From a virus: a stretch of DNA of 50,133 nt. The notes under the pieces are model-generated. The model ran no database searches, had not been told where the DNA came from, and worked only from the letters and a program-made list of their open reading frames with translations. Below are positions 1-50,133 of this stretch, piece after piece. How positions within the stretch are numbered: position 1 is the first letter of the stretch; each line of letters starts with the position of its first letter. A program made the position numbers and the translations under genes. The stretch spans positions 1 to 50,133 of the IMG/VR virus record IMGVR_UViG_3300045988_134114; one strand, 5' to 3'.

Positions 1-17
1 ACTACCGATGAACTGCC
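1..17. repeat. IR-L of the fibre cassette pair (ACTACCGATGAACTGCC; also at 50079-50095)
   Basis: 15/17 match to the reverse complement of 580-596. Confidence 0.7.
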
Positions 18-55
18 GTCCCACAAACATACTATTTCAAGCACGGGAGCACATA
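1..55. repeat. Terminal overlap: bases 1-55 are identical to 50079-50133, so the molecule closes into a 50078-bp circle
   Basis: Direct comparison of first and last 55 nt (ACTACCGATGAACTGCCGTCCCACAAACATACTATTTCAAGCACGGGAGCACATA). Confidence 0.95.
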
Positions 56-312
56 CTCACTATGTGGCATGGAAAGGAACAGGGGCCCAATATGGCACAT
101 TAAGCAGTGGAAATTACTTAGCAACTGCTTGTGATGAACATGGAGATTGGTCTCAAAATTATAATTTGAGTGGGCAAAATAATGCCGCAAATAGCGGTAA
201 AACATCTAGCACAGGGGCACATACACACACAATCGCAAACGCCGGAAATGATAATTCGCATGAAAATCGCATGCCTTTTGAAACCGTCGCCCGTTGGAAG
301 CGAACAGCTTAA
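1..312 (+). CDS. Tail fibre, 3' part (expressed C-terminal cassette A). It continues the ORF that starts at 49119 and runs off the window end
   Basis: Frame 1 is open from base 1 (TTDELPSHKHTISSTGAHTH...HENRMPFETVARWKRTA*). The 55-nt overlap joins it in frame to 49119..50133. Tail-collar-like motif GGEAKHQLTTDELPSHKH. Confidence 0.85.
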   Translation, partial: TTDELPSHKHTISSTGAHTHYVAWKGTGAQYGTLSSGNYLATACDEHGDWSQNYNLSGQNNAANSGKTSSTGAHTHTIANAGNDNSHENRMPFETVARWKRTA

Positions 313-596
313 GCAATCCTTTTCCAACGTTGTACCACTTCGTAAGGCGGACGATTTTCATGCCGAGAGTTGCTGCCAGTAGATGTAACAGAACCACTGG
401 CAGTATGTGAATGGCTACCAGCATCACCGCAAACGTCCATTGCTGCCGCTTCATTTTGATATGTATTTTTTTCTACATTGTCAATATAACGATGCGACCC
501 ATTAGAATAATCTCCATAAATAGTATGCGAATGATTGCCTGCACTTGAAATATTGATCGTTACGCTATGCCCATGACTAGGTAGTTCCTCGGTAGT
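309..596 (-). other. Silent alternative tail-fibre C-terminal cassette B, with no start codon of its own
   Basis: My translation of the minus strand 596->309: TTEELPSHGHSVTINISSAGNHSHTIYGDYSNGSHRYIDNVEKNTYQNEAAAMDVCGDAGSHSHTASGSVTSTGSNSRHENRPPYEVVQRWKRIA*. It is homologous to cassette A at both ends. There is no ATG/GTG/TTG before codon 53, and no minus-strand ORF ending at 309 appears in the ORF track. Confidence 0.75.
580..596. repeat. IR-R of the fibre cassette pair (reverse complement ACTACCGAGGAACTACC)
   Basis: 15/17 inverted match to bases 1-17. Both copies encode TT(D/E)ELP. Confidence 0.7.
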
Positions 597-631
597 TATT
601 AATTTTAAGAAAATAAGAAAGGATGATAAAA

Positions 632-1261
632 ATGAAATGTTTCCAAATCGAAAAAAATGAAGTTTTGATTATTGATGGTGAAAAACAATACGTTGATACC
701 ATCGAAAATTTTAAAAAAGATAGCGGTATTAAATCGTTGCCGGTACGTGTTTGGTATAACAACGAGCAGCCAAATGTCGTCATCAAGACGGATGAGAAAG
801 CCGAAGAAGAATGGAAATCTTACCCCATTGCCGAATATGACGACTATATCGCGGCCATCGACGAATACATGGTAGCGAAAGAAAAGCGCGAGTACGTCCC
901 GCCGACCTTCGAGGAACTCAAAGAGCAGGCTCTTAATTATCAGTACGGCGAGTATGTAAAGCAGCGTGATGCTCTTGTATATGTTGATGGGATGGGCTTT
1001 ACGACGGACGCCGCGGGCCAGCAGGATTGGCAAATTGCCCTTACTCTCATGGGGGATTCTGGGCAGTACAAGGTCTATGACGCGGACGGAAAAACGGCAA
1101 CATTGCAGACTGTAACTAAATCTCAGATGATGGCAGCCGGGGATGCCGCCAGAGCGCAGCAGCTTGCGGCGTACAGCTGTTTCGTCACTGTCCGAGAAAA
1201 TATCAAAAATTGCCAGACCGTAGAGGATTTGCAGGCGTATTTGCCGCAAGAAACCGCATAA
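632..1261 (+). CDS. Tail-fibre assembly/chaperone-like protein (position-based; DUF4376-like by eye)
   Basis: ORF 623..1261. The ATG at 632 has better AAAGGA spacing. It lies immediately after the fibre cassettes. Confidence 0.4.
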   Translation: MKCFQIEKNEVLIIDGEKQYVDTIENFKKDSGIKSLPVRVWYNNEQPNVVIKTDEKAEEEWKSYPIAEYDDYIAAIDEYMVAKEKREYVPPTFEELKEQALNYQYGEYVKQRDALVYVDGMGFTTDAAGQQDWQIALTLMGDSGQYKVYDADGKTATLQTVTKSQMMAAGDAARAQQLAAYSCFVTVRENIKNCQTVEDLQAYLPQETA

Positions 1262-1382
1262 CTAAGCCGTTTTTAGGTGTTGCATAGCATAGAACAAATT
1301 AAGAGCAGGGAACCGCGAAGGATGTATCGGGATTCCTTGCTCTTTTCTATTGTGTCGGATAAGCGCAGGTAAAGAACAAACG

Positions 1383-2393
1383 CTATATCATGTCGATGGC
1401 TTTTCGTAAATCTTTAATCGTCTTGTGTGTATAATCATGCTTCGTAACACCTTTGCAAGCATGGCCGAGAATTTTCTTTGTGGCCGTATCATTGGCGCCG
1501 GCGCTATCCAGCATGGATGCCGTCGTGTGTCGGGTTTCGTGCGGGGTGTGCTGCATATTAAAGTGCTCCATTACGTCGTCAAAGCGGCGGCGCATGGTGC
1601 TGTATGTATGCGGCGTTCCCGTTTCCTGCTGACAGATATATTGCTGGCCGCTTTTGATTCGCTGTACAAACCACGGATAAATGCTTTTATGGATTGGTAC
1701 CGGCCGGTTCCGGCCTGCGTCGGTCTTTGATTGACGCACAATAAAATAATGGCTGCGTAATTTGACATCGCTGGCCTTTAGCTGAATGTATTCTCCGATG
1801 CGCAGGCCCGTATAGATCATGATGAGTACGTCGGCCACCTCGGCCATCTCATCCAGATTTCGCCATAATTTGTTGCGCTGCCTGACGGTAAAGGGATGCT
1901 TCGGGTATTTTTTTACATGCGGTGAAATGTCGACATACTGGGCGTAATTCGTTTTTACGAGGTCATACTTTAGCGCATAGGCGTATAGCTGTTCCATTAA
2001 CCCGCGAATTTTCTTCTGTGTGCAATAGCCGATTCCTTGTTGCTTTACGGTATCGATGACGCCCTGAAGGTGCCCAAAGCGGATAGCAGAAAAGGCCATA
2101 TCGTGCAGCTGCTCGCAATGCCTATATGAATTTTCATATCCCTTCCGACTGGATGCCGACAAATTCGGAAATTTTTGCACTTTCCAGCGGGCATATAGTT
2201 CTTTAAAGGTAATGTTGTCGGAAAATGCGGACGGGTCACGGTTAAAGTCGACCAGAAAGGAGAGGCCATGTTCAAACGTATCAAAATATCCGAGTATTTT
2301 TTGCCGCCCTTCTATCGTCTTTTTCACGACAAACGGCCGCCGCCGGTTCCCCTGCATCCGGTAAACGGTTCCGAAACCATTTGGTAATTTCAT
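1383..2393 (-). CDS. Tyrosine recombinase / phage integrase family (recombinase 1)
   Basis: 336 aa. N-terminal arm-type segment GFGTVYRMQGNRRRPFVV. Catalytic-domain motifs TGLRIGE, HETRHT, LGHA..., DYTH. Confidence 0.85.
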   Translation of the reverse strand: MKLPNGFGTVYRMQGNRRRPFVVKKTIEGRQKILGYFDTFEHGLSFLVDFNRDPSAFSDNITFKELYARWKVQKFPNLSASSRKGYENSYRHCEQLHDMAFSAIRFGHLQGVIDTVKQQGIGYCTQKKIRGLMEQLYAYALKYDLVKTNYAQYVDISPHVKKYPKHPFTVRQRNKLWRNLDEMAEVADVLIMIYTGLRIGEYIQLKASDVKLRSHYFIVRQSKTDAGRNRPVPIHKSIYPWFVQRIKSGQQYICQQETGTPHTYSTMRRRFDDVMEHFNMQHTPHETRHTTASMLDSAGANDTATKKILGHACKGVTKHDYTHKTIKDLRKAIDMI

Positions 2394-2455
2394 AATAAAT
2401 CACTCCTGTTTTCTATTTTTATGGACGATAGGAGCATATCAGAAAGGAGCAGGAG

Positions 2456-3028
2456 ATGAAACTTATTTTATGCGATACAAACGAACGGCTGTGTGCGGCT
2501 TGGAAAAAGAGGTTTGCCGGAGAACCTGACGTCGAAGTCATCCATTCCCGATTCGAAGATGTCGCAGAGTACGACGCGATCGTCAGCCCGGGAAACTCTT
2601 TCGGGCTGATGGACGGAGGCATTGATGCGGCCATTATTGATTATTTTGGCTATGAGCTGATGCAAAGGGTGCAAGCCGAAATCATGGCCCAGTATTGCGG
2701 AGAACAGCCGGTCGGTACGTGTCTGCTGGTCCGTATCGATCATGCCCGGCATTCTGTTTTGGCTCATACGCCGACGATGCGCATACCGCAAAACATCCTG
2801 GGCACGGATAACGTCTATAATGCCATGCGGGCGATGTTAATCGCCGTAAAGCGCAGCGCAGACATAAAAACGGTCTTATGTCCGGGCCTTGGCACCTGCA
2901 CCGGCTGTATGCCGGAAGAGTTGGCCGCGGCGCATATGTATATGGCTTGGCGGAACGTCATGGATCCGCGGCCTATCAGCTGGAAAAATGCCGTAGACAT
3001 TGAGATAGAATTGCGAGGCGCTCCATGA
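2456..3028 (+). CDS. Macro-domain protein (Macro_2-like ADP-ribose binding/processing fold)
   Basis: 190 aa. Motifs AIVSPGNSFGLMDGGIDAAI, AHTPTMRIP, CPGLGTCTGCMP. RBS GGAGCAGGAG upstream. Confidence 0.7.
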   Translation: MKLILCDTNERLCAAWKKRFAGEPDVEVIHSRFEDVAEYDAIVSPGNSFGLMDGGIDAAIIDYFGYELMQRVQAEIMAQYCGEQPVGTCLLVRIDHARHSVLAHTPTMRIPQNILGTDNVYNAMRAMLIAVKRSADIKTVLCPGLGTCTGCMPEELAAAHMYMAWRNVMDPRPISWKNAVDIEIELRGAP

Positions 3029-3486
3029 TGACGGCATTGATGAGCTGGATGCGGAGCCTGATTCCAGTCCAGACAGAAATAGAATGGGGGGCGGTGGCGT
3101 CGGCGGCGGGAGCATTGATTACACATTTTACGGGATGGAGTGATATTCACGAAGCATTGGTCGTCATCATGGCTATAGACTACATTACCGGCATAGCAGC
3201 GGCCTATATCAATCCCAACATGAAACTCAACAGCAAGAAGGGATTCGCTGGCTTTTGTAAGAAAATGGTTATTCTTTGCCTTGTAGCCTTGTCTCACGAG
3301 CTGGATATGGCCCTGGGGCAGTCGACATTGACGCAGCCTTTTGTCGTCTGGTTCTTCATTGCTAATGAAGGACTATCCATACTGGAAAATGCCGGGAAGG
3401 CCGGGCTTCCTATCCCCAAAAAATTAAGAGAAACGCTGGAACAGCTCGCCAGCGAAAAGGAAGAGAAGGGAGAGCGGAAATCATGA
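3025..3486 (+). CDS. Holin (phage_holin_4_1 / TcdE-like family)
   Basis: 153 aa with multiple TM segments. Motif FFIANEGLSILENAGKAGLPIP. ATGA overlap with the upstream gene. Confidence 0.8.
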   Translation: MMTALMSWMRSLIPVQTEIEWGAVASAAGALITHFTGWSDIHEALVVIMAIDYITGIAAAYINPNMKLNSKKGFAGFCKKMVILCLVALSHELDMALGQSTLTQPFVVWFFIANEGLSILENAGKAGLPIPKKLRETLEQLASEKEEKGERKS

Positions 3487-3803
3487 TGTATGAAGGATGC
3501 TTAGATTTCAGTGCAGCACTGGAGGTATTAAAGTCCGGCGGCAAGGTTAGCCGGATAGGCTGGAATGGAAAAGGAATGTTCATTTATTATGTTCCGTCGG
3601 CCTATCATGAGCCAAAAACAGATGCAGGTAAGCACTTGGCCGGAGAAGGCGGAAAGGTGCTATATGGCGGATTTATCGCCATGAAGACAGCTACCGGCGA
3701 AGTGGTTCCATGGCTGGCCAGTCAGACGGATTTGCTGGCCGAAGACTGGTGCGTTTATTTGTTTGGTAGCGAAGAAAAAGCAGTGAAGGGGATTGTGATG
3801 TAA
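3483..3803 (+). CDS. DUF2829-like small protein (same family as the Thoeris anti-defence sponge Tad2)
   Basis: 106 aa. Motifs FSAALEVLKSGGKVSRIGWNGKGMFIYY and SQTDLLAEDWCVY. ATGA overlap with the holin stop. Confidence 0.6.
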   Translation: MMYEGCLDFSAALEVLKSGGKVSRIGWNGKGMFIYYVPSAYHEPKTDAGKHLAGEGGKVLYGGFIAMKTATGEVVPWLASQTDLLAEDWCVYLFGSEEKAVKGIVM

Positions 3804-3804
3804 T

Positions 3805-4386
3805 ATGATGCGCGAGGTAACGTTACAGGAATTAAAGAACATGGCCAGGGCAGCCTACAATGATTTGTGGACGGCAGCGCGAAACATGGGCCGCGATGTC
3901 AAACTGTATTGCCATTGGACCGGCGGAGACTACTACACCAAATTTTCAGACTATCATGTCAACATTGACGGCGACGGCCGCGTCTGGGTCACGACGGACA
4001 ACTTGGCCATGATAAAGGAAGCAACGTATATGCGGAACACCGGCAGCGTCGCAATTACGTTATGCTGCGCCTTAGATGCCGTTGACGAGTATCGCCTGGG
4101 GGCATATCCGCCGACAGAGGCCCAGCTGAACGCCATTGCGCAGGTTGTCTGCGTATTGGCCGATGCGCTGGATTTGACGATTGATTTACAGCGGGTCATG
4201 ACGCACGCCGAAGCTGCCGACAACAAGGACGGCCTGTGGTGCCATGACCCGTATGGCCCGGATTCGACCGTCGAACGATGGGACTTGCTCGTCCTGCGTG
4301 AAGGCTCGCCCCGCTGGAGCGGCGGCGATGAGCTACGGGGGAATGCAAATTTCTACCGCGCGCAGGGCCTTTTGAAAGACGTATAA
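3805..4386 (+). CDS. Endolysin, N-acetylmuramoyl-L-alanine amidase (Amidase_2/PGRP-like)
   Basis: 193 aa. Motifs CHWTGGDY, HVNIDGDGRV, VMTHAEAADNKDG. Sits next to the holin. Confidence 0.7.
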   Translation: MMREVTLQELKNMARAAYNDLWTAARNMGRDVKLYCHWTGGDYYTKFSDYHVNIDGDGRVWVTTDNLAMIKEATYMRNTGSVAITLCCALDAVDEYRLGAYPPTEAQLNAIAQVVCVLADALDLTIDLQRVMTHAEAADNKDGLWCHDPYGPDSTVERWDLLVLREGSPRWSGGDELRGNANFYRAQGLLKDV

Positions 4387-4430
4387 CTGAGGAGGTGATC
4401 CCTTTTATCTGCCGCAGACAATGAAAGGGG

Positions 4431-4652
4431 GTGAGCACCGCTATCATGAGCTTATTAAAGTCTCTTGTGTCGTCCTTTATTAAATCGAAACTGGACGACC
4501 GAAAGAAGGAATTACAGGCCCGGCTGATTGCTGAAATCGGCAGCACGGAATCGGCATGGGTCAAGGCCCGGAATCAGGCCTATATCAATTTACTGGACGG
4601 CGCCGATAAATCCGTCGCCAATCGCATCGAAAAGGAGCTGGATAAATTATGA
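4431..4652 (+). CDS. Hypothetical small protein downstream of the endolysin (start uncertain; alternative ATG at 4446)
   Basis: ORF track. GGGGGTGA RBS-like sequence upstream. Confidence 0.4.
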   Translation: MSTAIMSLLKSLVSSFIKSKLDDRKKELQARLIAEIGSTESAWVKARNQAYINLLDGADKSVANRIEKELDKL

Positions 4653-4954
4653 ACGGAGAAGACTTGAAAGACATCGTTAAAGAAGTTGTATTGGATATTC
4701 TGGGGGAATTCAAGGGCCAGATTAAAGATGTCGTTGTAAGCAGCATTATCCCGTCCGTCGACGACGCCATCGCCGACTTTGCAGCTGAGCAGACGGCCGA
4801 GGCCGACGCTTCCGCATCGACATGGGTTAAAATCAGAAATAAGCTGTTGATCAACGGCGGGATCAAACTGATCTGGTCTTTTGCAAAGAAAGTTGTCGTC
4901 AAAGTGCTGGATAAGGCGGACGAAGCAGAGGCTGATGCCTTGTCGCAGCAGTAA
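4649..4954 (+). CDS. Hypothetical protein (lysis-cassette accessory?)
   Basis: ORF track. ATGA coupling to 4431..4652. Confidence 0.45.
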   Translation: MNGEDLKDIVKEVVLDILGEFKGQIKDVVVSSIIPSVDDAIADFAAEQTAEADASASTWVKIRNKLLINGGIKLIWSFAKKVVVKVLDKADEAEADALSQQ

Positions 4955-5016
4955 CCGGCGACACCGCTGCCACTCGGCAGTATACGATTATCCTACATAA
5001 AACAGTGCAGACAAAA

Positions 5017-5071
5017 AGAAGGCACGTACTTGGGAATGGATAGTTCCCGGTACGCGCCTTCTTTTTTTTTT
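5017..5071 (+). terminator. Intrinsic terminator closing the lysis operon. It lies between convergent genes
   Basis: GAAGGCACGTAC...GGTACGCGCCTTC stem with an inner GGGAA/TTCCC stem, followed by T10. Confidence 0.7.
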
Positions 5072-5078
5072 GCGTATT

Positions 5079-5930
5079 TTACAAGGTATATTTTTCGATT
5101 GTCAATTTTGGGATTTCAAATAGCTCATGATCATCTACTTCGTAATCTTCCCAGCGGCACGGGATGTCAATGTCGTCCTTTTTAGCTATCTTGATAGCCT
5201 TATTTATTAATGCGGAGTTGCAAACTCCTAAGCTGGATTCGTGCTTAATCCAGTAAAAAAGGGGAACGTACATGCTTCCGTCTGGGCGGGCGATGGCTGC
5301 ATCTGTCTGGAACATATCCAGCATAGCCACTTTCAATTTTTCCGCGTCCTCATCGGAAAAGCCGGTTTTTTGAGCAATGAATGGCGTAATACCCCCAGAA
5401 AATATATACGCTCCATAATCTATCTTGGGAAGGGACATTCCGTAGGTTTCCGAGCCGCGGCCTTCTTCTGTCGTGATATTTCCTGACCGCGTAATCTGAA
5501 TATCACGAATCGTCACGGCATCCAACGAGCGCGCCATAGATATAGTAACGGGACCCTTAACTCCGGAAATCATGGTATTTTTAAAGGGTAACATGGAGAA
5601 TACCATGCCGAAGGCGCGGACATCGAAAAACTCCTGACAGAGAACGGATATAGCTTCCGTTTCTTGCTTTTGGCTGAGTAATTTTCGAACGGCAGGAAGG
5701 CTTGCCCGTTCCTTTACATTCTTACATCCGTCGTCAATGCGGTCATGGGCCTGTAATAAAATTCGTTCCCCGGCGAGTTGCAGCCGATTACGGATTTTTC
5801 TTTTTATGCAAACGTCAGTAATTTCTCCGTAGCCGACATAATCCGTACGGGGGCGATTTTCTAATAGGGGGTCGCCGTTCGGGTTGCACTTCGTAGCGGA
5901 TATGATTCCAATGAAATTGATTTTATTCAT
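5079..5930 (-). CDS. cas7: Solitary Cas7 homologue (Csd2/Csh2/DevR-type, type I-C/I-B-like backbone subunit)
   Basis: 283 aa. N-terminal signature ATKCNPNGDPLLENRPRTD...GEITDVCIKRKIRNRL. Further motifs FFDVRAFG, VKGPVTISMARS, ITRSG, KTGFSDEDAEKL. RBS GAGGAGG and ATGA overlap with the upstream gene. Confidence 0.8.
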   Translation of the reverse strand: MNKINFIGIISATKCNPNGDPLLENRPRTDYVGYGEITDVCIKRKIRNRLQLAGERILLQAHDRIDDGCKNVKERASLPAVRKLLSQKQETEAISVLCQEFFDVRAFGMVFSMLPFKNTMISGVKGPVTISMARSLDAVTIRDIQITRSGNITTEEGRGSETYGMSLPKIDYGAYIFSGGITPFIAQKTGFSDEDAEKLKVAMLDMFQTDAAIARPDGSMYVPLFYWIKHESSLGVCNSALINKAIKIAKKDDIDIPCRWEDYEVDDHELFEIPKLTIEKYTL

Positions 5931-6349
5931 TGTTCTTCCTCCTCGGCAGTAATTTCGCTGTATTCTTTGCTGTTAATTTCGTAGTCAATACTTGTGTCGA
6001 GGCCATATAACAATTCATTTACCAGACGGACACGCTGGACGATATTCAAAGCCTCAATTTTTTTGTATAACTCATTATCTGTAGAGCACCCAAAGTAATC
6101 CAACACATCTAAATGCAAGTCCTTGATTTTTGAAGCGGTGACTTTCGAGCCCCAAAGAATATTATATAGGACTTCTTTTTCTCCGTCGGAAAACTCCGGG
6201 AGAGGTGAGAGCGTCATCAAAATTTGATAGCTGTTGACGATCAGCCCCAGCGCGCGGCTAAAGCCGCCATTTCGACGGCTGTCGGCCTTTGTTTGCTCAG
6301 CAAGCAGTTCTAACGGCTCGTTCATATAAATTTTCTTGACTTTTCCCAT
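5927..6349 (-). CDS. Ribbon-helix-helix-like DNA-binding protein with a helical C-terminal domain and acidic tail (candidate operon regulator)
   Basis: The internal start M62 of ORF 5927..6532 has RBS AGGAGG plus a 7-nt spacer. The N-terminus KKIYMNEPLELLAEQTKADSRRNGGFSRALGLIVNSY fits the RHH strand-helix-GxS-helix pattern. Confidence 0.55.
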   Translation of the reverse strand: MGKVKKIYMNEPLELLAEQTKADSRRNGGFSRALGLIVNSYQILMTLSPLPEFSDGEKEVLYNILWGSKVTASKIKDLHLDVLDYFGCSTDNELYKKIEALNIVQRVRLVNELLYGLDTSIDYEINSKEYSEITAEEEEQ

Positions 6350-6372
6350 ATTGATTCCTCCTATAAAAATAA

Positions 6373-6397
6373 CAAAAAAAGCGGCATTTCTGCCGCT
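6373..6397 (-). terminator. Intrinsic terminator/attenuator between the acidic ORF and the RHH-cas7 pair
   Basis: Minus strand reads AGCGGCAGAAATGCCGCT followed by T7. Confidence 0.6.
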
Positions 6398-6407
6398 TGA
6401 ATACTTA

Positions 6408-6665
6408 CTAATCGTCGACCAGCTGGTCGACTTCTTCCGGGGGCATTTCTTCGCTATAAACTTCGACAGCAAAGAACTTTTTCCCCTCGGCAGAAACCAT
6501 ATCCTCATCGACAGGGTCAGGGATTTCCTCACAACCTAAGTCATCCATAACCTTGTCAAAACCAAGAATATCCCATCGTACTGGGTGTAAACTTTCATCT
6601 ACCCAGCCAAGATATACGTCGTCACCATGGCTATTTCTGCCGAAAACCTTATAAAATTTTCTCAT
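6408..6665 (-). CDS. Small, very acidic protein (85 aa), first gene of the cas7 operon
   Basis: Internal start M10 of ORF 6408..6692 with RBS AAAGGAGG. The C-terminal half is rich in D/E (EEIPDPVDEDM...EEMPPEEVDQLVDD). Confidence 0.55.
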   Translation of the reverse strand: MRKFYKVFGRNSHGDDVYLGWVDESLHPVRWDILGFDKVMDDLGCEEIPDPVDEDMVSAEGKKFFAVEVYSEEMPPEEVDQLVDD

Positions 6666-6729
6666 TTTAATTCCTCCTTTACAGCCTTCCATTGCCGGTA
6701 GCCGTCTTAAGTAGTTTTTCTATATAATT

Positions 6730-6758
6730 ATTATAACACTTTATGGGCATAAAATCAA
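6730..6758 (-). promoter_or_regulatory. Sigma70-type promoter of the cas7 operon (-35 TTGATT at 6758-6753, 17-nt spacer, -10 TATAAT at 6735-6730)
   Basis: Read on the minus strand. Operator 1 fills the spacer. Confidence 0.55.
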
Positions 6759-6797
6759 TAGTTTATGCCCATAAGATTAGTAATTTATGGGCATAAA
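6740..6797. promoter_or_regulatory. Three palindromic operators TTATG(GG/CC)CATAA at 6741-6752, 6763-6774 and 6785-6796, with 22-bp centre-to-centre spacing
   Basis: Exact 12-mers seen in the sequence. Half-sites are TTTATG/CATAAA. Confidence 0.7.
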
Positions 6798-7028
6798 CGA
6801 AAAATAGGTAAAATAAGAGGCAATTACCCCGAGTGTTTTTCTAAGCTGCCTATGCGGCAGACACTCACAAAGATGCACGCCCCGTATATTTAAAATACGA
6901 AATTAAGTAAAGAGTAACGGCCGGGCCGAATGCTAACGGTGATGAAGCTCATACAGCAAAAAGGAAGACGTGTAGGAGTTGGGGAGCAGAGGCAAAAAAC
7001 AGGCAAAAAAAGTTGAAAAAACGAGAAA

Positions 7029-7066
7029 AAAGCGGAAATCCCATATTTGGGAAATCCGCTTTTTTG
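7029..7066. terminator. Bidirectional intrinsic terminator downstream of integrase 2
   Basis: AGCGGA..TCCCA-TAT-TGGGA..TCCGCT hairpin flanked by an A-run and a T-run. Confidence 0.55.
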
Positions 7067-7200
7067 CTGCATTTTTGTGATTTTTGAATCTGTTGAAATG
7101 CCCGGAAATCGTAGTCCTACTTCGAATACAATTCGACGATGAGCCTAGAACCAGCTAAAATAAGCCATTTTATGAGAAAGAGGCAAAAAGCGGGCAAAAA

Positions 7201-8301
7201 TTATTCCAGATCAAAAATATTTTGGATGTTTTGCGCAGCATTTCGGCGCATTTCTTCACTGTAATGGACATACTTTTTGATGACCGTTTCGACGGTATCC
7301 CCTAACAATGCGGCGACCGTTTTTATGTCAACGCCCCTCGCCAGCAATGTAGTTGCATACGTATGCCGTAAGACATGAATCGAGGTATCCGGAAGGACTT
7401 TCTTTATGTGATGGTTTATGATATTTGTCTCGCTGTTTTTTAAATAAAAGATTCGCCCATCCGGGGCTACTGGGAATTTCGCTTCTTTATATTCTGTCAG
7501 GATTCTTTGCAGCGTGATAGGCATAGGAATCGTCCTTTTAGAATTCGACGTCTTTAGTTTCCCTAACTTATATTCGTATGTCTTTTCAGCTGTCCGAAAT
7601 CTTTTAAATTGGCGGATAACCTTTAATTCCTTTTTGTCTAAGTCAATGGAGGCCCATGTCAGCCCGGCAATTTCGCCATAACGCAGTCCGGCATAATATC
7701 CCACCGCAGCCATCACAGAAAGCATGTACTGATTTTCATGCAAGTATGCATATAAGCAATTGAATTCCTTGGTGGAAATCGTCTGGATTTCTTCTTCATT
7801 GATTTCTGGGTAAATGATTCCGTCCATAGGAGACTTTCTCAATAATTCGTAAAATGTGATCGCGTGGCGGATCATTACTTTGAATTTGCTCATGTATAGC
7901 TCAACAGTGGATGCGGAAAGCTTGGATTCATTTACGCAAGTTTGGATATAAGCCCGTGTAAGGTCTGGTAAAGGAATATTACATAAATCCGAAAAGGCAG
8001 CTATTGCGTTTTCATAAACATCTATAGATCCATCCGAAAGCTGCTTTTTCTTATCTATTTGGTAAATGGCCCAAAATTGTTTCAATGTGATATTTTGCAT
8101 AAGAGGGTCGGCGGGTGTCGGGACATAGTTTTCCGCTATTTCTTTTAATAGCTTTTCCCCGGCAGCTTTGGCAAGGCTTTTCTGTGAGAAGCCCTGCTTT
8201 GACTTCTGTTTCCATTTTCCGTCAGCCTTATACGACAGGATAACCTGCCAGCCGGTAGATTTTTTCCGATAATGGAAAGCATGGGGAATCATATCGTCCA
8301 T
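7201..8301 (-). CDS. int: Tyrosine integrase (recombinase 2; sits beside the lysogeny module)
   Basis: Start M24 of ORF 7201..8370 with RBS GAGGAGG. Motifs AGLRYGE, HVLRHTYAT, LLGDT, YVHY. Confidence 0.85.
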   Translation of the reverse strand: MDDMIPHAFHYRKKSTGWQVILSYKADGKWKQKSKQGFSQKSLAKAAGEKLLKEIAENYVPTPADPLMQNITLKQFWAIYQIDKKKQLSDGSIDVYENAIAAFSDLCNIPLPDLTRAYIQTCVNESKLSASTVELYMSKFKVMIRHAITFYELLRKSPMDGIIYPEINEEEIQTISTKEFNCLYAYLHENQYMLSVMAAVGYYAGLRYGEIAGLTWASIDLDKKELKVIRQFKRFRTAEKTYEYKLGKLKTSNSKRTIPMPITLQRILTEYKEAKFPVAPDGRIFYLKNSETNIINHHIKKVLPDTSIHVLRHTYATTLLARGVDIKTVAALLGDTVETVIKKYVHYSEEMRRNAAQNIQNIFDLE

Positions 8302-8549
8302 GACCTTCACCTCCTCACAAAATAAAACAAGTGTTCGGCTCATTGCGTCTAAATTTTCCCCTGCCTGCAAAACGGGCAGGGGATTTTTGCGTATTAAATG
8401 TAGAATTAAATGCAGAAAATGGGATTATTCTGCATTTATCGTCTTAAAGTGAACGATAAATGGAACGATAAAGCGCGCTTTGAACAGCTTCCAAATTGGA
8501 AATAGTTGCGGTTCCCGGCAGTTGTTGCATTTTTTGCAACAACCACTTT

Positions 8550-8933
8550 TTATATCTCCGGCTCATCGGAAGGTTCCGGCAGCTTTTTAGGTTCATCTTC
8601 GGTATTCGTCATATCCGAAGATTCCACAAAATGAGTATGTTTTACTCTCCAGCCGGTCATTTTGTTGAACAGCCAAAAGCCATAGATGCCAAAGGTAATA
8701 ATGGTGAAGAACCACCATTTGATATAGCTGCCGAATAGTTGCAGTCCTGTTCCATCGAAGTATAGTTGTCTGCCGTCAATGAAGGTATTCCGGCATATCC
8801 AGCGTTGGAATATGACGGATCCCCACGGATAGGCGAGGCCCAACGTACATACGGTTATTAAAAATGCGAGTAGGCCATACCCGATAAAGCCGAATATAGA
8901 ACCTGTAAATTTGGATTCGTTTGAGAAAATCAT
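8550..8933 (-). CDS. Multi-pass membrane protein, DUF898/YjgN-like
   Basis: 127 aa. Motifs LITVCTLGLAYPWG and FFTIITFGIYGFW. Last gene of the repressor operon. Confidence 0.5.
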   Translation of the reverse strand: MIFSNESKFTGSIFGFIGYGLLAFLITVCTLGLAYPWGSVIFQRWICRNTFIDGRQLYFDGTGLQLFGSYIKWWFFTIITFGIYGFWLFNKMTGWRVKHTHFVESSDMTNTEDEPKKLPEPSDEPEI

Positions 8934-8947
8934 ATTTTATCACCTTT

Positions 8948-9511
8948 TTAGAATAAGCCACCTAAACCGCTGAGGACAGCCCCGGCAATTCGATTATTCC
9001 GCTCTCTGCGTTTTTCCGATTCTGCTTTTTCTTCGGCTTCCTTCTTTTTCTTTTCTTGTTCTTTCAGCCGTTCTTCTTGCTGGGCTTTATACTCGGCAAG
9101 TTTGGCGTCACGACCAGCAAGGATAGCAGAAGTATTTTTCACAGCTTCTCCCAATGTATCGGGACGAATTTCTATGGTTTTGGTTTCTGGTATTTCTATG
9201 TATGTAGAATCATTATCATAAAAATATTTTATAGTGTTAGAATGGCAAAGGGTATTACGAGCATAGTTTATGGAAACCTTTGATACGTAATAGCACCTAT
9301 CAGCCGGGTATGCTGATGTCACGTAAAACATTGCTGTATCAGTAGACGGATTATATTCTAAAGATTTTGTGTTAATGTACATTGTAACGGTACTGTTGGA
9401 AGTAACCCAATACAGGTTAGGGTTTTTACTAAAGTCTTGGGCCACTGATATGTTAAAAAACATGAAAACAGCACATAGAATAAAGAAAATTCGCTTAATC
9501 ATTATCATCAT
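8948..9511 (-). CDS. Secreted or membrane-anchored protein with a signal peptide, K/E-rich coiled coil and hydrophobic C-terminus
   Basis: N-terminus MMIMIKRIFFILCAVFMFFNISVAQD. C-terminus ...KKKKEAEEKAESEKRRERNNRIAGAVLSGLGGLF. Confidence 0.55.
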   Translation of the reverse strand: MMIMIKRIFFILCAVFMFFNISVAQDFSKNPNLYWVTSNSTVTMYINTKSLEYNPSTDTAMFYVTSAYPADRCYYVSKVSINYARNTLCHSNTIKYFYDNDSTYIEIPETKTIEIRPDTLGEAVKNTSAILAGRDAKLAEYKAQQEERLKEQEKKKKEAEEKAESEKRRERNNRIAGAVLSGLGGLF

Positions 9512-9555
9512 CCTATCTTTTACGCACCTACCAGCGTAGGTAAAGTTTTTTATTG

Positions 9556-10656
9556 CTAGTTATCTTTTGGCAATAACGAATTTAAACGAGCAATTAAAGC
9601 ATCAGATAAGTTATAGATATCATCGACCGTTTCAAAGTCATAACGTGTACTTTCCTCTCCATTTTTTATGATTACATATTTAGCGCGTTCTTTAATATAG
9701 ATACGGCAAATCCATTTTGTTGTTTTATTATCCAAATTTATAGCGAAATATGTTTCTTTGTCGGTATATGTTATTCTATCTGGCGGTACTTGAGTTCTCA
9801 AAATAGATTTAACTACATAGAAGGAATCAAGTTCTTCTTGAGTTGTTATGATCTTAGATACAGGGGCATCATCTGTATCGGAATCAGAGGTGATAGAATT
9901 TGATTGAGATGTCGCTGGGGTAGTATCCGTTTCGGAATCCTCATTTTTAGCTAAGGCATTTTTTAGACGATCATTAATCATTTCTGTTATGACCAAACTG
10001 ATGGAGCGTTTTACAAGCGGCTGATATTTTTCTACAATGCTTTGTGTTTTTACTCCTTCATATACACCTCGATTTAGAATCAGGCGGACGAGATCGTCAC
10101 TTGGATTTGCAAATTCATCTTTAAGAATTTGTCGTATTTGACCCATATATTTCAATTCTGCGGCAGAATCAAAAATTTCGTCTTTATCAAAGTTTTCCTT
10201 TGTGAATTTTTGTAGCTCTTGGATTTGGTAGTCCTTTAAGTTCAATAAGTTGATTTCAAGGAAAGGCGCTTCGTCCATTTTGTTGGTTTCTTCAATATCC
10301 GTATAAAAACGATATATGATACCATTGGTTAAAATAGCGAATTTGGCGTCAGTTGTTCCAAAATATCTGAAGAGTTGGGAATCATGCTTATCTAAGTTTT
10401 CAGAAATACTTTTGCACTCAACAAGTATCATAGGGCTATTGTTGATTAAGATTGCATAGTCTACCTTTTCGCCTTTTTTTATTCCAACATCGGCAGTAAA
10501 TTCCGGTACAAATTCATTGGGATTAAAAATGTCATAGCCCATAGCTTGGAAGAAGGGCATAATTAAAGAGGTTTTTGTTGCTTCCTCGGTTGAAATATTA
10601 TCTTTCAAGCTTTCAATTCTGCTTTTAAATGAAGTTATTTTTTCCTCGAATGTCAT
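9556..10656 (-). CDS. PD-(D/E)xK nuclease-fold protein with a type I restriction HsdR N-terminal-like domain (HSDR_N_2-like)
   Basis: 366 aa. Motifs ATKTSLIMPFFQAMGYD, KVDYAILINNSPMILVECKS, FAILTNGIIYRFY. Confidence 0.6.
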   Translation of the reverse strand: MTFEEKITSFKSRIESLKDNISTEEATKTSLIMPFFQAMGYDIFNPNEFVPEFTADVGIKKGEKVDYAILINNSPMILVECKSISENLDKHDSQLFRYFGTTDAKFAILTNGIIYRFYTDIEETNKMDEAPFLEINLLNLKDYQIQELQKFTKENFDKDEIFDSAAELKYMGQIRQILKDEFANPSDDLVRLILNRGVYEGVKTQSIVEKYQPLVKRSISLVITEMINDRLKNALAKNEDSETDTTPATSQSNSITSDSDTDDAPVSKIITTQEELDSFYVVKSILRTQVPPDRITYTDKETYFAINLDNKTTKWICRIYIKERAKYVIIKNGEESTRYDFETVDDIYNLSDALIARLNSLLPKDN

Positions 10657-10674
10657 AATATCCGCCGCCTTTAT

Positions 10675-11310
10675 TTAAAATTTATTTTTCCCTCTCAACT
10701 CGACTACCTCGCCCAGTATCTGGACAGGTAGTTTTTCTATTTCATCGTTCGTGTAGAAGTGGGGCTCGTATACGCTGATGTTATTGGCAATAAGAGTAAT
10801 ACCGTTTTCCTGCTTTTTTACACGCTTGAGCGTGGCCTCGTTGCCATTGATGAGGACAACCGCAACTTTGCCGGATTCTACATCTGCCTGCCGCTTTACG
10901 ATGACGACGTCGCCTTCCAATATGCGCGGCTCCATCGAATGGCCCTTGACTTTAAGACCGAAAAATTCGCCCGTTGCGGCCATTTCCCGCGGGATTTCCT
11001 CCCAGTCAATCACTTCCTCGACGGCATCCATAGGAATACCGGCAACGATACGGCCCAAAACAGGGATACGGACGTATTTGCTGTTTGGTTGTTGCGTAGT
11101 TGGAGTCGTGGGCGAATCATTCGCCAAAATATAATCGGCTGAAACATTAAATAATTGGGATAATTCTTTTATTTTCCTAACTGGTTGGCTTTCACCTGTT
11201 TCGTATTTAACATAAGCTGTTCGGCTTATGCCTAGATGTTTGGCTACTTCATTTTGTGACAATCCTTTTGCCTCTCGCAGTTCTCGCAACCTTTTACCTG
11301 TTTGGTTCAT
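10675..11310 (-). CDS. CI-like repressor, XRE HTH plus LexA/S24 peptidase domain
   Basis: Start M7 of ORF 10675..11328 (RBS GAGGTG). HTH motif LSQNEVAKHLGISRTAYVKYE. S24 motifs VKGHSMEP and ATLKRV. Confidence 0.85.
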   Translation of the reverse strand: MNQTGKRLRELREAKGLSQNEVAKHLGISRTAYVKYETGESQPVRKIKELSQLFNVSADYILANDSPTTPTTQQPNSKYVRIPVLGRIVAGIPMDAVEEVIDWEEIPREMAATGEFFGLKVKGHSMEPRILEGDVVIVKRQADVESGKVAVVLINGNEATLKRVKKQENGITLIANNISVYEPHFYTNDEIEKLPVQILGEVVELRGKNKF

Positions 11311-11333
11311 ATAATTCACCTCTAACAATAGTA

Positions 11334-11440
11334 TATGTGAAAAGTACTCACATTGGAATATGTGAATTTAACTACCATAAAACATTGACATGTGAGCTAA
11401 AGTTTTATATAATAACGTTAGATGGGTGAGGTAAACTCAC
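11334..11440. promoter_or_regulatory. Immunity switch region with repeated ATGTGA(G)/(C)TCACAT half-sites and a rightward promoter (-35 TTGACA 11385-11390, 17 nt, -10 TATAAT 11408-11413)
   Basis: ATGTGAAAAGTACTCACAT inverted repeat plus further TGTGA/TCACA copies overlapping the promoter. Confidence 0.65.
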
Positions 11441-11463
11441 ATAAGAAAAAGGGAGGTGAGAAA

Positions 11464-11655
11464 ATGAAGCGTATTCGTGAACTTCGGGAAGCCAATAATT
11501 TGACACAAGAAGAGCTGGCTAAAAAAGTGGCTGTAAGCAGGACTGCCGTTACTAAATGGGAAACTGGGGAGTGTATGCCGAAGACAGATAAATTAATTGC
11601 GTTGGCTACCGTTTTTAATTGCAGTATTGATTATTTATTATGCAATGATGAGTGA
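11464..11655 (+). CDS. Cro-like XRE-family HTH regulator
   Basis: Start M15 of ORF 11422..11655 with RBS GGGAGGTGAG. Motif LTQEELAKKVAVSRTAVTKWE. Confidence 0.75.
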   Translation: MKRIRELREANNLTQEELAKKVAVSRTAVTKWETGECMPKTDKLIALATVFNCSIDYLLCNDE

Positions 11656-11685
11656 GTTTAAGTTTGCATAAGAGGAGGCGAGAAG

Positions 11686-11793
11686 GTGAAACTGCTGGAT
11701 TGGCTTATGAGGCACGAGAAAGTCATCATTATCGTCGTGTCTGTCATAACAACGTGGGTATGTATGGCGATTGGTGCTTACTTTACCAGATAG
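11686..11793 (+). CDS. Possible 35-aa single-TM peptide (GTG start)
   Basis: RBS AGGAGG 7 nt upstream. My translation is VKLLDWLMRHEKVIIIVVSVITTWVCMAIGAYFTR*. Too short for the ORF track. Confidence 0.3.
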   Translation: MKLLDWLMRHEKVIIIVVSVITTWVCMAIGAYFTR

Positions 11794-12211
11794 GCAGCTT
11801 ACTAGTGACAAGATAAGTCAAAACAGAAGTCACTATAGGAACGATAACAGACCAGATAATACGCTGGTGGAGGTTTTGACGAGAATTCTCTTGTAAGTCT
11901 CGCAGAACAATGTATCCGCGAGCGGATATGAAAAATCTGGCGCCGTCAATAATGTTCCAGTTACGGATTTGATATTCTTCTATATCGCTAGTTTGGATAT
12001 AGCGTAAATGGCGCTTGCTATCAGCGGAAGTTCCATCGAGCGGGTCAGCATCATATGGAAAGCAAAGATATTTGATTCGTTCATGTAACTCTTCCGGATG
12101 TATTTTATGGAAATGTTGGCAGATTTCAGCGTAAGAAACAGGCTGGTGTTTTTCGACAAAAGCAAGAATTTCTAAATCGGTAATGGATGTATTTTTTGTC
12201 ACGATAATCAC
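11783..12211 (-). CDS. Hypothetical protein, winged-helix-like N-terminus plus C-terminal TM helix, transcribed against the early operon
   Basis: 142 aa ORF. C-terminus IIWSVIVPIVTSVLTYLVTSKL. Confidence 0.5.
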   Translation of the reverse strand: MIIVTKNTSITDLEILAFVEKHQPVSYAEICQHFHKIHPEELHERIKYLCFPYDADPLDGTSADSKRHLRYIQTSDIEEYQIRNWNIIDGARFFISARGYIVLRDLQENSRQNLHQRIIWSVIVPIVTSVLTYLVTSKLPIW

Positions 12212-12256
12212 CTCATGAATATTGTACCATGAGGGACTACGGAAGGAGGCGATTAC

Positions 12257-12493
12257 ATGAGCTCAAGCCAGGAAAGAGCATTTTTGTTAAGCGAATTATT
12301 AAACGCCTATCCCCGTATTTTTACGGTGCAGATGGTTGAAATGTTTGCGCGGCGTTTAGCGGAATGCGATGTGGAAACATTGGATTTTGTCCTTGATGAC
12401 TGGATTCAGAAAAAGGATATTCCGCCAACAGTGGCCGACTTAAAGGAACGCTGCGAGTTAATCGAAACGTTCTGGGCCAAAAAAGATGAGTAA
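12257..12493 (+). CDS. Hypothetical early protein
   Basis: ORF track. RBS GGAAGGAGG. Confidence 0.5.
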   Translation: MSSSQERAFLLSELLNAYPRIFTVQMVEMFARRLAECDVETLDFVLDDWIQKKDIPPTVADLKERCELIETFWAKKDE

Positions 12494-12510
12494 GCAGGAG
12501 GTGTATTGAG

Positions 12511-12771
12511 ATGGTAAGCCCGCAGGAATTAGAGGAAATGCGAGAACGGGATAACGCCCACAAACAGGAGGCGTTGAATCTTTTGACCGTGGCCTTGACC
12601 TTTGATGCAAAGTTCTTCAAGTTTCAGCTCATCAATGACGGCAACACGGTCAAGATTACGGATGTCGGGAACGACGAGGAGCATAATTTTCTCCTGTGCA
12701 ACGTTGCCGGTGACAACATCCCCGCGATGCTGTACGACGTGCTCAAACAGGGCCGGGAGTGGTTATTTTAG
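12511..12771 (+). CDS. Hypothetical early protein
   Basis: ORF track. RBS AGGAGGTG. Confidence 0.5.
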   Translation: MVSPQELEEMRERDNAHKQEALNLLTVALTFDAKFFKFQLINDGNTVKITDVGNDEEHNFLLCNVAGDNIPAMLYDVLKQGREWLF

Positions 12772-12780
12772 GAGGGGAAT

Positions 12781-13104
12781 ATGGAAAAGCTGGCGTATAG
12801 CCGGGAAGACCTCATGAAGCTTTTCCAGTGCGGGCCGACGTCAATCTGGCGAATGGAGCAAGACGGAAGGCTCAAAAAGCTGAACAGCATTCCCGGCTGC
12901 ATGTATCGGGCCAAAGAGGTTTTTGAACTTTTAGAGCTTGGCCCGGACTATGAACAACGGTCGCCCTTCGCATGGCGGCGGCTAGAAAATGAGAATAAGG
13001 AGCTGAAGGCCGAGGTCGCCGCCCTCAAGATGCGGCTTTCGCGAATCTCGGCCATGGCGTTGGGCACATTGCCCATCAGCGATGAAGGGAGGGAAGGAGC
13101 ATGA
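12781..13104 (+). CDS. HTH (excisionase/MerR-like) protein with a coiled-coil tail
   Basis: Motifs SREDLMKLFQCGPTSIWRMEQDGRL and ENENKELKAEVAALKMRL. Confidence 0.45.
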   Translation: MEKLAYSREDLMKLFQCGPTSIWRMEQDGRLKKLNSIPGCMYRAKEVFELLELGPDYEQRSPFAWRRLENENKELKAEVAALKMRLSRISAMALGTLPISDEGREGA

Positions 13105-13439
13105 AAACGGATGAACGGCGTAATTGGCGGGGCATTACTTGCCACGATGCAGCAAGTTACCGGCAAGTTAAGCCGATACGCTGGAAAAGGTGCATGGCTG
13201 CTACACTGGCGGCCACCTTGGCCGTCGGTATGCTGGCCGGTTGGGTGGCAACGCAGCAAGTTACGCCGCCCGCGGTCTATACGGTACAGGCTGGGGATAC
13301 GCTTTGGAGCATTGCCGAGCGGTTCGCCACGGAAGACGTCGACCTGCGGGAAGCCTACTGGCAGATCATGCAGGACAATGGCCTGAATACCGACGGCGTG
13401 ATACAGCCGGGGCAGCGGCTCGTCATTTACCGCTACTAA
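13101..13439 (+). CDS. Membrane-anchored LysM-domain protein
   Basis: TM segment AATLAATLAVGMLAGWV. LysM motif YTVQAGDTLWSIAERF...IQPGQRLVIY. Confidence 0.65.
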   Translation: MKTDERRNWRGITCHDAASYRQVKPIRWKRCMAATLAATLAVGMLAGWVATQQVTPPAVYTVQAGDTLWSIAERFATEDVDLREAYWQIMQDNGLNTDGVIQPGQRLVIYRY

Positions 13440-13486
13440 AAAACGGCGGCCATAATTTTATTTTACCCGAAAGGAGGTGAAACTCC

Positions 13487-13951
13487 ATGAAACGGGACTT
13501 CACAACGCTCATGATTTTGGCACGAAAGAATGCCGGTCTGACGCAGGAAGGCGCAGCCGAACAGCTGGGGCTTTCCCGCCGAGGGCTTGCGTATTACGAG
13601 CAGGGGAAAATTCCCAACGATACTATCGTTGCCAAAATGATGCAGGTCTATAATTCGCCGCTGATTGGGTACGTATATCTTTCGGAAAAAACCGCAACAG
13701 GGCAACGCCTTTTGCCGCCTATCAAGGCAGTCGGCGTATCATCCGGGGCTATGCAATTACGAATCAACCTGAAAAAGGCCGCGCACGAGTATGAGGACAT
13801 CGAGATGATATGTTCTGATGACGTCATTCAACCGGCCGAGCTGGGAAGGTTTTCCAAATGCATTTCGTCACTGGATGGGTTAATATCTTCGATTCTTTCC
13901 TTGAAGATGCTGAAATTGAAGCGAAACCAGAAGAAAATGGAGGGAATATGA
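13487..13951 (+). CDS. XRE-family HTH protein
   Basis: Motif LTQEGAAEQLGLSRRGLAYYEQGK. Confidence 0.6.
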   Translation: MKRDFTTLMILARKNAGLTQEGAAEQLGLSRRGLAYYEQGKIPNDTIVAKMMQVYNSPLIGYVYLSEKTATGQRLLPPIKAVGVSSGAMQLRINLKKAAHEYEDIEMICSDDVIQPAELGRFSKCISSLDGLISSILSLKMLKLKRNQKKMEGI

Positions 13952-14134
13952 CACATTTTATGTACGTGGCAGTCATGGTCAACTATCAAAAAGCTGATAG
14001 ATTAAAGTTAAAGAGTAAAGGAAAAAGCCCCGCGGGGGCAACCGCAGGGCTTTAAGAGAGAATTAACTTTTGAAAACGTTTTCGTAGTCATTATATCACA
14101 ACTGCGAAGACGACGAAAGGAGAGAATTTTTCGA

Positions 14135-14464
14135 ATGGTCACACAAACAAGAGATTTGAAAGAATTTGTCAGAGCGTTTAATACAAGCCGGAAACTGGGC
14201 GACGTCGTCAGCCGGATGACAACGGTCGCTTATGACGGCAGCTATGGCCGGAGAGCCTTCTACCTTCATCCGCTGCCGCGGCTGACGAAATCAAAGTTCC
14301 AGTTCTATGTCAGCCAGGACCCGGCAAAGAAAGGCGAGGCGCCGACGTGGTCGCTGGCCATGATGAGCGGCGGAAAGGTCGATCTCGAGACAAAAGAGTC
14401 CGGGCTCGATGAGGACACGGTATTACGCCGGATTCTGGAAATTATCAAGAGAGAGGAGAATTAA
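14135..14464 (+). CDS. Hypothetical protein
   Basis: ORF track. RBS AAAGGAGAG. Confidence 0.5.
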   Translation: MVTQTRDLKEFVRAFNTSRKLGDVVSRMTTVAYDGSYGRRAFYLHPLPRLTKSKFQFYVSQDPAKKGEAPTWSLAMMSGGKVDLETKESGLDEDTVLRRILEIIKREEN

Positions 14465-14466
14465 CG

Positions 14467-14739
14467 ATGGAAAAATTGGCAACCATTCATGCCGAACTTA
14501 CAGATGAAGGGGTAACGGTTAAGATCTCAGGGGAAGCTCCGGCTGTAGTGGCAGTTATAGGTCAAATTATTGTGCAGGGAATGAACTGCTTAAAGAATAA
14601 CGATCGCAATGCTTTGCAAGGCATATGCGCAATTTGTCTAAAAGATGATGCGAAAGGGTATGAATTTATCACAAAAGAATTAGCGGCAGAAGTTGCAAGC
14701 ATATTGCTCTCAAAAAGGAGTGGTTCTCGTGAATGCTAA
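14467..14739 (+). CDS. Hypothetical protein
   Basis: ORF track. Confidence 0.45.
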   Translation: MEKLATIHAELTDEGVTVKISGEAPAVVAVIGQIIVQGMNCLKNNDRNALQGICAICLKDDAKGYEFITKELAAEVASILLSKRSGSREC

Positions 14740-15667
14740 ATTAATCATGACAGTTGAACAGATGAAATACCGCGACATCTGGCGGCAGACGCGGAACCTT
14801 GGGATCGGCGGCTCCGACGCCGGCGCTATCATGGGCATGAACCCGTGGAAAAGCAAATATCAGCTCTGGTTGGAAAAGACCGGACAGGCGGAGCCGGAAG
14901 ACATATCCGGAAAAGAATCGGTCTACTGGGGCACGGTCTTAGAGGCGCCCGTCGCTGACCGCTTCGCCGAACTCACCGGGAAAAAGATTCGCCGGGCGGG
15001 CATGATGCAGAATATCAAAGACCCGTGGATGTTGGCCAACGTCGACCGGCTGATCGTCGGCGAGAAGGCCGGGCTGGAATGCAAGTGCACGAACGCTTTT
15101 TCGGTCAAGGACTGGAAAGAGGACAATTTGCCTGATAGCTATTACTGGCAGTGCCAGCACTACATGATGACGACGGGCCTGCCGGTCTGGTACATCGCCG
15201 TCCTGATCGGCGGCAACAGCTTCGACTATAAGGCCGTTCCCCGGCACGACGACGACATCAAGGCCTTGTACGAGGCCGAGGCGGAATTCTGGCTGAAGAA
15301 TGTCAAAGAGGGCGTGATGCCGGATATTGACGGCAGCGAATCGACGGCAAAGGCCATTGAAAAGCAGTTTGCCGGAAATAAATCCGACCCGATCGAACTG
15401 CCGAGCGAAGCGGCGGACATTTTACAGCTCCTTCATAATTTCAAGCAACAGGAAAAAGACGTTAAGGCTGCCATTCAGGAGCAGGAGAATAAGCTATGCG
15501 CCATGATGGGCGACTATGAAGTCGGCTTCATCGGCGATCAGAAAATCACTTGGAAATGGCAGGACGGGCGAATTACTGTTGATAGTAAAAAGCTGAAAAA
15601 GGATTTCCCGGAAATCTATGCGCAAGTCACGAAGCAGGGCAAGCCGTCGCGTAGGCTCCGGGCTTAG
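14729..15667 (+). CDS. YqaJ-like (lambda Exo-type) recombination exonuclease
   Basis: Motifs GIGGSDAGAIMGMNPWKSKYQLWLEKTG, ANVDRLIV, LECKC and QCQHYMMTTG. GTG at 14729 follows AAAGGAG (alternative ATG at 14747). Confidence 0.8.
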   Translation: MNAKLIMTVEQMKYRDIWRQTRNLGIGGSDAGAIMGMNPWKSKYQLWLEKTGQAEPEDISGKESVYWGTVLEAPVADRFAELTGKKIRRAGMMQNIKDPWMLANVDRLIVGEKAGLECKCTNAFSVKDWKEDNLPDSYYWQCQHYMMTTGLPVWYIAVLIGGNSFDYKAVPRHDDDIKALYEAEAEFWLKNVKEGVMPDIDGSESTAKAIEKQFAGNKSDPIELPSEAADILQLLHNFKQQEKDVKAAIQEQENKLCAMMGDYEVGFIGDQKITWKWQDGRITVDSKKLKKDFPEIYAQVTKQGKPSRRLRA

Positions 15668-15676
15668 GAGGTCACA

Positions 15677-15877
15677 ATGAAGGTTATCATCAACATGTCT
15701 GGCGAGCCGGACGAAATCATGGCGCTGTTCCGGGAAGTCGTTGGGACAGACATCAAAGAGAACGTTATCACTGAAACAAATTCTCAAAAAAAACGAGCGG
15801 GACGGCCTAAGAAGACCGTAACGACGGAAGAGAAGGACGACATTGACAAGGAAATAGAATCTAAGATTTTCGGATAA
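15677..15877 (+). CDS. Hypothetical small protein with an AT-hook-like KKRAGRPKK
   Basis: ORF track. Confidence 0.4.
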   Translation: MKVIINMSGEPDEIMALFREVVGTDIKENVITETNSQKKRAGRPKKTVTTEEKDDIDKEIESKIFG

Positions 15878-15939
15878 GAAGGCGGGCTGATCATTTTCGC
15901 GAGTTGGCGAAAATGATCGGCTTATAAGGAGGAATAGAC

Positions 15940-16860
15940 ATGGCAACAACAAAGGGCGGACTGGCTGCCACGAGAAAAAATGGTGCGGAAACGTCACCAA
16001 AGAAAAATATGCAGGATTTAATCTTATCAATGAAGCCGCAAATTGAGGCCGCGCTTCCTTCAGTGCTGACCGGCGAGCGGTTCAGTCGGATGGTTTTATC
16101 GGCAATGAGCACGACACCAGCATTGGTACAATGCTCACCGAAAAGCTTTCTTGCTGCTATGATGCAAGCGGCGCAGCTAGGGGTAGAGCCAAATACGCCG
16201 CTCGGGCAGGCGTACCTTATTCCGTATAAAAATAAGGGGGTTCTGGAGTGCCAGTTTCAATTAGGCTATAAGGGTTTGATTGATTTGGCCTATCGTAGCG
16301 GACAAGTCAAGGATATTCAGGCTCATGAAGTGTATGAAAACGACGAATTTGAATACGAATTAGGGCTTGAAGCAAAACTCCGGCACAAACCGGCCATGAA
16401 AGACCGCGGAGCCGTTGTCGCCTATTATGCCGTATTTCACACCAAAGACGGCGGCTATGGATTTGAGGTCATGAGTGTTGATGATGTCAGGAAGCATGCC
16501 AAGAAGTACAGCCAGAGCTTCAGCAGCTCTTACAGCCCATGGTCGCGTAATTTTGATGAAATGGCCAAGAAGACGGTACTAAAGAAGTGCCTGAAGTACG
16601 CGCCGCTTAAAACAGAATTTGTCCGTGCTATGAATACAGACGGCACTATCAAATCGACATTGGCTAAAGATATGGTTGATGTGCAGGATGAAACGGACTA
16701 CATCGATACCGAAGCCGAACCCGTTCAAGAATCGACAGAACCGGCGAAGAATCAATCCGCGAAAGATACTCCGGCCGTCGATATGACGACCGGCGAAGTA
16801 TTACAAGAACAGCCGATGAGTGAGGATGATCAGATTCTGGCGGATTCGCTGAATATTTAA
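15940..16860 (+). CDS. recT: RecT single-strand annealing recombinase
   Basis: Motifs SFLAAMMQAAQLGVEPNTPLGQAYLIPY and QFQLGYKGLIDLAYRSG. Confidence 0.85.
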   Translation: MATTKGGLAATRKNGAETSPKKNMQDLILSMKPQIEAALPSVLTGERFSRMVLSAMSTTPALVQCSPKSFLAAMMQAAQLGVEPNTPLGQAYLIPYKNKGVLECQFQLGYKGLIDLAYRSGQVKDIQAHEVYENDEFEYELGLEAKLRHKPAMKDRGAVVAYYAVFHTKDGGYGFEVMSVDDVRKHAKKYSQSFSSSYSPWSRNFDEMAKKTVLKKCLKYAPLKTEFVRAMNTDGTIKSTLAKDMVDVQDETDYIDTEAEPVQESTEPAKNQSAKDTPAVDMTTGEVLQEQPMSEDDQILADSLNI

Positions 16861-16932
16861 ATCATTCATAACCAGCCGCCGGAAGGAATAAGCCTTCCGG
16901 CACTGGCAGTATTGGGAAAAGGAGAGAATTAT

Positions 16933-17526
16933 ATGACAGATAAGGAACTTTTTGAAGGAATTGCATTACAGTCTATCACACGAGAGGGAATTAAGGATTT
17001 GATGATATGGCTAAGAACTGAGACGGATTTCTATACGGCCCCTGCCAGTACTCGCTTTCATGGCTCGTATGAGGGCGGACTTATATCGCATAGCATCAAT
17101 GTATGGAAACGGCTTCATAAGTTATGCAGCACATACAATTATTCGGGGATTAATGAATCTGTTGTCATCGTGTCACTGTTTCATGACCTGTGCAAGGCCA
17201 ATTTTTACGGTGTTGAAATGCGAAACCGGAAGAATGACGAAACGGGCCGCTGGGAAAAGGTTCCCTTTTACACGATTCAGGATCAATTCCCAGCAGGTCA
17301 CGGCGAAAAGTCGGTCATGCTGATCCAGCGGTTCATGCAGCTGACAGACGAAGAAATCATGGCCATCAACTGGCATATGGGATTTTCTGACGCCCGAGCG
17401 CAGGGCTACGCCGGTATGAATGCCGTGAGCGCTGCCTTTGAAGAGTATCCGCTGGCCCTGCTGCTGCACTTTGCAGACATGCAGGCAACCTATTGGGATG
17501 AAAAAACAAATCCAGAGGAGGAATAA
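16933..17526 (+). CDS. HD-domain phosphohydrolase
   Basis: ATG at 16933 after AAAGGAGAG. Motifs STRFHGSYEGGLISHS, SLFHDLCKA, GHGEKS. Confidence 0.65.
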   Translation: MTDKELFEGIALQSITREGIKDLMIWLRTETDFYTAPASTRFHGSYEGGLISHSINVWKRLHKLCSTYNYSGINESVVIVSLFHDLCKANFYGVEMRNRKNDETGRWEKVPFYTIQDQFPAGHGEKSVMLIQRFMQLTDEEIMAINWHMGFSDARAQGYAGMNAVSAAFEEYPLALLLHFADMQATYWDEKTNPEEE

Positions 17527-17529
17527 ATC

Positions 17530-18135
17530 ATGATGGAAGAAATGCAAAGCATCGATATTAAGAGCATAAAATATTCTAAATCAGGACAAAAGCTGATTAT
17601 TAATTTTGACAAGAATGTGAATGGCAACCTTGTGGAATACCAAGCAACCTATACAGAAGAACCGCGACCGGAGTTTGTCCGCGCTTTTTCGGATTTAGCT
17701 GGCGATGTTCTCGATATTCTTGATTTTTCGAAAATTGAGGGAATGATTGACCGAATCCATCCGTATGGGCTAACGATACGGCGCCAAAAGAGCGACGGCG
17801 CGTTACGGGCGATCATTACGGCTAAATTGGACGTACCGCAGTACAACACCTGCATTGCTATTAATACGCCCATTTTGACGGAAATGACTTCGGATAATAA
17901 AGGAGAAAGCGGTAGCTATTTCAACGCAGCAACCGTCAAAAAGATCCAGAACGTATTGAATGAAACTTATTTGTATATTACCGGCAAGCGGGCCCAGATG
18001 AGCCTGTTTGAGGAAGACGATGACCTTTCTGGCGGCGCTGACGAAATAGTTCCGGCTTCCGGCGTGCATACGGAAACGGCACGCAGCGAACGGATCGCGG
18101 CCGCCTCTACAGAAAATAAAGCGGTTTTTAATTAA
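17530..18135 (+). CDS. Hypothetical protein
   Basis: ORF track. Confidence 0.5.
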   Translation: MMEEMQSIDIKSIKYSKSGQKLIINFDKNVNGNLVEYQATYTEEPRPEFVRAFSDLAGDVLDILDFSKIEGMIDRIHPYGLTIRRQKSDGALRAIITAKLDVPQYNTCIAINTPILTEMTSDNKGESGSYFNAATVKKIQNVLNETYLYITGKRAQMSLFEEDDDLSGGADEIVPASGVHTETARSERIAAASTENKAVFN

Positions 18136-18153
18136 TTTAGCGGAGCTCAGCCT

Positions 18154-18996
18154 ATGCGATACATTGATGAAATCAACTCGTTTCATGATTGGCTGATGAC
18201 GAACCCCACCCTTTCAGCGTCGGCGCGGATCTTATGGTTCGCGTTGATGCATTATTGCAATAAAACCGGCTGGAAACGGGAATTTAATGTAGCTATATCC
18301 GCGCTGGAAATGGATACAGGGCTGAGTAGAAGATCCGTCATAAGAGCTCGGGACGAACTGCAACAATTGGGCCGGATTATTATTCGACAACGAAAGGGAA
18401 ACCAATCCGCAACTTATAAAATTGTTTCCTTTGCGTGCCAGACAGGCACACAATGCGGCACGCAATCTGTCACACAATCTGACACACAAGACCCTAAAAA
18501 CGAAATTGCGTGCCAGACAGACACACAATTTGGCACACAATGTGGCACGCATCCTGGCACTATACCTAGACTAAGACAGAGACATAGACAAGAGAATATT
18601 CTGGGTAGTATAAACACACACTCAGGAGAGAGTATGAGAGAGGGGGAGGTTGTGAAGAACCCGACCAAAGCCTCGGACAAAAAATTTAAGCCGCCTACTG
18701 TCGAAGAAGTCAGGGCATATTGTCAGGAAAGAGCCAACGGTATTGATGCAGAAGAATTTTGCGATTTTTACGAAAGCAAAGGATGGTTTGTCGGCAAAAA
18801 CAAAATGAAAGACTGGAAAGCCTGCGTACGGACGTGGGAACGCAATCGCAAGACCAGAATGGGGCAGAGACAAGAACGCTATCCCAAAACATCCAATGGA
18901 AAGCAGCAGGCTATTTCTGCCGTACAGAATTTAATGGCACGATACGAACAGGAGGCGCAAGAATATGACGAGGAAGAAGACCATGACGGAGATTAA
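18154..18996 (+). CDS. Replication organiser / DnaD-like initiator (wHTH N-terminus, iteron-encoding middle, conserved C-terminal domain)
   Basis: Motifs SASARILWFALMHYCNKTGW, LSRRSVIRARDELQQLGRI, PTVEEVRAYCQERANGIDAEEFCDFYESKGWFVGKNKMKDWKACVRTW. Confidence 0.65.
   Translation: MRYIDEINSFHDWLMTNPTLSASARILWFALMHYCNKTGWKREFNVAISALEMDTGLSRRSVIRARDELQQLGRIIIRQRKGNQSATYKIVSFACQTGTQCGTQSVTQSDTQDPKNEIACQTDTQFGTQCGTHPGTIPRLRQRHRQENILGSINTHSGESMREGEVVKNPTKASDKKFKPPTVEEVRAYCQERANGIDAEEFCDFYESKGWFVGKNKMKDWKACVRTWERNRKTRMGQRQERYPKTSNGKQQAISAVQNLMARYEQEAQEYDEEEDHDGD
18431..18560. repeat. Iteron cluster inside the replication gene (candidate origin)
   Basis: 15-mer TTGCGTGCCAGACAG at 18431 and 18506. About seven copies of CAC(A/G)CAAT-like units at 11-13 bp spacing. 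Confidence 0.6.
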
Positions 18997-19567
18997 GACC
19001 TTGAAGGCATTGGCCTTCTTGCAATTGGCCTATACCAGGGATTTGAGCGAGAATCAGCTTGATTTTTATGTAGAAATGTTACGCGACATCGACCCGGCTA
19101 TCTTGGAAACGGCCGTCCGCAAGCTCATTCATACCTCTAAATTCTTGCCGACCATCGCAGAAATACGCAGCGCAGCGGCCGCATTGGAAGGGCTGGCCTG
19201 CGGTACGGCAGAGCTGGACGCTGACGAGGCATGGGGACAGGTGCAGCGGGCCATACATAGCGTCGGCTACTATGCCCGGCCGGAGTTTGACAGCGAGGCG
19301 CTCATGGAAACCGTCGACAGCTTAGGATGGCAGGAGATCTGCATGACGCCCGTCGAAGATACGCCGATCCTGCGGGCCCAATTCCGTCGGGCCTATGAAC
19401 AGAATTTAGCCCGCCGGGCCGAGAAAAAGAACTTTCGACAGGCCATTATACAGGGCGGAAACCAGAAGAAAATTGCCGGGGCCGTGCGGATGCTGAAAGA
19501 AAAAATGAACATGAACCAGCCGGGCGGTACCCCGCCGCCCCGGCTGACAGGGGGGAACGCTCCATGA
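18965..19567 (+). CDS. G39P-like helicase-loader candidate
   Basis: Position after the initiator. Motif ...LDFYVEMLRDIDPAILETAVRKLIHTSKFLPTIAEIRS. RBS AGGAGG. Confidence 0.4.
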   Translation: MTRKKTMTEIKTLKALAFLQLAYTRDLSENQLDFYVEMLRDIDPAILETAVRKLIHTSKFLPTIAEIRSAAAALEGLACGTAELDADEAWGQVQRAIHSVGYYARPEFDSEALMETVDSLGWQEICMTPVEDTPILRAQFRRAYEQNLARRAEKKNFRQAIIQGGNQKKIAGAVRMLKEKMNMNQPGGTPPPRLTGGNAP

Positions 19568-19767
19568 ACAAGAGAAATCATGAGCACTATAAAGACCCGA
19601 CGCCGTACGGCGCTATAAAGAAATTGCAGGCCGAGGCCGACGCGGCGGACGCCCAGCGAATGGACGACGCCCTTCGTATTGCAAAAATGGCCTTCGCAGC
19701 GGCGGGGTTTGAACTGGTGGAACGTATCATCCTGAAGAACATCAGGACAGGGAAGGTGTACAAATAG
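19564..19767 (+). CDS. Hypothetical small protein
   Basis: ORF track. ATGA coupling. Confidence 0.45.
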   Translation: MNKRNHEHYKDPTPYGAIKKLQAEADAADAQRMDDALRIAKMAFAAAGFELVERIILKNIRTGKVYK

Positions 19768-19769
19768 TT

Positions 19770-20150
19770 ATGAATGAGAGAGAACAAAAAAAGTTGCTTC
19801 AAGAAAAAAGAAACATCATTAAACGGATGATGCTCGAATTTGAGCGCTGGGAATATATCAGAGCTCATGGCTGCAATGATCCGTTTTATGCGGACGGCAT
19901 AAACATGAATCTTGTGCGGAACCATATCATTTCCTATAAACGCCAGTTGCTGGAAATATGCGAAACGCTGAATGAGCCTGTGCCGGAAGAATACTACAAC
20001 CAGACCCCGCCGAAAGTGGAAAACAACTATATGTGCAAGGACGGGGAAATGTTTGAGATAAGGCGCCAGCGTGTGGAAGCATGGGGACAAAAAGTAGTGA
20101 CGAAGCTTTCAAGAAAATTCAGTCTATCAGGCCAGACAGAGCTATTTTGA
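19770..20150 (+). CDS. Hypothetical protein
   Basis: ORF track. Confidence 0.5.
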   Translation: MNEREQKKLLQEKRNIIKRMMLEFERWEYIRAHGCNDPFYADGINMNLVRNHIISYKRQLLEICETLNEPVPEEYYNQTPPKVENNYMCKDGEMFEIRRQRVEAWGQKVVTKLSRKFSLSGQTELF

Positions 20151-20191
20151 ACATCTTGCGGGTATCCGCAAAATGAAGGGAGAGAATTACA

Positions 20192-20641
20192 ATGGGCAAA
20201 CTTTGGAAAAAGACCTGTGCGATTTGCGGGAACGGCTTCGAGGTCTACGGATCGTCGTACGCTCAAAAATACTGCAATACGTGCAGGGACAAGTATTTCA
20301 AGTTTTTAGACGAGTGGGCAAAGGCAGGATACCCCATCAAAACGCATTGCGTCATTTGCGGAGCTCCGCTGCCGAAGCGAACCCGCGGCGCCGGACTAAA
20401 GAAAGCGAGCTGTGACGGAGAGTGTTACAAGCTGCTGACAACCTTATACCAGCAAAATGCCAGAATCAAGAGGGAGGATCTAATGGCTCCGCGGTACAGT
20501 ACGAGGACAAAGAAAGAGCCCGTCAAACGGCGAAAGCCGGGGCAGATGAGCCGCCTTGGCGAGCTGGAAGCGGCTGCGCGGGCTGCCGGGATGAGTTACG
20601 GCGAGTATATAGCAACACAACGGGGAGGGATGAAGCAATGA
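20192..20641 (+). CDS. Zinc-ribbon protein (several CxxC pairs) with a basic tail
   Basis: Motifs CAICG...CNTC and CVICG...CDGEC. Confidence 0.5.
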   Translation: MGKLWKKTCAICGNGFEVYGSSYAQKYCNTCRDKYFKFLDEWAKAGYPIKTHCVICGAPLPKRTRGAGLKKASCDGECYKLLTTLYQQNARIKREDLMAPRYSTRTKKEPVKRRKPGQMSRLGELEAAARAAGMSYGEYIATQRGGMKQ

Positions 20642-21171
20642 AGTTAACAGAACCGATAAATCCATTCAAAATGATGCGAGTTGATCCATACGAGCAAATG
20701 GAAATGCATCTTAAAGCGCTATCGACATTTTGTCATGCTGGAGCGGATTGTCGCGAATGCCCATTAGGCCAAACAACACGCTTAAAAGTGCATAGTAATC
20801 CGAGATACAGCTGTCCGGTGTTTGTTTACCCCTCATCCGAGAAGACTAAGAAGAAAATAAGAGGGTGGCATTTGCTTCCGGGGGAACTCCCGAAAACAAA
20901 TAAAGATGGAATCAGCCGGGAAGTTATTATTATCGTGCGCCATATTGTGGATCCAGAAGAAGAATACCCAAGATGGGATAGCAATTTTTGCGGAATATAT
21001 TTAGCAACTTACTATGATTCCCAAATATGGACGACGGAAACGACGGAGTTTTCGATGAAAGACGTTGTTGCTTGGATGGATTTGCCAGAGGCCCCATGGT
21101 ACATAGAGGAGATGCTCAATAGATATGGGATGAGTTTAAATGAGGAGGACGAAACCAATGAAACCGATTGA
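20638..21171 (+). CDS. DUF551-like protein
   Basis: Start at the ATGA overlap (M73 of ORF 20422..21171) after GGGAGGG. C-terminal motif VVAWMDLPEAPW. Confidence 0.5.
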   Translation: MKLTEPINPFKMMRVDPYEQMEMHLKALSTFCHAGADCRECPLGQTTRLKVHSNPRYSCPVFVYPSSEKTKKKIRGWHLLPGELPKTNKDGISREVIIIVRHIVDPEEEYPRWDSNFCGIYLATYYDSQIWTTETTEFSMKDVVAWMDLPEAPWYIEEMLNRYGMSLNEEDETNETD

Positions 21172-21192
21172 GCAATGGAGGGGTAAAGAAAA

Positions 21193-21660
21193 ATGAGTGC
21201 TATATGGGAGCAGGTCAACGGCAAAACCATCGTCAAAATGACGGTCTTCGGCGAGCCCGTCCCGCAGGGGCGGCCCCGCTTTTCGACCATCAACGGTCAT
21301 GTGCAGGCCATTGACCCGAAGAAGTCGAGAAACTACAAGCAGCTGATCCAGCTGGAGGCACAGCCGTTATTTTATAGAGGATTTACGGCGATAGAATCGG
21401 CCAGCCGGTTAAAGCTCCACATCTTCCGGAGCATACCCCAGTCATGGAGCAAGAAAAAGAAAGAGGCTGCCCTGGGGAATATCCTTCGGCCGACGAGCAG
21501 GCCCGATACGGATAACTACGTCAAGGGCGTTCTCGATGCATTGAACGGCTTCGTTGTCAAGGATGACAGCTGTATAGTACATATTGAGGCCGGAAAGTTT
21601 TACAGCGACCGGCCGCGGATTGAAATTGAAGTGGAGGAGATAAGTGATGAAATGGATTAG
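21193..21660 (+). CDS. rusA: RusA Holliday-junction resolvase
   Basis: Motifs GEPVPQGRPRF and RPDTDNYVKGVLDALNGFVVKDDSCIV. Confidence 0.85.
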   Translation: MSAIWEQVNGKTIVKMTVFGEPVPQGRPRFSTINGHVQAIDPKKSRNYKQLIQLEAQPLFYRGFTAIESASRLKLHIFRSIPQSWSKKKKEAALGNILRPTSRPDTDNYVKGVLDALNGFVVKDDSCIVHIEAGKFYSDRPRIEIEVEEISDEMD

Positions 21661-21907
21661 ACCGCAAGATGAATTGCCGGAACTAAAAAATCATGATGAA
21701 TTCGGAAATAGCTGTTCATACGACGTACTGATTTATGATGGCGCGTATCACATAGCCTATTTATACGCTGATGATGACCCGGAAGATATATTTTGGATTG
21801 TTTGGCCGGCAGCGGAAGAAATTGGAGTGGAGGACATAATTTGCTGGGCACCCATCCCGAAGCCGCCGAAGGAATGGCTGGACGATGAGGAAGAACCGCC
21901 GGCGTAG
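21644..21907 (+). CDS. DUF551-like protein
   Basis: Motifs WIRPQDELPE and ICWAPIPKPP. Confidence 0.5.
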   Translation: MMKWIRPQDELPELKNHDEFGNSCSYDVLIYDGAYHIAYLYADDDPEDIFWIVWPAAEEIGVEDIICWAPIPKPPKEWLDDEEEPPA

Positions 21908-22181
21908 GCCGAAGACATTTCCTTCATGGACGAAGCCGACACAAGAGAATACAGATCAGGGCCGACACTATCAAAAAAGCGCCCGGAGCCGCTGCGCATT
22001 TTGCGGGCGGCTTTTGGACGCTTACGAATGGCACTGGATGTATGATGAGTTTGGCCAACGCGTGAAGAAGTGCAACAACGAACAAATTTGCCACAGTCAG
22101 CGGCGGAAGACTGCTGAAGAAGCCTTCCGGGAAGCTCTGCGGCGGAATCATAAAGGGAAAGGACGTTGGAAAGAAACATGA
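21885..22181 (+). CDS. Hypothetical basic protein with Cys pairs
   Basis: ORF track. ATGA coupling to the next gene. Confidence 0.35.
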   Translation: MRKNRRRRPKTFPSWTKPTQENTDQGRHYQKSARSRCAFCGRLLDAYEWHWMYDEFGQRVKKCNNEQICHSQRRKTAEEAFREALRRNHKGKGRWKET

Positions 22182-22534
22182 AACCATATCATAACATGCT
22201 CAGAATTTATATTTCCCACCCATTTTCAGGGAATGAGAAAGAAAACCGCCGGCGGGCGAATAACATCGCCTGGGCACTGACAATGAAGTACCCAGACACA
22301 TTATTCATCAATCCGCTGGATGCCATGCGGCACGCCGAATATGCCGCACTCAGCTATGAACAGATATTGGAGCAGTGCAAGTGCCTTCTTTGCGCCTGTG
22401 ACGCCGTGTATATGGCCGGGGCATATCAATATAGCCGAGGATGCACCGAAGAGCGCAAAACGGCCATAACGGAAAGAATTCCGGTACTCACGAATGGGGA
22501 TGAACTAAAGCATTTTATCGAATCTCACCATTAG
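22178..22534 (+). CDS. DUF4406 / nucleoside 2-deoxyribosyltransferase-like protein
   Basis: Motifs RIYISHPFSGNEKEN, INPLD, CDAVYMAG..SRGC..E. Confidence 0.5.
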   Translation: MKPYHNMLRIYISHPFSGNEKENRRRANNIAWALTMKYPDTLFINPLDAMRHAEYAALSYEQILEQCKCLLCACDAVYMAGAYQYSRGCTEERKTAITERIPVLTNGDELKHFIESHH

Positions 22535-22578
22535 CCAGGGAAACAGATGTTGATTTGAAACATACGGAGGGGATAGCA

Positions 22579-23085
22579 ATGCATCACAATGATTATACGG
22601 TCGTCGTCCGGCAATATTTGGCGCGATATAACCGATTCAAGACCTACGTCGAAAATGTCAAGGCGGATATTGCCGACTACGAACAGCAGCTCGCAATGAC
22701 GGCCGCGCCCAAGGTTCCCGTATTATCCCCTTCCGGCGGAGGAGGCGGCGGTGAAGCTATGAGCCAAGAAGAACGGGAATACATGAAGAAGGAAGAAATC
22801 GAGGCGAAAATTCAGCGACTCAGGAAGGACATCGCAAAGATAGAACCCGTCCTAAATCGTTTGAGCCGGTCGCTGGAGGCGTTGAACGATACCGATAGGG
22901 ATATTGTGACACGGCGTATGATTTATAATGAATCGTGGCGAATGATTGCAAGCGACAACGCCGTGAGCGAAGGCTATTGCCGCCGTCGGCTGCCGAAGAT
23001 TATCGAAACGCTGGCGAGTATGATGTTTGGCCCTAAGGCTATGCCGGTACAAACGGAGCTCGTATTTTTGGAAGCGGACATTTAG
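22579..23085 (+). CDS. Late-gene transcriptional activator candidate (RinA/ArpU/sigma region-4-like)
   Basis: ATG at 22579 after GGAGGGG. Last gene before terS. C-terminal motif DRDIVTRRMIYNESWRMIASDNAVSEGYCRR. Confidence 0.45.
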   Translation: MHHNDYTVVVRQYLARYNRFKTYVENVKADIADYEQQLAMTAAPKVPVLSPSGGGGGGEAMSQEEREYMKKEEIEAKIQRLRKDIAKIEPVLNRLSRSLEALNDTDRDIVTRRMIYNESWRMIASDNAVSEGYCRRRLPKIIETLASMMFGPKAMPVQTELVFLEADI

Positions 23086-23153
23086 GCAGTAGTAAAAACG
23101 CATTTTAGTATTGAATTGTGGGTAATTTGTGAATAACTACGGATGAGCGGCGA

Positions 23154-23217
23154 TTTTCGACAGAAATCGGCAGATTTGTACGTTTTCGTGTCGTTTTTCG
23201 ACAGATTTGTACGTTTT
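23154..23217. repeat. Direct repeats upstream of tRNA/terS: TTTTCGACAGA x2 and CAGATTTGTACGTTTT x2 (23171-23186, 23202-23217)
   Basis: Exact 16-mers 31 bp apart. Confidence 0.7.
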
Positions 23218-23278
23218 TGTATCACTTTTCGGCAGGACGCGACGCAAAACTTGTGCTATACTAAGAGCGTAGAAATTT

Positions 23279-23375
23279 GGATGGTTGGCCGAGAGGCTTA
23301 AGGCATCAGTTTGCTAAATTGACTTACGCTGGGCGGCGCCCCGTAACGCAGGTTCGAATCCTGCACCATCCGCCA
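23279..23375 (+). tRNA. tRNA-Ser (anticodon GCU), type II with long variable arm, CCA encoded
   Basis: Hand fold. Acceptor GGATGGT/ACCATCC. D stem GCC/GGC. Anticodon stem TCAGT/ATTGA with loop TTGCTAA. 25-nt variable arm. T arm GCAGG-TTCGAAT-CCTGC. Discriminator G plus CCA. Confidence 0.8.
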
Positions 23376-23390
23376 AATTTAATAGTTATC

Positions 23391-23417
23391 AGCTCATCGA
23401 TACGATGGGCTTTTTTT
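23391..23417 (+). terminator. Intrinsic terminator after the tRNA
   Basis: AGCTCATCG-ATA-CGATGGGCT followed by T7. Confidence 0.65.
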
Positions 23418-23450
23418 ATTGCCTGAATTACACAGAAAGGAGGAATCGGC

Positions 23451-23852
23451 ATGGCAGCAAAAACAGGCAGACCGTTGACGGAAATTGATAAAAATGAATT
23501 TGAAAAGCTGTGCGGGCTTCAATGCACGCAGGAAGAAATTTGTTCATTCTTTGGAACGACACCCAAAACATTGCAACGGTGGTGCAGACGAACGTATGGG
23601 GCCGGTTTCTCCCAAGTTTTCGCGGAAAAGCGGCGGAATGGGAAAATTGCCTTGCGCCGTGCCCAGTTCCGGCTGGCACAAAAGAACGCGGCCATGGCTA
23701 TCTTCTTAGGCAAGCAATGGCTGGGGCAAAAGGACATGGATCGCGTCGAGGTCGGCGGCATCGTAGGGCAGCCCATCGAAACGGAAGAACAGGTTCATGT
23801 ACAAATCTATTTACCGGACAACAAGCGGGGCGATAGAGATGACGATACTTAG
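23451..23852 (+). CDS. terS: Terminase small subunit
   Basis: Motifs GRPLTEIDKNEFEKLCGLQCTQEEICSFFGTTPKTLQRWC and AMAIFLGKQWLGQKD. RBS AAAGGAGG. Confidence 0.8.
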   Translation: MAAKTGRPLTEIDKNEFEKLCGLQCTQEEICSFFGTTPKTLQRWCRRTYGAGFSQVFAEKRRNGKIALRRAQFRLAQKNAAMAIFLGKQWLGQKDMDRVEVGGIVGQPIETEEQVHVQIYLPDNKRGDRDDDT

Positions 23853-23913
23853 GCCGCAGCCAGGCCCTCAAGAAATATTCCTTTTGCAAAGGGCTACCGA
23901 TTTTTCTATGTAA
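23839..23913 (+). pseudogene. 24-codon stub of a second, diverged terL 5' end (MTILRPQPGPQEIFLLQRATDFSM*), overlapping the terS stop
   Basis: My translation in the terL frame. The peptide ILRPQPGPQE(I/L)FL is repeated at 23935-23973 with many synonymous differences. Confidence 0.6.
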
Positions 23914-23928
23914 CTGGGGGTGATTAAC

Positions 23929-26427
23929 TTGCCAATATTACGACCACAGCCAGGACCGCAAGAATTATTCCTTGCCTGCCCGGCCGACATTGCAATATAT
24001 GGCGGCTCTTAGTCTGCGGGCGGTGGGAAATCGTATGCCTTGTTGCTTGAATGCCTGCGGCATGTCGGGAATCCGAATTTCGGGGCTGTTATTTTCCGTC
24101 GTCAGTCTACGCAGATTATGGCTGAAGGCGGCTTATTTGATACGGCGCTGGGGATATATGTTCCACTGGGAGCGTATTTTAAACGGGTTCCTGCGCCAAC
24201 GGCCATATTCCCGAGCGGGGCAAAAATAAGCTTCCGGCACTTGCAATACGAAAAGGATGTTCACAGCTGGCAGGGTTCGCAGATACCGCTAATATGTTGT
24301 GAAATAAATACGAAAGTTTTAATGGCCGATGGAACGTATAAAAAAATCGCCGACATAAAAATCGGCGATAAAGTAAAAACACTGGAAGGTTCGGAACAAG
24401 TAGAAGCAGTAGGTCCAATAGAAGAAAGAAAATGCGTAAGGGTCGAATTACAGAATGGAAAAACTCAGATACAATCAAGCAATCATGAGTTCTTAACTAT
24501 TTCTGGGTGGCAGTCTTTTGATAACCTTCTTTTGCAACCCATTTTTCACCATAATAAGACAAAATTTTTTGTATATAAACATAGTTTAATTGCGGATAAT
24601 CACGACACAAATCTCCCATTGATTTATCAGTGGATAATGCATATTCTAAGATTTTTGTTGCAAGAGAAGGATTCGAGTCAATTAATTCCTGCGCTGTCCG
24701 TTTATCATAGGTCGAATGGCATTCGCCCACTTTTGATTTTTTTACCCAAGAGATTCCGTTTTTATCACAAATCCGGCGTATCGTTCGTGCAGAGATGCCC
24801 GTCAATTTGGCAACTTCCCGTAATCCAAAGCGGTTGTCTGGGGCATAAAGTTTTACAGTTTCAATGGCCGCCGGATCATCTATTTGTGTGGGAGAACGGC
24901 GCACATAATTCTTTGTTAATTCCGGAAAGTGTCGGCGCAATGTCTCTACAACAACGCCGAAATGTTTGGCAGTATATTTTATCCCATGATTTTCGAGAAG
25001 TTCTTTCACAACCGGGTATTGCATATTGTCGTGACTTTTCAATCTTTTCAGTTGTTGATGAATGGCCTGATGTTCCGCACGAGAAACTACTTGAAGGTTA
25101 TCAAGACGATTATCTGTCTTGTTTCCATTCTTGTGATGAATTAACTCCGAAGATTGTAAAAAACGGCCAAGAGCTCTCTCTACAATTAAACGGTGTTGTG
25201 GTACATAGCCCCATGGATTCGCCATGGGATGTTTTGGACACAGTTCATAAACGTAATGTCCATAAGTTACGATATTTCCACCCGTATACGGGCAAAGTAA
25301 TTCACTCGGAAGAGCCGTGTTCTTTAACTTCATGCAATGTTACCCCCTGCGGTAAAAGGTTGGTCCGAAATATCATGATATCTGGATGCAATTATTATAT
25401 CACCGAAAGTGGGTTAGTAAACAAAAATTGCTATGACGAATTGACGCATTTCACCGAATCGCAGTTCTTTTACATGCTATCCCGTAACCGTTCGACTTGC
25501 GGCGTGCGGCCTTATATCCGGGCGACATGCAATCCTGATGCCGATAGTTGGGTTGCTGACTTCATTTCATGGTGGATTGACCAGAGTACCGGCTATGCTA
25601 TCCCGGAACGCTCCGGGACACTTCGTTATTTTGTCCGAACGAGCGGCGAAATTACTTGGTCCAGCAGCCGGGAAGAACTGGAAGGAACATACGGCAAAGA
25701 CGCCGTGAAAAGCGTTTCCTTCATCTCGTCCTCAATCTATGACAATAAAATCTTATTGAAAGCAAACCCGGAATATTTGGCAAGCTTGAATGCCTTGCCG
25801 GAGGTCGAAAAAGAACGATTATTGCGGGGAAACTGGAAGATCCGCCCGACTGGGGGCATGTTCTTCAAGGCTTCACAGGTACAGATTGTCAAGTCGATAC
25901 CAGACAAGATTGTTTCAATCGCTAGGGCGTGGGACTTGGCCGCAACGGAAATTACGCCGGAACACAAAGACCCTGACCGCACGGCAGGGGCCTTGTGCGC
26001 ACGGCTGCGGAGCGGACAATTTATTTTTCTTGATGTCATTCGCCGGGCTGCGAATGCGTCGAGTGTTCGCAAGCTCATCAAGACGACTGCCATTATCGAC
26101 CGCGGCCTGTACCATAATGACAAGATTTATATACCGCAAGACCCCGGGCAGGCTGGGAAAGAGCAGGCTTTAAGCTACGTTCGCGAGCTGGCGGGGTACT
26201 CTATTGTTACTCATCCAGTAAGCGGCGATAAAGAAACTCGGGCCGAGCCGCTGGCCGCCCAATGGCAGCAGGGAAATGTCTTGCTGCTTGAAGGGGACTG
26301 GAATAAAGAATTTTTGAACGAAATGGAAGGCTTTCCCGTAGCCCTGCATGATGACCAAGTGGATGCGGCAAGCGATGCGTTTAACGCCGTAGCGTTGACG
26401 TCTGACTGGTCGGCATTAACATCATAA
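23929..26427 (+). CDS. terL: Terminase large subunit. It is interrupted by an in-frame TAG (24010-24012) in Walker A and by an intein (24295-25428) at Walker B
   Basis: TTG at 23929 after GGGGGTGA. N-terminus (M)PILRPQPGPQELFLACPADIAIYGGS*SAGGGKSYALLLECLRHV. Exteins ...GSQIPLI / CYDELTHF.... C-terminal nuclease-half motifs ATCNPD and ALHDDQVDA. Confidence 0.8.
24295..25428 (+). mobile_element. Intein (378 codons) in terL at the Walker B position
   Basis: Block A CCEINTKVLMADG. Block B SSNHEFLT. C-terminal blocks VRNIMISGCNYYITESGLVNKN followed by +1 Cys. Joining the exteins restores ...IPLICYDELTHF. Confidence 0.75.
24497..25333 (-). CDS. HNH homing endonuclease (HNH_3-type) with C-terminal HTH-like repeats, encoded antisense inside the intein
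   Basis: 278 aa. Motifs VPQHRLIVE and ELIHHKNGNKTDNRLDNLQVVSRAEHQAIH. HTH-like motif LREVAKLTGISARTIRRICDKNG. RBS-like GGGGGT 8 nt upstream. Confidence 0.8.
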   Translation of the reverse strand: MKLKNTALPSELLCPYTGGNIVTYGHYVYELCPKHPMANPWGYVPQHRLIVERALGRFLQSSELIHHKNGNKTDNRLDNLQVVSRAEHQAIHQQLKRLKSHDNMQYPVVKELLENHGIKYTAKHFGVVVETLRRHFPELTKNYVRRSPTQIDDPAAIETVKLYAPDNRFGLREVAKLTGISARTIRRICDKNGISWVKKSKVGECHSTYDKRTAQELIDSNPSLATKILEYALSTDKSMGDLCRDYPQLNYVYIQKILSYYGEKWVAKEGYQKTATQK

Positions 26428-26466
26428 AAAAGAGCTGTCGCACTTTTAACGTGCGGCAGCTCTTGC

Positions 26467-27132
26467 TTAAAAGGGAATGTCTTCATATTCATTGCCAAAT
26501 TGTTCTGAAGATTCCGATGAATTTTTTTGGCTTAGATCATCATTTAAATATTGATCTATAAAAGATGAAATGCCAGGCGTTATATTAGAAAGCAAAAGGT
26601 ATAAATCTTCAATCTTTTTTACAGAATCTTTATTAGCTAAATAGGAAAAAGTATCATTAAAGAAAATAAATGCTGCAATATCAATTTCTTCGCTAGGAGA
26701 TACTAACTTTTCTATTAAATAACCGCCAGTATCATATTCAGCAAAATAAGACTCACTAGAAAGAAATGTATATTCTTTGTATTGAGGAAAGAGGATTGGG
26801 TCAAATTTATTAAAAGGCGCATCCTTACTCCAATTGTTTGAAACTGTTTCAAAGATTTGCCAAGTGAGAAGTTTATTTTCGGTATCGGCAATCAATTTTT
26901 CAATCAATGCATGAATCTTTGATTTTGGACCATCATTTTTCAAGAGTAATTCATCAAGGGTAACTCCAAATAAAGTTGCCAACTTATTCAATGCGCTTGG
27001 GTCATTGGGTATTACATTATTTGTTTCGTAATAACTTATGGTGCGTTGCGTAACTCCAAGTGCTTTTGCTACGGCGGCTTGGGTTAAGTTATTTTGTTCT
27101 CGAAGAGATTTTAATTTTTCACCGAATTTCAT
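26467..27132 (-). CDS. XRE-family HTH regulator with a C-terminal domain of unknown function
   Basis: Start M5 of ORF 26467..27144. Motif LTQAAVAKALGVTQRTISYYE. Confidence 0.7.
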   Translation of the reverse strand: MKFGEKLKSLREQNNLTQAAVAKALGVTQRTISYYETNNVIPNDPSALNKLATLFGVTLDELLLKNDGPKSKIHALIEKLIADTENKLLTWQIFETVSNNWSKDAPFNKFDPILFPQYKEYTFLSSESYFAEYDTGGYLIEKLVSPSEEIDIAAFIFFNDTFSYLANKDSVKKIEDLYLLLSNITPGISSFIDQYLNDDLSQKNSSESSEQFGNEYEDIPF

Positions 27133-27205
27133 TACAATCACCACCTATACAAATTATATACAAAACATCAATTTCTAGCAAAGAAAGGATATAGAAAATT
27201 GTGTA

Positions 27206-27234
27206 TTTACAGTTTAGAGGATTTTGTATATAAT
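27206..27234 (+). promoter_or_regulatory. Promoter of antirepressor island 1 (-35 TTTACA, 17 nt, -10 TATAAT)
   Basis: Read directly from the sequence. Divergent from the XRE gene. Confidence 0.55.
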
Positions 27235-27256
27235 AATATTTAAGGAGGTGATACAT

Positions 27257-27457
27257 ATGAGACAAACGCAGAGTATTGTAAGGCCCAATTTACGATTAGG
27301 GTGCAGTTTGGGCGCCGTTATGAGATACCATGCGACAGCAAACCGCACAACCGCCGCTATTTACATCGGCGAATTGATTTACAATGACTTAAAAAAGCGG
27401 TATCCGGAACTGATGAAGGATATTCCAGAATCGGAAATCTTCGTTCCGGCAAAGTAA
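27257..27457 (+). CDS. Hypothetical 66-aa protein
   Basis: ATG at 27257 after TAAGGAGGTG. Confidence 0.5.
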   Translation: MRQTQSIVRPNLRLGCSLGAVMRYHATANRTTAAIYIGELIYNDLKKRYPELMKDIPESEIFVPAK

Positions 27458-27460
27458 AAA

Positions 27461-27532
27461 GCCGTCTGCTTTTGCAGAAGCAGACGGCCAAAGGGCTACA
27501 ATAAAGACCCTAAACACAGCTTTATTGTAGCC
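27461..27532 (+). promoter_or_regulatory. Two consecutive stem-loops in the leader of the antirepressor gene (27461-27488 and 27494-27532)
   Basis: Stems GCCGTCTGCTT/AAGCAGACGGC and GGCTACAATAAAG/CTTTATTGTAGCC (13 bp), followed by TACTTTTA. Confidence 0.55.
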
Positions 27533-27614
27533 TACTTTTACCGAAAAGTAAATGAATTTGCGTTGCTTATTTTGCAGAATTATGTGCAAATTTCAGGAAA
27601 GGCAGGTTACAAAC

Positions 27615-28418
27615 ATGGAAAACACGTTGCAGGTTTTCGAAAATCAGGAGTTCGGTACGGTGCGGACATTGTTGGTTAATAATGAACCGTGGTTTGTTGG
27701 GAAGGATGTTGCTGTAATACTAAAATATGCCGACCCAGCTAGAGCTGTATATGACCATGTAGACAGCGAAGACAAAACCTCATTGTTAATTCAACAATCA
27801 GGTTCTAACTATAAGGCCAAGACGGCAGTCATCAATGAAAGCGGCTTGTATAGCTTGGTTCTGTCTTCCAAATTGCCGACGGCGAAGAAGTTCAAGCGTT
27901 GGGTAACGTCCGAAGTGCTGCCTACGATTCGTAAGCACGGCGGCTATTTAACTCCGGAGAAAATTGAAGATGTGCTTCTCAATCCCGACACCATCATTAA
28001 GCTGGCAACGGAACTGAAAGAAGAACGGGCTAAACGCATGGCTCATGAACAGCAAATCGAGCAGGATAAGCCGAAAGTATTATTCGCCGATTCGGTCAGC
28101 GTAAGCCATACGAGTATACTCATCGGTGAGCTGGCAAAGCTGTTGCAGTAAAACGGCGTACCTATGGGGCAGAATCGGTTATTCCAATGGCTGAGGGAAA
28201 AAGGCTATCTGATTCGCCGCAAAGGGACGGACTACAATATGCCGACACAGCGGGCCATGGAAATGGGCTTATTCGAGGTGAAGGAAACGGTTGTCAGCCA
28301 TTCGGACGGACACACGTCTATCAGCAAGACGCCGAAAGTCACTGGTAAAGGCCAGATATACTTTATCAATAAGTTTCTGGAAGGCGCAAAACTGGCGAAG
28401 GCAGGTGGCGAACGATGA
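27615..28418 (+). pseudogene. BRO-N / KilAC antirepressor split by an in-frame TAA (28149-28151)
   Basis: BRO-N motifs LQVFENQEFGTVRT...PWFVGKDVA and RWVTSEVLPTIRKHG. The KilAC-like segment ...ILIGELAKLLQ*NGVPMGQNRLFQWLREKGYLI... runs straight across the stop in the same frame. No SD precedes the ATG at 28164. Confidence 0.65.
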
Positions 28419-28642
28419 AGGAAGTCGGGGCTCGGTTAGGCTTTAATCTGGGGTTCATTGACTATATCGTACTGACGGACGGCACGGTCGTCCGAAACAT
28501 GCATAGATTATTCAATGCGCCGATACCGTCGGAACAGCAGTTGGAAACCATGTTCGGGGTATTTAGCGAAGAAGCGCCGAACTATTTTGAAAAGGCTACG
28601 CCGGCATGGTCAAAGTACGGGAATATACCGGGGATGAAGTAA
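28415..28642 (+). CDS. Hypothetical protein
   Basis: ORF track. ATGA coupling. Confidence 0.45.
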   Translation: MKEVGARLGFNLGFIDYIVLTDGTVVRNMHRLFNAPIPSEQQLETMFGVFSEEAPNYFEKATPAWSKYGNIPGMK

Positions 28643-28655
28643 GTATATAATCATC

Positions 28656-28691
28656 AGAGCAATGTGAGGATTTCTCATATTGCTCTTTTTT
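28656..28691 (+). terminator. Conserved hairpin terminator, copy A
   Basis: AGAGCAATGTGAG-GATTT-CTCATATTGCTCT followed by a T-run. Confidence 0.7.
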
Positions 28692-28716
28692 ATTGCCTGA
28701 AAGGAGGATAAAAAGA

Positions 28717-30081
28717 ATGGCAGCGCGGTTTGATGGCTTTTTCAACGCCTTCATTGGGCACGGTATGCATGGCCGCGACCCATTTTCAAATTACATATAC
28801 ACGCCTTCGCGAATGATGACAGACAAAGAATGTGCCTACATGTTCACGTATAATGGCATTGCCAAAAAAATCATTACGGCTCCGGCTGACGAAGCCGTAA
28901 AGGAAGGGTTCACGCTGAAAAACGGCGATGAAGAAATGGAAGAGCAGACAAAAGCGGTGTTGTCCGTTATGGAGGACTTAGAATGGGAACAGCGATTTTC
29001 GGAAGCTCTTTCCTGGGATCGCCTGTACGGCGGCAGTGCGGTTTTGATAATGGCTGACGACGGAACGGCTGAGCTAAGCGAGCCGCTGAATGAAGCGGGC
29101 TTGCGAAGCATCGAACGGCTTGTCGTCATCGAGGCGCCGGACATTACGACCAGCGACGCCATGCTGTACAGCGACCCGCGCGACCAGTTATACGGGCAGC
29201 CGGAATTTTACAACGTGACCGGTTACTACGGAGGACGCTTCACTGTTCATGAAAGCCGCTTGCTTATGTTTCGTGGTGGTGTACTCCCCAGAGAGCAGCG
29301 GCGGAACCGGAATGACTGGGGCGCGAAAGTATACGAAAAAATGTTTAACGACATTATGCGCTATGACAGCGCCTTATCATTGGCCCTCATGGCCTTATCC
29401 CGATTATCGCAGGGCGTCATGAAACTCAATGGGCTGGCCGGAAAGCTGGCGACGGACGACGGCGAACAGCAGGTAATGAAACGCTTGCAGTTGATCGACA
29501 TGGCCCGGCACATGATGAATACCATTGCACTAGACAATGAAGACGACTATCGTCTGGAGAACATGACAATCAATGGCGTAACGGATATTATCGACCGCTT
29601 TCAAACGGCCATTTCGGCAGTTACAGAAATTCCTGTTACCGTATTATTTGGAGTTTCTCCCGGAGGGCTTAATAGTACCGGGAAGGCGGATTTCGAGAAC
29701 TATTACAATATGGTTCGCCGCATCCAAAAACGAACGCTCAAGCCACAGCTGTCACGCCTTATTGATTTGCTGGGGCAGTGCAGCGACTACGGCCTTCATT
29801 TGCCGGACAAGTATACGCTCGAGTTTAACCCGCTCTGGCAGCCGACCGAAAAGGAACAGGCCGATACGGAATACGTGAAGGCCCAGACCAAAGAGCGCGA
29901 AGCTATAACGGCCAAGACTTACTACGACATGAACGCGCTGGATGGTTCGGAAATGCGCAATACGCTGGAAAAGAACGGCGAGTATGAGCTCGACCGCAGC
30001 CTTGATGATACAATTCAAAATTCCCGGCTGGGCCTTGAACCGGGACAGCCGCAGCCCAATGCAGAAGGGAATGACGAATAA
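28717..30081 (+). CDS. Portal protein (DUF1073-like)
   Basis: ATG at 28717 after AGGAGG. 454 aa. Sits between terL and the MuF-like gene. Confidence 0.7.
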   Translation: MAARFDGFFNAFIGHGMHGRDPFSNYIYTPSRMMTDKECAYMFTYNGIAKKIITAPADEAVKEGFTLKNGDEEMEEQTKAVLSVMEDLEWEQRFSEALSWDRLYGGSAVLIMADDGTAELSEPLNEAGLRSIERLVVIEAPDITTSDAMLYSDPRDQLYGQPEFYNVTGYYGGRFTVHESRLLMFRGGVLPREQRRNRNDWGAKVYEKMFNDIMRYDSALSLALMALSRLSQGVMKLNGLAGKLATDDGEQQVMKRLQLIDMARHMMNTIALDNEDDYRLENMTINGVTDIIDRFQTAISAVTEIPVTVLFGVSPGGLNSTGKADFENYYNMVRRIQKRTLKPQLSRLIDLLGQCSDYGLHLPDKYTLEFNPLWQPTEKEQADTEYVKAQTKEREAITAKTYYDMNALDGSEMRNTLEKNGEYELDRSLDDTIQNSRLGLEPGQPQPNAEGNDE

Positions 30082-31685
30082 TGAAAGTCGTAGCGAAACG
30101 GAAATGGCGCTATCCCATGAGCTTAGAACGGCAGTATGCTAAGCAGCTTGTTGCCTACGTCAAGCGCAAATTTGCCGTCATTGACGAACACCGGCAGGAA
30201 ATCATCGACGTCGTGGCTCAGTACGCCGTCAGAATGGACGACGACAGCCTAATGGAAAGCGTCAGCGCGCAGATTTCCGTACTTCTCGACCGTATCGAGC
30301 GGGATATGGAAAGCGCTGACGACCTCACGCGGGCCATGAACAACATGTTCGACGCCGTGAACCGCTATAACGCCGGCGAATTCAACGCTCTGACGAAAAG
30401 CCTGTTCGGGTTTCCGCTGCGGGTTCCAATATCGCAAATATCGCACGCCGACAGCGCGGGCCGGTATCGTACGGACGCTACGCTTGACGATGACATCTCA
30501 ACCTTGAAAATGGTATGGGTGCGTCAGAATTTAGCCCTCATCAAGAGCATTGATGCTGATACCATGCGCCGCATTGAGGATAAAATGATGGAACGTATCA
30601 TTGCTAACGTAAGCATGGGCGATCTGACAAAGTACCTCATCAAAGATATTCGGGATATTGCCGGCGTAGAAGTGAACCGTGCGACGCTGATCGGCGTCGA
30701 CCAAGTAGGGAAACTCAACGGCAGACTGACGCAGTACCGGCAGGAACATGCGGGTATTTCCGAATATCAATGGGAAACGGCTCTAGATAGACGTGTACGC
30801 CCTTCACACCGCCCGCGGCAAGGAAAGATATACAAATGGTCAAACCCGCCGCCAGACGGGCACCCAGGCTATCCTATACGGTGCCGGTGCGTGGCCCTGC
30901 CGGTCATCAATTTGGATGAGATACCTGTTCGGCTAAAAGATGGCACATTTAAATACGTAGACTGGCCGAAAGCCCCGGCACCAAAACCGGCCCCGGCGGC
31001 AGCGGCCGCAGCAGCAACGACGGCCGCAGAGGTCAGCGCCATGTTCCCGGAACAGTTGGCCGGAGTATCACGGGGCGAGCCAATGACCCCGGATGAAGCT
31101 AATTTTGGGCGACCGAACCCGCATTTCGAAGAAAGTCAGCGGTACCGCATCAACTGCCAAAGCTGCGTCGTCACCTATGAGGCGCGGCTGCGGGGGTATA
31201 ACGTGGAAACAATGCCGAATACAATCGGCTCCATGTTATTTCAGCTGTCTTGCAATACCCGTCTGGCATGGATTGACCCGAAAACGAAAGAAATTCCTTC
31301 CTTTATTCCGCATCCAAACAGCAAAACCGGCAAGTCATATATCGCCTGGCTGGAAAAGACTATTCAAAGCGGTCAGCGGTATACCTTACAGGTCTTTTGG
31401 AAGCGCGGCGGCGGACATATCGTTTCGATAAGCCGGAACGCTGCCGGGGAGCTTGAAATATATGATCCGCAAACGGCATGGAAATATACCAAAACGACCG
31501 TAACCAATACCCGGGCAGGTAAGACCGCAAAAGATGACGGCCTTGCATGGTGGTTTGGCCGCGTTCGCTGGCGCAGCGCCGGGGAATGGTGGGGGCCTGA
31601 GCTCTTGCGTGTGGACGATAAAGAGTTTAACCTAAAAGTAGTCAACGAAATCATGAAGGCTGCGGAGGATGGTGAAACGAAATGA
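30081..31685 (+). CDS. MuF / SPP1 gp7-like minor head protein fused through a Pro/Ala linker to a papain-fold (Tox-PL1-like) C-terminal domain
   Basis: MuF motif RVRPSHRPRQGKIYKWSNPPPDGHPGYPIRCRCV. Linker PKAPAPKPAPAAAAAAATTAAE. C-terminal candidate triad: NCQSCVVTYEARLRGY (Cys), GGGHIVSI (His), EIYDPQT (Asp). Confidence 0.7.
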   Translation: MKVVAKRKWRYPMSLERQYAKQLVAYVKRKFAVIDEHRQEIIDVVAQYAVRMDDDSLMESVSAQISVLLDRIERDMESADDLTRAMNNMFDAVNRYNAGEFNALTKSLFGFPLRVPISQISHADSAGRYRTDATLDDDISTLKMVWVRQNLALIKSIDADTMRRIEDKMMERIIANVSMGDLTKYLIKDIRDIAGVEVNRATLIGVDQVGKLNGRLTQYRQEHAGISEYQWETALDRRVRPSHRPRQGKIYKWSNPPPDGHPGYPIRCRCVALPVINLDEIPVRLKDGTFKYVDWPKAPAPKPAPAAAAAAATTAAEVSAMFPEQLAGVSRGEPMTPDEANFGRPNPHFEESQRYRINCQSCVVTYEARLRGYNVETMPNTIGSMLFQLSCNTRLAWIDPKTKEIPSFIPHPNSKTGKSYIAWLEKTIQSGQRYTLQVFWKRGGGHIVSISRNAAGELEIYDPQTAWKYTKTTVTNTRAGKTAKDDGLAWWFGRVRWRSAGEWWGPELLRVDDKEFNLKVVNEIMKAAEDGETK

Positions 31686-31912
31686 CGCTACATAAGATTC
31701 TTGAATTTGCGAAAGAACAGGGCTATGAAGACGTAGAATTCAGCTGTAAATGGCGGGGGTACGACGTGTACACCTTGATTTACAGCAAAGACGAGCCGGA
31801 TAGCTGCATCGGCCTTCCCTTCGTGGCGCTGGTACAAGGCGATACGATACGAATTTCTACGATAGAGGAAACCTTCCAGTATATGGATGAGGTTCTCGGA
31901 AACGACGAATAA
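31682..31912 (+). CDS. Small protein immediately downstream of the MuF-toxin fusion (immunity candidate)
   Basis: 76 aa. ATGA coupling to 30081..31685. Confidence 0.45.
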   Translation: MTLHKILEFAKEQGYEDVEFSCKWRGYDVYTLIYSKDEPDSCIGLPFVALVQGDTIRISTIEETFQYMDEVLGNDE

Positions 31913-31927
31913 TTCAATACCGCATTT

Positions 31928-31963
31928 GAGCAATGTGAAGAAAATTCATATTGCTCTTTTTTT
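31928..31963 (+). terminator. Conserved hairpin terminator, copy B
   Basis: GAGCAATGTGAA-GAAAA-TTCATATTGCTC followed by T7. Confidence 0.7.
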
Positions 31964-31988
31964 ATGCCATGAAAGGGGGTGAGAACAG

Positions 31989-33080
31989 GTGCTAAGGTAT
32001 GACAGATTTGAACTAAAGGCGACGAAGACCGACGAAGGCTTTATCCGTGATACGCCGGTTATTGGCCGTACGGGCCTCATGACATACTACAACCACGATG
32101 GCACGAAGCGGATAGAATACCGACCGCCGGAAGAGGCATTTAATGCTGACAGCCTGGCCAGTTTATTGGGCAAACCTGTAACCGTTGGCCATAAAGCCAT
32201 GGTTAGTGCTACCAATGCGTCTGCTGTGCAGCCGATCGGCTCCGTGTTGTCGGCCGGCAGGCAGGATGGCAATAACATCGTGGCCGACATGGTCATCTAC
32301 AATCTGCCGACGAATGCCCGGGAGTTGTCCTGCGGCTACAAGCTCGACCTTGACGAGACGCCCGGTACGACGCCCGACGGCCAGCATTACGATGCTGTGC
32401 AGCGCAATATCCGCTACAATCACGTCGCCGTCGTAGCTAAAGGCAGGGCCGGCGTAGCCCGGCTTAACATGGACGGCGACCAAATCGACGAAGAAGACGA
32501 AGGAGGAGACATCCAGATGAACATGACAAAAGTAAGAACCGACAGCGGCATTGAGTATGACGCCGCCCCGGAAGTCAAAGTATACATTGAAAAGCTGTTG
32601 CAGGAACGAAATGATTCGAAAACCGAAATGGATAAGCTTCAGGCCAAGTATGATGCGGCCATCAGCGATTTGGACAAAGAAAAGAAAGAACACAAAGACG
32701 CTATGGAGCAGAAAGACAGGGAGTTTGCCGCCGCTGTGAAAGAACGCGTCGACATGCTGGAGGTCGCCAAGAATCACAACATCGACAAGGCCGATACGAT
32801 GAGCAACGCCGACATCAAAAAGGCCGTCATCAAGGCAGTTCACGGCGATTCCGTCAATATGGATGGCAAGAGCGACGACTACATCGATGCAATGTTTGAC
32901 ATGGCCAAGCAGAGCCAGCAGAGACGGCAGGACGGCATGGCCCGGCAGAGACAGACGGTTCTTCATGGGGATAGTAGCCAGAATAAGCAGAAAGATGACC
33001 ATGAAGACGAATACGATGTCAATGCTGCCATGGCCAAGCTCCGCAAAGACGAAGCGAACGCATGGAGCAAACCGGTATAG
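31989..33080 (+). CDS. Prohead scaffold/protease-like protein (DUF2213-like N-terminus, K/E/D-rich coiled-coil C-terminus)
   Basis: GTG start after GGGGGTGAG. 363 aa. Sits upstream of the capsid gene. Confidence 0.55.
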
Positions 33081-33108
33081 GAAAGGACAGGACAGGAGGT
33101 AATTTATC

Positions 33109-33588
33109 ATGGCACAACAGAAACCCTTTACGTGGTATCAGCAGGGCATGGCGCCGGGATTCCCCGGCATGAAGGCCAATACGACGGCTGACGTCGTCGA
33201 TTCGTTCGCTTGCGAAGGCGGCGTCAATCCCGGCGAGCCCGTAGTCCGTGGCACAGACCCGGAACATCAGGCCAAGAAGGCCGCCGCATCGGAAAAACCG
33301 ATTGGCATTGCCCTTCACATCCACAAAGAGCCGCCCGCAAGCGATACGGAAGCATACTTCCCGGACGGCTATTCCCTGTCGATTCTGACCAGCGGCGACG
33401 TATGGGTAACAGCTGGCGGCGATGTGGCCGCAGGCGACCCCGTAGCCTATGACACTACGAAGGGATTTGTCAAAGGTACGGAAACGACGCCGTCGGGCAA
33501 CATGTTCCTGACGTCCGGCGAAGCAAATGACGTCGTGCGCGTCCGTATTCGCAACGCTGCCGCCATTACCGTGACGGCGGGGGAGTAA
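33109..33588 (+). CDS. Head decoration/cement-like protein (DUF2190-like)
   Basis: 159 aa. Call is based on position. RBS AGGAGG. Confidence 0.4.
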   Translation: MAQQKPFTWYQQGMAPGFPGMKANTTADVVDSFACEGGVNPGEPVVRGTDPEHQAKKAAASEKPIGIALHIHKEPPASDTEAYFPDGYSLSILTSGDVWVTAGGDVAAGDPVAYDTTKGFVKGTETTPSGNMFLTSGEANDVVRVRIRNAAAITVTAGE

Positions 33589-33664
33589 CGCCGGATACCA
33601 ACAATATCGTCGGCACAGCCGTCGTTGGTTCGGCGATAGTAGGATGAAATGGGGGTGTTAACGC

Positions 33665-34228
33665 ATGGCATACGAACCGAAGAAATGGGAAACTGGCAAC
33701 ACAATCACCGCTGCCGACATGAATCATATTGAAGGCGGAATCAAAAACATTGAATTGACGCCGGGGCCGCAAGGAGAAACCGGACCGCAGGGGCCACAAG
33801 GACCAGAAGGCCCGAAGGGGGACACCGGTGCAACCGGATCGGCGGGAGCTGCCGCCACCATTACCGAAGTGACGGCAACGGTGGACGCCAACGTCGGAAC
33901 GCCGACCGTAGAGGTTAAGATGGGCGGCACGGCGCAGGCCCGGACATTTTCCTTTGCCTTTAAGAACTTGAAGGGCGCTACGGGAGCGCAAGGGCCCGCA
34001 GGGGCCGACGGAACCGACGGGGCAAAAGGTGACAAGGGCGATACCGGCGATCAAGGCCCGCAGGGGCCGACGGGGGCCACGGGCTCGCCTGGGGCTGCCG
34101 GAAAGGACGGCCTGACTATCAAAACGATCGAACTCAATATTACAGGAACGACGATCTCGGGCACGGCTACGATGTCCGACAATACGACGACAGCGCCTAT
34201 TACCGGGACATACACGGCAGGCGCTTAA
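33665..34228 (+). CDS. Collagen-like (G-X-Y repeat) protein within the head module
   Basis: Two G-X-Y tracts: [28 protein letters not shown] and [46 protein letters not shown]. Confidence 0.75.
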
Positions 34229-34252
34229 TTTTTTTTACAGGAGGATACCAAC

Positions 34253-35224
34253 ATGCCTAATGACAACAACATTCGTTATGATGACCGTGATTATAACGCC
34301 ATCGTACATACGGGCAACTTCGATGCTGACGGTAGCGTCTTTCTGGCCCGGCAACTTACGCATATTCGCGCGCAGGTCTTGCGTGTCAAGAAAGCCGCGC
34401 TGAATTCCTTTGATGTATTTCCTGTTACGACGGATATTCCCGTCGGTGCAGAAACGGCATTGCAGCGTGTCTATGACAGTGTCGGCGTGGCTGAAATCAT
34501 CAGCAACTGGGCGGACGATCTCCCGCGCGTCGACCTGCGCGCTAAGGAATCAGCCGTTACGGTCAAAATGCTTGGCGACGCATACGGTTACAATTACCGC
34601 GAAGTACAGAACGCGCAGTTTGCCGGAATCAGCTTGTCCGCTGAAAGAGGCCGGATTGCCAGATACGCCGTAGATTACAAGCTGAATTCTATCGCATGGC
34701 ACGGTGACGCCGCACATAAGATCATCGGCTTTTTGGACAACCCGAATATTTCGGAATTTACCCTTCCGGCCGACGGTGGCGATTCCAGCTCTACGAAATT
34801 GAAGGATAAGACCGAAGAACAGGTCTTCCGCGACTTGAACGATTTTATCGAATCTATCCCGGAAGCGACGAACGACGTCGAACAGGCAAATACGCTGCTG
34901 CTTCCGCCGTCCGTATACTCGTATCTGGCCACAACGCGCCTGAGCTACACCGAAACGACGTACCTTAATTTCTTCCGACAGGCTCATCCGGAAATTACCC
35001 GTATCATGCGCGTCGGTGAGCTGAAAGGTGCGGGAGAAAGTGGGAAAGACGTCATGATAGCCGGATATTTCGACCCGACGTATATCAAGTTCGAAATTCC
35101 GATTCGCTTCGACCAGCTGCCCGTCGAATACCGCAATTTGGAATACGTCATTAACTGCGTTGCTTCTACGGCCGGCGTTACTGTAACGATGCCGTTTGCC
35201 TTCGTCAAAGCCGAAGGCTGCTAA
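34253..35224 (+). CDS. Major capsid protein (DUF2184-like)
   Basis: 323 aa. RBS AGGAGGA. Call rests on position and size. The antisense 302-aa ORF was judged spurious. Confidence 0.65.
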   Translation: MPNDNNIRYDDRDYNAIVHTGNFDADGSVFLARQLTHIRAQVLRVKKAALNSFDVFPVTTDIPVGAETALQRVYDSVGVAEIISNWADDLPRVDLRAKESAVTVKMLGDAYGYNYREVQNAQFAGISLSAERGRIARYAVDYKLNSIAWHGDAAHKIIGFLDNPNISEFTLPADGGDSSSTKLKDKTEEQVFRDLNDFIESIPEATNDVEQANTLLLPPSVYSYLATTRLSYTETTYLNFFRQAHPEITRIMRVGELKGAGESGKDVMIAGYFDPTYIKFEIPIRFDQLPVEYRNLEYVINCVASTAGVTVTMPFAFVKAEGC

Positions 35225-35242
35225 GGAAAGGAGGACACTATC

Positions 35243-35557
35243 ATGATGATTCTTATGAATAAAACGGCCCGCGTCATCTTCGCCGGTGAGTATCGGCTTG
35301 TACCAGAAGTACCGCAGGAAGTCAACGAGGACAAAACGGCATTCTTGAAAATGTACCCCCGTATTAAGTCTTTGATTGACAAAGGGGATATTCAAATTAT
35401 CAGCGAGGAAGAAGCGCAGGCCGCTAAACAGGCTTTGGAAGATATGACCGTAACGCATCTCAGAGAGTATGCGGCTCAGAAGGGCATTGCTATTCCCGAC
35501 GGTCTGAAAAAAGCCGACATTCTCGAGCTCATCAAGACCGCTGAGGCGGATGAGTAG
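35243..35557 (+). CDS. Hypothetical head protein with a Rho_N/SAP-like C-terminal helix pair
   Basis: Motif LREYAAQKGIAIPDGLKKADILELI. Confidence 0.45.
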   Translation: MMILMNKTARVIFAGEYRLVPEVPQEVNEDKTAFLKMYPRIKSLIDKGDIQIISEEEAQAAKQALEDMTVTHLREYAAQKGIAIPDGLKKADILELIKTAEADE

Positions 35558-35559
35558 TC

Positions 35560-35952
35560 ATGACGCAGCTTGAGATGTTCCGAAAAATCGCCCCGGAATT
35601 TCAGCAGATTTCCGATGATGAGGTACAGGGAATGCTGGATCTTGTCGGCGACATCCTGAGTAAAAAACGGTTTGGCAAGATGTACGATCGGGCCGTCGCA
35701 TTGTTGGCGGCCCATCAGTTTACACTACAGACCATGATTGCCAGCGACGAAAACGCCGGCGCTGCGACGTCGCTGACGTCCGGCGCCCTTGTCTCGGAAC
35801 GGGAGGGAGATTTGCAACGCTCCTATGGCGGAATGGCGTCGGCTTCTTCGGGCGACGATATGGATTCCCTGCTCAAAAAGACTGTATATGGTCTGCAATT
35901 TCTAACGCTTCGCAGCATGTGCATCGTGCCGGTTATGACGCGGATGGGGTGA
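35560..35952 (+). CDS. Head-tail connector (DUF4054-like)
   Basis: Motif FRKIAPEFQQISDDEVQGMLD...LLAAHQFTL. Confidence 0.5.
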   Translation: MTQLEMFRKIAPEFQQISDDEVQGMLDLVGDILSKKRFGKMYDRAVALLAAHQFTLQTMIASDENAGAATSLTSGALVSEREGDLQRSYGGMASASSGDDMDSLLKKTVYGLQFLTLRSMCIVPVMTRMG

Positions 35953-35958
35953 TGAAGC

Positions 35959-36486
35959 ATGACAAAAGTCATTGACATTGACCTGGGGTACAAAGAGATC
36001 ATCGGCGATCTGGAACAGCTGGACGGGAAGAGCGTAGAAGCCGGCGTATTTGCCAACGCTGGAACCGAAAAGGACGGCAAGACCAAGGTGGCCGATGTGG
36101 CCTATTGGAATGAGTACGGTGTCGACATCACAGTCACACCGCGGATGCGGGGGTATCTGCACACCATCGGCATTCATTTGAGCCCCAATAAGACGACGAT
36201 TCATATTCCGGCCCGGCCGTTCATGCATCAGGCGGCCGACGCCAATATGGATAAATGGGGCGACACGGCGGAACGGCTTGTCACGTTCATTCTTAACGGC
36301 ATGTCCGCTGAGCAGGCACTCGAACTGCTCGGAACTCAGGCCAAGGGGGATATTCAGGCTATCTTCACGCGCGGCGATTTTGCCCCCAACTCTCCGGCGA
36401 CGATCGCTCGGAAAAAATCCAGCCGCCCGCTCATCGACACCGGCCGCCTGCGGAACAGTGTTGATTTTCGCATCAAGAGAGGATGA
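35959..36486 (+). CDS. Virion morphogenesis / tail-completion protein (Mu G / HK97 gp10-like)
   Basis: Motifs IPARPFM and RPLIDTGRLRNSV. Confidence 0.55.
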   Translation: MTKVIDIDLGYKEIIGDLEQLDGKSVEAGVFANAGTEKDGKTKVADVAYWNEYGVDITVTPRMRGYLHTIGIHLSPNKTTIHIPARPFMHQAADANMDKWGDTAERLVTFILNGMSAEQALELLGTQAKGDIQAIFTRGDFAPNSPATIARKKSSRPLIDTGRLRNSVDFRIKRG

Positions 36487-36493
36487 TACCACG

Positions 36494-36868
36494 ATGGGAT
36501 TCCGCAAACCTGTCAAGATTTTGCGCCGGGCCGTGGGTTCCGTCGGTGACGACGGCTATTATGTCCCGGGAACGGAGCAGGAACTGACGATTTTTGCCTC
36601 GGTGCAGCCGCTCAATGCTAATGAATACACGCAAATCGCCGCAGACGGGGCCAGAAACGTTCGGTACATCAAGGCATATACCAATACACCCCTACGCCCT
36701 GCAAAAGAAGCAGGATGGGCAAATACGGAAGATTCCGGGCCATGGGAGGCCGATACGATTCTCTGGCAGGGCAGCCGGTTTCAAGTCATCCAGTGTGATC
36801 CGTACCAGAGCGGCGTTATTAGTCACTACAAGGCCATTGCACAGGAGGTAATGCCGGATGATAAATGA
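36494..36868 (+). CDS. Hypothetical neck/tail structural protein
   Basis: Start M73 of ORF 36278..36868. Confidence 0.45.
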   Translation: MGFRKPVKILRRAVGSVGDDGYYVPGTEQELTIFASVQPLNANEYTQIAADGARNVRYIKAYTNTPLRPAKEAGWANTEDSGPWEADTILWQGSRFQVIQCDPYQSGVISHYKAIAQEVMPDDK

Positions 36869-37415
36869 CCAGAGACGATTTATTCATGACCTTGTCGCCG
36901 AGCTGCTGAACCTTACAAAGCCGTCAGTTATCTGGGCGAATCAAAACGACATGCCGCGGCCTATGAAAGCCTATGCGACGCTGCGCTTATACAATGTGCA
37001 GCGGGAAGCGGCCGAAGAGCTGCGGCCGACGGACAAACCCGGCGTCATGAACATCGTCGTGCCGACCTCGGCAATGCTTGAAGTGCAGTACACCGACAAC
37101 CAGAAGCATAACCCCCTCGAAACATTGGAACGGATGGTTCGGGGGCTTGAAAAGCCAACCGTGGCAGACCGATGTCAGGCTGCCCGGGTGGCTTTTTTTA
37201 ATGCCGGGCCAGTACAGGACGTATCATTTACGCTCGGCGCCGTCGCCTGGGAACACCGGGCCGCGGTTGACCTGAGCGTCCGATACATGTCGGAAATGAC
37301 GGATGACGTCGGCTACATTGAAACCGTCGAAATTGGCGGCACGCTTACCGGGCCGGTACTTACCGGCGAGGTGCGGATTGATTTACATGTGAAAGGAGAC
37401 AAATCAAATGGCTAA
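36858..37415 (+). CDS. Hypothetical neck/tail structural protein
   Basis: ORF track. Overlapping starts and stops with both neighbours. Confidence 0.45.
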   Translation: MINDQRRFIHDLVAELLNLTKPSVIWANQNDMPRPMKAYATLRLYNVQREAAEELRPTDKPGVMNIVVPTSAMLEVQYTDNQKHNPLETLERMVRGLEKPTVADRCQAARVAFFNAGPVQDVSFTLGAVAWEHRAAVDLSVRYMSEMTDDVGYIETVEIGGTLTGPVLTGEVRIDLHVKGDKSNG

Positions 37416-38796
37416 TATTGACAGGATTGTCAATGTTCAAATATCGCTGAATACGACCGGCATCTCGACGGAGGGATTCAGCACTTTATTGTGCGTCGGC
37501 CCGCATATGTACGGGCTTACGCGGGTCAGCACCTACACCGACCCAAACCAAATGATTGAGGATGGTTTTTCTGCTGACGACGCCTTGTATCGTATGGTGT
37601 CGGACGCCTTCGCACAGACGCCTTCGCCGGCGCAGGTAAAAGTCGGCCGCCAGCAGGTAGACGGCTTTACGCTCAGCGTTGGCCAACTGGGCGCGACTAG
37701 TACGTACACGCTGACCATCGGCAATACGCTGGCCGACGGGACGATCCGACAAAAGGAATACTCCTATACCAACAGTTCCGGAAGTGAATCCGATATTTTG
37801 AAAGGGATTTTACAGGCGATTACAGGCGATAGTGATTCTGTTCTGATAGATAATGATTCACAAGCCGATGAGCCGTCGTTAACGCAGCTGCATTTGGAAG
37901 CAAAGAATCCCGGAACGGCTTTTTCTGTGAAGGTCACAAGCAATTTACAAACTGCTATGGATGATACGACGGAAACCATCGCCTTCTCCATGGCTAAAAT
38001 TGTGACGTCTGATAGTGACTTCTACGGCGTTGCGCTGGCGTCTCGCGCCGAAGAGGATATTTTGGCCATGGCCGAATGGGCCGAAGCAAACGAAAAGCTG
38101 TTCGGCACGGCAACGGCGGCCGACGGAGCCAAAAACAGCGAGATTACGACGGACATTGGCAGCCAGTTGAAGGCGAAAAACTACTATCGGACGTTCTGGT
38201 TCTATCATGCCTTGGCCGCCGAAGAATACCCGGAATGCGCCATCATGGCCCGCTGCTTTGCGATTGACCCCGGTGGCGAAACATGGGCGCTCAAACAGCT
38301 GGCCAGCATTACGACGGACGGCCTGAGTGAAACAGAATCGCTCGCGGTACAGGGGAAGAATGGCAATACGTTCGAAGCCGTCCGCAACATCTCCATCACT
38401 CAGAACGGCAAAGTGGCCGCCGGGGAATGGATTGACGTCATTCGCTTCCGCGACTGGCTGGCCGAAGAAATCAAGGTCAACGTTCTGAACGTGCTGATCA
38501 ACGCCAACAAGGTGCCGTATTTGGATGTCGGCATTGCGTCTATCGAATCGGCCATGCGGTCGGCCTTGAATTTAGGTCAGGACAGGGGAGGCGTTGCACA
38601 AACAGAATATGACGAAGCCGGGAATAAGAACCTTGGTTATACCGTGTCTGTGCCGCTGAACGCTAATATTTCCCCAAATCAGAAGGCGCTGCGTGAGCTG
38701 AAGGACTGCAAATTCACGGCTCGCTTGGCCGGAGCCATCCACACGGTTGAGATTACGGGCAACCTGACCTATGAAGATCTGATTGAAGCCGCATAA
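37408..38796 (+). CDS. Tail sheath protein (DUF3383-like)
   Basis: 462 aa. Lies directly upstream of the tube gene. Confidence 0.65.
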   Translation: MANIDRIVNVQISLNTTGISTEGFSTLLCVGPHMYGLTRVSTYTDPNQMIEDGFSADDALYRMVSDAFAQTPSPAQVKVGRQQVDGFTLSVGQLGATSTYTLTIGNTLADGTIRQKEYSYTNSSGSESDILKGILQAITGDSDSVLIDNDSQADEPSLTQLHLEAKNPGTAFSVKVTSNLQTAMDDTTETIAFSMAKIVTSDSDFYGVALASRAEEDILAMAEWAEANEKLFGTATAADGAKNSEITTDIGSQLKAKNYYRTFWFYHALAAEEYPECAIMARCFAIDPGGETWALKQLASITTDGLSETESLAVQGKNGNTFEAVRNISITQNGKVAAGEWIDVIRFRDWLAEEIKVNVLNVLINANKVPYLDVGIASIESAMRSALNLGQDRGGVAQTEYDEAGNKNLGYTVSVPLNANISPNQKALRELKDCKFTARLAGAIHTVEITGNLTYEDLIEAA

Positions 38797-38813
38797 GAAA
38801 GGAGTGAACAGAC

Positions 38814-39242
38814 ATGAGCGTATTAACCTATGACCCGAAAAAGGTACTTGTCATTTTTGGCGGGCGGCAGATTACCGGGTTTTCCGAGGACGACATCGTT
38901 ACGATCCGCCCGCTGGGGGACGGCATGACGATTTACGCAGGCGCAGACGCAGAAGTCGGCCGCAGCATTGACCCGAATCATTGTTTTGAAATCGAAATAT
39001 CATTAGCGTCGACCAGTAAAAGCAACGACTATTTTTCAAATGCCTACAATCAAGACCGGGCCAATGGCGACGGCATGCAGCCGCTCATGATAAAAGATTT
39101 GTCCGGGACGACGCTGTTCTTTGCTAATGAGGCGTGGGTACAGAACTTCCCCGAGTCCAGCAAAGGGCGGCAAATCGGGGCCCAAAACTGGACGCTGAAT
39201 ACGGGGGCTGTAACTGACCCGATTATCGGAGGTAACGACTAA
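38814..39242 (+). CDS. Tail tube protein (DUF3277-like)
   Basis: 142 aa. Motif VLTYDPKKVLVIFGGRQITGFSEDD. Confidence 0.6.
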   Translation: MSVLTYDPKKVLVIFGGRQITGFSEDDIVTIRPLGDGMTIYAGADAEVGRSIDPNHCFEIEISLASTSKSNDYFSNAYNQDRANGDGMQPLMIKDLSGTTLFFANEAWVQNFPESSKGRQIGAQNWTLNTGAVTDPIIGGND

Positions 39243-39793
39243 TGTACACAGGTGGAGAAATCAAAGAGTATAAGCAGGGCGCCTATACGTTCAATATCCG
39301 GCAATTTGAGCCGTTTTATGCGATTAAGGTCTTAGGCGAACTGCAAAAGGTTATCGCTCCAGCGCTGGACGGCGCGATCGGCGGGCTGAAAAAGCCAGCC
39401 GTAACCGATGAAATGACGCCGGATTTGGGCGTATTTGCGACCATTGCCAGCGGCAGCTTCGTGTCGTTGGCGCAGCATTTAAGCGGCGAGGAATTATTGA
39501 GGATTTCTAAGCTGCTGCTGGATCCGGAATACGTCTACGTTAAGAACAGCAACGGCCAGTTTGAAAAGCTGACGGAAAGCGTTGCTAACGAAGTATTTTC
39601 CGGGCGGCCCTTTGACATGATTGCCTTAATGGTGAAGGTCGTCACAGTGAACTATCTGGATTTTTCGAAGCTCTCCAGTCTCCCGGCTGGCGTCCGCGAA
39701 ACCTTGGACGGCCTAAAGTTGACGTTCCGGGACGTATCGAACGAAATTTTGAATCCTCCCTCTTTATCTGGAGAGCCATTAAAGAGGGACTGA
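39242..39793 (+). CDS. Tail assembly chaperone
   Basis: Sits between the tube and tape measure genes. An open -1 frame lies downstream. Confidence 0.55.
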   Translation: MYTGGEIKEYKQGAYTFNIRQFEPFYAIKVLGELQKVIAPALDGAIGGLKKPAVTDEMTPDLGVFATIASGSFVSLAQHLSGEELLRISKLLLDPEYVYVKNSNGQFEKLTESVANEVFSGRPFDMIALMVKVVTVNYLDFSKLSSLPAGVRETLDGLKLTFRDVSNEILNPPSLSGEPLKRD

Positions 39794-39925
39794 CGACATT
39801 TCAGGACGTCAAACAGGGCCGCGTTACACTGGCCGAGCTGGTAGAGATGAATCAGTATTTAGAGCTGATATCCGACGTTGAGTATTACAACACGGAAAAG
39901 CGGATGAAGGGAGGTCGGGGACAGT

Positions 39926-41659
39926 ATGGCGGCATCGGCAGTAAGAGAGCTCATCGTTAGAATTGCATACATGTTGAATAAAAGCAGCCAACGCAAAGCG
40001 GACAGCAGTATCAATGCCACGAAAAAGAATATGGAAGGCATGGCGAAAAGTGCGGAGACTGCCGGAGCTGTAGCCGCTAAAGGATTTCAAGAAACGGGAA
40101 CAGCTGCACGAAAAGCCGCAGCGGATGTAGCAGCGGCGGCTAAACAAATGGGAGCTTATCAGGACAAAATGGGGCGATGGCGCGCTGCAAATGGCCGGTT
40201 TATCAGCATGGGCGGCGGTGTCGATGTGCCTAAAGGCGGCGGCTCATTAGGTCGTTTTTCAAAATATTTAGACGCCATTCGCAGCAAATCTATTCTTGCA
40301 AGAAACGCAGTCGGGTCTATCGCCGGAGCCGTCGGAGCTCTTACGATTGCCCTAAATCCCTTGGCCCTTGCCTTTGCCGGGGCCTTTTCCGTCTATGCTA
40401 TCAAAAATGCCGCCGACGAGATGATGAACCTCGACGGACGGCTGCGTACGCTATACGAAGACGAGCAGGAACGTCTTGCCATAGAAGACAGGCTCTATGC
40501 TATGAGCCAGCGAAACCGGCAGGGATTGAATGAAATCGGCGACTTGTATTTTAAGGTAGCCAGTTCCGTAGAACAGTATGGCATGGGAGCCGAAGAAGCG
40601 TCACGACTGACGGATATTGTCTCGAAATCGTTAACAGTCGGTGGCGCGTCGGCGGAACAGGCCAGTGCGACGATTTTGCAGTTGGGGCAGGCCCTCGGCT
40701 CCGGTCAGCTGCAAGGCGATGAATTAAGTTCGTTGCGTGAAAATGCCTTTACGCTCATGAAAGAAATGTCCAAATCGTTGGGAGTAACGGTCGGCGATTT
40801 GAAAGAAATGGGCGCACAGGGCGAATTGACCAGCGAGGTCGTCATTAATGCGATCCTTGCCAGCGGGAACGCCATCGACGCGCAGTTTGTGAAAATGCCG
40901 ACAACAATCGGCCAGGCCATGACAAAAGTCGGGAACTTTTTCCATCGATTCATTGGCGATGTCCAAAATAGCACCGGCATATTCGGAGAGGTTGCGCAAA
41001 AGATTTCTGAAACGGTGGATTGGTTCGACAAAATACGGCAGGTCATGAACGGCACGTTCGACTTTTCAACGGTAAGCGATGAAGAAATGAGTTCTCTCAT
41101 TGACCTGAAGTATGACCTTCTGGCCGCTTGGGACATCCTCAAAAAAATCGGCGGATACCTGCAAACCGGATTTAGCGCCGCCGTCGACGTTGCGGGCGGC
41201 GTGATTAACTGGTTCCGGGATAATTGGGAGATGTTGTCGGCCGCTGCCGAGCCTATCCTTGGGAATATCAACGATGGCATAAACTATCTGGAACATTCCT
41301 TAACTGCCAATAAAGGCGTATGGCAAGTCTGGGGCGGCGTTATTTTAGGGCTATTGTGGGGCATATTGGAAACAGCTTCATGGGTCTTCAAAGGAGCGGC
41401 GGCGTTTATTGATATTTTCACGACGGCTATACAAAAAGTTGCCGATGCCCTTACTACGGTAATTGATAAATTGCGGGAGGCATTGGGCTTACAGCAAAAA
41501 TTCAACGTCCAAGGTAGCGCAACGGAAGCCGTCGCGAAACAATGGTTCCAGCCGACTATATATCAGAATAATGACTATCACTTGAATGATTCTTCGCAGC
41601 TAAATGATGCGGTAGCATCAGCGGGGTACGGCTTACCGGAGTGGATGGCCGGGCCATAA
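39926..41659 (+). CDS. Tape measure protein
   Basis: 577 aa. Motif ILQLGQALGSGQLQGDELSSLRENAF..., plus TM-like segments. Confidence 0.8.
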   Translation: MAASAVRELIVRIAYMLNKSSQRKADSSINATKKNMEGMAKSAETAGAVAAKGFQETGTAARKAAADVAAAAKQMGAYQDKMGRWRAANGRFISMGGGVDVPKGGGSLGRFSKYLDAIRSKSILARNAVGSIAGAVGALTIALNPLALAFAGAFSVYAIKNAADEMMNLDGRLRTLYEDEQERLAIEDRLYAMSQRNRQGLNEIGDLYFKVASSVEQYGMGAEEASRLTDIVSKSLTVGGASAEQASATILQLGQALGSGQLQGDELSSLRENAFTLMKEMSKSLGVTVGDLKEMGAQGELTSEVVINAILASGNAIDAQFVKMPTTIGQAMTKVGNFFHRFIGDVQNSTGIFGEVAQKISETVDWFDKIRQVMNGTFDFSTVSDEEMSSLIDLKYDLLAAWDILKKIGGYLQTGFSAAVDVAGGVINWFRDNWEMLSAAAEPILGNINDGINYLEHSLTANKGVWQVWGGVILGLLWGILETASWVFKGAAAFIDIFTTAIQKVADALTTVIDKLREALGLQQKFNVQGSATEAVAKQWFQPTIYQNNDYHLNDSSQLNDAVASAGYGLPEWMAGP

Positions 41660-41670
41660 AAAAACACCTC

Positions 41671-41711
41671 TTGACTTTTTGGCTACATAAAAATATAATA
41701 AAAGTGTAGCC
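41671..41711 (+). promoter_or_regulatory. Consensus sigma70 promoter (TTGACT, 17 nt, TATAAT). The -10 element is bracketed by the inverted repeat GGCTACA/TGTAGCC
   Basis: Read directly at 41671-41699. Inverted repeat spans 41681-41711. Confidence 0.65.
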
Positions 41712-41732
41712 AATAAAGAGAGGTGAACATAG

Positions 41733-41915
41733 ATGGCTGAAAAAAAAAGAATAGGTAGACCTGTTTCTGCCAACCCCAAAAGTGTTCAAATGCGAATACG
41801 GTTGACGGAAGAAGAAAGTAAAATCTTAGAGGAATGCGCCGAAAAATTAAAAACCACTAAAAGTAAGGTATTTATCATTGGGATGCATAAGGTCTACGAA
41901 GAAATAAAAAAATAG
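41733..41915 (+). CDS. Ribbon-helix-helix (Arc/CopG-like) protein
   Basis: Motif KSVQMRIRLTEEESKILEECAEKLKTTKSKVFIIGM. Confidence 0.6.
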   Translation: MAEKKRIGRPVSANPKSVQMRIRLTEEESKILEECAEKLKTTKSKVFIIGMHKVYEEIKK

Positions 41916-42023
41916 AGCGTTGCGGCTCCGTGGAAAAGAACGCAACACTCTATTGTGCTGAGGCTATGCCTCGTGAAATATTGTATCATAAGGCATAGCT
42001 TCTTTCAATGAAAGGAGTTTGTC

Positions 42024-42908
42024 ATGAGCTTAGTAGAAGTGAAAAATTGTCAGATTGTAACATCTAGTCGCCAAGTTGCTGAAAGTTTTGGCAAGCAACA
42101 TAAACACGTGCTTGATTCTATTCGAGAAATTTTGGCGGCCGAAAATTCGGCCACCAAATTTTACCGGCCAACGACCTTCACGAACCGAGGTAAAGAATAT
42201 CCAGAATATTATATGAATCGGGATGGATTTTCCCTGTTAGCTATGGGGTTTACAGGCCGTAAAGCGATACAATGGAAGATGAAGTTTATTGAAGCCTTTA
42301 ATCAGATGGAAGAAGAACTCAAGAAGCGGCAGACGGCGGCCTTGCCAGTTACGACATTTACCCGGTGTTTCTGGAACGGCGAAATTGTCATACCGGCTAT
42401 GTACTTGAGCCGTATGACGAGTATTTCAGAATACAGAATCCGTTATTTGGCCCAGCAGGTCAAAGGCGAATACATCGTACTCAAAGGGGCAGTATTGAAC
42501 GCCTTCAAGCAGGAGAACGGCGGCGCAGGAAAGCAAGCTAAGAATATAGCTATCTTTCCGCGGTACATGGTCGAGGCTATCTTAAAGATGGCCGGAGTGT
42601 ATGAGAAATTCAAGAGATCCATTGACGATTATTTCCAGACATCGGCGGCCTTACCGACAGCGCCGCGGGAATTGCCGCCCTCTTTAACGGCATATGAAGA
42701 TATTCCGGGCGATGCAACCATTCAGATGTGGATTGCCAAAATAGAAGCCAACATTCAGGAAACAAGTAAACTTCTGAAACTGTACAATCAACGCAACACG
42801 TCGGAGAACCGAGAAACGTATGATTACTATCTGCGGAAAGCTGCGGCGGATACCTACGCCCAGTTATGCATGTTGAAGCAGTTCAATGTGAAAGTAGTCA
42901 ACGCATAA
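42024..42908 (+). CDS. Rha-family phage regulatory protein / antirepressor
   Basis: Motifs VTSSRQVAESFGKQHKHVLDSIR and EYYMNRDGFSLLAMGFTGRKAIQWKMKFIEAFN. Confidence 0.7.
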   Translation: MSLVEVKNCQIVTSSRQVAESFGKQHKHVLDSIREILAAENSATKFYRPTTFTNRGKEYPEYYMNRDGFSLLAMGFTGRKAIQWKMKFIEAFNQMEEELKKRQTAALPVTTFTRCFWNGEIVIPAMYLSRMTSISEYRIRYLAQQVKGEYIVLKGAVLNAFKQENGGAGKQAKNIAIFPRYMVEAILKMAGVYEKFKRSIDDYFQTSAALPTAPRELPPSLTAYEDIPGDATIQMWIAKIEANIQETSKLLKLYNQRNTSENRETYDYYLRKAAADTYAQLCMLKQFNVKVVNA

Positions 42909-42922
42909 AATCCCATATTACC

Positions 42923-42958
42923 AGAGCAATGTGAGTGTTTCTTGCATTGCTCTTTTTT
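42923..42958 (+). terminator. Conserved hairpin terminator, copy C
   Basis: AGAGCAATG...CATTGCTCT followed by T6. Confidence 0.6.
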
Positions 42959-43005
42959 GATGGCAAAAGAAAAAGCCGCACCCATTGAGTGAGTACGGCA
43001 AATTC

Positions 43006-43287
43006 TTACTTTTTAGCGTATGCCTCTATATCCAGTGTGATAAGGCTGACCAATCCGTCGGGACTTTCTGGCTTTATTTCTTGGATGCTGCTGGCCGGGG
43101 GAATTTCTTTCCCGTATTCCAGTTCATCCAACACCCAGCCGGAAGCGGCTTCCGTCGCCATGGTGATGGCGTCTAGCAGGGTGTCACCTTCTGAAACGCA
43201 CCCGGGCAGATCTGGCACGACGACCGTATAGGCATCTGCTTTTTCTTCGCAAGGATAGAAGCAAGCCGGATATATTATCTTCATCAT
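43006..43287 (-). CDS. hicB: HicB-like antitoxin (UPF0150 fold only)
   Basis: Motif YTVVVPDLPGCVSEGDTLLDAITMATEAASGWV. Confidence 0.7.
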   Translation of the reverse strand: MMKIIYPACFYPCEEKADAYTVVVPDLPGCVSEGDTLLDAITMATEAASGWVLDELEYGKEIPPASSIQEIKPESPDGLVSLITLDIEAYAKK

Positions 43288-43304
43288 CTTGTCTCACACA
43301 TGGA

Positions 43305-43703
43305 TTAGGCTTTATGTACGTTCAATTCGTTTATCAAGGCATTTTGCAGGACGTTAGAAAAGTTTACATTGTGTTTTTTTGCCAACGTATCTAACCAACG
43401 CGGAATGGTCAGCGTCTTTTTTATAGCTTGCGTGTCGTGCAGCTGACGGTATTTTAACGTATCAGCTTTTACAAGCGAGACAATCGTACCTGATGGAATT
43501 TCTAAAACCGCAGGATCGCTTGGGGCAGGTATTTCATCGCCGCTTTCTTCTGCATTCCACAACCACAAATTTAAGGCGTCTTCGGCCATATCCACAGCAT
43601 CAGCCAACGAATCCCCTTCCGAAAAAATGTTGGGGAAATCGGGAAAGTGAATTAGATATGCGTCATCTTCCTTTGTAAATAATACAGGGTAAATGTATTT
43701 CAT
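43305..43703 (-). CDS. hicB: HicB-like antitoxin with a C-terminal RHH-like DNA-binding tail
   Basis: Motifs YLIHFPDFPNIFSEGDSLADAVDMAEDALNLWL and C-terminal KKTLTIPRWLDTLAKKHNVNFSNVLQNALI. Confidence 0.7.
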   Translation of the reverse strand: MKYIYPVLFTKEDDAYLIHFPDFPNIFSEGDSLADAVDMAEDALNLWLWNAEESGDEIPAPSDPAVLEIPSGTIVSLVKADTLKYRQLHDTQAIKKTLTIPRWLDTLAKKHNVNFSNVLQNALINELNVHKA

Positions 43704-43752
43704 AGTTCAACCTCCTTAGAACGATGAATAAAAGCTAAGGGTAAAGCAGGGA

Positions 43753-43938
43753 TTATTTAATCCCCGCTTTTTTCAATATCCCATTGGCTGTTCCCGTTCT
43801 AATTTCTTTTGCGCCGTGACGTGGGATGATCAGTTTTTCTTTTGTAATTGGACTGTACCACACGTCATGACGGCCGCCATTTTGTAAGAACGTACAACCA
43901 TTCTTTTTTAGGATTTTGATTAGCTCTGAAATCTTCAT
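43753..43938 (-). CDS. hicA: HicA mRNA-interferase toxin
   Basis: 61 aa. Motifs ELIKILKKNGCTF...GGRHDVW and IIPRHGAKEIRTGTANGILKKAG. Confidence 0.8.
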   Translation of the reverse strand: MKISELIKILKKNGCTFLQNGGRHDVWYSPITKEKLIIPRHGAKEIRTGTANGILKKAGIK

Positions 43939-43966
43939 CGGATCACCTCTTTTGATTATATTTTAA

Positions 43967-44011
43967 CACGTATTAATACGTGCGTAAAGAATAAAATATG
44001 TATTAGTACGT
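43967..44011. promoter_or_regulatory. hic operator: perfect 16-bp palindrome CACGTATTAATACGTG (43967-43982) plus a degenerate copy ATGTATTAGTACGT (43998-44011)
   Basis: Seen directly. A minus-strand -10 TATAAT lies at 43960-43955. Confidence 0.6.
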
Positions 44012-44033
44012 ATCATTGAAAGGAGGGTTATAT

Positions 44034-44780
44034 ATGCCAAGCCTTGATAGCTTACTTGGTGGTAACGGATTTGTTTCAAGGAAGGCTGCTGGCGTCATGC
44101 CGAAGCCGACGCAACCGGCTAAAATCGGCGACTATTTGACCGTCGACGTCGTCATGTCCCGGGAAACAAATTTCGACAGCGAAGTAACAGAATATCCCGT
44201 CGAAGACGGCTTCCCCATCGCTGACCATGTCGTCAGAAAGCCTATGCGGCTGTCTATGGATGTCGTCTTCACGCCCACGCCGGTTACATGGGGTTCGCTT
44301 CTCGGCGGTCGGTCGCTGAATGCCGTGACAAATATGCTCATGCAGATTTACCAGAAGGGCGAGCCGGTAAAAATTACGCTGGTGGACGCCATCTATACCG
44401 ACATGGTCATGACGTCGGCGCCGCTTCCCCGTAATGTCGAAAATGGCTATTGCTACCGCTGCCAGCTAGAATTTACGCACGTGCACCGCGCCGTGCAGCG
44501 GACGGAAGACGTGCCGGAAGAGTACGCGGCCAACGACGCAGCCGGAAAAGCCGGAACGACGGAAAAAGACGGCGGAGCCGCGGCCCAGACGGAAATCGGG
44601 ACGGGCCTGCAAACGGTCGACGCCTCGGCCGGAAGCGCGGGCGGTGGGATTCTGGGAATCAATACGGACAACATTGACTTTGGGCAGCTCGGAGCCATGG
44701 CGACCGGCTCGGAAGCGACGGCATATATGGCCGCCTATTCCGTGTATCAGTCGATTGGAAAGGCAGGGACATTTTTCTGA
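44034..44780 (+). CDS. Tail/baseplate-hub-associated protein (position-based)
   Basis: ATG at 44034 after AAAGGAGGG. First gene after the island, before the D-like hub gene. Confidence 0.4.
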   Translation: MPSLDSLLGGNGFVSRKAAGVMPKPTQPAKIGDYLTVDVVMSRETNFDSEVTEYPVEDGFPIADHVVRKPMRLSMDVVFTPTPVTWGSLLGGRSLNAVTNMLMQIYQKGEPVKITLVDAIYTDMVMTSAPLPRNVENGYCYRCQLEFTHVHRAVQRTEDVPEEYAANDAAGKAGTTEKDGGAAAQTEIGTGLQTVDASAGSAGGGILGINTDNIDFGQLGAMATGSEATAYMAAYSVYQSIGKAGTFF

Positions 44781-45133
44781 TGATTACGATTTCAATGACT
44801 GACGCCAATGATTTTTACGAGACGGTGATCATTGATACCGTCCAATATAATTTGCATTTCGCTTGGAACGACCATGCCCAGGCCTGGGCCATGGATGTTC
44901 GCGACGGCAAAAATACGGATATTGTTCGCGGTATCGCACTCGTGCCGAATTTCCCGCTCCTGCACCAGTACCGCCGTCATGTCGGCCTTCCCGGCGGGGA
45001 ATTTGTGGCCGTTATTACGTCGCCGGTTACGGGAAATGAGAAAATCGGCCGGACGGATTTTATCACCGGCAAGGCATCTATGGTCTACATACCGGAGGCG
45101 GAACTCAATGACATTATGGCATCGACAGTATAA
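44780..45133 (+). CDS. Hypothetical baseplate-module protein
   Basis: ORF track. ATGA coupling. Confidence 0.45.
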   Translation: MITISMTDANDFYETVIIDTVQYNLHFAWNDHAQAWAMDVRDGKNTDIVRGIALVPNFPLLHQYRRHVGLPGGEFVAVITSPVTGNEKIGRTDFITGKASMVYIPEAELNDIMASTV

Positions 45134-46010
45134 AGTCATCTTCCCGGAAATCAATCTGGAATATGCGAACACGATTCGCGTTCAGTTCGCCGTGGAAAAA
45201 GACCTCACCAAAGAAACCAATAAAAGCGCCCTATCCCTGTATAATCTGTCGGAAGATTCAAGGAACCGGATAGAGGTAGCCGACCGCAAAGTCGAGATCT
45301 GGGCGGGCTATCAGGACAATACCGGCCCCGTCCGGCTGTTTGTCGGTACAGTTACGCAGAGCGAGACGAAAGAAAACGACAAGGACGTGGAAACGAAGCT
45401 CACGCTGGCCGACGGAAACGTGGCAATCCGGGACACGGCCTTTTCTCTTTCCTTCGCCCCGGGAACATCCGGGAACCGGGTATTGCAGACGATCGCAAAC
45501 GCCATGGGGCTGCCGCTGGTGCTGGGCGAAGGCGTGCAGTTCGGGACGTTCGTCAACGGCTATTCCTTCGTCGGCACGGCGCGCGAAGCTCTGGACGGCG
45601 TTTGCTATCATTCCGGCTGTTCGTGGAGCGTGCAGAATGACGCCTTACAAGTCATCATGAACGGCGGCGTCTTTGCAAACCGCGGTCTTGTCTTTTCCGC
45701 TGGAAGCGGCCTGATCGGCTCGCCGGAGCGGATTATTCGGGCCAACCCTAAGACGGATAAAGATACGCCGAAGCGCCGGCGCCGGCAGAAGGCGCAAAAA
45801 GAAAAGCCGGAAAAACAGTCCGGCTGGAAAATCAAAACGCTGCTGGCCCCGACGGTTACGCCGGGCGACGCGGTGAAAGTCGAAAGCCGCATCATTACGG
45901 GCTGGTTCCGCGTCGAATCGGTCAAACATCAGGGCGACACCCACGGCGGCGACTGGATCAGCGAAATGAATCTCATAGAAAGGCTGACGTATACCGATGA
46001 ACAACAGTAA
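45108..46010 (+). CDS. Late-control-D / XkdQ-like baseplate hub protein
   Basis: ATG at 45108 after GGAGG (internal to ORF 44832..46010). C-terminal motif GWFRVESVKHQGDTHGGDWISEMNL. Confidence 0.6.
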   Translation: MTLWHRQYKVIFPEINLEYANTIRVQFAVEKDLTKETNKSALSLYNLSEDSRNRIEVADRKVEIWAGYQDNTGPVRLFVGTVTQSETKENDKDVETKLTLADGNVAIRDTAFSLSFAPGTSGNRVLQTIANAMGLPLVLGEGVQFGTFVNGYSFVGTAREALDGVCYHSGCSWSVQNDALQVIMNGGVFANRGLVFSAGSGLIGSPERIIRANPKTDKDTPKRRRRQKAQKEKPEKQSGWKIKTLLAPTVTPGDAVKVESRIITGWFRVESVKHQGDTHGGDWISEMNLIERLTYTDEQQ

Positions 46011-46602
46011 TCAAGGGCCGAATCAAATCAAGGAAATCGTCGAAGGATGGACAGATAACAAGCTGGCCGCCGTACATACGGCGCTTCCCGGCAAGATTGT
46101 GTCTTACAGTCCGGGAACAAACCGGGCGCAGGTGCAGCCCTTCGGAAAGTACAAGCTCGACGACGGCCGTTCCTTCGACTATCCCGTCATTCATAACGTG
46201 CCGGTACAGTTCCCCATGGGCTGCGGCGGCAGTTCCGGCGTGACCTTCCCCTTGCGGGCGGGCGACGGCTGTCTGCTCATTTTCGCCGAATCGCAGCTGG
46301 ATGATTACCTGAGCGGCGGCGACAGCGACGACACACGAAAGCACGACATGAATGACGCTATGTGTATTCCTGGGCTGTACAGCGGGGCGGCCCCGTCGAA
46401 TGTGTCCCATGCGTCCGACGTCTGTCTGTTTAACGGCGGCTCGCTGGTGTTGCTGGGAAGCGGCGGCTTCTCCGGCACGTTGGCCGACGGAACGAATTTT
46501 TCGTTTTCCGGCGGCGATTTAGTCGTGAACGGCATTTCGTTGACGGGCCATACGCACGGCGGCGTCGAATCCGGCGGCAGCAAAACGGGCCCGCCGGAGT
46601 AG
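45997..46602 (+). CDS. Baseplate spike / gpV (Mu gp45, Gp138-N-like)
   Basis: Motifs HTALPGKIVSYSPGTNRAQVQP and GDGCLLIFAESQLDDYL. Confidence 0.6.
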   Translation: MNNSNQGPNQIKEIVEGWTDNKLAAVHTALPGKIVSYSPGTNRAQVQPFGKYKLDDGRSFDYPVIHNVPVQFPMGCGGSSGVTFPLRAGDGCLLIFAESQLDDYLSGGDSDDTRKHDMNDAMCIPGLYSGAAPSNVSHASDVCLFNGGSLVLLGSGGFSGTLADGTNFSFSGGDLVVNGISLTGHTHGGVESGGSKTGPPE

Positions 46603-46618
46603 AAAGGGGTGGCAGATC

Positions 46619-46993
46619 ATGGCCTATGATATAGCGATGAACGTCAATACCGGCGACTTAGTCATCCGGAACGGCGACCTCGTGCTCATCGATCACGCCG
46701 AACGGGTCGCGCAGCAGATATTGATTACGCTGCGGGAATGGCTCGGGGAATGGTTTTTGGACACGCGGGACGGCGTACCTTATTTAGAGTACATACTCGT
46801 CAAAAATCCGAACGAAAACCATATCCGGCAAATCCTCATGGAGAAAATCAGCGGCGTCGAAGGGGTGTCGTCCGTCACCTCAATGGCGCTGGCTATGAAC
46901 AATTTTTCCCGCACGCTGGCCGTGGAGTATGCGGCGGAAACGACGTACGGACTGATAAAACGAAAGGAGCTGCTCGGCTATGCCAGAAATTAA
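46619..46993 (+). CDS. Baseplate wedge protein (gp25/W- or XkdS-like)
   Basis: 124 aa. Sits upstream of the baseplate J gene. Confidence 0.45.
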   Translation: MAYDIAMNVNTGDLVIRNGDLVLIDHAERVAQQILITLREWLGEWFLDTRDGVPYLEYILVKNPNENHIRQILMEKISGVEGVSSVTSMALAMNNFSRTLAVEYAAETTYGLIKRKELLGYARN

Positions 46994-48431
46994 ATACGGC
47001 CTGACCCGGGACGGGTTCAAGCGGAAACGGCTGCCGGAGATACTCGACAGCCTGAACAAGCGTGTTGCGGACAAGCTTGGCATGGAAATCCAAACGGGGA
47101 GCAATTCGATTTTCGGGCAGCTTCACGGCGTTTATGCCTATGAATTGTCCGACCTGTGGGAACTGGCCCAAAACGTCTACAATGCCATGTACCCCAACAC
47201 GGCGGAAGGCGTTTCCCTCTCCAATGCGGCGGCCTTGGCCGGAATTACGCTCATCGATGCGGAGCGAAGCTCGCTTGTAGCGACTTGTTACGGCGACAAC
47301 GGGACACTGGTTCCCTACGGTTCGCAAATTTCGGCCTCAGACGCCGATGCAACGGTTTGGACATGTATGGACAGTGATTCATACATAGACGCCGGGAAAG
47401 CGTCGTATGCGTCCATACAGATAGCGTCTGACGTGTCTGAGGGTGCGCAGTACACGCTGACCATAGACGGCGTGCAAAAATCCTATACGGCAAAAAGCGG
47501 CGACGATAAGGCGGCGGTATTGGTCGGCTTATCGTCGCAATTTAGTTTTACGGATAAATCCTTTACCGTGGCCAACGATACGATGACGCTGGCAACGGCC
47601 GACCAGAAGAACACCTTTACGATAGCCGCGACCGGCGTATCTATTGTTGAAATCGGCTCGCCGGTGAATTTTCAGTGCACCACGGCCGGAGCCATTGACC
47701 CGGCCCTCGGCACAATTACCCAGATTTTGACGACGTATGCCGGATGGCGGAGCGTGTCGAACAATGTCGCGACGACTGTCGGCCGGGATGCGGAATCCGA
47801 CATCAGCCTGCGGCAGCGGTGGAGCTCGTCCTTATATGACCGCGCGTCAGCCATGACGGATTCGATTGCCGCGGCAGTCTATTCCAACGTTGAGGGCGTC
47901 ACGACCTGCCGGGTCTACGAAAACAATACCGATACGGAAGACGACGAAGGCCGCCCGCCGCACTCCATTGAGGCCGTCGTTGACGGCGGACTGGAAAACG
48001 ACATTGCGCAGCAGATTTGGAACCGCAAAGCAGGGGGAATTGATACCTTCGGCGACAGCAGCGGCGTCGCCACGGATTCGCAGGGCGTGCAGCATACGAT
48101 ATACTTCAACCGCCCGCAGCAGGTCAAAGTCTGGATGAAGATTGTGGTCGGCGAAAACCCCGACGAAGTCTTCCCGCCCGCGGCGCTTAACGAAATCGCC
48201 GACGCGGTACTGGCCAAAGGGCAAGCCCAGGAAATCGGGCAGGACGTTATCTTGCAGCGGTATTTTTCGGCTATCTTCTCGGCTACGACCGGCGTCGGGT
48301 ATATCAGCCTGACGGCCTGCACCGGCGACACGGCGGGCGAGTATACGGCGGAGAACATCAGTATAAACGACCGGCAGATCGCCGTATTTGACGCGGCCAG
48401 AATCGAGGTGTCCAAACAAGATGAGCAGTAA
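46980..48431 (+). CDS. Baseplate J-like protein
   Basis: 483 aa. Call based on position and size. Motif GVSLSNAAALAGI. Confidence 0.6.
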   Translation: MPEIKYGLTRDGFKRKRLPEILDSLNKRVADKLGMEIQTGSNSIFGQLHGVYAYELSDLWELAQNVYNAMYPNTAEGVSLSNAAALAGITLIDAERSSLVATCYGDNGTLVPYGSQISASDADATVWTCMDSDSYIDAGKASYASIQIASDVSEGAQYTLTIDGVQKSYTAKSGDDKAAVLVGLSSQFSFTDKSFTVANDTMTLATADQKNTFTIAATGVSIVEIGSPVNFQCTTAGAIDPALGTITQILTTYAGWRSVSNNVATTVGRDAESDISLRQRWSSSLYDRASAMTDSIAAAVYSNVEGVTTCRVYENNTDTEDDEGRPPHSIEAVVDGGLENDIAQQIWNRKAGGIDTFGDSSGVATDSQGVQHTIYFNRPQQVKVWMKIVVGENPDEVFPPAALNEIADAVLAKGQAQEIGQDVILQRYFSAIFSATTGVGYISLTACTGDTAGEYTAENISINDRQIAVFDAARIEVSKQDEQ

Positions 48432-49092
48432 CCGCACGGAAAGCATGGAAAAACATCTGATTGGACAGTTTCAAGGAAAGCAGATATTGCAGGCAATCAT
48501 TGAGGCGTTGGGCGAAGAACTGGACGAGCTGGAACAAGCCTTTTCTGACCTGCGGGACAAACGATGGATCGACACGGCAGAAGGCGCACAGCTGGACGGC
48601 ATTGGTACTATCGTCAATCAGCCCCGGCAAATTGCCGATGCCATTCAAATCGCTTTCTTTGGGTTCCAAGATCAGGATAATGCACTGGGGTTTGAGCAGG
48701 GGCGCTTTCGGGATGAATGGGAAACGTATTTACAAAGCGTCAACTTGAGCGATCCGGAATATCGTAAAATGCTCTGGCTGAAAGTATTCAAAGACGTTTC
48801 AAGCGGCACGGCCGAGGATACCATCATCAGTACGCGCCGTATTTTTGATTGTCCGTATGTTGTTTTGAGTGAATTAGGCAATGCCAAAATTACCGTTGGT
48901 ATTGGGCGGATGCTGGATGTAAATGAACTGGCAATCGCCCGGGCGGTCGATTTAATTGTTCGCGCCGGCGGCGTCGGCGTAAAGGGCATGACTATGTTTG
49001 AGTACGAAAACTATTTCGGATTTTTGGGACAACCCAATGCGAAAGGGTTTGATGTTGGAACATTTCCGGATGATATAGACGTTGTATTTTAA
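48421..49092 (+). CDS. Baseplate/tail protein I-like (DUF2612/XkdU-like)
   Basis: ATG at 48421 overlaps the upstream stop. Last gene before the fibre. Confidence 0.45.
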   Translation: MSSNRTESMEKHLIGQFQGKQILQAIIEALGEELDELEQAFSDLRDKRWIDTAEGAQLDGIGTIVNQPRQIADAIQIAFFGFQDQDNALGFEQGRFRDEWETYLQSVNLSDPEYRKMLWLKVFKDVSSGTAEDTIISTRRIFDCPYVVLSELGNAKITVGIGRMLDVNELAIARAVDLIVRAGGVGVKGMTMFEYENYFGFLGQPNAKGFDVGTFPDDIDVVF

Positions 49093-49118
49093 AAGATGAG
49101 AAAGGAGCTGAATAATCC

Positions 49119-50133
49119 ATGCCGGGTACGCTGGATTTTTCGAAAATTTGGGGTAGCAACGCCCCGCAAACCTATACATTTACAGATGAAAATTACTTAT
49201 CAGGTTGGACGTTCGTCGGGCAGTCGCCGCCGTCCCGGTACATGTGGGATGCATGGATGAACAATGCTGACCTTAAAATGCAATGGTTGTATAATAACGC
49301 CTTTTCCGAATCGTCCCTCGGCGGCTTCCTGTTCTGGAGACTGCCATCGACGGCTTATTTTGTTGGAGATCTTCGGCAACTGCAAAACGGGCCGCTGGAT
49401 GTTTACCTAAAATGTACGACGGCAGGGATGAGCTCGGAGGAATCTATCACTGATTTGCCGGAAGAGAAAAACGTCGGCGATTCGTGGGAAGACGGCAGCG
49501 TCACATGGGAAATCATGCAGTTTGCCAGCTCGGATTCTACGTCCGAATCTATCAGCGCCCACAATAACGACCGAAGCGCCCACAAGGATTATGTCGGGGC
49601 GACTGCCAGTACGGCAGGCCAGCGCGGTATGCTTCCGGCGGCTCCGGCCGGGGCGCAGGATAAAGTCTTCAACGGCGGCGGGAAATGGGTGTATGCTGCG
49701 CTCAATATTTTGCAGCGAAACAAAGCCTATCAGGTAGGGGATTATGCATACTCTCCAACGTTGCCAAGCTGGGCATACCTCGAATGCGTTACGGCCGGGA
49801 CAACGGCAGCGACAGAACCATCTTTGCCGAGCACAATAAACAGCGTCGTAACGGACGGAACGGCAAGCTTTAAGCTGTATCATGTCGCATTGCAGAGCCA
49901 GCCAGTCGGGACTGTCCGCGATTTTACCGTTGATTTTGACCCAAATACAAAATGGGGCGGTACGTGGTCTAAGATGGCCGCAGGCCGCGTATTAGTAGCG
50001 GCAGGAGCCTATTCAGAAACAGGATTCTCGCATACTTATACATTAGGAGAAACCGGCGGCGAGGCGAAGCATCAACTCACTACCGATGAACTGCCGTCCC
50101 ACAAACATACTATTTCAAGCACGGGAGCACATA
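49119..50133 (+). CDS. Tail fibre, 5' part. The ORF runs off the window end and continues at 1..312 (424 codons including the stop on the circle)
   Basis: ATG at 49119 after AAAGGAG. No stop in this frame to the end of the window. Ends ...GETGGEAKHQLTTDELPSHKHTISSTGAH. Confidence 0.8.
   Translation, partial: MPGTLDFSKIWGSNAPQTYTFTDENYLSGWTFVGQSPPSRYMWDAWMNNADLKMQWLYNNAFSESSLGGFLFWRLPSTAYFVGDLRQLQNGPLDVYLKCTTAGMSSEESITDLPEEKNVGDSWEDGSVTWEIMQFASSDSTSESISAHNNDRSAHKDYVGATASTAGQRGMLPAAPAGAQDKVFNGGGKWVYAALNILQRNKAYQVGDYAYSPTLPSWAYLECVTAGTTAATEPSLPSTINSVVTDGTASFKLYHVALQSQPVGTVRDFTVDFDPNTKWGGTWSKMAAGRVLVAAGAYSETGFSHTYTLGETGGEAKHQLTTDELPSHKHTISSTGAH
50079..50133. repeat. Second copy of the 55-nt terminal overlap
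   Basis: Identical to bases 1-55. Confidence 0.95.

Follow-up and report, generated by a model that had tools for sequence, protein, structure and literature searches.

A probable minimal tail-fibre shufflon beside a tyrosine recombinase gene in a temperate Megasphaera-type phage

The R64/IncI1 plasmid shufflon reportedly comprises the Rci recombinase, sfx sites and the pilV gene (Komano 1999, cited in PMC13418256). Each sfx site is asymmetric: a short invariant core has a conserved arm on one side while the other arm is free. The hosts of IncI1 plasmids are Escherichia and Salmonella. Fibre switches of the serine-invertase type are known from the G segment of Mu (Gin), the C segment of P1 (Cin), the P segment of e14 (Pin) and from Min of p15B. 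A Gin-driven shufflon has been described in Enterobacter phage FRphi (PMC13418256). Phage shufflons with a tyrosine recombinase have so far come from phages of Actinobacteria (Rin) and, recently, of Bacteroidota (BV01-like). The Rin shufflon was found in Bifidobacterium prophages, with inversions between prophage and virion or between related genomes (Mavrich et al. 2018, PMC6109161), and later in Eggerthella lenta prophages (PMC8778435). In BV01-like phages of Phocaeicola vulgatus, a tail-fibre shufflon with three cassettes has six isoforms, and read data show all configurations (preprint 2026, PMC13596623). These two phage shufflons and the R64 plasmid shufflon are the closest known systems to the locus described here, which follows, on a small scale, a type of switch that other phages are known to carry.

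The locus lies in a viral contig of 50,133 nucleotides (IMG/VR record IMGVR_UViG_3300045988_134114), referred to as the window, from a temperate, contractile-tailed gut phage of Megasphaera type. Bases 1-55 are identical to bases 50079-50133, so the genome is circular with a length of 50,078 bp. Our preferred reading, which we hold with considerable confidence, is that segment 1-596 is site-specifically invertible and represents a minimal tail-fibre shufflon, with one segment and two cassettes, of temperate contractile-tailed Megasphaera phages. The system stands at the one-segment end of the shufflon family. The baseplate fibre ORF (423 aa, plus strand) starts with the ATG at 49119, runs across the circular junction and ends with the TAA at 310-312. 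Its constant part, residues 1-320, is encoded by 49119..50078, after which the frame resumes at base 1 of the circle; the identical 423-aa protein is encoded contiguously in another assembly. The whole fibre passed the curated threshold of the profile for the C-terminal domain of T4 gp10/gp12-like baseplate fibres (Pfam Gp10_C, PF21939; residues 262-422, 50.6 bits against a cut-off of 27, E 4.9e-13). When solved structures were searched by sequence the fibre gave no match, and blastn found no counterpart of bases 1-2450 among 50,697 phage records.

Translation and profile search identified cassette A (1..312, plus strand, 103 codons and a stop) as the expressed tip, which contains HxH motifs and gives the fibre its C-terminus TTDELPSHKH...HENRMPFETVARWKRTA. 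Cassette B (309..596, minus strand, 95 codons and a stop), the silent alternative tip recognized by ORF reading and profile matches, is translated from 596 to 309 as TTEELPSHGH...HENRPPYEVVQRWKRIA. It has neither a start codon nor a ribosome-binding site: the earliest in-frame ATG, GTG or TTG is codon 53 (ORF 309..440), and the frame continues open and start-less upstream as far as a stop at 669-671. The cassettes meet tail to tail in the palindrome GCTTAAGC (307-314, both strands), where the 4 bp TTAA (309-312) belong to both stop codons, and the same 4-bp packing was observed in the arrays of the relatives L020, L021 and L002. A promoter and terminator scan of positions 1-2600 gave nothing above shuffled sequences.

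When compared with tail-protein families, cassette B matched PHROG 6465 (3e-13); cassette B alone matched Pfam Gp10_C at 1e-4 with 23.5 bits, which is under the family cut-off of 27. It covers positions 68-139 of the Gp10_C profile, so a swap would replace the distal half of the domain. Comparison with the closest relative, P0121, gave pN 0.15, pS 0.67 and a dN/dS of about 0.10, a ratio showing that cassette B is maintained by purifying selection. The fragment P0122 joins a constant region to a cassette resembling B. The best match of cassette B in IMG/VR and metagenome contigs had only 49% identity, and thus the phage is absent from those DNA collections searched.

The outer ends of the segment are formed by two inverted repeats placed exactly at the cassette heads. 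The left crossover site IR-L, ACTACCGATGAACTGCC, occupies 1..17 on the plus strand (again 50079-50095) and the right site IR-R, ACTACCGAGGAACTACC, occupies 580..596 on the minus strand (read 596-580); they match in 15 of 17 positions and have the core CTACCGA at 2-8 and 595-589, respectively. In the 50 kb, the site motif CTACCGAKGAAYT was found only at these two repeats, a third match being the terminal duplicate, against 0.11 occurrences expected. The core was invariant in 31/31 cassette heads of the window clade, with heads defined by the protein motif. All 31 heads read xCT-ACC-GA, although the first codon varies in amino acid (ACT, TCT, CCT, GCT), and ACC accounts for 19% of the Thr codons elsewhere in the cassettes. 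By position counts, the invariant core is bordered on its 3' side by a semi-conserved arm (KGARYTNSC) and on its 5' side by variable sequence, and the synonymous positions adjoining the core are scrambled. Partner sites co-vary by clade (CTACCGA, CTATCGA, CTACCAATGA), the CTATCGA clade (L024-L027) having a perfect 17-bp repeat. Judged from these comparisons, the cassette-head repeat is constrained at the DNA level, in cassette orientation. A preliminary description of the window had proposed a fibre ORF from 49119 to 312 ending in cassette A, a 95-codon cassette B with no ATG, GTG or TTG before codon 53, the palindrome with TAA on both strands and 17-bp inverted repeats with a 15/17 match at the LTTxELPSH collar; translation, the contiguous fibre copy elsewhere, ORF reading and sequence comparison bear out all four.

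Outside the invertible segment lies a conserved gene for a 209-aa protein (632..1261, plus strand; gene call in L017), labelled DUF4376 by one source. The protein model (pLDDT 93) matches DUF4376 viral proteins (E 3e-15). It gave no match in the PDB, and the protein had no matches in Pfam, PHROG and NCBIfam, so that a chaperone role is only a guess and the earlier label 'chaperone-like' has been replaced by DUF4376-like. The gene is present in most relatives and absent from the L024 clade. The DUF4376-like gene and the recombinase gene converge on a hairpin, the inverted repeat I3 (1301..1344), that is probably a two-way terminator.

The gene at 1383..2393 (minus strand) encodes a 336-aa tyrosine recombinase (Pfam Phage_integrase, PF00589, E 8e-21), in agreement with the recombinase reported earlier just beyond the segment. 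It is full length, its catalytic R..K..HxxR..H..Y residues are all readable in the alignment, and its N-terminus is extended by about 60 conserved aa, which bona fide integrases have as well. The best NCBIfam matches were generic Xer models, far under cut-off. Since the nearest annotated relatives (30-39% identity) occupy integrase positions in other phages, the invertase role is argued from where the gene lies and what it co-occurs with, not from its family. The only other tyrosine recombinase in the window is a canonical integrase with arm-binding, SAM-like and catalytic domains (389 aa, 7201..8370, minus strand), which belongs to the lysogeny module together with a CI-like repressor (10675..11328, minus strand) and is not part of the switch. 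An assignment of the adjacent recombinase as the phage integrase was rejected as the main reading, the canonical enzyme being the one beside the CI-like repressor. Because this separate integrase is encoded elsewhere in the genome, the adjacent tyrosine recombinase is most likely the invertase. No serine recombinase was found in the window by tblastn with an approximate Gin query (best E 0.76). With regard to DGR-type diversification, the genes scanned around the locus included no reverse transcriptase.

Like Rin, the locus is phage-encoded and has a constant N-terminal RBP gene, with start-less C-terminal cassettes behind it and a tyrosine recombinase gene after these (PMC6109161). Further likenesses are a short asymmetric repeat at each cassette head (the 11-bp rix in Rin), a separate canonical integrase elsewhere in the genome and inversions between related genomes. 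The features by which Rin-like systems are described, namely start-less inverted cassettes, a head repeat conserved in DNA and an adjacent tyrosine recombinase distinct from the integrase, were all found here; as for configurations, only A was seen for the window genome, and differing ones were seen in the near-identical relatives L029 and L049. The systems differ in host phylum (Negativicutes versus Actinobacteria), in the phage (contractile-tailed baseplate here, siphovirus-type RBP in Rin), in cassette fold (T4 gp10/gp12-like with HxH motifs versus a TP901-1-like RBP head) and in the site (CTACCGA versus TTCCCTAACCC in Rin). Moreover, the window has two cassettes only, and Rin lacks an N-terminal arm-type domain whereas the window recombinase has its extra N-terminal stretch. 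In a tblastn search of 50,697 phage records with the recombinase, no Bifidobacterium phage was among the organisms listed. With the BV01-like phages the window shares a temperate gut lifestyle, a recombinase gene flanking the array and short directional motifs (10 bp in BV01) between cassettes overlapping the tail-fibre gene at its 3' end. By description, the two differ in host, in fibre family and in the sequence of the site (TGGGAGAACT in BV01).

The R64 shufflon is likewise a multiple-inversion system with a tyrosine recombinase and with convergent C-terminal cassettes in segments. Its sites are also asymmetric, as in the window, where an invariant core of about 7 bp is accompanied by one conserved arm while the other is free, and in both systems inverted sites alone recombine despite the presence of direct repeats. 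However, R64 varies a conjugative pilus adhesin and not a phage fibre, and the site sequences are not the same. Membership of the Rci family was rejected: tblastn of 72,556 plasmids returned 62 records, mostly from Bacillus and Enterococcus and none from Escherichia or Salmonella. The serine-invertase switches resemble the locus in their constant fibre body, inverted alternative tips, expression of one tip per genome and host range as the presumed pay-off. Unlike them, the locus has a tyrosine recombinase and no evidence of a gix-type site or enhancer, and segment 1-596 holds two tips only, without a U/U' chaperone pair, the DUF4376-like gene being outside and constant. Gin-type (Din-family) membership was rejected, given the PF00589 assignment of the adjacent enzyme and the lack of paired tip and chaperone genes in the segment. 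The preliminary description likened the segment to Mu G and P1 C; this holds for the logic of the switch but not for the enzyme, which is of the tyrosine type and not a Gin/Cin serine invertase.

In relatives of the locus, the number of cassettes ranges from 2 to about 10; a tyrosine recombinase gene comes next, usually separated from them by a DUF4376-like gene. Behind near-identical constant regions, silent cassettes are arrayed in both orientations, packed tail-to-tail and head-to-head (8 cassettes in L020, 5 in L021, about 9 in L002). They never have start codons, yet they are open and constrained, and silent cassettes of L020 are the expressed C-termini in P0002, P0005, P0013 and P0014. 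The constant regions of the relatives P0002-P0016 are highly similar, differing mostly N-terminally, and are joined to many different C-termini, with the switch point at ...GGEAKHQLTT. Differences between the arrays of the less similar L019, L020 and L021 could reflect evolutionary recombination and not ongoing flipping. Wherever the contig of a fibre-anchored relative passes the array, a recombinase gene comes after the fibre and its cassettes, also in clades with other downstream genes; conversely, every recombinase-anchored locus that extends far enough has cassettes within about 3.5 kb. The fibre-cassette-recombinase module is kept where DUF4376 and lysis genes differ.

Rearrangements were observed directly in a pair of relatives, L029 and L049, which are 99.7-100% identical and two inversions apart; L029 is a prophage of M. 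massiliensis NP3, and L049 comes from IMG/VR as a viral contig. All three junctions of these inversions fall inside the 10-bp core, and a second fibre-like gene in this pair also toggles. Contig ends were informative as well. The window contig starts at base 1, which is the first base common to 'constant/A' and 'flank/A' and the outer edge of IR-L. The preliminary description was right about this position but took it for weak evidence and maybe a coincidence; if cassette A has two left contexts, the break is an exact de Bruijn branch point and hence stronger evidence than was assumed. At this graph branch, at 1-55, the second predecessor of cassette A would be ...AAATTAATA. The L002 contig ends at CTACCGA. 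In L019 the expressed cassette recurs with 100% identity in a different context; this second copy begins exactly at CTACCGA, and the contig runs out 87 nt into it. Three independent relative contigs from three samples end exactly at the inner edge of the terminal-site core, which in the window is that of IR-R. Two other assemblies of the window genome break elsewhere than IR-L. Altogether, the arrays, the L029/L049 inversions, the graph breaks and the selection on cassette B support the invertible C-terminal switch that had been suggested for this locus.

For the window genome itself, all records were in orientation A. This was the case for 6/6 contigs encoding the exact fibre, and exact-protein look-ups with the fibre and the DUF4376-like protein gave the same arrangement at all places shown. 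A search of 5.8 billion proteins for the constant+B chimera returned no such fusion, the only matches being the A form of the window itself (84%) and relatives bearing other tips. Inverted-junction patterns gave no match in IMG/VR, a search without power in a collection that does not hold this phage. The exclusive finding of orientation A on the six contigs and in the protein database would fit a locked or decaying switch, which descends from an active shufflon but no longer inverts at a meaningful rate and keeps cassette B as an undecayed relic. The two mismatches within the 17-bp repeats point the same way, as do a truncated cassette, at least one, in the large arrays (L002 8284..8096) and the recombinase of the related L022 clade, which appears truncated or frameshifted and implies that locked switches exist. 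In the window, however, both repeats retain an intact core and the variants of the right arm are within what multi-cassette arrays show, the recombinase is full length with complete catalytic residues, cassette B has a dN/dS of about 0.1, and the contig break coincides exactly with the graph branch that was predicted. We consider a locked switch unlikely and prefer a segment that can still be inverted.

Considerably less probable is mosaicism by general recombination, according to which phages exchange tips at the LTTxELPSH motif, the recombinase is an unrelated second integrase and cassette B is a by-product. The phage does encode its own YqaJ/RecT recombination pair, the closest annotated recombinase relatives are integrases, and the protein motif by itself accounts for part of the repeat. 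On the other hand, junctions share 7-10 bp, far too short for RecT-type exchange, with scrambled synonymous positions around them, and the L029/L049 pair shows clean core inversions at two loci. General recombination also fits poorly with start-less silent cassettes that remain open and constrained, with the co-occurrence of recombinase and arrays across clades with differing flanking genes, and with a canonical integrase already present elsewhere in the genome. That cassette B or its orientation arose by a mis-join, as the location at the contig ends might suggest, has a negligible probability and is refuted by independent SPAdes-type and MEGAHIT k127 assemblies, which hold the fibre, cassette B and the downstream genes mid-contig with the same proteins, the ends of the window contig being an ordinary 55-bp circular overlap.

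Site-specific inversion, the reading we favour, would act on a fibre composed of a constant body (49119-50078) and an exchangeable distal half of the gp10/gp12-like, HxH-rich C-terminal domain. The recombinase (1383-2393), as the presumed catalyst, would pair both inverted sites at the cassette heads, and strands would be exchanged within the common 7-bp core CTACCGA (2-8 and 595-589), the putative overlap region. The exchange would invert about 0.6 kb and place cassette B in frame behind the constant body (...KHQLTT/EELPSHGH...), silencing cassette A. Since a single tip would be made per genome, the phage population would hold two receptor specificities, provided that the two tips bind different receptors and that the window genome is still flipping.

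We lean, by a rather narrow balance, towards regarding these loci as an undescribed family of Megasphaera-phage shufflons, in which a tyrosine recombinase of integrase architecture, with an N-terminal extra domain that has no counterpart in Rin, would have been recruited as a multi-site invertase. The family would use 7-13-bp cores in the coding sequence of a metal-binding HxH collar and up to about 10 gp12-like tips, with two fibre genes in some genomes, where one site overlaps the 3' end of the recombinase gene. Two recombinase types, only 38-39% identical, would be interchangeable within one and the same context, and the window would be the minimal and most tractable member. With two sites, 0.6 kb and one recombinase, it offers a very small test system for asking what confines an integrase-like enzyme to inversion, and for phage engineering the cassette boundary (…KHQLTT/xEL…) is a natural in-frame tip swap point. 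Since contigs break exactly at the switch sites, both host-range prediction and metagenome assembly are confounded. The locus extends tyrosine-recombinase shufflons to phages of Negativicutes and to baseplate fibres of the T4 gp10/gp12 type, and programmed tip switching of this kind would let one phage lineage keep several host specificities.

The window's contig is circular (bases 1-55 repeat 50079-50133; unique length 50,078 bp), and the fibre ORF (423 aa, + strand) runs from an ATG at 49119 across the contig junction to a stop at 310-312. Its residues 262-422 score above the curated cut-off for Pfam Gp10_C (E 4.9e-13), which models the C-terminal domain of T4 baseplate protein gp10. Silent cassette B (596->309, - strand) is a 95-codon open frame without a start codon before codon 53, which shares its N-terminal motif (TTEELPSHGH in B) and its C-terminal motif HENRPPYEVVQRWKRIA with the expressed cassette A and differs from it in the middle. 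Cassette B alone matches tail-protein families (PHROG 6465, 3e-13) and, below that family's cut-off, Gp10_C positions 68-139 (1e-4). Both frames meet tail to tail at GCTTAAGC (307-314), their stop codons sharing 4 bp, and the cassette heads carry the inverted repeats ACTACCGATGAACTGCC (1-17) and ACTACCGAGGAACTACC (596-580), which match at 15 of 17 positions. The motif CTACCGAKGAAYT occurs in the window's genome solely at these repeats, with 0.11 matches expected. Translation and repeat search thus bore out every element observed in the preliminary description, namely the cassettes, the palindrome, the inverted repeats and the missing start.

Just outside the right repeat, a gene for a 209-aa protein (632-1261) is convergent with a gene for a 336-aa tyrosine recombinase (1383-2393, - strand; PF00589, E 8e-21). 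The former had been labelled chaperone-like, which turned out to be a guess, since the protein had no Pfam, PHROG or NCBIfam match and its model (pLDDT 93) matched no solved structure. The model did match predicted viral proteins of the DUF4376 family, at a best E of 3e-15, and one source names the protein DUF4376. The recombinase comprises a SAM-like and a catalytic domain, with every catalytic residue present in the alignment, and before them about 60 additional conserved N-terminal aa that also occur in the integrases of Butyrivibrio phage Arawn and Fusobacterium phage JD-Fnp2, both of which occupy classical integrase positions. The Tn1549 integrase core is its closest solved relative; an Rci-like identity was rejected by sequence search. 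A second tyrosine recombinase (7201-8370) is the ordinary integrase, because it has an arm-binding domain and lies near a CI-like repressor.

Many fibres in the protein database have highly similar constant regions, with differences mostly at the N-terminus; from ...GGEAKHQLTT onward their C-termini are unrelated, because their contigs carry arrays of start-less cassettes. In L020, the fibre is followed by eight such cassettes of alternating orientation, packed tail to tail with the 4-bp stop overlap and also head to head. L021 has five silent cassettes, and L002 about nine behind a different, beta-helix-bearing fibre body; the L002 and L019 contigs end inside the array. Silent cassettes of one genome are expressed tips of others. 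Downstream of the array, L020 and L021 match the window in carrying the same DUF4376-like gene, recombinase, macro-domain gene and holin. In more distant clades the fibre-cassette-recombinase module persists, with other genes varying: the two cassettes of L024-L027 come with a perfect 17-bp repeat, ACTATCGAGGAAATGCC, and the DUF4376 gene is lacking there. A recombinase-based search added another 20-odd Megasphaera prophages and viral contigs, with 2-4 cassette-ending frames (expressed fibre counted) within about 3.5 kb of the recombinase where contigs reach far enough. In P0056-P0077 (e.g. P0065), the N-terminal 138 aa of the fibre are common to other phage proteins (60% identity) and probably form a baseplate anchor; the bodies that follow differ, with precomputed Pfam hits to Shufflon_N (PF04917) or PF21882, so that one anchor would serve several fibre kinds.

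Loci that are otherwise similar can have either of two recombinase types, only 38-39% identical to each other, at this position. When L055 (3025-4796) was compared with the window (632-2393), the DUF4376-like protein was 95% identical and the terminal site and flank up to the start of its gene were identical, whereas the L055 recombinase (344 aa, L024 type) was 39% identical to that of the window; apparently, the recombinase gene was exchanged as a module. Position, co-occurrence with cassette arrays and the separate integrase lead us to infer that the 1383-2393 recombinase is the invertase. The recombinase of the P0030 clade (12 contigs) appears truncated: in L022 (7830-8771, - strand; 313 aa) it adjoins a two-cassette fibre and its C-terminus has no HxxR or Tyr motif in the alignment, apparently the result of a frameshift, which would leave the switch locked.

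Inversion within the family is directly evident from the chromosome of Megasphaera massiliensis NP3 (L029) and a contig from IMG/VR (L049), which are 99.7-100% identical over 13 kb and have recombinases 66-67% identical to that of the window. Their three fibre cassettes are ordered constant|c, b, a and constant|a, c, b, respectively; the three left contexts are fixed, the three right-hand cassettes are permuted and all junctions fall within a 10-bp core, a difference explained by two successive inversions. A second collar-type protein (171 aa) has also switched tips between them (L029 6960-7963, L049 6960-7964), with alternative tips at three sites that have a different core, CCGTTGGGGAGTT, one of these sites overlapping the recombinase gene at its 3' end. 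M. massiliensis-type prophages thus have a second, independent switch, to which nothing in the window corresponds.

With cassette heads initially defined by protein motif alone, the sequence xCT-ACC-GA was common to every one of the 31 heads of the window clade. CT is kept in the first codon even though the encoded residue varies (Thr, Ser, Pro, Ala); the second codon is always ACC, which in the rest of the cassettes accounts for only 19% of Thr codons. On the 3' side of the motif, synonymous positions are scrambled. The constraint on the invariant 7-bp CTACCGA is thus one on DNA and not on protein. The 3' flank is semi-conserved (KGARYTNSC) and the 5' flank free. Partner sites co-vary across clades (CTACCGA, CTATCGA, CTACCAATGA), as would an overlap region that needs a match between partners; a single recombinase type adjoins both C and T core variants (L055 vs L024).

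A cassette joined to two different left contexts in one sample makes a de Bruijn graph fork at the first base that both versions have in common. Window base 1, the A of ACTACCGA, is common to 'CAACTC|A...' and the alternative 'TTAATA|A...', and is exactly the predicted branch base. The L002 contig likewise ends exactly at CTACCGA, and three contigs, each from a different sample (ERZ1682845, SRR2134673, SRR31800385), begin exactly after the terminal-site core. L019 stops 87 nt inside another copy of the cassette that it expresses; this copy is attached to another head and is 100% identical from exactly CTACCGA onward. That an assembly should break by chance at one of a handful of such positions among 50 kb is improbable (by estimate about 1e-4 per assembly). 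Two further assemblies of this genome have their breaks elsewhere, so the break is not a fixed property of the sequence.

The closest relative of cassette B is P0121, a silent terminal cassette adjoining a DUF4376-like gene in another phage (74% protein identity; pS 0.67, pN 0.15, dN/dS about 0.10, with dS near saturation), and in the fragment P0122 a B-like cassette is fused to a constant region. A relic that is never expressed would not be preserved in this manner. Since no constant+B fusion of the window's genome was found in the collections searched, including the protein database, and orientation A was present in 6/6 contigs encoding the exact fibre, switch activity in this genome is something that we infer.

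The window is a temperate phage genome, encoding a portal, TerL, baseplate genes including a sheath initiator, holin, amidase, the CI-like repressor and the canonical integrase; genome matches and source names of related proteins point to Megasphaera as host. The 22-bp unit TTTATGGGCATAAAATCAATAA, present in 2.6 copies at 6740-6797, some 400 bp downstream of where the integrase gene has its 3' end, could represent arm-type or attP-related repeats. The accessory region between lysis genes and integrase holds a full-length Cas7 gene (5079-5930, - strand; PF05107, E 2e-66), followed by a 201-aa gene of no recognised family (5927-6532, - strand); Tandem Repeats Finder revealed no CRISPR-like array in the whole window. 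A macro-domain protein just upstream of the lysis genes (2456-3028, + strand) and a Tad2-like (anti-Thoeris) protein between holin and amidase (3483-3803, + strand) are likely counter-defence cargo. The 795-aa large terminase ORF (24040-26427, + strand) may contain an intein, because a Hint-type (intein/homing-endonuclease-associated) insert matched near residues 86-139, below Pfam's cut-off, precedes the Terminase_6N and 6C domains. Additionally, 30081-31685 (+ strand) encodes a fusion of a Mu F-like head protein with a glutamine deamidase toxin domain of papain fold (Gln_amidase, E 2e-11), and a HicA toxin/HicB antitoxin pair lies just upstream of the baseplate genes (about 43305-43938, - strand; 187-820 in L017, another assembly of this genome).

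The preliminary description had likened the segment to Mu G and P1 C; the logic is the same, but the enzyme class differs, the window encoding a tyrosine recombinase at this locus and no serine recombinase anywhere. In architecture it matches the Rin tyrosine-recombinase shufflons of Bifidobacterium and Eggerthella prophages (PMC6109161, PMC8778435) and the shufflon of BV01-like Phocaeicola phages (PMC13596623), and in site design it is like the R64 plasmid shufflon. Our literature search found no paper linking Megasphaera with a shufflon. Altogether, segment 1-596 is probably a functional invertible switch, and the window is the minimal form, with two cassettes, of a tail-fibre shufflon of Megasphaera phages, a known kind of system.

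Follow-up and report, generated by a model that had tools for sequence, protein, structure and literature searches.

Layout of the cassette at the prophage edge

The window analysed here (50,133 nt, positions 1 to 50,133 of the IMG/VR record IMGVR_UViG_3300045988_134114) comes from a temperate phage of myovirus-like type, which encodes an integrase, a CI-like repressor, and sheath and baseplate proteins; the window carries a 2.1-kb cassette at about 5011-7065. On its minus strand lies a solo Cas7c/Csd2 gene (vCas7, 5079..5930, 283 aa), which overlaps by an ATGA (5927-5930) the gene for a 140-aa partner protein (5927..6349, minus strand) of the AcrIE10 family of Acr-Aca proteins. Since the partner was identified as an AcrIE10 homologue, the operon can be read as an operator-controlled promoter, an 85-aa acidic orphan, a leaky terminator, the AcrIE10-like gene and vCas7. 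An earlier note on this DNA had described a promoter set in three palindromes, an internal terminator, the ATGA coupling and cas7 as the last gene, in an acr-aca-like layout around a solo Cas7c, and the anatomy of the locus agrees with it on each of these points.

The promoter is of the sigma-70 type (6730..6758, minus strand; TTGATT-17-TATAAT with a TG extension, 10/12 matches) and is invariant across the cassette copies. Three putative operator palindromes (6740..6797, TTTATG-GG/CC-CATAAA), found as a TRF period of 22 and by a repeat search, are spaced by 22 bp; each is 14 bp long with 6-bp arms and a 2-bp centre, and the promoter-proximal copy fills the -35/-10 spacer. They are conserved in the related loci L006, L010, L011 (two copies) and L015, and in L011 the promoter-operator unit is duplicated, with one unit before each small gene, while more distant loci of the AcrIE10-like family have other palindromes at the same place. 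The conserved 5′ leader that follows (6666..6712, minus strand) combines a CTTAAG motif with a two-tier hairpin that directly adjoins the Shine-Dalgarno sequence. Distant AcrIE10-like operons have the same motif-plus-hairpin layout with different stem sequences, as seen in single-sequence folds, and RNAalifold on a MAFFT alignment of 14 leader sequences returned no consensus structure.

The first gene (6408..6665, minus strand) encodes the 85-aa acidic protein (pI 4.16, 23 D+E), which is fast-evolving and is a candidate for the primary anti-CRISPR of the operon. It had no match in Pfam, NCBIfam, PADLOC, PHROG or the PDB and, among 1.8 billion representatives, a single further cluster at 50% identity; its single-sequence AF2 model was of low confidence (pLDDT 61) and too poor for a structure search. 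In sister cassettes, a 73-aa gene replaces or joins the 85-aa gene. The gap between the 85-aa gene and the AcrIE10-like gene holds an internal intrinsic terminator, or attenuator (6369..6398, minus strand; 8-pair stem with 5 GC pairs and a U-run, -14.3 kcal/mol, z -3.65). The operon is closed by a terminator hairpin with a U-run (5011..5059, minus strand; -22.3 kcal/mol, z -5.8), which is bidirectional, having an A-run on its other side.

The host, identified by looking up clusters of exactly matching sequences, is Megasphaera. In Megasphaera stantonii CP029462 (locus L081) the cassette lies directly after the host rpsD gene, and the alignment of this chromosome to the window, which runs from 7143 inward and places the rpsD end (L081 9233) at window position 7117, identifies the attP core (7117..7143, minus strand) as a copy of the last 27 nt of rpsD. 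The integrase gene (7201-8370, minus strand) lies just beyond, and the position at a prophage edge next to int and a putative attP, as claimed earlier, is confirmed. Between the attP core and the operators there is a strong hairpin with a U-run (7026..7065, minus strand; inverted repeat, RNA fold -26.1 kcal/mol, z -5.5), which is predicted to end the reconstituted rpsD transcript and to insulate the cassette; a stretch overlapping it (7100-6963) is 96-99% identical in L010 and L015. The neighbourhood also has an anti-defence flavour, with Tad2-like and Macro genes 1.3-2.6 kb from the cassette, and cas7 thus sits among known or candidate anti-defence genes, including the adjacent AcrIE10 homologue.

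Identity and constraint of the viral Cas7c

vCas7 matched TIGR02589 (NCBIfam) with 240 bits over residues 3-272, above the curated cutoff of 182.25 bits, and PF05107 (Pfam) with an E-value of 2.2e-66 over positions 1-247/249. The PADLOC Cas7c model gave an E-value of 2e-72, and the type I-C Cas7 chains 8g9s and 7kha in the PDB gave 1e-31. Judged by these sequence matches, the ORF is a full-length, unambiguous type I-C Cas7/Csd2, as the earlier note had proposed.

The same note had claimed that the phage holds no other cas gene and no array, which also stood. In phmmer searches of the six-frame, stop-to-stop ORFs of the window (at least 40 aa), none of 16 queries (Cas3/5c/8c/4/1/2, from the proteins of four real I-C operons) found a match; TRF found no CRISPR array in the window, and Rfam reported only a tRNA there, with no CRISPR-DR match. 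A solitary I-C repeat, or an RNA anti-CRISPR, was looked for with the consensus sequences of three real I-C repeats, allowing 10 mismatches at most, and with the 3′ handle (up to 2 mismatches), and was rejected, as no full repeat matched and none of the four handle-like 12-mers in the window (0/4) had a matching full repeat. The window cas7 is a cas homologue in a viral genome, away from an array and from the cas3-cas5c-cas8c-cas7-cas4-cas1-cas2 operon; the real operons L045 and L046 show that gene order together with arrays.

Such a gene might be a leftover, without function, from a cas operon that was once captured, or its product might serve a phage-borne crRNA as a subunit. Whole I-C operons are found on some IMG/VR viral contigs (L048-L056), and a truncated copy of cas7 occurs in another phage lineage, both of which would fit a leftover. 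However, the dN/dS of the viral cas7 is 0.07-0.17, indicating purifying selection, and the ORF is intact and full length in 9/9 full-length loci examined. The selection analysis thus largely refutes the leftover reading, in line with the earlier view that the gene is not a decaying remnant, and the lack of a repeat, array or other cas gene in the window speaks against either version, which we regard as highly improbable.

vCas7 retains 75/137 of the positions conserved in ordinary Cas7c, and the retained ones are spread along the whole protein. At positions that are invariant in 113 ordinary Cas7c, the partner-linked vCas7s have the derived changes N23L, W101F, A112S, F113M, K114L, Q184F/V/L, L185I/F and K241L/A in common, whereas a second solo Cas7c clade, which lacks the partner, has the ordinary residues there. 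By our own count from the alignment, the conserved basic residues of the family are mostly kept in the vCas7s, with the conserved lysines K114 and K241 lost.

In GenBank phages, a nucleotide search with the cassette region gave no match, and tblastn with Cas7 gave only four unannotated gut contigs at 26-34% identity. Scans of genome contigs with Cas7 and with the 140-aa partner, and of viral contigs for Cas7 of the types found in loci L002 and L007, found nothing.

The AcrIE10-like partner and its linkage to cas7

The 140-aa partner, a member of phrog_14350, is by profile and fold a homologue of AcrIE10. The profile of its family (60 sequences) matched AcrIE10 chains with E-values of 1.4e-8 to 2.2e-8 (38 bits) over positions 18-115 of 116, the next PDB match having an E-value of 0.23. 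With the AF2 model (pLDDT 81.9, pTM 0.71), all four top matches of a Foldseek search of the PDB were AcrIE10 (9m7t, 9m71, 8ji9; probability 1.00, TM 0.57/0.68), and among the 45 matches listed the first that was not AcrIE10 had an E-value above 2; a Foldseek search of the viral BFVD library gave nothing significant. The model shows RHH helices at 11-19 and 30-46 and, in the monomer, a coil at the strand region 5-10; the C-terminal domain has five helices over 55-115, and residues 126-140 form a disordered acidic tail. The RHH-like N-terminus noted earlier is therefore confirmed by the model and by the AcrIE10 homology, whereas a Cas11-like reading of the helical C-terminal part was rejected, with no similarity by phmmer or Foldseek: phmmer --max against four Cas8c gave E-values above 0.7 and at most about 0.3 bits, and 0/45 of the Foldseek PDB matches were a type I-C Cascade entry or a Cas11 chain. 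In our reading of the profile alignment, D81 of the partner aligns with E78 of AcrIE10, and G67-S68 with G64-S65.

[quoted passage not shown] The effect of Cas7 on DNA binding by AcrIE10 is biphasic, as low Cas7 stabilises the repressor-DNA complex and excess Cas7 releases it (PMC13530269). By analogy, the 140-aa protein is very probably the autoregulator of the operon, and homology in sequence and model makes it more than an Aca, namely a relative of a bifunctional Acr-Aca. The binding of this relative to the crRNA groove of Cas7 gives a concrete physical reason for the 140-aa gene to be paired with cas7.

This precedent also allows for vCas7 to be a regulatory ligand only, which never touches the host Cascade but acts as a built-in co-repressor or inducer of the AcrIE10-like sensor-repressor and sets the set-point of the operon, as in toxin-antitoxin conditional cooperativity; the anti-CRISPR work would then fall to the 85-aa or 73-aa proteins and to the Acr domain of the partner. 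Such a role is suggested by the biphasic, stoichiometry-dependent effect of Cas7 on AcrIE10-DNA binding (PMC13530269), by translational coupling, which fixes the ratio of the two proteins, by the order of a classical autoregulated pair (RHH gene first, ligand gene second, 4-bp overlap), and by the duplicated promoter-operator units of L011. The persistence of the cassette with a truncated cas7 is also as expected of a tuning part. However, purifying selection is strong on all 283 residues, the 75/137 conserved positions are kept along the whole protein, beyond what a ligand surface needs, and the partner-less solo Cas7c clades in other phages argue for a function of vCas7 itself. Hence, we consider this explanation somewhat unlikely.

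In three diverged lineages (the window clade, L002 and L007), the partner gene lies next to cas7 or overlaps it; the deepest pair, the window and L007, share 51% identity in Cas7 and 35% in the partner. In the phylogeny, the partner-linked Cas7 copies form one clade, and the linkage is old and selected. The window and L001 have identical partners with Cas7s that differ by 11%, which indicates that the pair tolerates reshuffling. Most members of the partner family occur without cas7: 28/28 other partner-family loci in IMG/VR lack it and have Zn-ribbon or HNH-like genes downstream instead. In a widespread second phage lineage, cas7 is reduced to 54 aa, and the partner (dN/dS about 0.1) is kept under the same purifying selection, so that vCas7 is dispensable for the partner. 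Conversely, solo Cas7c clades without the partner exist in other phages.

These observations bear on the idea of two independent anti-I-C genes that share an operon, with the partner blocking the host Cas7c and vCas7, evolved not to bind the partner, acting as a defective subunit or crRNA sponge. Each gene is indeed found elsewhere without the other, the clade-specific replacements, including K114L and K241L/A, could be escape changes at the Acr-binding groove, and the tolerated reshuffling between the window and L001 points the same way. However, the tight coupling has been kept over deep divergence in three lineages, and the vCas7s retain most of the conserved basic residues of the family, which makes independence distinctly unlikely.

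The operon also resembles type II toxin-antitoxin operons with RHH antitoxins, having an RHH autorepressor gene upstream of the ligand gene with a 4-bp overlap, an acidic C-terminal tail on the upstream protein and a position at the prophage edge; the control of operator binding by the ligand-to-repressor ratio in the AcrIE10 precedent likewise recalls their conditional cooperativity. Free vCas7 might accordingly be harmful, for example by coating RNA, with the RHH protein as its antitoxin in abortive infection or superinfection exclusion; in a variant, the prophage Cas7 would soak up the Cas7-binding Acrs of incoming phages and so protect the host CRISPR. Against this, the characterised protein to which the upstream one is most closely related is an anti-CRISPR and not an antitoxin, and solo Cas7c occurs in other phages without the partner. 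In addition, the supposed toxin is lost by truncation with the constraint on the supposed antitoxin unchanged, and PADLOC defence models match Cas7 only, leaving the partner unmatched. A defence or toxin-antitoxin role is thus very unlikely.

A candidate Cas7-directed anti-CRISPR locus and its relation to known systems

The most likely reading, which we place just short of probable, is that the cassette regulates itself and acts as an anti-CRISPR locus against the Cas7 backbone of the host type I-C Cascade; the Cas7:partner stoichiometry, by analogy with AcrIE10, would tune its expression. Homology and anatomy show a strong operator-overlapped promoter that drives the 85-aa protein gene first, with readthrough of the leaky terminator leading to the AcrIE10-family Acr-Aca and then to the translationally coupled vCas7. 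Following AcrIE10, the 140-aa protein would dimerise through its RHH, bind the operators and repress the operon, while its acidic helix bundle would plug the positively charged crRNA groove of Cas7c monomers and thereby block Cas7-Cas7 stacking and crRNA loading. vCas7 would be the cognate ligand of this helical domain, with the pair acting as one unit. Since capping of the groove would leave the remaining faces of Cas7 free for assemblies of Cas5c, Cas7 and crRNA, such a Cas7 could serve as a decoy or chain-terminating subunit, much as the Cas5 homologue AcrIB3 enters and disables the I-B Cascade. If the Cas7:partner ratio sets promoter occupancy, as in AcrIE10, then the prophage would be poised to de-repress the locus when host Cas7c rises, and the own promoter and terminators at the prophage edge would suit expression in lysogens, which must survive I-C self-targeting.

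This reading is supported by the AcrIE10 homology, the palindromes in the -35/-10 spacer, the kept G67-S68 and the acidic D81, together with the old and selected linkage, the Megasphaera host, the anti-defence neighbours and the precedent of AcrIB3 and AcrIB4. It is weakened by the partner family being mostly without cas7, by the truncation of cas7 in the second lineage and by the great distance of Cas7c from the type I-E Cas7 that AcrIE10 was shown to bind. Furthermore, a co-expressed ligand should titrate the Acr domain, which would be counter-productive unless the complex is the active species. A more specific and rather unlikely version takes this last point up: the partner and vCas7 would form an obligate heterocomplex as the weapon, in which the pre-capped Cas7 docks on nascent Cas5c-Cas7-crRNA and ends backbone growth, with the same complex co-repressing the operon. 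Cascade would then be poisoned sub-stoichiometrically, by one capped subunit per complex instead of the titration of seven Cas7. If so, the cassette would form a self-contained circuit for sensing host Cas7c, akin to conditional cooperativity, and would be a case of an Acr that co-evolves, in a single module, with a stolen copy of its target.

This operon brings together two recent ideas, namely that stolen cas genes can serve as anti-CRISPRs and that an Acr-Aca can sense the abundance of its Cas target: the phage encodes both an AcrIE10-like sensor-inhibitor and a copy of what is sensed. We found no description of one phage encoding an inhibitor together with a copy of its target. If the two proteins act jointly, they would represent a new logic of inhibition or regulation for class 1 systems and a small ready-made off-switch directed at type I-C, which serves in genome editing to make large deletions. 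The AcrIE10 family, known from enterobacterial I-E, would also gain a large group of Firmicute prophage proteins of about 115 aa (phrog_14350), at present without annotation, from prophages of Streptococcus pyogenes, S. equi and S. agalactiae and from phages of Paenibacillus larvae. Finally, the cassette is a candidate answer to a published puzzle, the survival of Megasphaera lysogens with dozens of I-C self-targeting spacers: in M. elsdenii, 85 spacers of the type I-C system are self-targeting, directed at prophages, and no Acr is known (PMC7708048).

Compared with the Cas7/Csd2 of type I-C Cascade (D. vulgaris 7kha, N. lactamica 8g9s), vCas7 is likewise full length and above the curated cutoff, and it is 45-51% identical to operon-encoded Cas7c of Clostridia with most invariant motifs retained. 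In contrast to these subunits, it is solitary, without Cas5c, Cas8c, Cas3 or an array, and has the clade-specific replacements W101F, A112S, K114L, Q184F/V/L and L185I/F.

Orphan viral cas genes are known as anti-CRISPRs, as in AcrIB3 (a Cas5 homologue), AcrIB4 (the Cas8b C-terminus) and AcrVIA2 (a Cas3 homologue), and AcrIB3 and AcrIB4 act by entering Cascade (10.1101/2023.06.24.545427). Table S3 of Katz et al. lists orphan viral cas7 genes, several of them type I-C in Clostridia phages, as anti-CRISPR candidates, none of which was tested there (10.1101/2023.06.24.545427); it includes the loci L058, L060, L065 and L067 recovered here, and we did not find in it the Megasphaera clade or the IMG/VR relative UViG_2841202678_000002. 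The earlier statement that no phage system with a solo Cas7 had been described thus needs qualification, in that orphan viral cas7 had already been catalogued. As with the orphan cas Acrs, the Cas homologue here is carried by a temperate phage that lacks an array and a cas operon, and it lies beside anti-defence genes; both they and vCas7 form clades apart from genuine Cas proteins. Coupling to an Acr whose binding target is the same Cas protein, as proposed here for the window cas7, is seen in none of the described cases.

The closest likeness is to AcrIE10, a Klebsiella plasmid Acr-Aca (8ji9, 9m71, 9m7t; Jiang 2024 NAR, Tsui 2026 Nat Commun), with which the partner shares the fold of an RHH and a five-helix domain. 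AcrIE10 is also the second gene after a small Acr, so that the order in the cassette, with its small Acr candidate first, copies acrIE9.2-acrIE10, and in both loci an inverted repeat with a 2-bp centre overlaps the promoter. The partner differs in its identity of about 23%, its origin in a Firmicute (Negativicutes) prophage instead of an enterobacterial plasmid, its extra disordered acidic tail and the three operators with 22-bp spacing. The target of AcrIE10 is the type I-E Cas7, to which it has been shown bound, while the presumptive target of the partner is the type I-C Cas7, only distantly related. No cas7 gene is reported at AcrIE10 loci, whereas in the window a Cas7, the functional partner of AcrIE10, is encoded next door.

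The solitary Cas7c and its prophage-edge location

The 283-aa ORF at 5079-5930 (minus strand) gave a full-length match to every Cas7c model, and its Csd2-like Cas7 identity, first proposed from motifs in the sequence, is borne out by profile searches against Pfam Cas_Cas7 (E 2.2e-66), NCBIfam TIGR02589 (type I-C Cas7/Csd2; 240 bits, curated cutoff 182) and PADLOC Cas7c (E 2e-72), as well as by I-C Cas7 chains of solved structure (8g9s and 7kha, E about 1e-31). We refer to this viral protein as vCas7. The accompanying observation that other cas genes and a repeat array are absent also held throughout the 50-kb window. Cas3, Cas5c, Cas8c, Cas4, Cas1 and Cas2 queries from four genuine I-C operons had no phmmer match among the six-frame stop-to-stop ORFs of at least 40 aa of the whole window, TRF found no CRISPR array, three genuine I-C repeat consensuses used as queries revealed no solitary repeat, and the sole match in the Rfam scan was a tRNA. 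This lone tRNA gene lies mid-genome (23279-23372; RF00005, 54 bits).

The host genus of the phage is Megasphaera. The 140-aa partner protein encoded next to vCas7 is identical to M. stantonii AXL21883.1/WP_107196559.1 (exact-sequence look-up), the holin, amidase and capsid clusters of the window carry M. stantonii and M. butyrica names, and a GenBank TPA 'Caudoviricetes sp.' MAG, whose Cas7 is DAI65674.1, corresponds to the window. These three genes also occur in the M. stantonii chromosome CP029462, where they occupy the extreme edge of a prophage and immediately follow host rpsD. Since the homology to the window begins at 7143 and takes in the final 27 nt of rpsD, the attP core can be placed at about 7117-7143, adjoining the integrase gene (7201-8370), in agreement with the prophage-edge position near int and a putative attP proposed earlier. 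The 3′ end of rpsD is the integration target, for which the phage brings a replacement 3′ end and terminator; the hairpin at 7065-7026 is predicted to serve as terminator for the reconstituted rpsD and to insulate the three-gene cassette.

On one side of the cassette, the lysis module is interleaved with a Macro-domain gene (PF01661/PF14519, 2456-3028) and a Tad2-like gene (PF11195, Thoeris anti-defence 2, 3483-3803), both lying among the holin and amidase genes, so that the stretch from the tail genes to the integrase resembles an anti-defence island. The other side carries the integrase, an HSDR_N/PD-(D/E)XK protein and a CI-like S24 repressor. The second of these, a 366-aa protein with an HSDR_N/PD-(D/E)XK nuclease N-terminus (9556-10656, minus strand), lies between repressor and integrase, is named 'type I restriction endonuclease [Megasphaera butyrica]' at NCBI and is a possible prophage defence or exclusion gene.

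The operon and its AcrIE10-like partner protein

The operon anatomy was confirmed as the earlier note had described it. The promoter (TTGATT-17-TATAAT with a TG extension, 6758-6730, minus strand) is embedded in three palindromes, TTTATG-GG/CC-CATAAA, with a 22-bp spacing (6740-6797; TRF and repeat search), one of which fills the -35/-10 spacer. The next gene encodes the acidic 85-aa protein (pI 4.16) and is separated from the partner gene (5927-6349, minus strand) by an internal terminator, consisting of a hairpin and U-run at 6398-6379 (minus strand). The partner stop codon and the cas7 start overlap in an ATGA (5927-5930, minus strand), and cas7, the last gene, is followed by a strong terminator (5059-5020, minus strand; sequence and RNA folding).

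A CTTrAG/ACTGAG motif is common to the leaders of AcrIE10-like operons and precedes a two-tier hairpin abutting the Shine-Dalgarno sequence (window 6666-6712; comparison loci L008 3474-3524, L029 4505-4562, L042 4339-4393, and others), and many of these loci have an additional first leader hairpin, GGAAGG...CCTTCC. The stems vary in sequence from lineage to lineage, suggesting covariation; RNAalifold, run on a MAFFT alignment, did not recover the hairpin. By analogy with the Aca2 mRNA site, it could be a translational control element.

The partner has no match in Pfam, NCBIfam or PADLOC, and its sole family match in the profile searches was phrog_14350, of unassigned function. An iterated search (85 hits) placed it in a widespread family of Firmicute (pro)phage proteins of about 115 aa, with members in prophages of Streptococcus pyogenes, S. 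equi and S. agalactiae, in Paenibacillus larvae phages and in Sporomusa. An AlphaFold2 model based on an alignment of 60 family members was confident (pLDDT 81.9, pTM 0.71) and consists of two N-terminal helices, five short helices and a disordered acidic tail. The best four Foldseek matches of this model in the PDB were all AcrIE10 (9m7t, DNA complex; 9m71, apo; 8ji9, complex with Cas7), with a probability of 1.00, TM 0.57/0.68 and 23% identity, the next match having E>2. Independently, the family profile matched AcrIE10 sequences over nearly its full length (E 1.4e-8; next PDB sequence E 0.23). The 140-aa partner is an AcrIE10 homologue, and this previously anonymous large Firmicute prophage family can now be annotated as AcrIE10-like. 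In our own reading of the alignment, the G-S motif of AcrIE10 is retained as G67-S68, and the position of E78, which is essential in AcrIE10 (PMC11317147), is occupied by the acidic D81.

The overall interpretation in the earlier note was thus partly right: an RHH autoregulator in an acr-aca-type locus stands and is made more specific by the AcrIE10 homology. Its suggestion that the C-terminal part of this protein is Cas11-like was not supported, as phmmer found no similarity to Cas8c C-termini and no Cascade chain appeared among the Foldseek matches.

Association of Cas7 and partner across genomes

The close vCas7 clade is small (100, 89, 86 and 75% identity), followed by a drop to about 50% against ordinary Cas7c; P0006, at 49% identity, belongs to an ordinary cas8c-cas7-cas4-cas1-cas2 operon accompanied by an array. 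Cas7 and partner are adjacent in three diverged lineages, with a 4-bp overlap in the window clade, a 12-nt gap in L002 and an 8-nt overlap in L007, the last sharing 51% identity with the window in Cas7 and 35% in the partner. In an NJ tree, the partner-linked Cas7s form a single clade within Cas7c diversity. Both genes are under purifying selection (dN/dS 0.07-0.17 for cas7, about 0.1 for the partner), which essentially excludes the proposal that cas7 is the remnant of a captured operon. The window and its relative L001 carry identical partner genes (dS 0.01), and their neighbouring cas7 genes encode proteins that differ by 11% (dS 0.40); therefore, recombination has taken place inside the cassette, the contrast indicating a breakpoint at or near the ATGA junction of the partner (5927-6349) and cas7 (5079-5930).

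In 113 ordinary Cas7c, 137 positions reach at least 90% conservation; all five partner-linked copies retain 75 of these and have in common the derived changes N23L, W101F, A112S, F113M, K114L, M163Y/L, Q184F/V/L, L185I/F, E187Q/T and K241L/A. These clade-specific changes at invariant positions, together with the deep and tight coupling, favour a physical relationship between Cas7 and partner. Alternatively, the two could be independent anti-I-C genes, the vCas7-specific substitutions being escape changes that prevent binding to the neighbour, or, less probably, the pair could be a TA-like or exclusion module. A further clade of solo Cas7c, separate from the first (L058-L068; about 301 aa, sharing 36-40% identity with the window protein), adjoins lysis genes in phages with IMG/VR-predicted hosts that are mostly Lachnospiraceae. 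It keeps the ordinary residues at the changed positions, and no AcrIE10-like partner is found at these loci. A conserved 84-aa acidic protein precedes the solo Cas7c in L058 and L061 (in the latter, 1125-1379 and 1706-2611), and was not seen in L059, L063, L065 and L067.

The partner family is itself mostly Cas7-less, with cas7 in none of 28 other IMG/VR loci. At Cas7-less loci, a Zn-ribbon or HNH-like gene usually overlaps the AcrIE10-like gene by 4 bp, give or take a few bases at some loci. The Cys-rich Zn-ribbon proteins (L008 4345-4719; L035 5341-5847; L042 5330-5866; L019 5354-5851) are of two types, 'RTCRQCxxxFxGGPRAxYCPxCR' and 'GYWTVI..RCRCICGKEK..SCGC', the second of which matches HNH-endonuclease PHROGs. 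The first type also occurs just upstream of the L010 cassette (9125-9541, minus strand).

In L010-L015, a widespread SU10-like lineage unrelated to the window phage, the same promoter and operators, the 85-aa and/or a 73-aa gene and the partner (85-92% identity) are located between early genes and terminase. Here, cas7 is cut after about codon 41-46, homology stopping at window 5793-5808, and the resulting 54-55-aa ORF comprises the 41 conserved N-terminal residues and then ILPQQEQR* (e.g., L010 10432-10596; L015 10423-10590). This truncated form is common, since the partner cluster was found in 43 blocks of the collection. The partner is under the same constraint in this lineage as beside an intact cas7; hence, vCas7 is selected where present yet dispensable for the partner. 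The truncated lineage and the occurrence of each gene alone count against an obligate complex.

Window 6963-7100, including the terminator hairpin, is 96-99% identical in SU10-like cassette copies (L010 8947-9084; L015 9463-9572), and upstream of this stretch L015 has the rpsD 3′-end motif TTGTACTCCAAGTAG; hence, the cassette seems to have travelled with a prophage end. In L011, the promoter-operator-leader unit is duplicated (8840-8920, 9256-9328 and 9584-9734) before successive small genes (two 85-aa copies and one 73-aa), forming a modular 'promoter plus small gene' array that lies upstream of the AcrIE10-like gene.

Comparison with known anti-CRISPR systems

Cas homologues are established as inhibitors: the Listeria prophage Cas5 homologue AcrIB3, which assembles into the Cascade complex, and the Cas8b C-terminus homologue AcrIB4 inhibit type I-B, and the Cas3 homologue AcrVIA2 inhibits type VI-A (Katz et al., 10.1101/2023.06.24.545427). 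The same study catalogues 358 orphan viral cas genes, including about ten type I-C cas7 in Clostridia phages, and tested no cas7 homologues. Several of the L058-L068 loci are already in its Table S3, and four of its I-C cas7 loci (L058, L060, L065 and L067) were recovered independently here; the window's IMG/VR relative UViG_2841202678_000002 is absent from that table. A solo viral Cas7 as putative Acr thus belongs to a known class, contrary to the earlier note, which knew of no such phage system; for the coupling of a viral Cas7 with an Acr-Aca that binds Cas7, we found no published description. The accessible part of Jiang et al. already remarks on AcrIE10 homologues in Firmicutes and in prophages and does not mention their linkage to cas7. 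The type I-C system of Megasphaera elsdenii includes 85 self-targeting spacers directed at prophages, and no Acr is recognisable in this species (PMC7708048); the cassette is a concrete candidate for the anti-I-C activity that has been missing in Megasphaera lysogens.

In type I-C Cascade, seven Cas7 subunits stack cooperatively on a Cas5c-crRNA nucleus (PMC7684278). AcrIE10, a characterised anti-CRISPR from Klebsiella plasmids, fills the positively charged crRNA groove of the free Cas7 subunit with its C-terminal helix bundle, which stops Cas7-Cas7 stacking, Cascade assembly and crRNA loading (PMC11317147). It is also an Aca, whose N-terminal RHH binds an inverted repeat overlapping the -35/-10 of its own promoter as a dimer-of-dimers requiring a 2-bp spacer (PMC13530269). 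The effect of Cas7 on this binding is biphasic, low Cas7 giving a stable ternary complex and excess leading to DNA release and de-repression (PMC13530269).

Judged by homology, the present locus appears to be an AcrIE10-type acr-aca that gained a copy of the protein bound by its regulator-inhibitor. The 140-aa protein would repress the operon via the putative TTTATGssCATAAA operators and plug the Cas7c groove, and the internal terminator may hold the levels of Acr-Aca and Cas7 under that of the small acidic protein. vCas7 could be a purely regulatory co-repressor or inducer. We prefer the reading that the Acr domain has its cognate ligand in vCas7, that the two might together form a groove-capped decoy or a chain-terminating subunit, and that vCas7 would set the Cas7:repressor ratio governing de-repression. 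In the AcrIE10 operon, the small primary Acr acrIE9.2 precedes acrIE10 (PMC13530269); likewise, in the window, a small acidic orphan is followed by the Acr-Aca homologue, and the promoter palindromes have a 2-bp centre.

What the first reader, a model, noticed from the sequence alone, without database searches (positions are those of the whole stretch)
24001..24033. In-frame TAG flanked by identical TCT codons inside the TerL Walker A motif: nonsense lesion or a +6 ribosomal hop
The sequence reads ...ATA TAT GGC GGC TCT TAG TCT GCG GGC GGT GGG AAA TCG..., which is IYGGS*SAGGGKS. The stop lies in the same frame as both the upstream 27 codons and the 795-codon ORF downstream.

Deleting the 6 nt TAGTCT gives GSAGGGKS, a perfect GxxxxGK[ST] P-loop. 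Simple readthrough would instead place the stop-encoded residue at the first motif position.

A stop codon bracketed by identical take-off and landing codons is the classical context for short-range translational bypassing (hopping). The T4 gene 60 precedent links a bypass element to a homing-endonuclease cassette, and an HNH gene lies 0.5 kb downstream here. All other late genes are intact.

Alternatives: an inactivating 6-nt insertion (defective phage), a sequencing error, or suppression of TAG by the host. A second in-frame stop exists in the ant gene (28149), which mildly favours decay.
Basis: partly seen in the sequence, partly recalled or inferred. Interest (0 to 1): 0.7.

Follow-up and report, generated by a model that had tools for sequence, protein, structure and literature searches.

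The report
Stop-codon hop inside terminase P-loop
A six-base insert carrying a stop codon sits in the ATP-binding loop of a human-gut phage's DNA-packaging gene; relatives show it is conserved and most likely skipped by the ribosome, which would make it a natural "stop-hop" belonging to a widespread class that I could not find described.

Summary
Window 24007-24015 reads TCT TAG TCT, in frame, inside the Walker A motif of terL. All uninterrupted homologues lack exactly these 6 nt.

It is not an error or simple decay. The same TCT-TAG-TCY is present in at least six diverged terL lineages from independent samples. Synonymous sites around it are saturated, and both sides are under purifying selection.

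Unbiased pattern scans found about 15 insert designs of 4-9 nt in the same seven-codon P-loop of other phage terL genes, and one gene carries two of them (11 nt in all). Each starts with a stop codon directly after a sense codon. Eleven end with a triplet readable by the same tRNA (Ser, Ala or Gly pairs). Most change the reading frame, so readthrough cannot explain them.

Best reading (confidence about 0.8): peptidyl-tRNA-Ser leaves UCU, re-pairs 6 nt downstream, and decoding resumes at GCG, giving the canonical IYGGSAGGGKS.

The HNH gene lies antisense inside a Walker B intein that hexamer-bearing relatives lack.

The closest precedent is the UUA-triggered 10-nt bypass in Streptomyces phage Hau3 terminase. 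Natural in-frame stop-hops were reported as unknown in 2016. No experiment supports any of this yet.

The parts
23916..23931 (+). Ribosome-binding site GGGGGTGA (23916-23923) and TTG start codon of terL (23929-23931)
   Evidence: The same RBS and TTG are present in the close relative L006. ATG sits at the homologous position in L001, L002, L007, L008 and L037.
23929..24009 (+). terL coding segment 1: 27 codons, MPILRPQPGPQELFLACPADIAIYGGS, ending in the take-off codon
   Evidence: It is under purifying selection among TAG-bearing lineages: pN 0.12-0.22 against pS 0.57-1.07.
24001..24033 (+). Walker A (P-loop) coding region, GGC GGC TCT [TAG TCT] GCG GGC GGT GGG AAA TCG
   Evidence: (Terminase_6N).
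24007..24009 (+). Proposed take-off codon UCU (Ser27)
   Evidence: It is TCT in all Ser-type lineages. Uninterrupted relatives with Ser at this position use AGT, TCG, TCG, TCT, AGC and AGT.
24010..24015 (+). Proposed 6-nt coding gap: UAG stop (24010-24012) plus landing codon UCU (24013-24015); decoding would resume at GCG 24016
   Evidence: The gap is absent from all uninterrupted homologues. The landing codon is TCT or TCC in every lineage, and both are read by tRNA-Ser(GGA).
24016..26427 (+). terL coding segment 2, from AGGGKS to the stop, including the intein; Terminase_6N and Terminase_6C domains
   Evidence: The extein part is 96% identical to P0001.
24295..25428 (+). Intein (378 codons) inserted at Walker B (IPLI | CCEINTK...GLVNKN | CYDE)
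   Evidence: Hint-domain hits begin at the first Cys. Homologues read IPLIAFDE or ICLICYDE. The frame has no stops.
24497..25333 (-). HNH_3 + HTH endonuclease ORF (278 aa), antisense inside the intein; not linked to the hexamer
23839..23913 (+). Dead remnant of a different terL 5' end (MTILRPQPGPQEIFL...), overlapping the terS stop; it marks a recombination junction at about 23884, after which the hexamer-bearing L006-like terL begins
   Evidence: alignment with L005 and L006.

Best explanation
The TCT-TAG-TCT is an evolutionarily maintained short translational bypass, a 'stop-hop'.

Proposed steps:
1. Ribosomes start at TTG 23929 and translate 27 codons.
2. They arrive with peptidyl-tRNA-Ser on UCU (24007-24009) in the P site and UAG in the A site.
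3. UAG is slow to decode. In a fraction of ribosomes the peptidyl-tRNA unpairs, the mRNA moves 6 nt, and the same tRNA re-pairs with the identical UCU at 24013-24015.
4. Decoding resumes at GCG 24016.
5. Nine nucleotides therefore specify one serine. The product carries the canonical Walker A IYGGSAGGGKS. After intein splicing it is a normal large terminase of about 452 aa.
6. Ribosomes that do not hop terminate, releasing a 27-residue peptide. The element therefore also sets TerL output to some fraction.

Shown here:
- The insert is conserved.
- Both flanks are under selection.
- The take-off and landing codons are constrained at the nucleotide level.
- Analogous matched-codon inserts recur in other terL P-loops.

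Inferred:
- The hop itself.
- Which tRNA is used: tRNA-Ser(GGA), because the landing codon is UCU or UCC.
- The efficiency.
- The biological purpose. Two candidates are dosage or timing control of terminase, and escape from a nuclease that targets the conserved P-loop DNA.
For: 1. The 6 nt are an insertion relative to every uninterrupted homologue. Deleting them gives the P-loop of P0002, L066 and L076.

2. The same insert occurs in at least six diverged lineages, with TerL 58-81% identical to each other. They come from independent samples: L001, L002-4, L006, L007, L008/L057, L037 and L159.

3. Among these lineages synonymous sites are saturated (pS 0.57-1.07). pN is 0.12-0.34 both in the 25 codons upstream and in the 425 codons downstream of TAG. 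Each gene is otherwise a full-length open frame.

4. Neighbouring third positions vary freely, but the take-off codon is always TCT and the landing codon always TCY. With the Ser codon usage of these genes, the chance for six lineages is about 2e-8. Uninterrupted relatives use AGT, TCG, TCT and AGC at this Ser.

5. Scans that did not specify the insert content found no TerL with extra sense codons in the P-loop. Every TerL hit with extra nucleotides has a stop directly after a sense codon.

6. Eleven of about 15 designs end in a triplet readable by the same tRNA:
- UCC UGA AU UCU (+8)
- GCU UGA GCG and GCG UGA GCU (+6)
- GCU UAG CU (+5)
- GGC UAG GC, GGU UAG GC, GGU UAG GU and GGA UAG GA (+5)
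- GGU UAA GGGC (+7)
- GGU UAG CAA GGU (+9)
L159 carries the Ser +6 insert and a Gly +5 insert in one P-loop. The +4, +5, +7 and +8 inserts change frame, so readthrough, suppression and codon reassignment cannot explain them.

7. Gain and loss are recent. The window's nearest relative (96%) is uninterrupted. L002 (Ser +6) and L147 (Gly +5) are 99% identical in protein.

8. Eight of nine Gly-type inserts have a GGGGG run (Shine-Dalgarno-like, as in RF2) just 5' of the stop, against 28 of 157 uninterrupted genes (p = 2e-5).

9. In the window, the TerL/intein frame is kept free of stops across an antisense HNH gene. None of 20000 synonymous resamplings achieved this. The full-length precursor has therefore been under selection.

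10. There is no suppressor tRNA. The only tRNA is a normal tRNA-Ser(GCU). TAG ends terS, and no other gene is split by TAG.

11. Precedent exists: bypass of 10-nt inserts in Streptomyces phage Hau3 terminase, supported by mass spectrometry in E. coli (PMC10732093), and synthetic stop-hops (PMC5009743).
Against: - There is no experimental evidence: no protein, reporter or ribosome-profiling data.
- Un-stimulated stop-hops in synthetic constructs are described as low-level (PMC5009743; 10.1101/2024.12.09.627546). I found no conserved RNA structure around the Ser-type site; the RNAalifold covariation term was 0.02 and only a weak 4-bp hairpin appeared.
- The Ser-type insert may have a single origin, so part of its conservation is shared ancestry. 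Saturated synonymous sites argue that this is not sufficient.
- Four of about 15 designs lack a fully matched landing triplet: L014/L044 CGC, L096 GUU, L153 AGC, L203/L217 AGU.
- This particular prophage shows some rearrangement or decay: a nonsense TAA in ant and a dead terL 5' remnant. Its own copy could be inactive even if the class is functional.
- The host and its tRNA set are unknown. No example was found in GTDB representative genomes. No cultured-phage example was identified: the closest GenBank phage TerL is under 60% identical and only the 60 best records were listed.
Confidence: 0.8

Rival explanations
1. Stop-codon readthrough. UAG is read by a near-cognate or suppressor tRNA, giving TerL with two extra residues (GGS-X-SAGGGKS) that is still active.
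For: - The insert is in frame, so readthrough would give a full-length protein.
- The first Walker A position is often deviant in large terminases (background knowledge).
- Readthrough and a +6 hop differ by only two residues in the product (PMC5009743).
Against: - No suppressor tRNA is present in the window or in related loci.
- No TerL in any scan carries two extra sense codons here.
- Readthrough gives no reason for the flanking codons to be held at TCT and TCY.
- The analogous +4, +5, +7 and +8 inserts in the same loop change frame. One of them sits in the same gene as a Ser +6 insert (L159).
Confidence: 0.06
2. Inactivating lesion. This prophage's terL is a pseudogene, dead by a 6-nt insertion, and the element is defective.
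For: - The ant gene has an in-frame TAA inside its ANT domain.
- A dead terL 5' remnant lies upstream.
- The sequence is a metagenome contig with no evidence of induction.
Against: - The same insert is present in at least six diverged lineages with saturated synonymous sites. Purifying selection acts on both sides.
- There are no other disruptions in 830 codons.
- The frame is actively kept open across the antisense HNH ORF.
- Interruptions elsewhere in terL are rare: 1 of 143 genes, a single-nucleotide one. They cluster in the 21-nt P-loop instead.
Confidence: 0.08
3. Sequencing or assembly artefact.
For: The window is a short-read metagenome scaffold, and the motif is G-rich.
Against: - An identical design occurs in independent assemblies and collections (Logan, ENA, IMG/VR, JGI). 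These include prophages from isolate genomes (L006, L204).
- An artefact would not always create a stop plus a matched codon.
Confidence: 0.01
4. The insert is removed before translation, either at DNA level (a precise deletion in the replicating phage) or at RNA level (editing or splicing of the 6 nt).
For: - The insert is flanked by 3-nt direct repeats (TCT...TCT), which could support slippage deletion.
- A patch of elevated divergence centred on the P-loop suggests local DNA exchange.
Against: - A revertant lacking the insert would outcompete its parent, yet the insert persists across deep divergence.
- No known bacterial mechanism removes 4-9 nt from mRNA.
- Several designs have no flanking repeats at DNA level other than the matched codon.
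Confidence: 0.03
5. TAG is a sense codon in this phage or its host (code 15-like reassignment, or pyrrolysine).
For: The stop is TAG in all Ser-type lineages.
Against: - terS ends in TAG, and 24 of 100 long stop-free stretches (at least 120 codons, all six frames) end in TAG.
- No other gene is interrupted by TAG.
- Other designs use TGA or TAA.
- The two codons are extra relative to all homologues.
Confidence: 0.01

Closest known systems
[quoted passage not shown] 2013; Antonov et al. 2023, PMC10732093)
   Same: - Short non-coding blocks (10 or 7 nt) sit inside terL and are absent from homologues.
- A slow-to-decode codon lies directly 3' of the take-off codon.
- A Shine-Dalgarno-like stimulator has been proposed.
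- A junction peptide was shown by mass spectrometry in E. coli with UAA replacing UUA.
- By eye, the g6/g7 junction (…LKGWG|KD…) looks like the Walker A GK. That is the same G|K position as the Gly-type inserts found here. I could not confirm this with tools.
   Different: - The Hau3 trigger is the rare sense codon UUA, tied to bldA tRNA biology, not a stop codon.
- Hau3 gaps change frame, whereas the window's gap is in frame (+6).
- Only 3 of 100 Streptomyces ter genes were affected.
- It is a different TerL family, with no detectable sequence similarity tested here.
Synthetic 'stop-hops' (Weiss, Dunn, Atkins & Gesteland 1987; reviewed in PMC5009743)
   Same: The anatomy is exactly the same. 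Matched codons flank a stop, nine nucleotides specify one amino acid, and +5 and +6 versions exist.
   Different: - They are known only from engineered constructs in E. coli, at low efficiency.
- The 2016 review says of natural in-frame stop hopping that 'no occurrences are known'.
- Here the arrangement is natural, conserved and in an essential gene.
Phage T4 gene 60 bypass element
   Same: [quoted passage not shown] One Gly-type design here (L175) even uses GGA...GGA.
   Different: - Gene 60 has a 50-nt gap, a take-off stem-loop, a 5' stem-loop, a nascent-peptide signal (KKYK) and linkage to the mobA homing endonuclease.
- None of these is found here. The gap is 6 nt, no conserved structure was detected, and the N-terminal peptide is the same in uninterrupted homologues.
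- The HNH gene is not linked to the insert.
Bypass elements ('byps') in Magnusiomyces mitochondria (cited in PMC5009743)
   Same: Many short inserts are corrected during translation. An unused or slow A-site codon is involved. Some landing triplets match only two of three bases, as in 4 of the designs found here.
   Different: - Those occur in mitochondrial ribosomes with relaxed decoding.
- Inserts are 27-55 nt (from memory) and scattered through many genes.
- Here the inserts are confined to one seven-codon motif of one gene family in bacterial viruses.
RF2 (prfB) programmed +1 frameshift
   Same: A stop codon sits in the A site, the P-site tRNA re-pairs forward, and a G-rich Shine-Dalgarno-like sequence lies a few nucleotides 5' of the shift site. 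Compare the GGGGG enrichment.
   Different: - RF2 re-pairs on an overlapping codon (+1).
- RF2 is autoregulatory through RF2 itself.
- Here the tRNA re-pairs on a non-overlapping triplet 4-9 nt downstream.

Membership tests
Programmed translational bypassing (hopping) | Take-off and landing triplets can pair with the same peptidyl-tRNA, and the landing triplet lies directly 5' of the codon where homology resumes | tested here: met
   - Window: UCU...UCU.
- Relatives: UCU...UCC.
- Eleven of about 15 independent designs are matched.
Programmed translational bypassing (hopping) | A slow-to-decode codon (a stop, or a rare or hungry codon) lies directly 3' of the take-off codon | tested here: met
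   UAG lies at 24010-24012. Every P-loop insert found starts with UAG, UGA or UAA.
Programmed translational bypassing (hopping) | The gap is not represented in the protein: homologues lack the corresponding residues, and the product after bypass is collinear with them | tested here: met
   - The comparison covers 157 distinct uninterrupted P-loop contexts.
- No TerL was found with extra sense codons in the P-loop.
- This is comparative evidence only. The protein itself was not observed.
Programmed translational bypassing (hopping) | The element is maintained by selection: conserved across lineages, with both ORF parts under purifying selection | tested here: met
Programmed translational bypassing (hopping) | The junction peptide is demonstrated (mass spectrometry or reporter), and yield depends on the landing codon | not testable with these tools
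   This needs an experiment.
Programmed translational bypassing (hopping) | Dedicated stimulatory signals (mRNA structure, nascent peptide, internal Shine-Dalgarno) | tested here: inconclusive
   - No covarying structure was found at the Ser-type site.
- The nascent peptide is the same as in uninterrupted genes.
- A GGGGG run is enriched 5' of Gly-type inserts, but not at the window's site (GGCGGC).
T4 gene-60-type mobile bypass cassette | A gap of about 50 nt with a take-off stem-loop | tested here: not met
   The gap is 6 nt and no conserved stem-loop was found.
T4 gene-60-type mobile bypass cassette | Physical linkage of the bypass insert to a homing-endonuclease gene that moves with it | tested here: not met
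   - The HNH ORF is antisense inside a Walker B intein, 0.5 kb away.
- L001, L002, L007 and L008 carry the hexamer but no intein or HNH.
- L114 and L117 carry the intein and HNH with an uninterrupted P-loop.
Stop-codon readthrough or suppression | A suppressor tRNA, or a product with residues encoded by the stop and the following codon | tested here: not met
   - No suppressor tRNA was found.
- No homologue has the two extra residues.
- Frame-changing sister inserts exist.
Alternative genetic code (TAG reassigned) | In-frame TAG in many genes, with TAG avoided as a terminator | tested here: not met
   TAG terminates terS and about a quarter of long stop-free stretches (all six frames). Only terL is split by TAG.
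Large terminase, Terminase_6N/6C family | ATPase domain with Walker A and B motifs, plus an RNaseH-like nuclease domain | tested here: met
   - Pfam PF03237 (E = 1.2e-21) and PF17289 (E = 2.4e-14).
- 96% identity to the uninterrupted P0001.

The most novel reading that the evidence does not exclude
The window's TCT-TAG-TCT would be a natural, selected, in-frame stop-hop. It would also be one member of an unrecognised and widespread class. That class consists of stop-triggered micro-bypass inserts of 4-9 nt (+4 to +9; two can share one P-loop, as in L159, +11 in all). They have arisen repeatedly, and turn over quickly, within the seven codons that encode the Walker A loop of phage large-terminase genes.

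The G-rich, Shine-Dalgarno-like glycine codons of the P-loop would act as the built-in stimulator.

The inserts could persist for either of two reasons. They may gate terminase synthesis. Alternatively, an insertion in this ultra-conserved DNA target may defeat a sequence-specific nuclease (a homing endonuclease or a defence system) in a way that synonymous changes cannot.
Probability: 0.65. Interest if true: 0.9.

Novelty: new variant of a known kind. Interest (0 to 1): 0.85.

Why it matters
Translational bypassing is one of the rarest recoding events. As of a December 2024 preprint from specialists in the field, the listed cases were T4 gene 60, the Hau3 terminase candidates and Magnusiomyces mitochondria. 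The 2016 reference review states that no natural in-frame stop-hop is known.

What this finding adds, if the reading holds:
- It supplies about 15 natural designs. They use three tRNA families, all three stop codons and gaps of 4-9 nt, all in one small and well-understood motif of an essential gene.
- That amounts to a ready-made natural mutagenesis series for studying take-off, landing and Shine-Dalgarno effects.
- It makes testable the question of whether short hops are used in nature.

Practical consequences:
- Gene callers truncate these terL genes. In this contig TerL was called as a 350-aa fragment, and homologues P0005, P0073 and P0075 start after the P-loop.
- Affected phages may therefore be scored as defective. 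TerL-based phylogenies and completeness estimates are affected too.

It may also reveal a new way for phages either to throttle terminase or to escape nucleases that target conserved coding DNA.

Tried and rejected
- **Suppressor tRNA.** The only tRNA in the window is an ordinary tRNA-Ser(GCU). Most hexamer-bearing loci have no tRNA.
- **Codon reassignment.** Rejected.
- **Gene-60-like HNH linkage.** Rejected.
- **Conserved RNA structure around the site.** Single folds are inconsistent with each other. RNAalifold gave only a 4-bp hairpin (GCGG/CYGC) with no covariation. This is not evidence either way.
- **Megablast of the terL region against GenBank phages.** No match.
- **tblastn against GenBank phages.** All hits were below 60% identity. 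The only split hit among the 60 best records listed was Escherichia phage EC6, a 1-nt difference near the 3' end that is unrelated to the P-loop. No cultured phage with an interrupted P-loop was found.
- **GTDB representative genomes.** The host is therefore not identified.
- **The listing of cluster members.** Timed out.
- **Placing the Hau3 junction on a P-loop.** Attempts with PDB and Pfam gave no hits. That equivalence stays a by-eye inference.
- **Sharp recombination breakpoint at the P-loop.**
  - L002 vs L147: only mosaic identity.
  - L008 vs L159: a local patch of divergence. This is suggestive but not conclusive.
- **Literature searches.** Searches for natural stop-hops or terminase bypass beyond Hau3 found nothing. 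The library lacks most subscription-journal papers.
Full report
**1. The observation**

Window 23995-24033 reads ATA TAT GGC GGC TCT TAG TCT GCG GGC GGT GGG AAA TCG, which is IYGGS*SAGGGKS. TAG lies at 24010-24012. It is in frame with a TTG start at 23929, preceded by GGGGGTGA at 23916-23923, and with the long ORF ending at 26427.

Pfam assigns the protein to Terminase_6N and Terminase_6C. The window is an ENA human-gut metagenome scaffold: QINJ12-1_SAMN00792098 scaffold_606, 50133 nt. It encodes a temperate phage, with an integrase at 7201-8370 (a second integrase-family ORF at 1383-2393), an S24/HTH repressor, and portal, MuF, capsid and tail genes.

**2. The hexamer is an insertion**

A protein search with the hop product, with the intein removed, returned thousands of large terminases.
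- The closest is P0001 (96% identical), which reads IAIYGGAAGGGKS.
- P0002 (85%) reads IAIYGGSAGGGKT.
- In IMG/VR, 157 distinct uninterrupted contexts all fit YGG-x-x-GGGK[ST], nearly all of them YGG-x-A-GGGK[ST].

The window therefore has exactly two extra codons. Removing TAGTCT restores the family motif.

**3. It is conserved, not an error and not simple decay**

Some database homologues were called as 415-aa proteins that start just after the P-loop. Their contigs show why.
- L001 (TerL 81% identical to the window's) has GGT GGT TCT TAG TCC GCT.
- L002, L003 and L004 (about 67% identical; three different samples) have GGC GGC TCT TAG TCC GCA.

I then ran a pattern that fixed only the flanking codons and left the nine middle bases free: TAYGGNGGN-N9-GCNGGNGGNGGNAARWC. 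In IMG/VR and JGI/ENA metagenomes it found further Ser-type lineages: L006, L007, L008/L057 and L037.

Evidence for selection:
- Among the five full-length lineages, synonymous differences are saturated (pS 0.57-1.07). Non-synonymous differences are 0.12-0.34.
- This holds both for the 25 codons upstream of the stop and for the 425 codons downstream.
- Every gene is otherwise a single uninterrupted frame.
- Third positions of the neighbouring Gly, Ala and Tyr codons vary freely. The take-off codon is always TCT and the landing codon always TCT or TCC.
- With the Ser codon usage of these genes (TCT 19%, TCY 28%), the chance of this in six lineages is about 2e-8.
- Uninterrupted relatives with Ser at this position use AGT, TCG, TCG, TCT, AGC and AGT.

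UCU and UCC are the two codons read by tRNA-Ser(GGA). That is standard wobble knowledge, not a tool result.

**4. The window's element belongs to a larger class**

The unbiased scans and two variable-gap scans (TATGG/TACGGNGGN{17,28}AARWCNTAYGCNYT) found other terL genes with extra nucleotides in the same seven-codon loop. So did a look at two further truncated homologues and at 80 relatives. Every one starts with a stop codon directly after a sense codon.

Designs with a matched landing triplet:

| Design | Shift | Loci |
|---|---|---|
| UCU UAG UCY | +6 | window and the Ser-type lineages above |
| UCC UGA AU UCU | +8 | L157/L170 |
| GCU UGA GCG | +6 | L010 |
| GCG UGA GCU | +6 | L041, a distant TerL |
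| GCU UAG CU | +5 | L205 |
| GGC UAG GC | +5 | L147/L148, L198 |
| GGU UAG GC | +5 | L159 |
| GGU UAG GU | +5 | L204 |
| GGA UAG GA | +5 | L175 |
| GGU UAA GGGC | +7 | L218 |
| GGU UAG CAA GGU | +9 | L150/L168/L176 |

L159 has the Ser +6 insert and a Gly +5 insert in one P-loop.

Designs that match in only two of three positions:

| Design | Loci |
|---|---|
| GGC UAA CGC | L014/L044 |
| GCU UAG UU | L096 |
| GGU UAG C | L153 |
| GGU UAG U | L203/L217 |

Further points:
- In each case, skipping from the take-off codon to the triplet before the resume codon gives the canonical P-loop. The downstream frame is then open for 421-762 codons.
- No TerL with extra sense codons in the loop was found.
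- The frame-changing inserts cannot be explained by readthrough, suppression or codon reassignment.
- The matched pairs all fit a single tRNA: Ser GGA, Ala UGC, Gly GCC or UCC.

**5. Dynamics and hot spot**

- The window's nearest relative is uninterrupted (L005/P0001, 96%).
- L002 (Ser +6) and L147 (Gly +5) are 99% identical in protein. L157 (Ser +8) and L198 (Gly +5) are 93% identical.
- The inserts are therefore gained, lost or exchanged on short time scales.
- Elsewhere in terL, only 1 of 143 genes was interrupted, by a single nucleotide.
- About 2% of relatives are interrupted within the 21-nt P-loop: 3 of the 120 best protein hits, and 1 of about 57 loci.
- Eight of nine Gly-type inserts have a GGGGG run within the 9 nt before the stop, against 28 of 157 uninterrupted genes. 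Fisher p = 2e-5, not corrected for phylogeny. This resembles the Shine-Dalgarno-like stimulator of RF2 frameshifting and may explain why the glycine-rich P-loop is the favoured site. At the window's own site the upstream sequence is GGCGGC, so this feature is not evident there.
- L008 and L159 are 98-100% identical upstream. They show a patch of about 130 nt with 15-20% divergence centred on the P-loop. This looks like a short conversion tract. It is compatible with, but does not prove, double-strand-break repair at this site.

**6. The window's own context**

The window is a recombinant.
- It is L005-like (the uninterrupted type) through terS and the first 15 codons of terL (23839-23883; MTILRPQPGPQEIFL).
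- It then switches, at a microhomology, to an L006-like segment. That segment brings its own RBS, a TTG start and the hexamer-bearing 5' end.
- The old 5' end remains as a dead 24-codon remnant.

TerL also carries a 378-codon intein at Walker B (24295-25428). An HNH_3+HTH ORF lies antisense inside it (24497-25333).
- The TerL frame has no stops across that ORF.
- None of 20000 synonymous resamplings of the HNH gene keeps it open (mean 9.9 stops).
- Translation of the full precursor has therefore been under selection. This is hard to reconcile with a dead gene.

The hexamer occurs without the intein (L001, L002, L007, L008). The intein occurs without the hexamer (L114, L117).

The ant gene does have a TAA inside its ANT domain at 28149. 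No matched codons flank it, so it looks like an ordinary nonsense mutation in a dispensable gene.

**7. Mechanism**

The best-supported model is a +6 stop-hop.
1. Peptidyl-tRNA-Ser sits on UCU with UAG in the A site.
2. It unpairs and re-pairs on the downstream UCU.
3. Decoding resumes at GCG.

What is shown is the anatomy, the conservation, the codon constraint, the absence of translated equivalents, and the family of analogous designs. What is inferred is the hop itself, its efficiency, the tRNA used and the purpose.

Non-hopping ribosomes would terminate, so the element must reduce TerL output. Two purposes seem plausible.
- Dosage or timing control, or a safety catch in the prophage. This parallels the proposal for Hau3.
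- Escape from a nuclease that recognises the invariant first and second codon positions of the P-loop. An insertion defeats such an enzyme where synonymous changes cannot. This is analogous to the proposed origin of the gene 60 gap (PMC5009743).

I could not discriminate between these.

**8. Comparison with what is known**

The closest precedent is Streptomyces phage Hau3 terminase. It has two 10-nt inserts that start with the rare UUA codon. Bypass is supported by a junction peptide (GWG|NDPLL...) in E. coli when UUA is replaced by UAA. Only 3 of 100 ter genes are affected (PMC10732093). Its first junction (…LKGWG|KD…) looks to me like the G|K of Walker A, which is the position of the Gly-type inserts here. 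I could not verify this.

Stop-hops with matched codons, in +5 and +6 versions, were defined with synthetic constructs by Weiss et al. 1987. The 2016 review says that no natural in-frame occurrence is known (PMC5009743). A December 2024 preprint from the same field lists only gene 60, the Hau3 terminase and Magnusiomyces mitochondria (10.1101/2024.12.09.627546).

Searches of the held library found nothing further. The library omits most subscription-journal papers, so prior description cannot be excluded.

**9. Verdict**

The hop interpretation is strongly supported by comparative evidence (confidence about 0.8) but has not been tested experimentally. It is a new variant of a known kind of recoding and appears to be the visible tip of a broader, undescribed class. 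Interest: 0.85.

Noticed in passing
window 24295-25428 (+) and 24497-25333 (-); also L114 133-2499 with minus ORF 749-1405, and L117 with minus ORF 99-875: The TerL intein at Walker B carries its HNH+HTH endonuclease gene on the opposite strand. The sense (intein) frame is kept completely free of stops across it: none of 20000 synonymous resamplings achieved this, and the other + frames have 13 and 22 stops. The same architecture is present in two diverged phages (HNH 41% identical). I found no description of such an antisense-endonuclease intein in the library.
   Followed up: partly
window 23839-23913: This is a dead remnant of another terL 5' end (MTILRPQPGPQEIFL, then LQRATDFSM*). It overlaps the terS stop, is identical in type to the uninterrupted relative L005, and marks a recombination junction at about 23884. 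From there the L006-like, hexamer-bearing terL with its own RBS begins.
   Followed up: yes
window 28149-28151 (ant gene, 27552-28418): An in-frame TAA lies inside the KilAC/ANT domain of a Bro-N/ANT antirepressor-like gene (…ELAKLLQ*NGVPMGQNRLF…). No matched flanking codons are present, so it looks like an ordinary nonsense mutation. The downstream part could be expressed from the ATG at 28164.
   Followed up: partly
L159 (IMGVR_UViG_3300045988_145969), P-loop: Two bypass-type inserts sit in one P-loop: TCT TAG TCT (+6) and GGT TAG GC (+5), four codons apart. The gene also contains a long insertion, probably an intein (762 codons downstream of the P-loop Lys codon).
   Followed up: partly
L167 and L215 (IMG/VR), P-loop of a different TerL family: The sequence is YGGAIR, then one extra nucleotide (CGA C AGC GGY GGW AAA ACT), so that SGGKT is in the +1 frame. 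The arrangement is conserved in two contigs. It may be a +1 frameshift site in the same motif, or the downstream part may start at an internal ATG.
   Followed up: no
L317 about 2070-2080: This is the only interruption found outside the P-loop among 143 terL genes. ACT GGT T GAT GAG carries a single extra T that creates GGT TGA. It is either a 'shifty stop' +1 site or a sequencing error.
   Followed up: partly
L008 vs L159, about 60 nt either side of the P-loop: A patch of about 130 nt with 15-20% divergence is centred on the P-loop, between phages that are otherwise 98-100% identical upstream. It resembles a short gene-conversion tract.
   Followed up: partly
window 5079-5930 (-): A Cas7-family ORF (PF05107, E = 2e-66) lies between two integrase-family genes at the left end of the contig, next to macro-domain and amidase genes. 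Whether it belongs to the phage or to flanking host DNA was not determined.
   Followed up: no
window 23279-23375; L006 135-307: A tRNA-Ser(GCU) lies just upstream of terS. In the relative L006 the same tRNA is followed by a tRNA-Trp(CCA). It is an ordinary AGY reader, not a suppressor, and is absent from most hexamer-bearing loci.
   Followed up: yes
L341 (Escherichia phage EC6, NC_027369.1, 18792-18837): terL is annotated as two CDSs because the record is 1 nt shorter than related Felixounavirus genomes near the 3' end. This is probably a sequencing error and is unrelated to the P-loop.
   Followed up: partly

What the first reader, a model, noticed from the sequence alone, without database searches (positions are those of the whole stretch)
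24295..25428. terL intein whose central region is an HNH endonuclease gene on the opposite strand, with the sense frame kept open
Intein. TerL is interrupted right after ...GSQIPLI by a Hint-type intein.
- Block A: CCEINTKVLMADG.
- Block B: SSNHEFLT.
- C-terminal blocks: VRNIMISGCNYYITESGLVNKN, then +1 Cys.
Splicing would restore IPLICYDELTHF (Walker B).

Antisense gene. The 0.84 kb between the two Hint halves is where inteins normally carry a sense-strand endonuclease domain. In the sense frame this stretch translates to W/C/H/F-rich sequence with no motif I recognise. The complementary strand (25333 -> 24497) encodes a 278-aa protein with an unmistakable HNH_3 motif (HHKNGNKTDNRLDNLQVVSRAEH), HTH-like repeats and its own RBS-like sequence.

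Open frame. The sense frame nevertheless has no stop across all 279 antisense codons, and the codon phases are offset. Under a uniform-base null, (61/64)^279 is about 1e-6. The true antisense null is less extreme.

Interpretation. This implies selection to keep the TerL precursor translatable through a free-standing, antisense homing-endonuclease gene nested in an intein. I am not aware that this architecture has been described. Antisense transcription could also couple HNH expression inversely to terL expression. HNH proteins are also known cofactors of some terminases.
Basis: partly seen in the sequence, partly recalled or inferred. Interest (0 to 1): 0.85.

Follow-up and report, generated by a model that had tools for sequence, protein, structure and literature searches.

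The report
TerL intein with antisense HNH gene
A phage DNA-packaging gene carries a self-splicing protein insert whose middle encodes a DNA-cutting enzyme on the opposite strand while the packaging gene's own frame stays stop-free; this rare layout is known for other nucleases but apparently not for HNH, and it proves widespread and mobile.

Summary
terL is interrupted at Walker B by a 378-aa Hint-fold intein (24295-25428, +). A 278-aa HNH_3+HTH gene lies on the opposite strand (25333-24497). The sense frame has no stop across it.

This is not chance. Synonymous shuffling of the HNH gene predicts about 11 sense stops (P(0) = 0 in 20,000). Free-standing HNH_3 controls carry 5-14 stops, as expected. 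All 43 HNH-bearing loci examined (window included; about 30 HNH clusters at 90% identity), from gut, soil, freshwater and a cyanobacterial prophage, show the same architecture, phase and zero stops.

Substitutions pile up at HNH third codon positions, so HNH is the selected protein. The sense middle is an unstructured linker (pLDDT below 50).

The element is mobile: intein+HNH is 99-100% identical between phages whose adjacent terL sequence is only 75-92% identical, in four lineages.

A sigma-70-like promoter for HNH sits in the codons of the intein's C-terminal splicing motif, and codon choice there is biased to keep it.

The architecture is not new. Antisense LAGLIDADG and VSR-like endonucleases in inteins are published. 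An antisense HNH was not found in the searched literature.

This window's terL also has an in-frame TAG in its P-loop, so this copy may be defective.

The parts
23929..24294 (+). terL N-extein (TTG start with a GGGGGTGA ribosome-binding site). It carries an in-frame TAG at 24010-24012 inside Walker A (YGGS*SAGGGKS).
   Evidence: Sequence reading. ORF list starts the open frame only at 24040. PHROG 979 terminase large subunit, E = 6e-139. Relatives read YGGAAGGGKT or GGSAGGGKS with no extra two codons.
24295..25428 (+). Intein, 378 aa: Cys1 ... Asn378, then +1 Cys. It is inserted in the Walker B motif (IPLI|CYDELTHF).
   Evidence: A mini-intein profile matches the gp41-1 intein 6qaz (E = 1.1e-6) over profile positions 6-120 of 130, chain residues 9-119 of 128. 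The AF2 model plus Foldseek gives only inteins as top hits: gp41-1, MchDnaB-1, Prp8, DnaB (prob 1.00, rmsd 1.1-1.6 A).
24295..24543 (+). Hint N-terminal half (blocks A and B: CCEINTKVLMADG ... QSSNHEFLTISGW).
   Evidence: pLDDT 83-95 for residues 1-80. Conserved in sense translation across lineages: C1, G24, D25, H64, G71, W72.
24544..25167 (+). Sense-frame linker of about 208 aa, stop-free, with no domain and no confident structure. It is the reverse complement of the HNH coding sequence.
   Evidence: No Pfam family. pLDDT below 50 for residues 84-291. Sense amino-acid identity is 20-40% where HNH identity is 54-80%.
25171..25428 (+). Hint C-terminal half. It holds a beta-strand (LNGVVVH), the YFHPYT motif, TPCGKRLVRNI (block F) and NYYITESGLVNKN (block G). 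The first ~54 codons overlap the 5' end of the HNH ORF, so both strands are under protein constraint there.
   Evidence: Constant 52-53 aa from Y.HPY to the end in all loci. pLDDT 69-95 for residues 324-378 and a strand at 293-298. The same segments are kept in the HNH-less mini-intein P0022.
24497..25333 (-). HNH_3 + helix-turn-helix endonuclease gene, 278 aa, ATG at 25333 and TAG at 24499-24497. It is the presumed homing endonuclease.
   Evidence: HNH_3 47.4 bits and HTH_28 30.3 bits. PHROG HNH endonuclease families. Invariant H66, H67, N79, H88 across 11 homologues. Substitutions concentrate at codon position 3. AF2 mean pLDDT 74.
25343..25348 (-). Shine-Dalgarno-like AGGGGG, 9 nt upstream of the HNH ATG. 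It lies in the antisense of the T-P codons of the sense TPCGK motif.
   Evidence: AGGAGTGA, AGGGGT or GGAGG-type sequences occur upstream of the HNH ATG in most loci.
25394..25421 (-). Sigma-70-like promoter TTTACT-16-(TG)TATAAT for the HNH gene. Its -10 hexamer ends 61 nt upstream of the ATG. It is encoded in the antisense of the block G codons (NYYIT...LVNKN).
   Evidence: Best promoter-like site in 23300-26600. The same position and 16-nt spacer occur in every locus in which the block-G motif search located the site; L002 and L034 score 12/12 and L007 11/12. The Tyr codon supplying A(-11) is TAT in 23 of 25 loci against 9.3 expected. In loci with GC of at least 0.55 it is TAT in 14 of 15, while other Hint Tyr codons are 3 TAT and 13 TAC.
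24336..24369 (-). Terminator-like hairpin (9-bp stem plus T-run), stem starting 128 nt downstream of the HNH stop. It lies in the antisense of the Hint-N codons IADIKIGD.
   Evidence: A homologous 11-bp-stem site sits at the same intein position in L001. It is absent from 18 other lineages, so it is specific to this sub-lineage.
25429..26427 (+). terL C-extein (Walker B CYDELTHF onward, plus the RNaseH-like nuclease domain).
   Evidence: Terminase_6N and Terminase_6C. It diverges 15-16% from L005 starting 12 nt after the splice junction, while the intein differs by 0.7%.

Best explanation
This is a non-canonical mobile intein in the phage terminase large subunit gene, inserted at the Walker B motif.

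**Translation and splicing.** The host-frame product is translated straight through. It consists of:
- a Hint N-half of about 83 aa;
- a linker of about 208 aa with arbitrary sequence and no confident predicted structure;
- a Hint C-half of about 86 aa.

The two Hint halves fold together and splice themselves and the linker out. This rejoins ...IPLI to CYDELTHF and gives active TerL.

**The endonuclease.** It is not part of that polypeptide. It is a separate HNH_3 + helix-turn-helix gene on the opposite strand. It fills the space where inteins normally carry an in-frame endonuclease domain.
- It has its own ribosome-binding site.
- It has a sigma-70-type promoter written in the antisense of the intein's C-terminal splicing-motif codons.
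- In this sub-lineage it also has a terminator written in the antisense of Hint-N codons.

**Proposed role.** The HNH protein is the homing endonuclease. It cuts or nicks intein-less terL alleles at the conserved Walker B coding sequence. Repair then copies intein plus HNH into them.

**Why the frame stays open.** terL is essential, so any HNH-synonymous change that creates a stop in the terL frame is removed by selection. HNH wobble positions are therefore constrained and the sense frame stays open.

**Shown versus inferred.**
- Shown here: the anatomy, the Hint fold, HNH family membership, stop avoidance, which frame is under protein-level selection, the mobility signature, and the conserved promoter-like element.
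- Inferred: actual protein splicing, HNH cleavage specificity, and promoter activity.
For: **Anatomy and fold.**

**Stop avoidance.**
- The window has 0 stops against 10.7 expected; P(0) = 0 in 20,000.
- Twelve loci have 0 against 5-13 expected. Twenty-six metagenome loci have 0 against 3-13.5 expected.
- There are about 30 clusters at 90% HNH identity. The 32-row sum is 243 expected stops. Four of those rows picked the wrong frame, so about 230 is the relevant total; those loci score 0.
- Free-standing HNH_3 controls match the null.
- The HNH-seeded scans were blind to the sense frame and produced no counter-example.

**Which frame is selected.** Differences at HNH codon positions 1/2/3 are 42/22/118 for L007 vs L009 and 90/56/166 for the window vs L001. 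Window vs L005 has 6 changes inside the HNH ORF: all 6 alter the sense protein and only 2 alter HNH.

**Mobility (intein identity vs C-extein identity).**
- Window vs L005: 99.5% vs 85%.
- L009 vs L010: 100% vs 91%.
- L017 vs L018: 99.7% vs 92%.
- L011 vs L027: 99.6% vs 75%.

**Other alleles among close TerL relatives.** Intein-less alleles and a 179-aa HNH-less mini-intein at the same site coexist with the full element.

**Expression signals.**

**Alternatives excluded.** No intron RNA family is present. No flanking inverted repeats are present.
Against: - Nothing here demonstrates splicing, HNH activity or transcription.
- The intein lacks the penultimate His (K, R or Q instead). Block B is S-x-x-H or otherwise variable rather than T-x-x-H.
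- Pfam Hint matches are below the gathering scores.
- In this window terL has an in-frame TAG in the P-loop (24010-24012) and a duplicated, truncated 5' end. The local copy may therefore be a recently inactivated prophage gene rather than a working one.
- Eight of the twelve promoter bases are forced by the protein motif. Only the codon-choice bias argues for selection on the promoter.
- The lineages are related, so the P-values over loci overstate independence.
Confidence: 0.85

Rival explanations
1. The open sense frame is a by-product of composition or codon usage of the HNH gene and carries no meaning.
For: Antisense frames of coding genes can be long, especially in GC-rich DNA. In GC-rich loci only 3-5 stops are expected.
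Against: Synonymous shuffles that keep protein and codon usage give P(0) of at most 0.017 in each locus, and 0 in 20,000 for the window. Free-standing HNH_3 genes carry the expected 5-14 stops. All ~30 lineages have zero stops in the same phase.
Confidence: 0.01
2. It is a decaying element. Either the intein is dead and TerL is non-functional, or the antisense HNH is a pseudogene relic. The architecture then has no current function.
For: The window's terL has a premature TAG in the P-loop and a duplicated, truncated 5' end. An HNH-less mini-intein exists at the same site (P0022), which shows that loss does occur.
Against: HNH ORFs are intact in all 43 HNH-bearing loci examined, with third-position-biased substitutions. 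Full-length precursors with intact Walker A exist in L003, L007, L009, L011, L012 and L013. Near-identical inteins in diverged exteins indicate recent transfer. At most, this rival applies to the window copy alone.
Confidence: 0.1
3. The HNH protein is not a homing endonuclease but a packaging cofactor of the terminase, like the HK97 gp74-type HNH proteins. It is nested in terL for co-regulation.
For: HNH proteins next to terminase genes are common. L042 has a free-standing NUMOD4-HNH_3 gene directly upstream of its terL.
Against: The protein combines HNH_3 with several helix-turn-helix modules, an architecture typical of site-specific homing enzymes. It occurs only in intein-bearing alleles, while most close TerL relatives lack both intein and HNH. 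It travels with the intein between diverged terL genes. A packaging cofactor would not need to sit inside an intein on the wrong strand.
Confidence: 0.05
4. The insert is removed at the RNA or DNA level (group I/II intron or invertible segment), not by protein splicing.
For: Antisense endonuclease genes are known in group I introns (own knowledge).
Against: No Rfam family matches on either strand. No flanking inverted repeats are present. An RNA- or DNA-level removal would not require an open sense frame, yet the frame is open in every lineage. The flanks form a Hint fold with Cys1, block B His and a terminal Asn followed by Cys.
Confidence: 0.01

Closest known systems
Non-canonical inteins with an antisense LAGLIDADG endonuclease (Gorbalenya 1998 and Gogarten 2002, as cited in bioRxiv 10.1101/2025.01.02.630785; actinophage minor-capsid inteins in that preprint)
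   Same: - Hint halves lie in the host frame.
- There is no in-frame endonuclease domain.
- A separate endonuclease ORF lies on the opposite strand in the central region.
- The sense frame is open.
- Near-identical inteins occur in divergent exteins, indicating ongoing invasion.
   Different: - The nuclease family differs: HNH_3 + HTH here, LAGLIDADG there.
- The hosts differ: diverse non-actinobacterial phages and a cyanobacterial prophage here.
- No quantitative stop-avoidance test or embedded promoter appears in the parts of the paper I read.
Actinophage inteins with an antisense VSR-like (EDxHD-like) endonuclease (bioRxiv 10.1101/2025.01.02.630785)
   Same: An antisense free-standing-type endonuclease gene sits inside a contiguous intein. 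The authors explain it as invasion of an intein by a free-standing endonuclease gene. Terminase large subunit is one of the four host protein types they list for their non-canonical inteins.
   Different: The nuclease fold differs. The antisense ORF and the Hint halves in our family show no relationship to it.
[quoted passage not shown]
   Same: They use the same nuclease family (HNH_3) as the intein's mobility module. Splicing of the CL131 intein was shown experimentally.
   Different: There the HNH is part of the intein polypeptide. Here it is a separate protein from the opposite strand, and the in-frame sequence is a structureless linker.
Fractured genes: split inteins separated by a free-standing endonuclease gene (Dassa et al. 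2009, PMC2677866)
   Same: A free-standing endonuclease gene sits between the N and C Hint halves of an intein in a phage or environmental gene.
   Different: In fractured genes the host ORF is broken into two genes and splicing is in trans. Here the frame is continuous in every locus.
Out-of-frame nested endonucleases: cyanobacterial dnaX intein +2 ORF LAGLIDADG (bioRxiv 10.64898/2026.09.14.751524) and the ShiLan hidden HNH in a phage methylase (PMC11855218)
   Same: They share the overlapping-frame logic. The endonuclease frame is under purifying selection. The host frame is kept open but evolves fast.
   Different: Those ORFs lie on the same strand in a shifted frame. ShiLan has no Hint domain at all.

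Membership tests
Intein (Hint-fold protein-splicing element) | In-frame insertion at a conserved site of a host protein; removing it restores the host motif | tested here: met
   Removing 24295-25428 gives GSQIPLI-CYDELTHF. This aligns with the intein-less TerL P0027 (...AYIGFDELTHF) and with Terminase_6N on both sides.
Intein (Hint-fold protein-splicing element) | N-terminal nucleophile (Cys/Ser1), block B His, C-terminal Asn followed by Cys/Ser/Thr (+1) | tested here: met
   C1, H64, N378 and +1 Cys are invariant in 10 lineages. The penultimate His is absent (K/R/Q) and the block B Thr is not conserved. These are atypical features but are not required in all inteins (own knowledge).
Intein (Hint-fold protein-splicing element) | Hint fold | tested here: met
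   The profile of N+C halves hits gp41-1 mini-intein 6qaz over profile positions 6-120 of 130, chain residues 9-119 of 128 (E = 1.1e-6), and also PI-SceI and DnaB. The top 50 Foldseek hits for the AF2 model are almost all inteins, the rest being related Hint-fold domains (BIL2, hedgehog, Vint), prob 0.98-1.00. Pfam Hint-family matches are below the gathering score.
Intein (Hint-fold protein-splicing element) | Protein-splicing activity | not testable with these tools
   Inferred only, from the essential nature of terL and the open frame.
HNH_3 homing endonuclease | HNH_3 domain with catalytic His...Asn...His | tested here: met
   PF13392, 47.4 bits against a cut-off of 24.8. H66, H67, N79 and H88 are invariant in 11 homologues.
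HNH_3 homing endonuclease | Site-specific cleavage of the element-free allele and element spread by repair | tested here: inconclusive
   Cleavage is not testable here. Indirect support is that intein+HNH is 99-100% identical within exteins that are 75-92% identical, in four lineages. Intein-less alleles are common among close TerL relatives.
Non-canonical intein with antisense-encoded endonuclease (Gorbalenya 1998; Gosselin et al. 2025) | Hint halves in the host frame, no in-frame endonuclease domain, intact endonuclease ORF on the opposite strand between them, sense frame open | tested here: met
   The nuclease family (HNH_3) differs from the published LAGLIDADG and VSR-like cases.
Split intein / fractured gene (Dassa 2009) | Host gene broken into two ORFs by stops between the Hint halves | tested here: not met
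   There are zero sense-frame stops in all 43 HNH-bearing loci.
Self-splicing intron carrying an endonuclease gene | Ribozyme core (group I/II) flanking the ORF | tested here: not met
   No Rfam match other than a tRNA in 23200-26600 at E up to 1.

The most novel reading that the evidence does not exclude
The antisense layout may be an adaptive, anciently co-evolved dual-coded unit rather than an accident of insertion.

- The codons of the intein's catalytic block G double as the HNH promoter.
- The HNH start region doubles as Hint-C strands.
- Convergent transcription would make HNH expression anti-correlated with late terL transcription.
- HNH would then be made early, or from the prophage, so as to attack intein-less co-infecting or superinfecting relatives, and would be silenced when TerL is needed.

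The uniform phase in all lineages, and the absence of free-standing relatives of this HNH clade in the scans, would then reflect one old origin followed by long co-evolution.
Probability: 0.2. Interest if true: 0.75.

Novelty: new variant of a known kind. Interest (0 to 1): 0.55.

Why it matters
- **A third nuclease family.** It adds HNH_3+HTH to the short list of inteins whose mobility enzyme is a separate antisense gene. The layout turns out to be widespread and evolutionarily stable, with about 30 lineages across very different phages and GC contents. It is not just a rare curiosity of actinophages.
- **A clean case of overlapping-gene selection.** One strand is selected for protein sequence. 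The other is selected almost only for the absence of stops. At both ends, short zones have both strands constrained.
- **Support for the splicing-first model.** It fits the view that free-standing endonuclease genes invade pre-existing mini-inteins.
- **Annotation consequence.** Gene callers usually pick the HNH ORF and split terL, as in L003. A word-indexed search of 5.8 billion proteins with the intein found no sense precursor. The exhaustive search recovered only a handful (P0020-P0025 and similar). Such terminases are therefore often mis-annotated as fragments.

Tried and rejected
- **HNH fold search.** Foldseek of the whole HNH model against PDB gave no hit with E below 0.7 (multi-domain model, pTM 0.37), so it was uninformative.
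- **HNH profile against PDB sequences.** No hit.
- **Protein search with the sense intein.** One weak RecA-intein hit only.
- **P-loop variant.** An exact-pattern scan of viral contigs for the P-loop region, to see whether the TAG-containing 6-bp insertion is polymorphic, gave no match.
- **Invertible-segment idea.** Only 12-15 nt chance inverted repeats were found.
- **Intron idea.** No Rfam family.
- **Family-wide terminator.** The hairpin is present only in the window and L001 (2 of 20 loci), so it is lineage-specific.
- **Meaning of the conserved phase (offset 1).** All three antisense phases can be kept open by synonymous choice. Two independent intein sites sharing a phase is not significant, so common ancestry is the simpler reading.
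- ** artefact.** In the re-clustering script, four GC-rich loci picked the wrong frame (non-zero counts for L003, L013, L018, L036). The correct values for those loci are, and all are 0.
Full report
**1. What is in the window**

ORF 24040-26427 (+, 795 aa) is a terminase large subunit. It matches PHROG 979 (E = 6e-139) and Pfam Terminase_6N and Terminase_6C.

It is interrupted after ...GSQIPLI by 378 codons (24295-25428). These begin CCEINTKVLMADG and end ...YYITESGLVNKN, followed by Cys. Removing them gives IPLI-CYDELTHF. This is the Walker B motif seen uninterrupted in close relatives, for example P0027 ...AYIGFDELTHF.

On the opposite strand, 25333-24497 encodes a 278-aa protein.
- It matches HNH_3 (47.4 bits, cut-off 24.8) and HTH_28.
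- It also matches several PHROG HNH-endonuclease families.
- The sense translation of the same stretch matches nothing.

**2. Is the open sense frame more than chance?**

terL codon position 1 lies opposite HNH codon position 1. A sense stop therefore corresponds to N-TT|A, N-CT|A or N-TC|A across two HNH codons.

*The window.*
- Shuffling synonymous codons within the HNH gene keeps the protein and codon usage. It gives a mean of 10.7 sense stops and none stop-free in 20,000 trials.
- There are 47 dipeptides that could have produced a stop, and none does.

*Controls.* Four free-standing HNH_3 genes have 5, 7, 14 and 11 stops in this relative frame. The expected values are 5.2, 8.4, 12.4 and 11.5, so the null is sound.

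**3. Relatives**

Searches were seeded only on the HNH protein, so they were blind to the sense frame.
- The protein database returned 4 homologues at 44-99% identity. Their contigs are L001-L006.
- The scans returned 8 viral contigs.
- They returned one cyanobacterial MAG chromosome.
- They returned 26 metagenome contigs.

*Shared architecture.* In every locus the HNH gene lies antisense inside a TerL intein. In every locus the phase is the same and the sense frame has zero stops, against 3-13.5 expected per locus.
- All sit at the Walker B site except L014.
- L014 is a different TerL family with an intein at the P-loop and an HNH with reversed domain order.
- One further locus, L044, came from a precursor protein and has the same layout.
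- This makes about 30 clusters at 90% HNH identity and roughly 230 stops expected in total, with none observed (four mis-framed rows there are superseded).

*Range.* GC content runs from 0.37 to 0.66. Only the cyanobacterial MAG carries an organism name. The environmental origins of the other contigs were judged from their record names, not from a tool result.

**4. Which strand encodes the selected protein?**

HNH proteins align end to end with invariant catalytic residues H66, H67, N79 and H88.

Between lineages, differences concentrate at HNH third codon positions.
- L007 vs L009: 42/22/118.
- Window vs L001: 90/56/166.

The sense translation of the same codons is only 20-40% identical where HNH is 54-80% identical. 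Between the window and L005, all 6 changes inside the HNH ORF alter the sense protein and only 2 alter HNH.

HNH is therefore under protein-level purifying selection. The sense middle is selected essentially only to lack stops.

**5. The Hint domain**

Sense translations are conserved only at the two ends.
- The N-terminal conserved part is about 75 aa, up to GW.
- The C-terminal conserved part is a constant 52-53 aa from Y.HPY to the terminal Asn.

*Sequence evidence.* A profile of the concatenated ends matches the 128-aa gp41-1 mini-intein (6qaz) over profile positions 6-120 of 130, chain residues 9-119 of 128 (E = 1.1e-6). It also matches PI-SceI and DnaB inteins.

*Structure evidence.* AlphaFold2 on the window intein used an alignment of the window intein with nine full-length homologous TerL precursors.
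- Residues 1-80: pLDDT 83-95.
- Residues 84-291: pLDDT below 50.
- Residues 293-298: a strand.
- Residues 324-378: pLDDT 69-95.

Foldseek against PDB returns almost only inteins at the top, prob 1.00 and rmsd 1.1-1.6 A.

*Overlaps.* The HNH ORF overlaps both Hint halves slightly.
- Its first ~54 codons overlap Hint-C, including a CCGTATACGG palindrome that reads PYT on both strands.
- Its last codons overlap the end of Hint-N.

*HNH-less relative.* P0022 (locus L042) is a 179-aa mini-intein at the same site. It keeps the Hint segments and has no antisense ORF.

**6. Mobility**

The intein+HNH unit is nearly identical between phages whose neighbouring terL sequence has diverged.

| Pair | Last 750 nt of intein | First ≤450 nt of C-extein |
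|---|---|---|
| Window vs L005 | 99.5% | 85% |
| L009 vs L010 | 100% | 91% |
| L017 vs L018 | 99.7% | 92% |
| L011 vs L027 | 99.6% | 75% |

- In raw counts, window vs L005 has 7 differences in about 950 nt of intein and 77 in 480 nt of extein. Divergence starts 12 nt past the junction.
- Among the 150 best TerL relatives most are intein-less, at about 440-500 aa. Others carry canonical in-frame LAGLIDADG inteins elsewhere in the protein.
- This is the expected picture for an actively homing element.

**7. Expression signals of the HNH gene**

*Ribosome-binding site.* AGGGGG lies 9 nt upstream of the ATG. Similar sites occur in most loci.

*Promoter.* The best sigma-70-like site in 23300-26600 is on the minus strand at 25421-25394. 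It reads TTTACT-16-(TG)TATAAT and ends 61 nt upstream of the ATG.
- The same position and spacing recur in every locus in which the block-G motif search located the site. L002 and L034 score 12/12 and L007 11/12.
- The element is the antisense of the block G codons N-H-Y-I-T...V-N-x-N. Eight of the twelve bases are forced by the protein motif.
- The free positions are nevertheless biased. The Tyr codon that supplies A(-11) is TAT in 23 of 25 distinct loci against 9.3 expected from local usage.
- In loci with GC of at least 0.55 it is TAT in 14 of 15. Other Tyr codons in the non-overlapped Hint parts of the same inteins are 3 TAT and 13 TAC.

*Terminator.* A terminator-like hairpin on the HNH strand lies in Hint-N codons (24369-24346). 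It is shared with L001 only.

These are consensus matches plus a codon-bias argument. They do not demonstrate transcription.

**8. Comparison with what is known**

The class is already described.
- bioRxiv 10.1101/2025.01.02.630785 cites Gorbalenya 1998 and Gogarten 2002 for antisense LAGLIDADG endonucleases in inteins.
[quoted passage not shown] Terminase large subunit is one of the four host protein types it lists. It reports HNH only in frame.
- Same-strand overlapping cases are the cyanobacterial dnaX intein and the ShiLan hidden HNH.
- Fractured genes (Dassa 2009) differ because the host ORF is broken.
- Six full-text searches found no report of an antisense HNH inside an intein. The library does not cover all journals.

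I therefore file this as a new variant of a known kind.

**9. Caveat for this window**

The terL frame upstream of 24040 contains TAG at 24010-24012 within YGGS*SAGGGKS. Relatives read YGGAAGGGK or GGSAGGGKS, so this looks like a 6-bp insertion.
- TAG also ends terS and the HNH gene.
- The only tRNA found is tRNA-Ser(GCT).
- Recoding is therefore unlikely.

A truncated duplicate of the terL 5' end (23839-23913, MTILRPQPGPQEIFL...) precedes the TTG start at 23929.

The window is a temperate siphophage or prophage with integrases, RecE/RecT, terS, portal and tape measure genes. Its terL may be recently inactivated. Alternatively, the TAG may be an assembly error.

This does not affect the family-level conclusions. 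The intein here differs by only 0.7% from that in L005.

**10. Verdict**

- The novelty claim is reduced to a new nuclease variant of a published architecture.
- The new details are the breadth of the family, a calibrated selection test, a homing signature in four lineages, and a promoter embedded in the splicing-motif codons.

Noticed in passing
window 24010-24012: There is an in-frame TAG inside the terL P-loop (YGGS*SAGGGKS). Relative to relatives (GGSAGGGKS or GGAAGGGK) it looks like a 6-bp insertion (TCTTAG). TAG is also the stop of terS and HNH, and no suppressor tRNA is present. This terL copy may be defective, or the base call may be wrong.
   Followed up: partly
window 23839-23913 versus 23929-23975: A truncated duplicate of the terL 5' end overlaps the end of terS (ATG at 23839; MTILRPQPGPQEIFLLQRATDFSM*). 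It is followed 15 nt later by a second terL start (TTG at 23929) with its own ribosome-binding site. It looks like a recombination scar from replacement of the terL 5' region, possibly co-conversion during intein homing.
   Followed up: no
window 25282-25291: The perfect palindrome CCGTATACGG encodes Pro-Tyr-Thr on both strands (sense YFHPYTGK, antisense LCPYTGG). The sense HPY(T) motif is conserved in all lineages.
   Followed up: partly
L005 and L006 (whole contigs): Two contigs from different assemblies both end exactly 6 nt past the HNH stop codon, at the Hint-N/HNH boundary. This suggests a sequence-variant branch point there in those metagenomes.
   Followed up: no
L014 4187-6748: A different TerL family carries an intein at the P-loop (GIA|CVSGDTLIL...IINHN|SGKS). 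It has an antisense HNH whose domain order is reversed (HTH first, HNH last). The phase is the same and there are zero sense stops against 7 expected. It is possibly an independent origin of the layout.
   Followed up: partly
L015 4814-8791 (Stenomitos frigidus MAG, CP170648.1): A 1326-aa TerL precursor in a cyanobacterial chromosome carries two inteins. One is a P-loop intein with an in-frame LAGLIDADG-like domain. The other is the Walker B intein with an antisense HNH that has a duplicated HTH module.
   Followed up: no
L042 2498-4911: A TerL with a 179-aa mini-intein at the same Walker B site has no antisense ORF. A free-standing NUMOD4-HNH_3 gene lies immediately upstream of terL on the same strand.
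   Followed up: partly
window 26467-27144 (-): An XRE-type helix-turn-helix regulator gene lies on the opposite strand between terL and the portal gene. This is an unusual position inside a packaging/head module.
   Followed up: no
window 23279-23375: A tRNA-Ser(GCT) gene with a terminator-like hairpin lies directly upstream of terS.
   Followed up: no
window 1386-2393 (-) and 7204-8370 (-): Two tyrosine-integrase genes lie in the left part of the window. This suggests either two adjacent integrated elements or a prophage next to another mobile element.
   Followed up: no
L003 2566-5083: The gene caller annotated the HNH ORF and only a 389-aa C-terminal fragment of terL. It left the N-terminal half uncalled although an 838-aa open precursor exists. 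This architecture systematically breaks terL annotation.
   Followed up: yes
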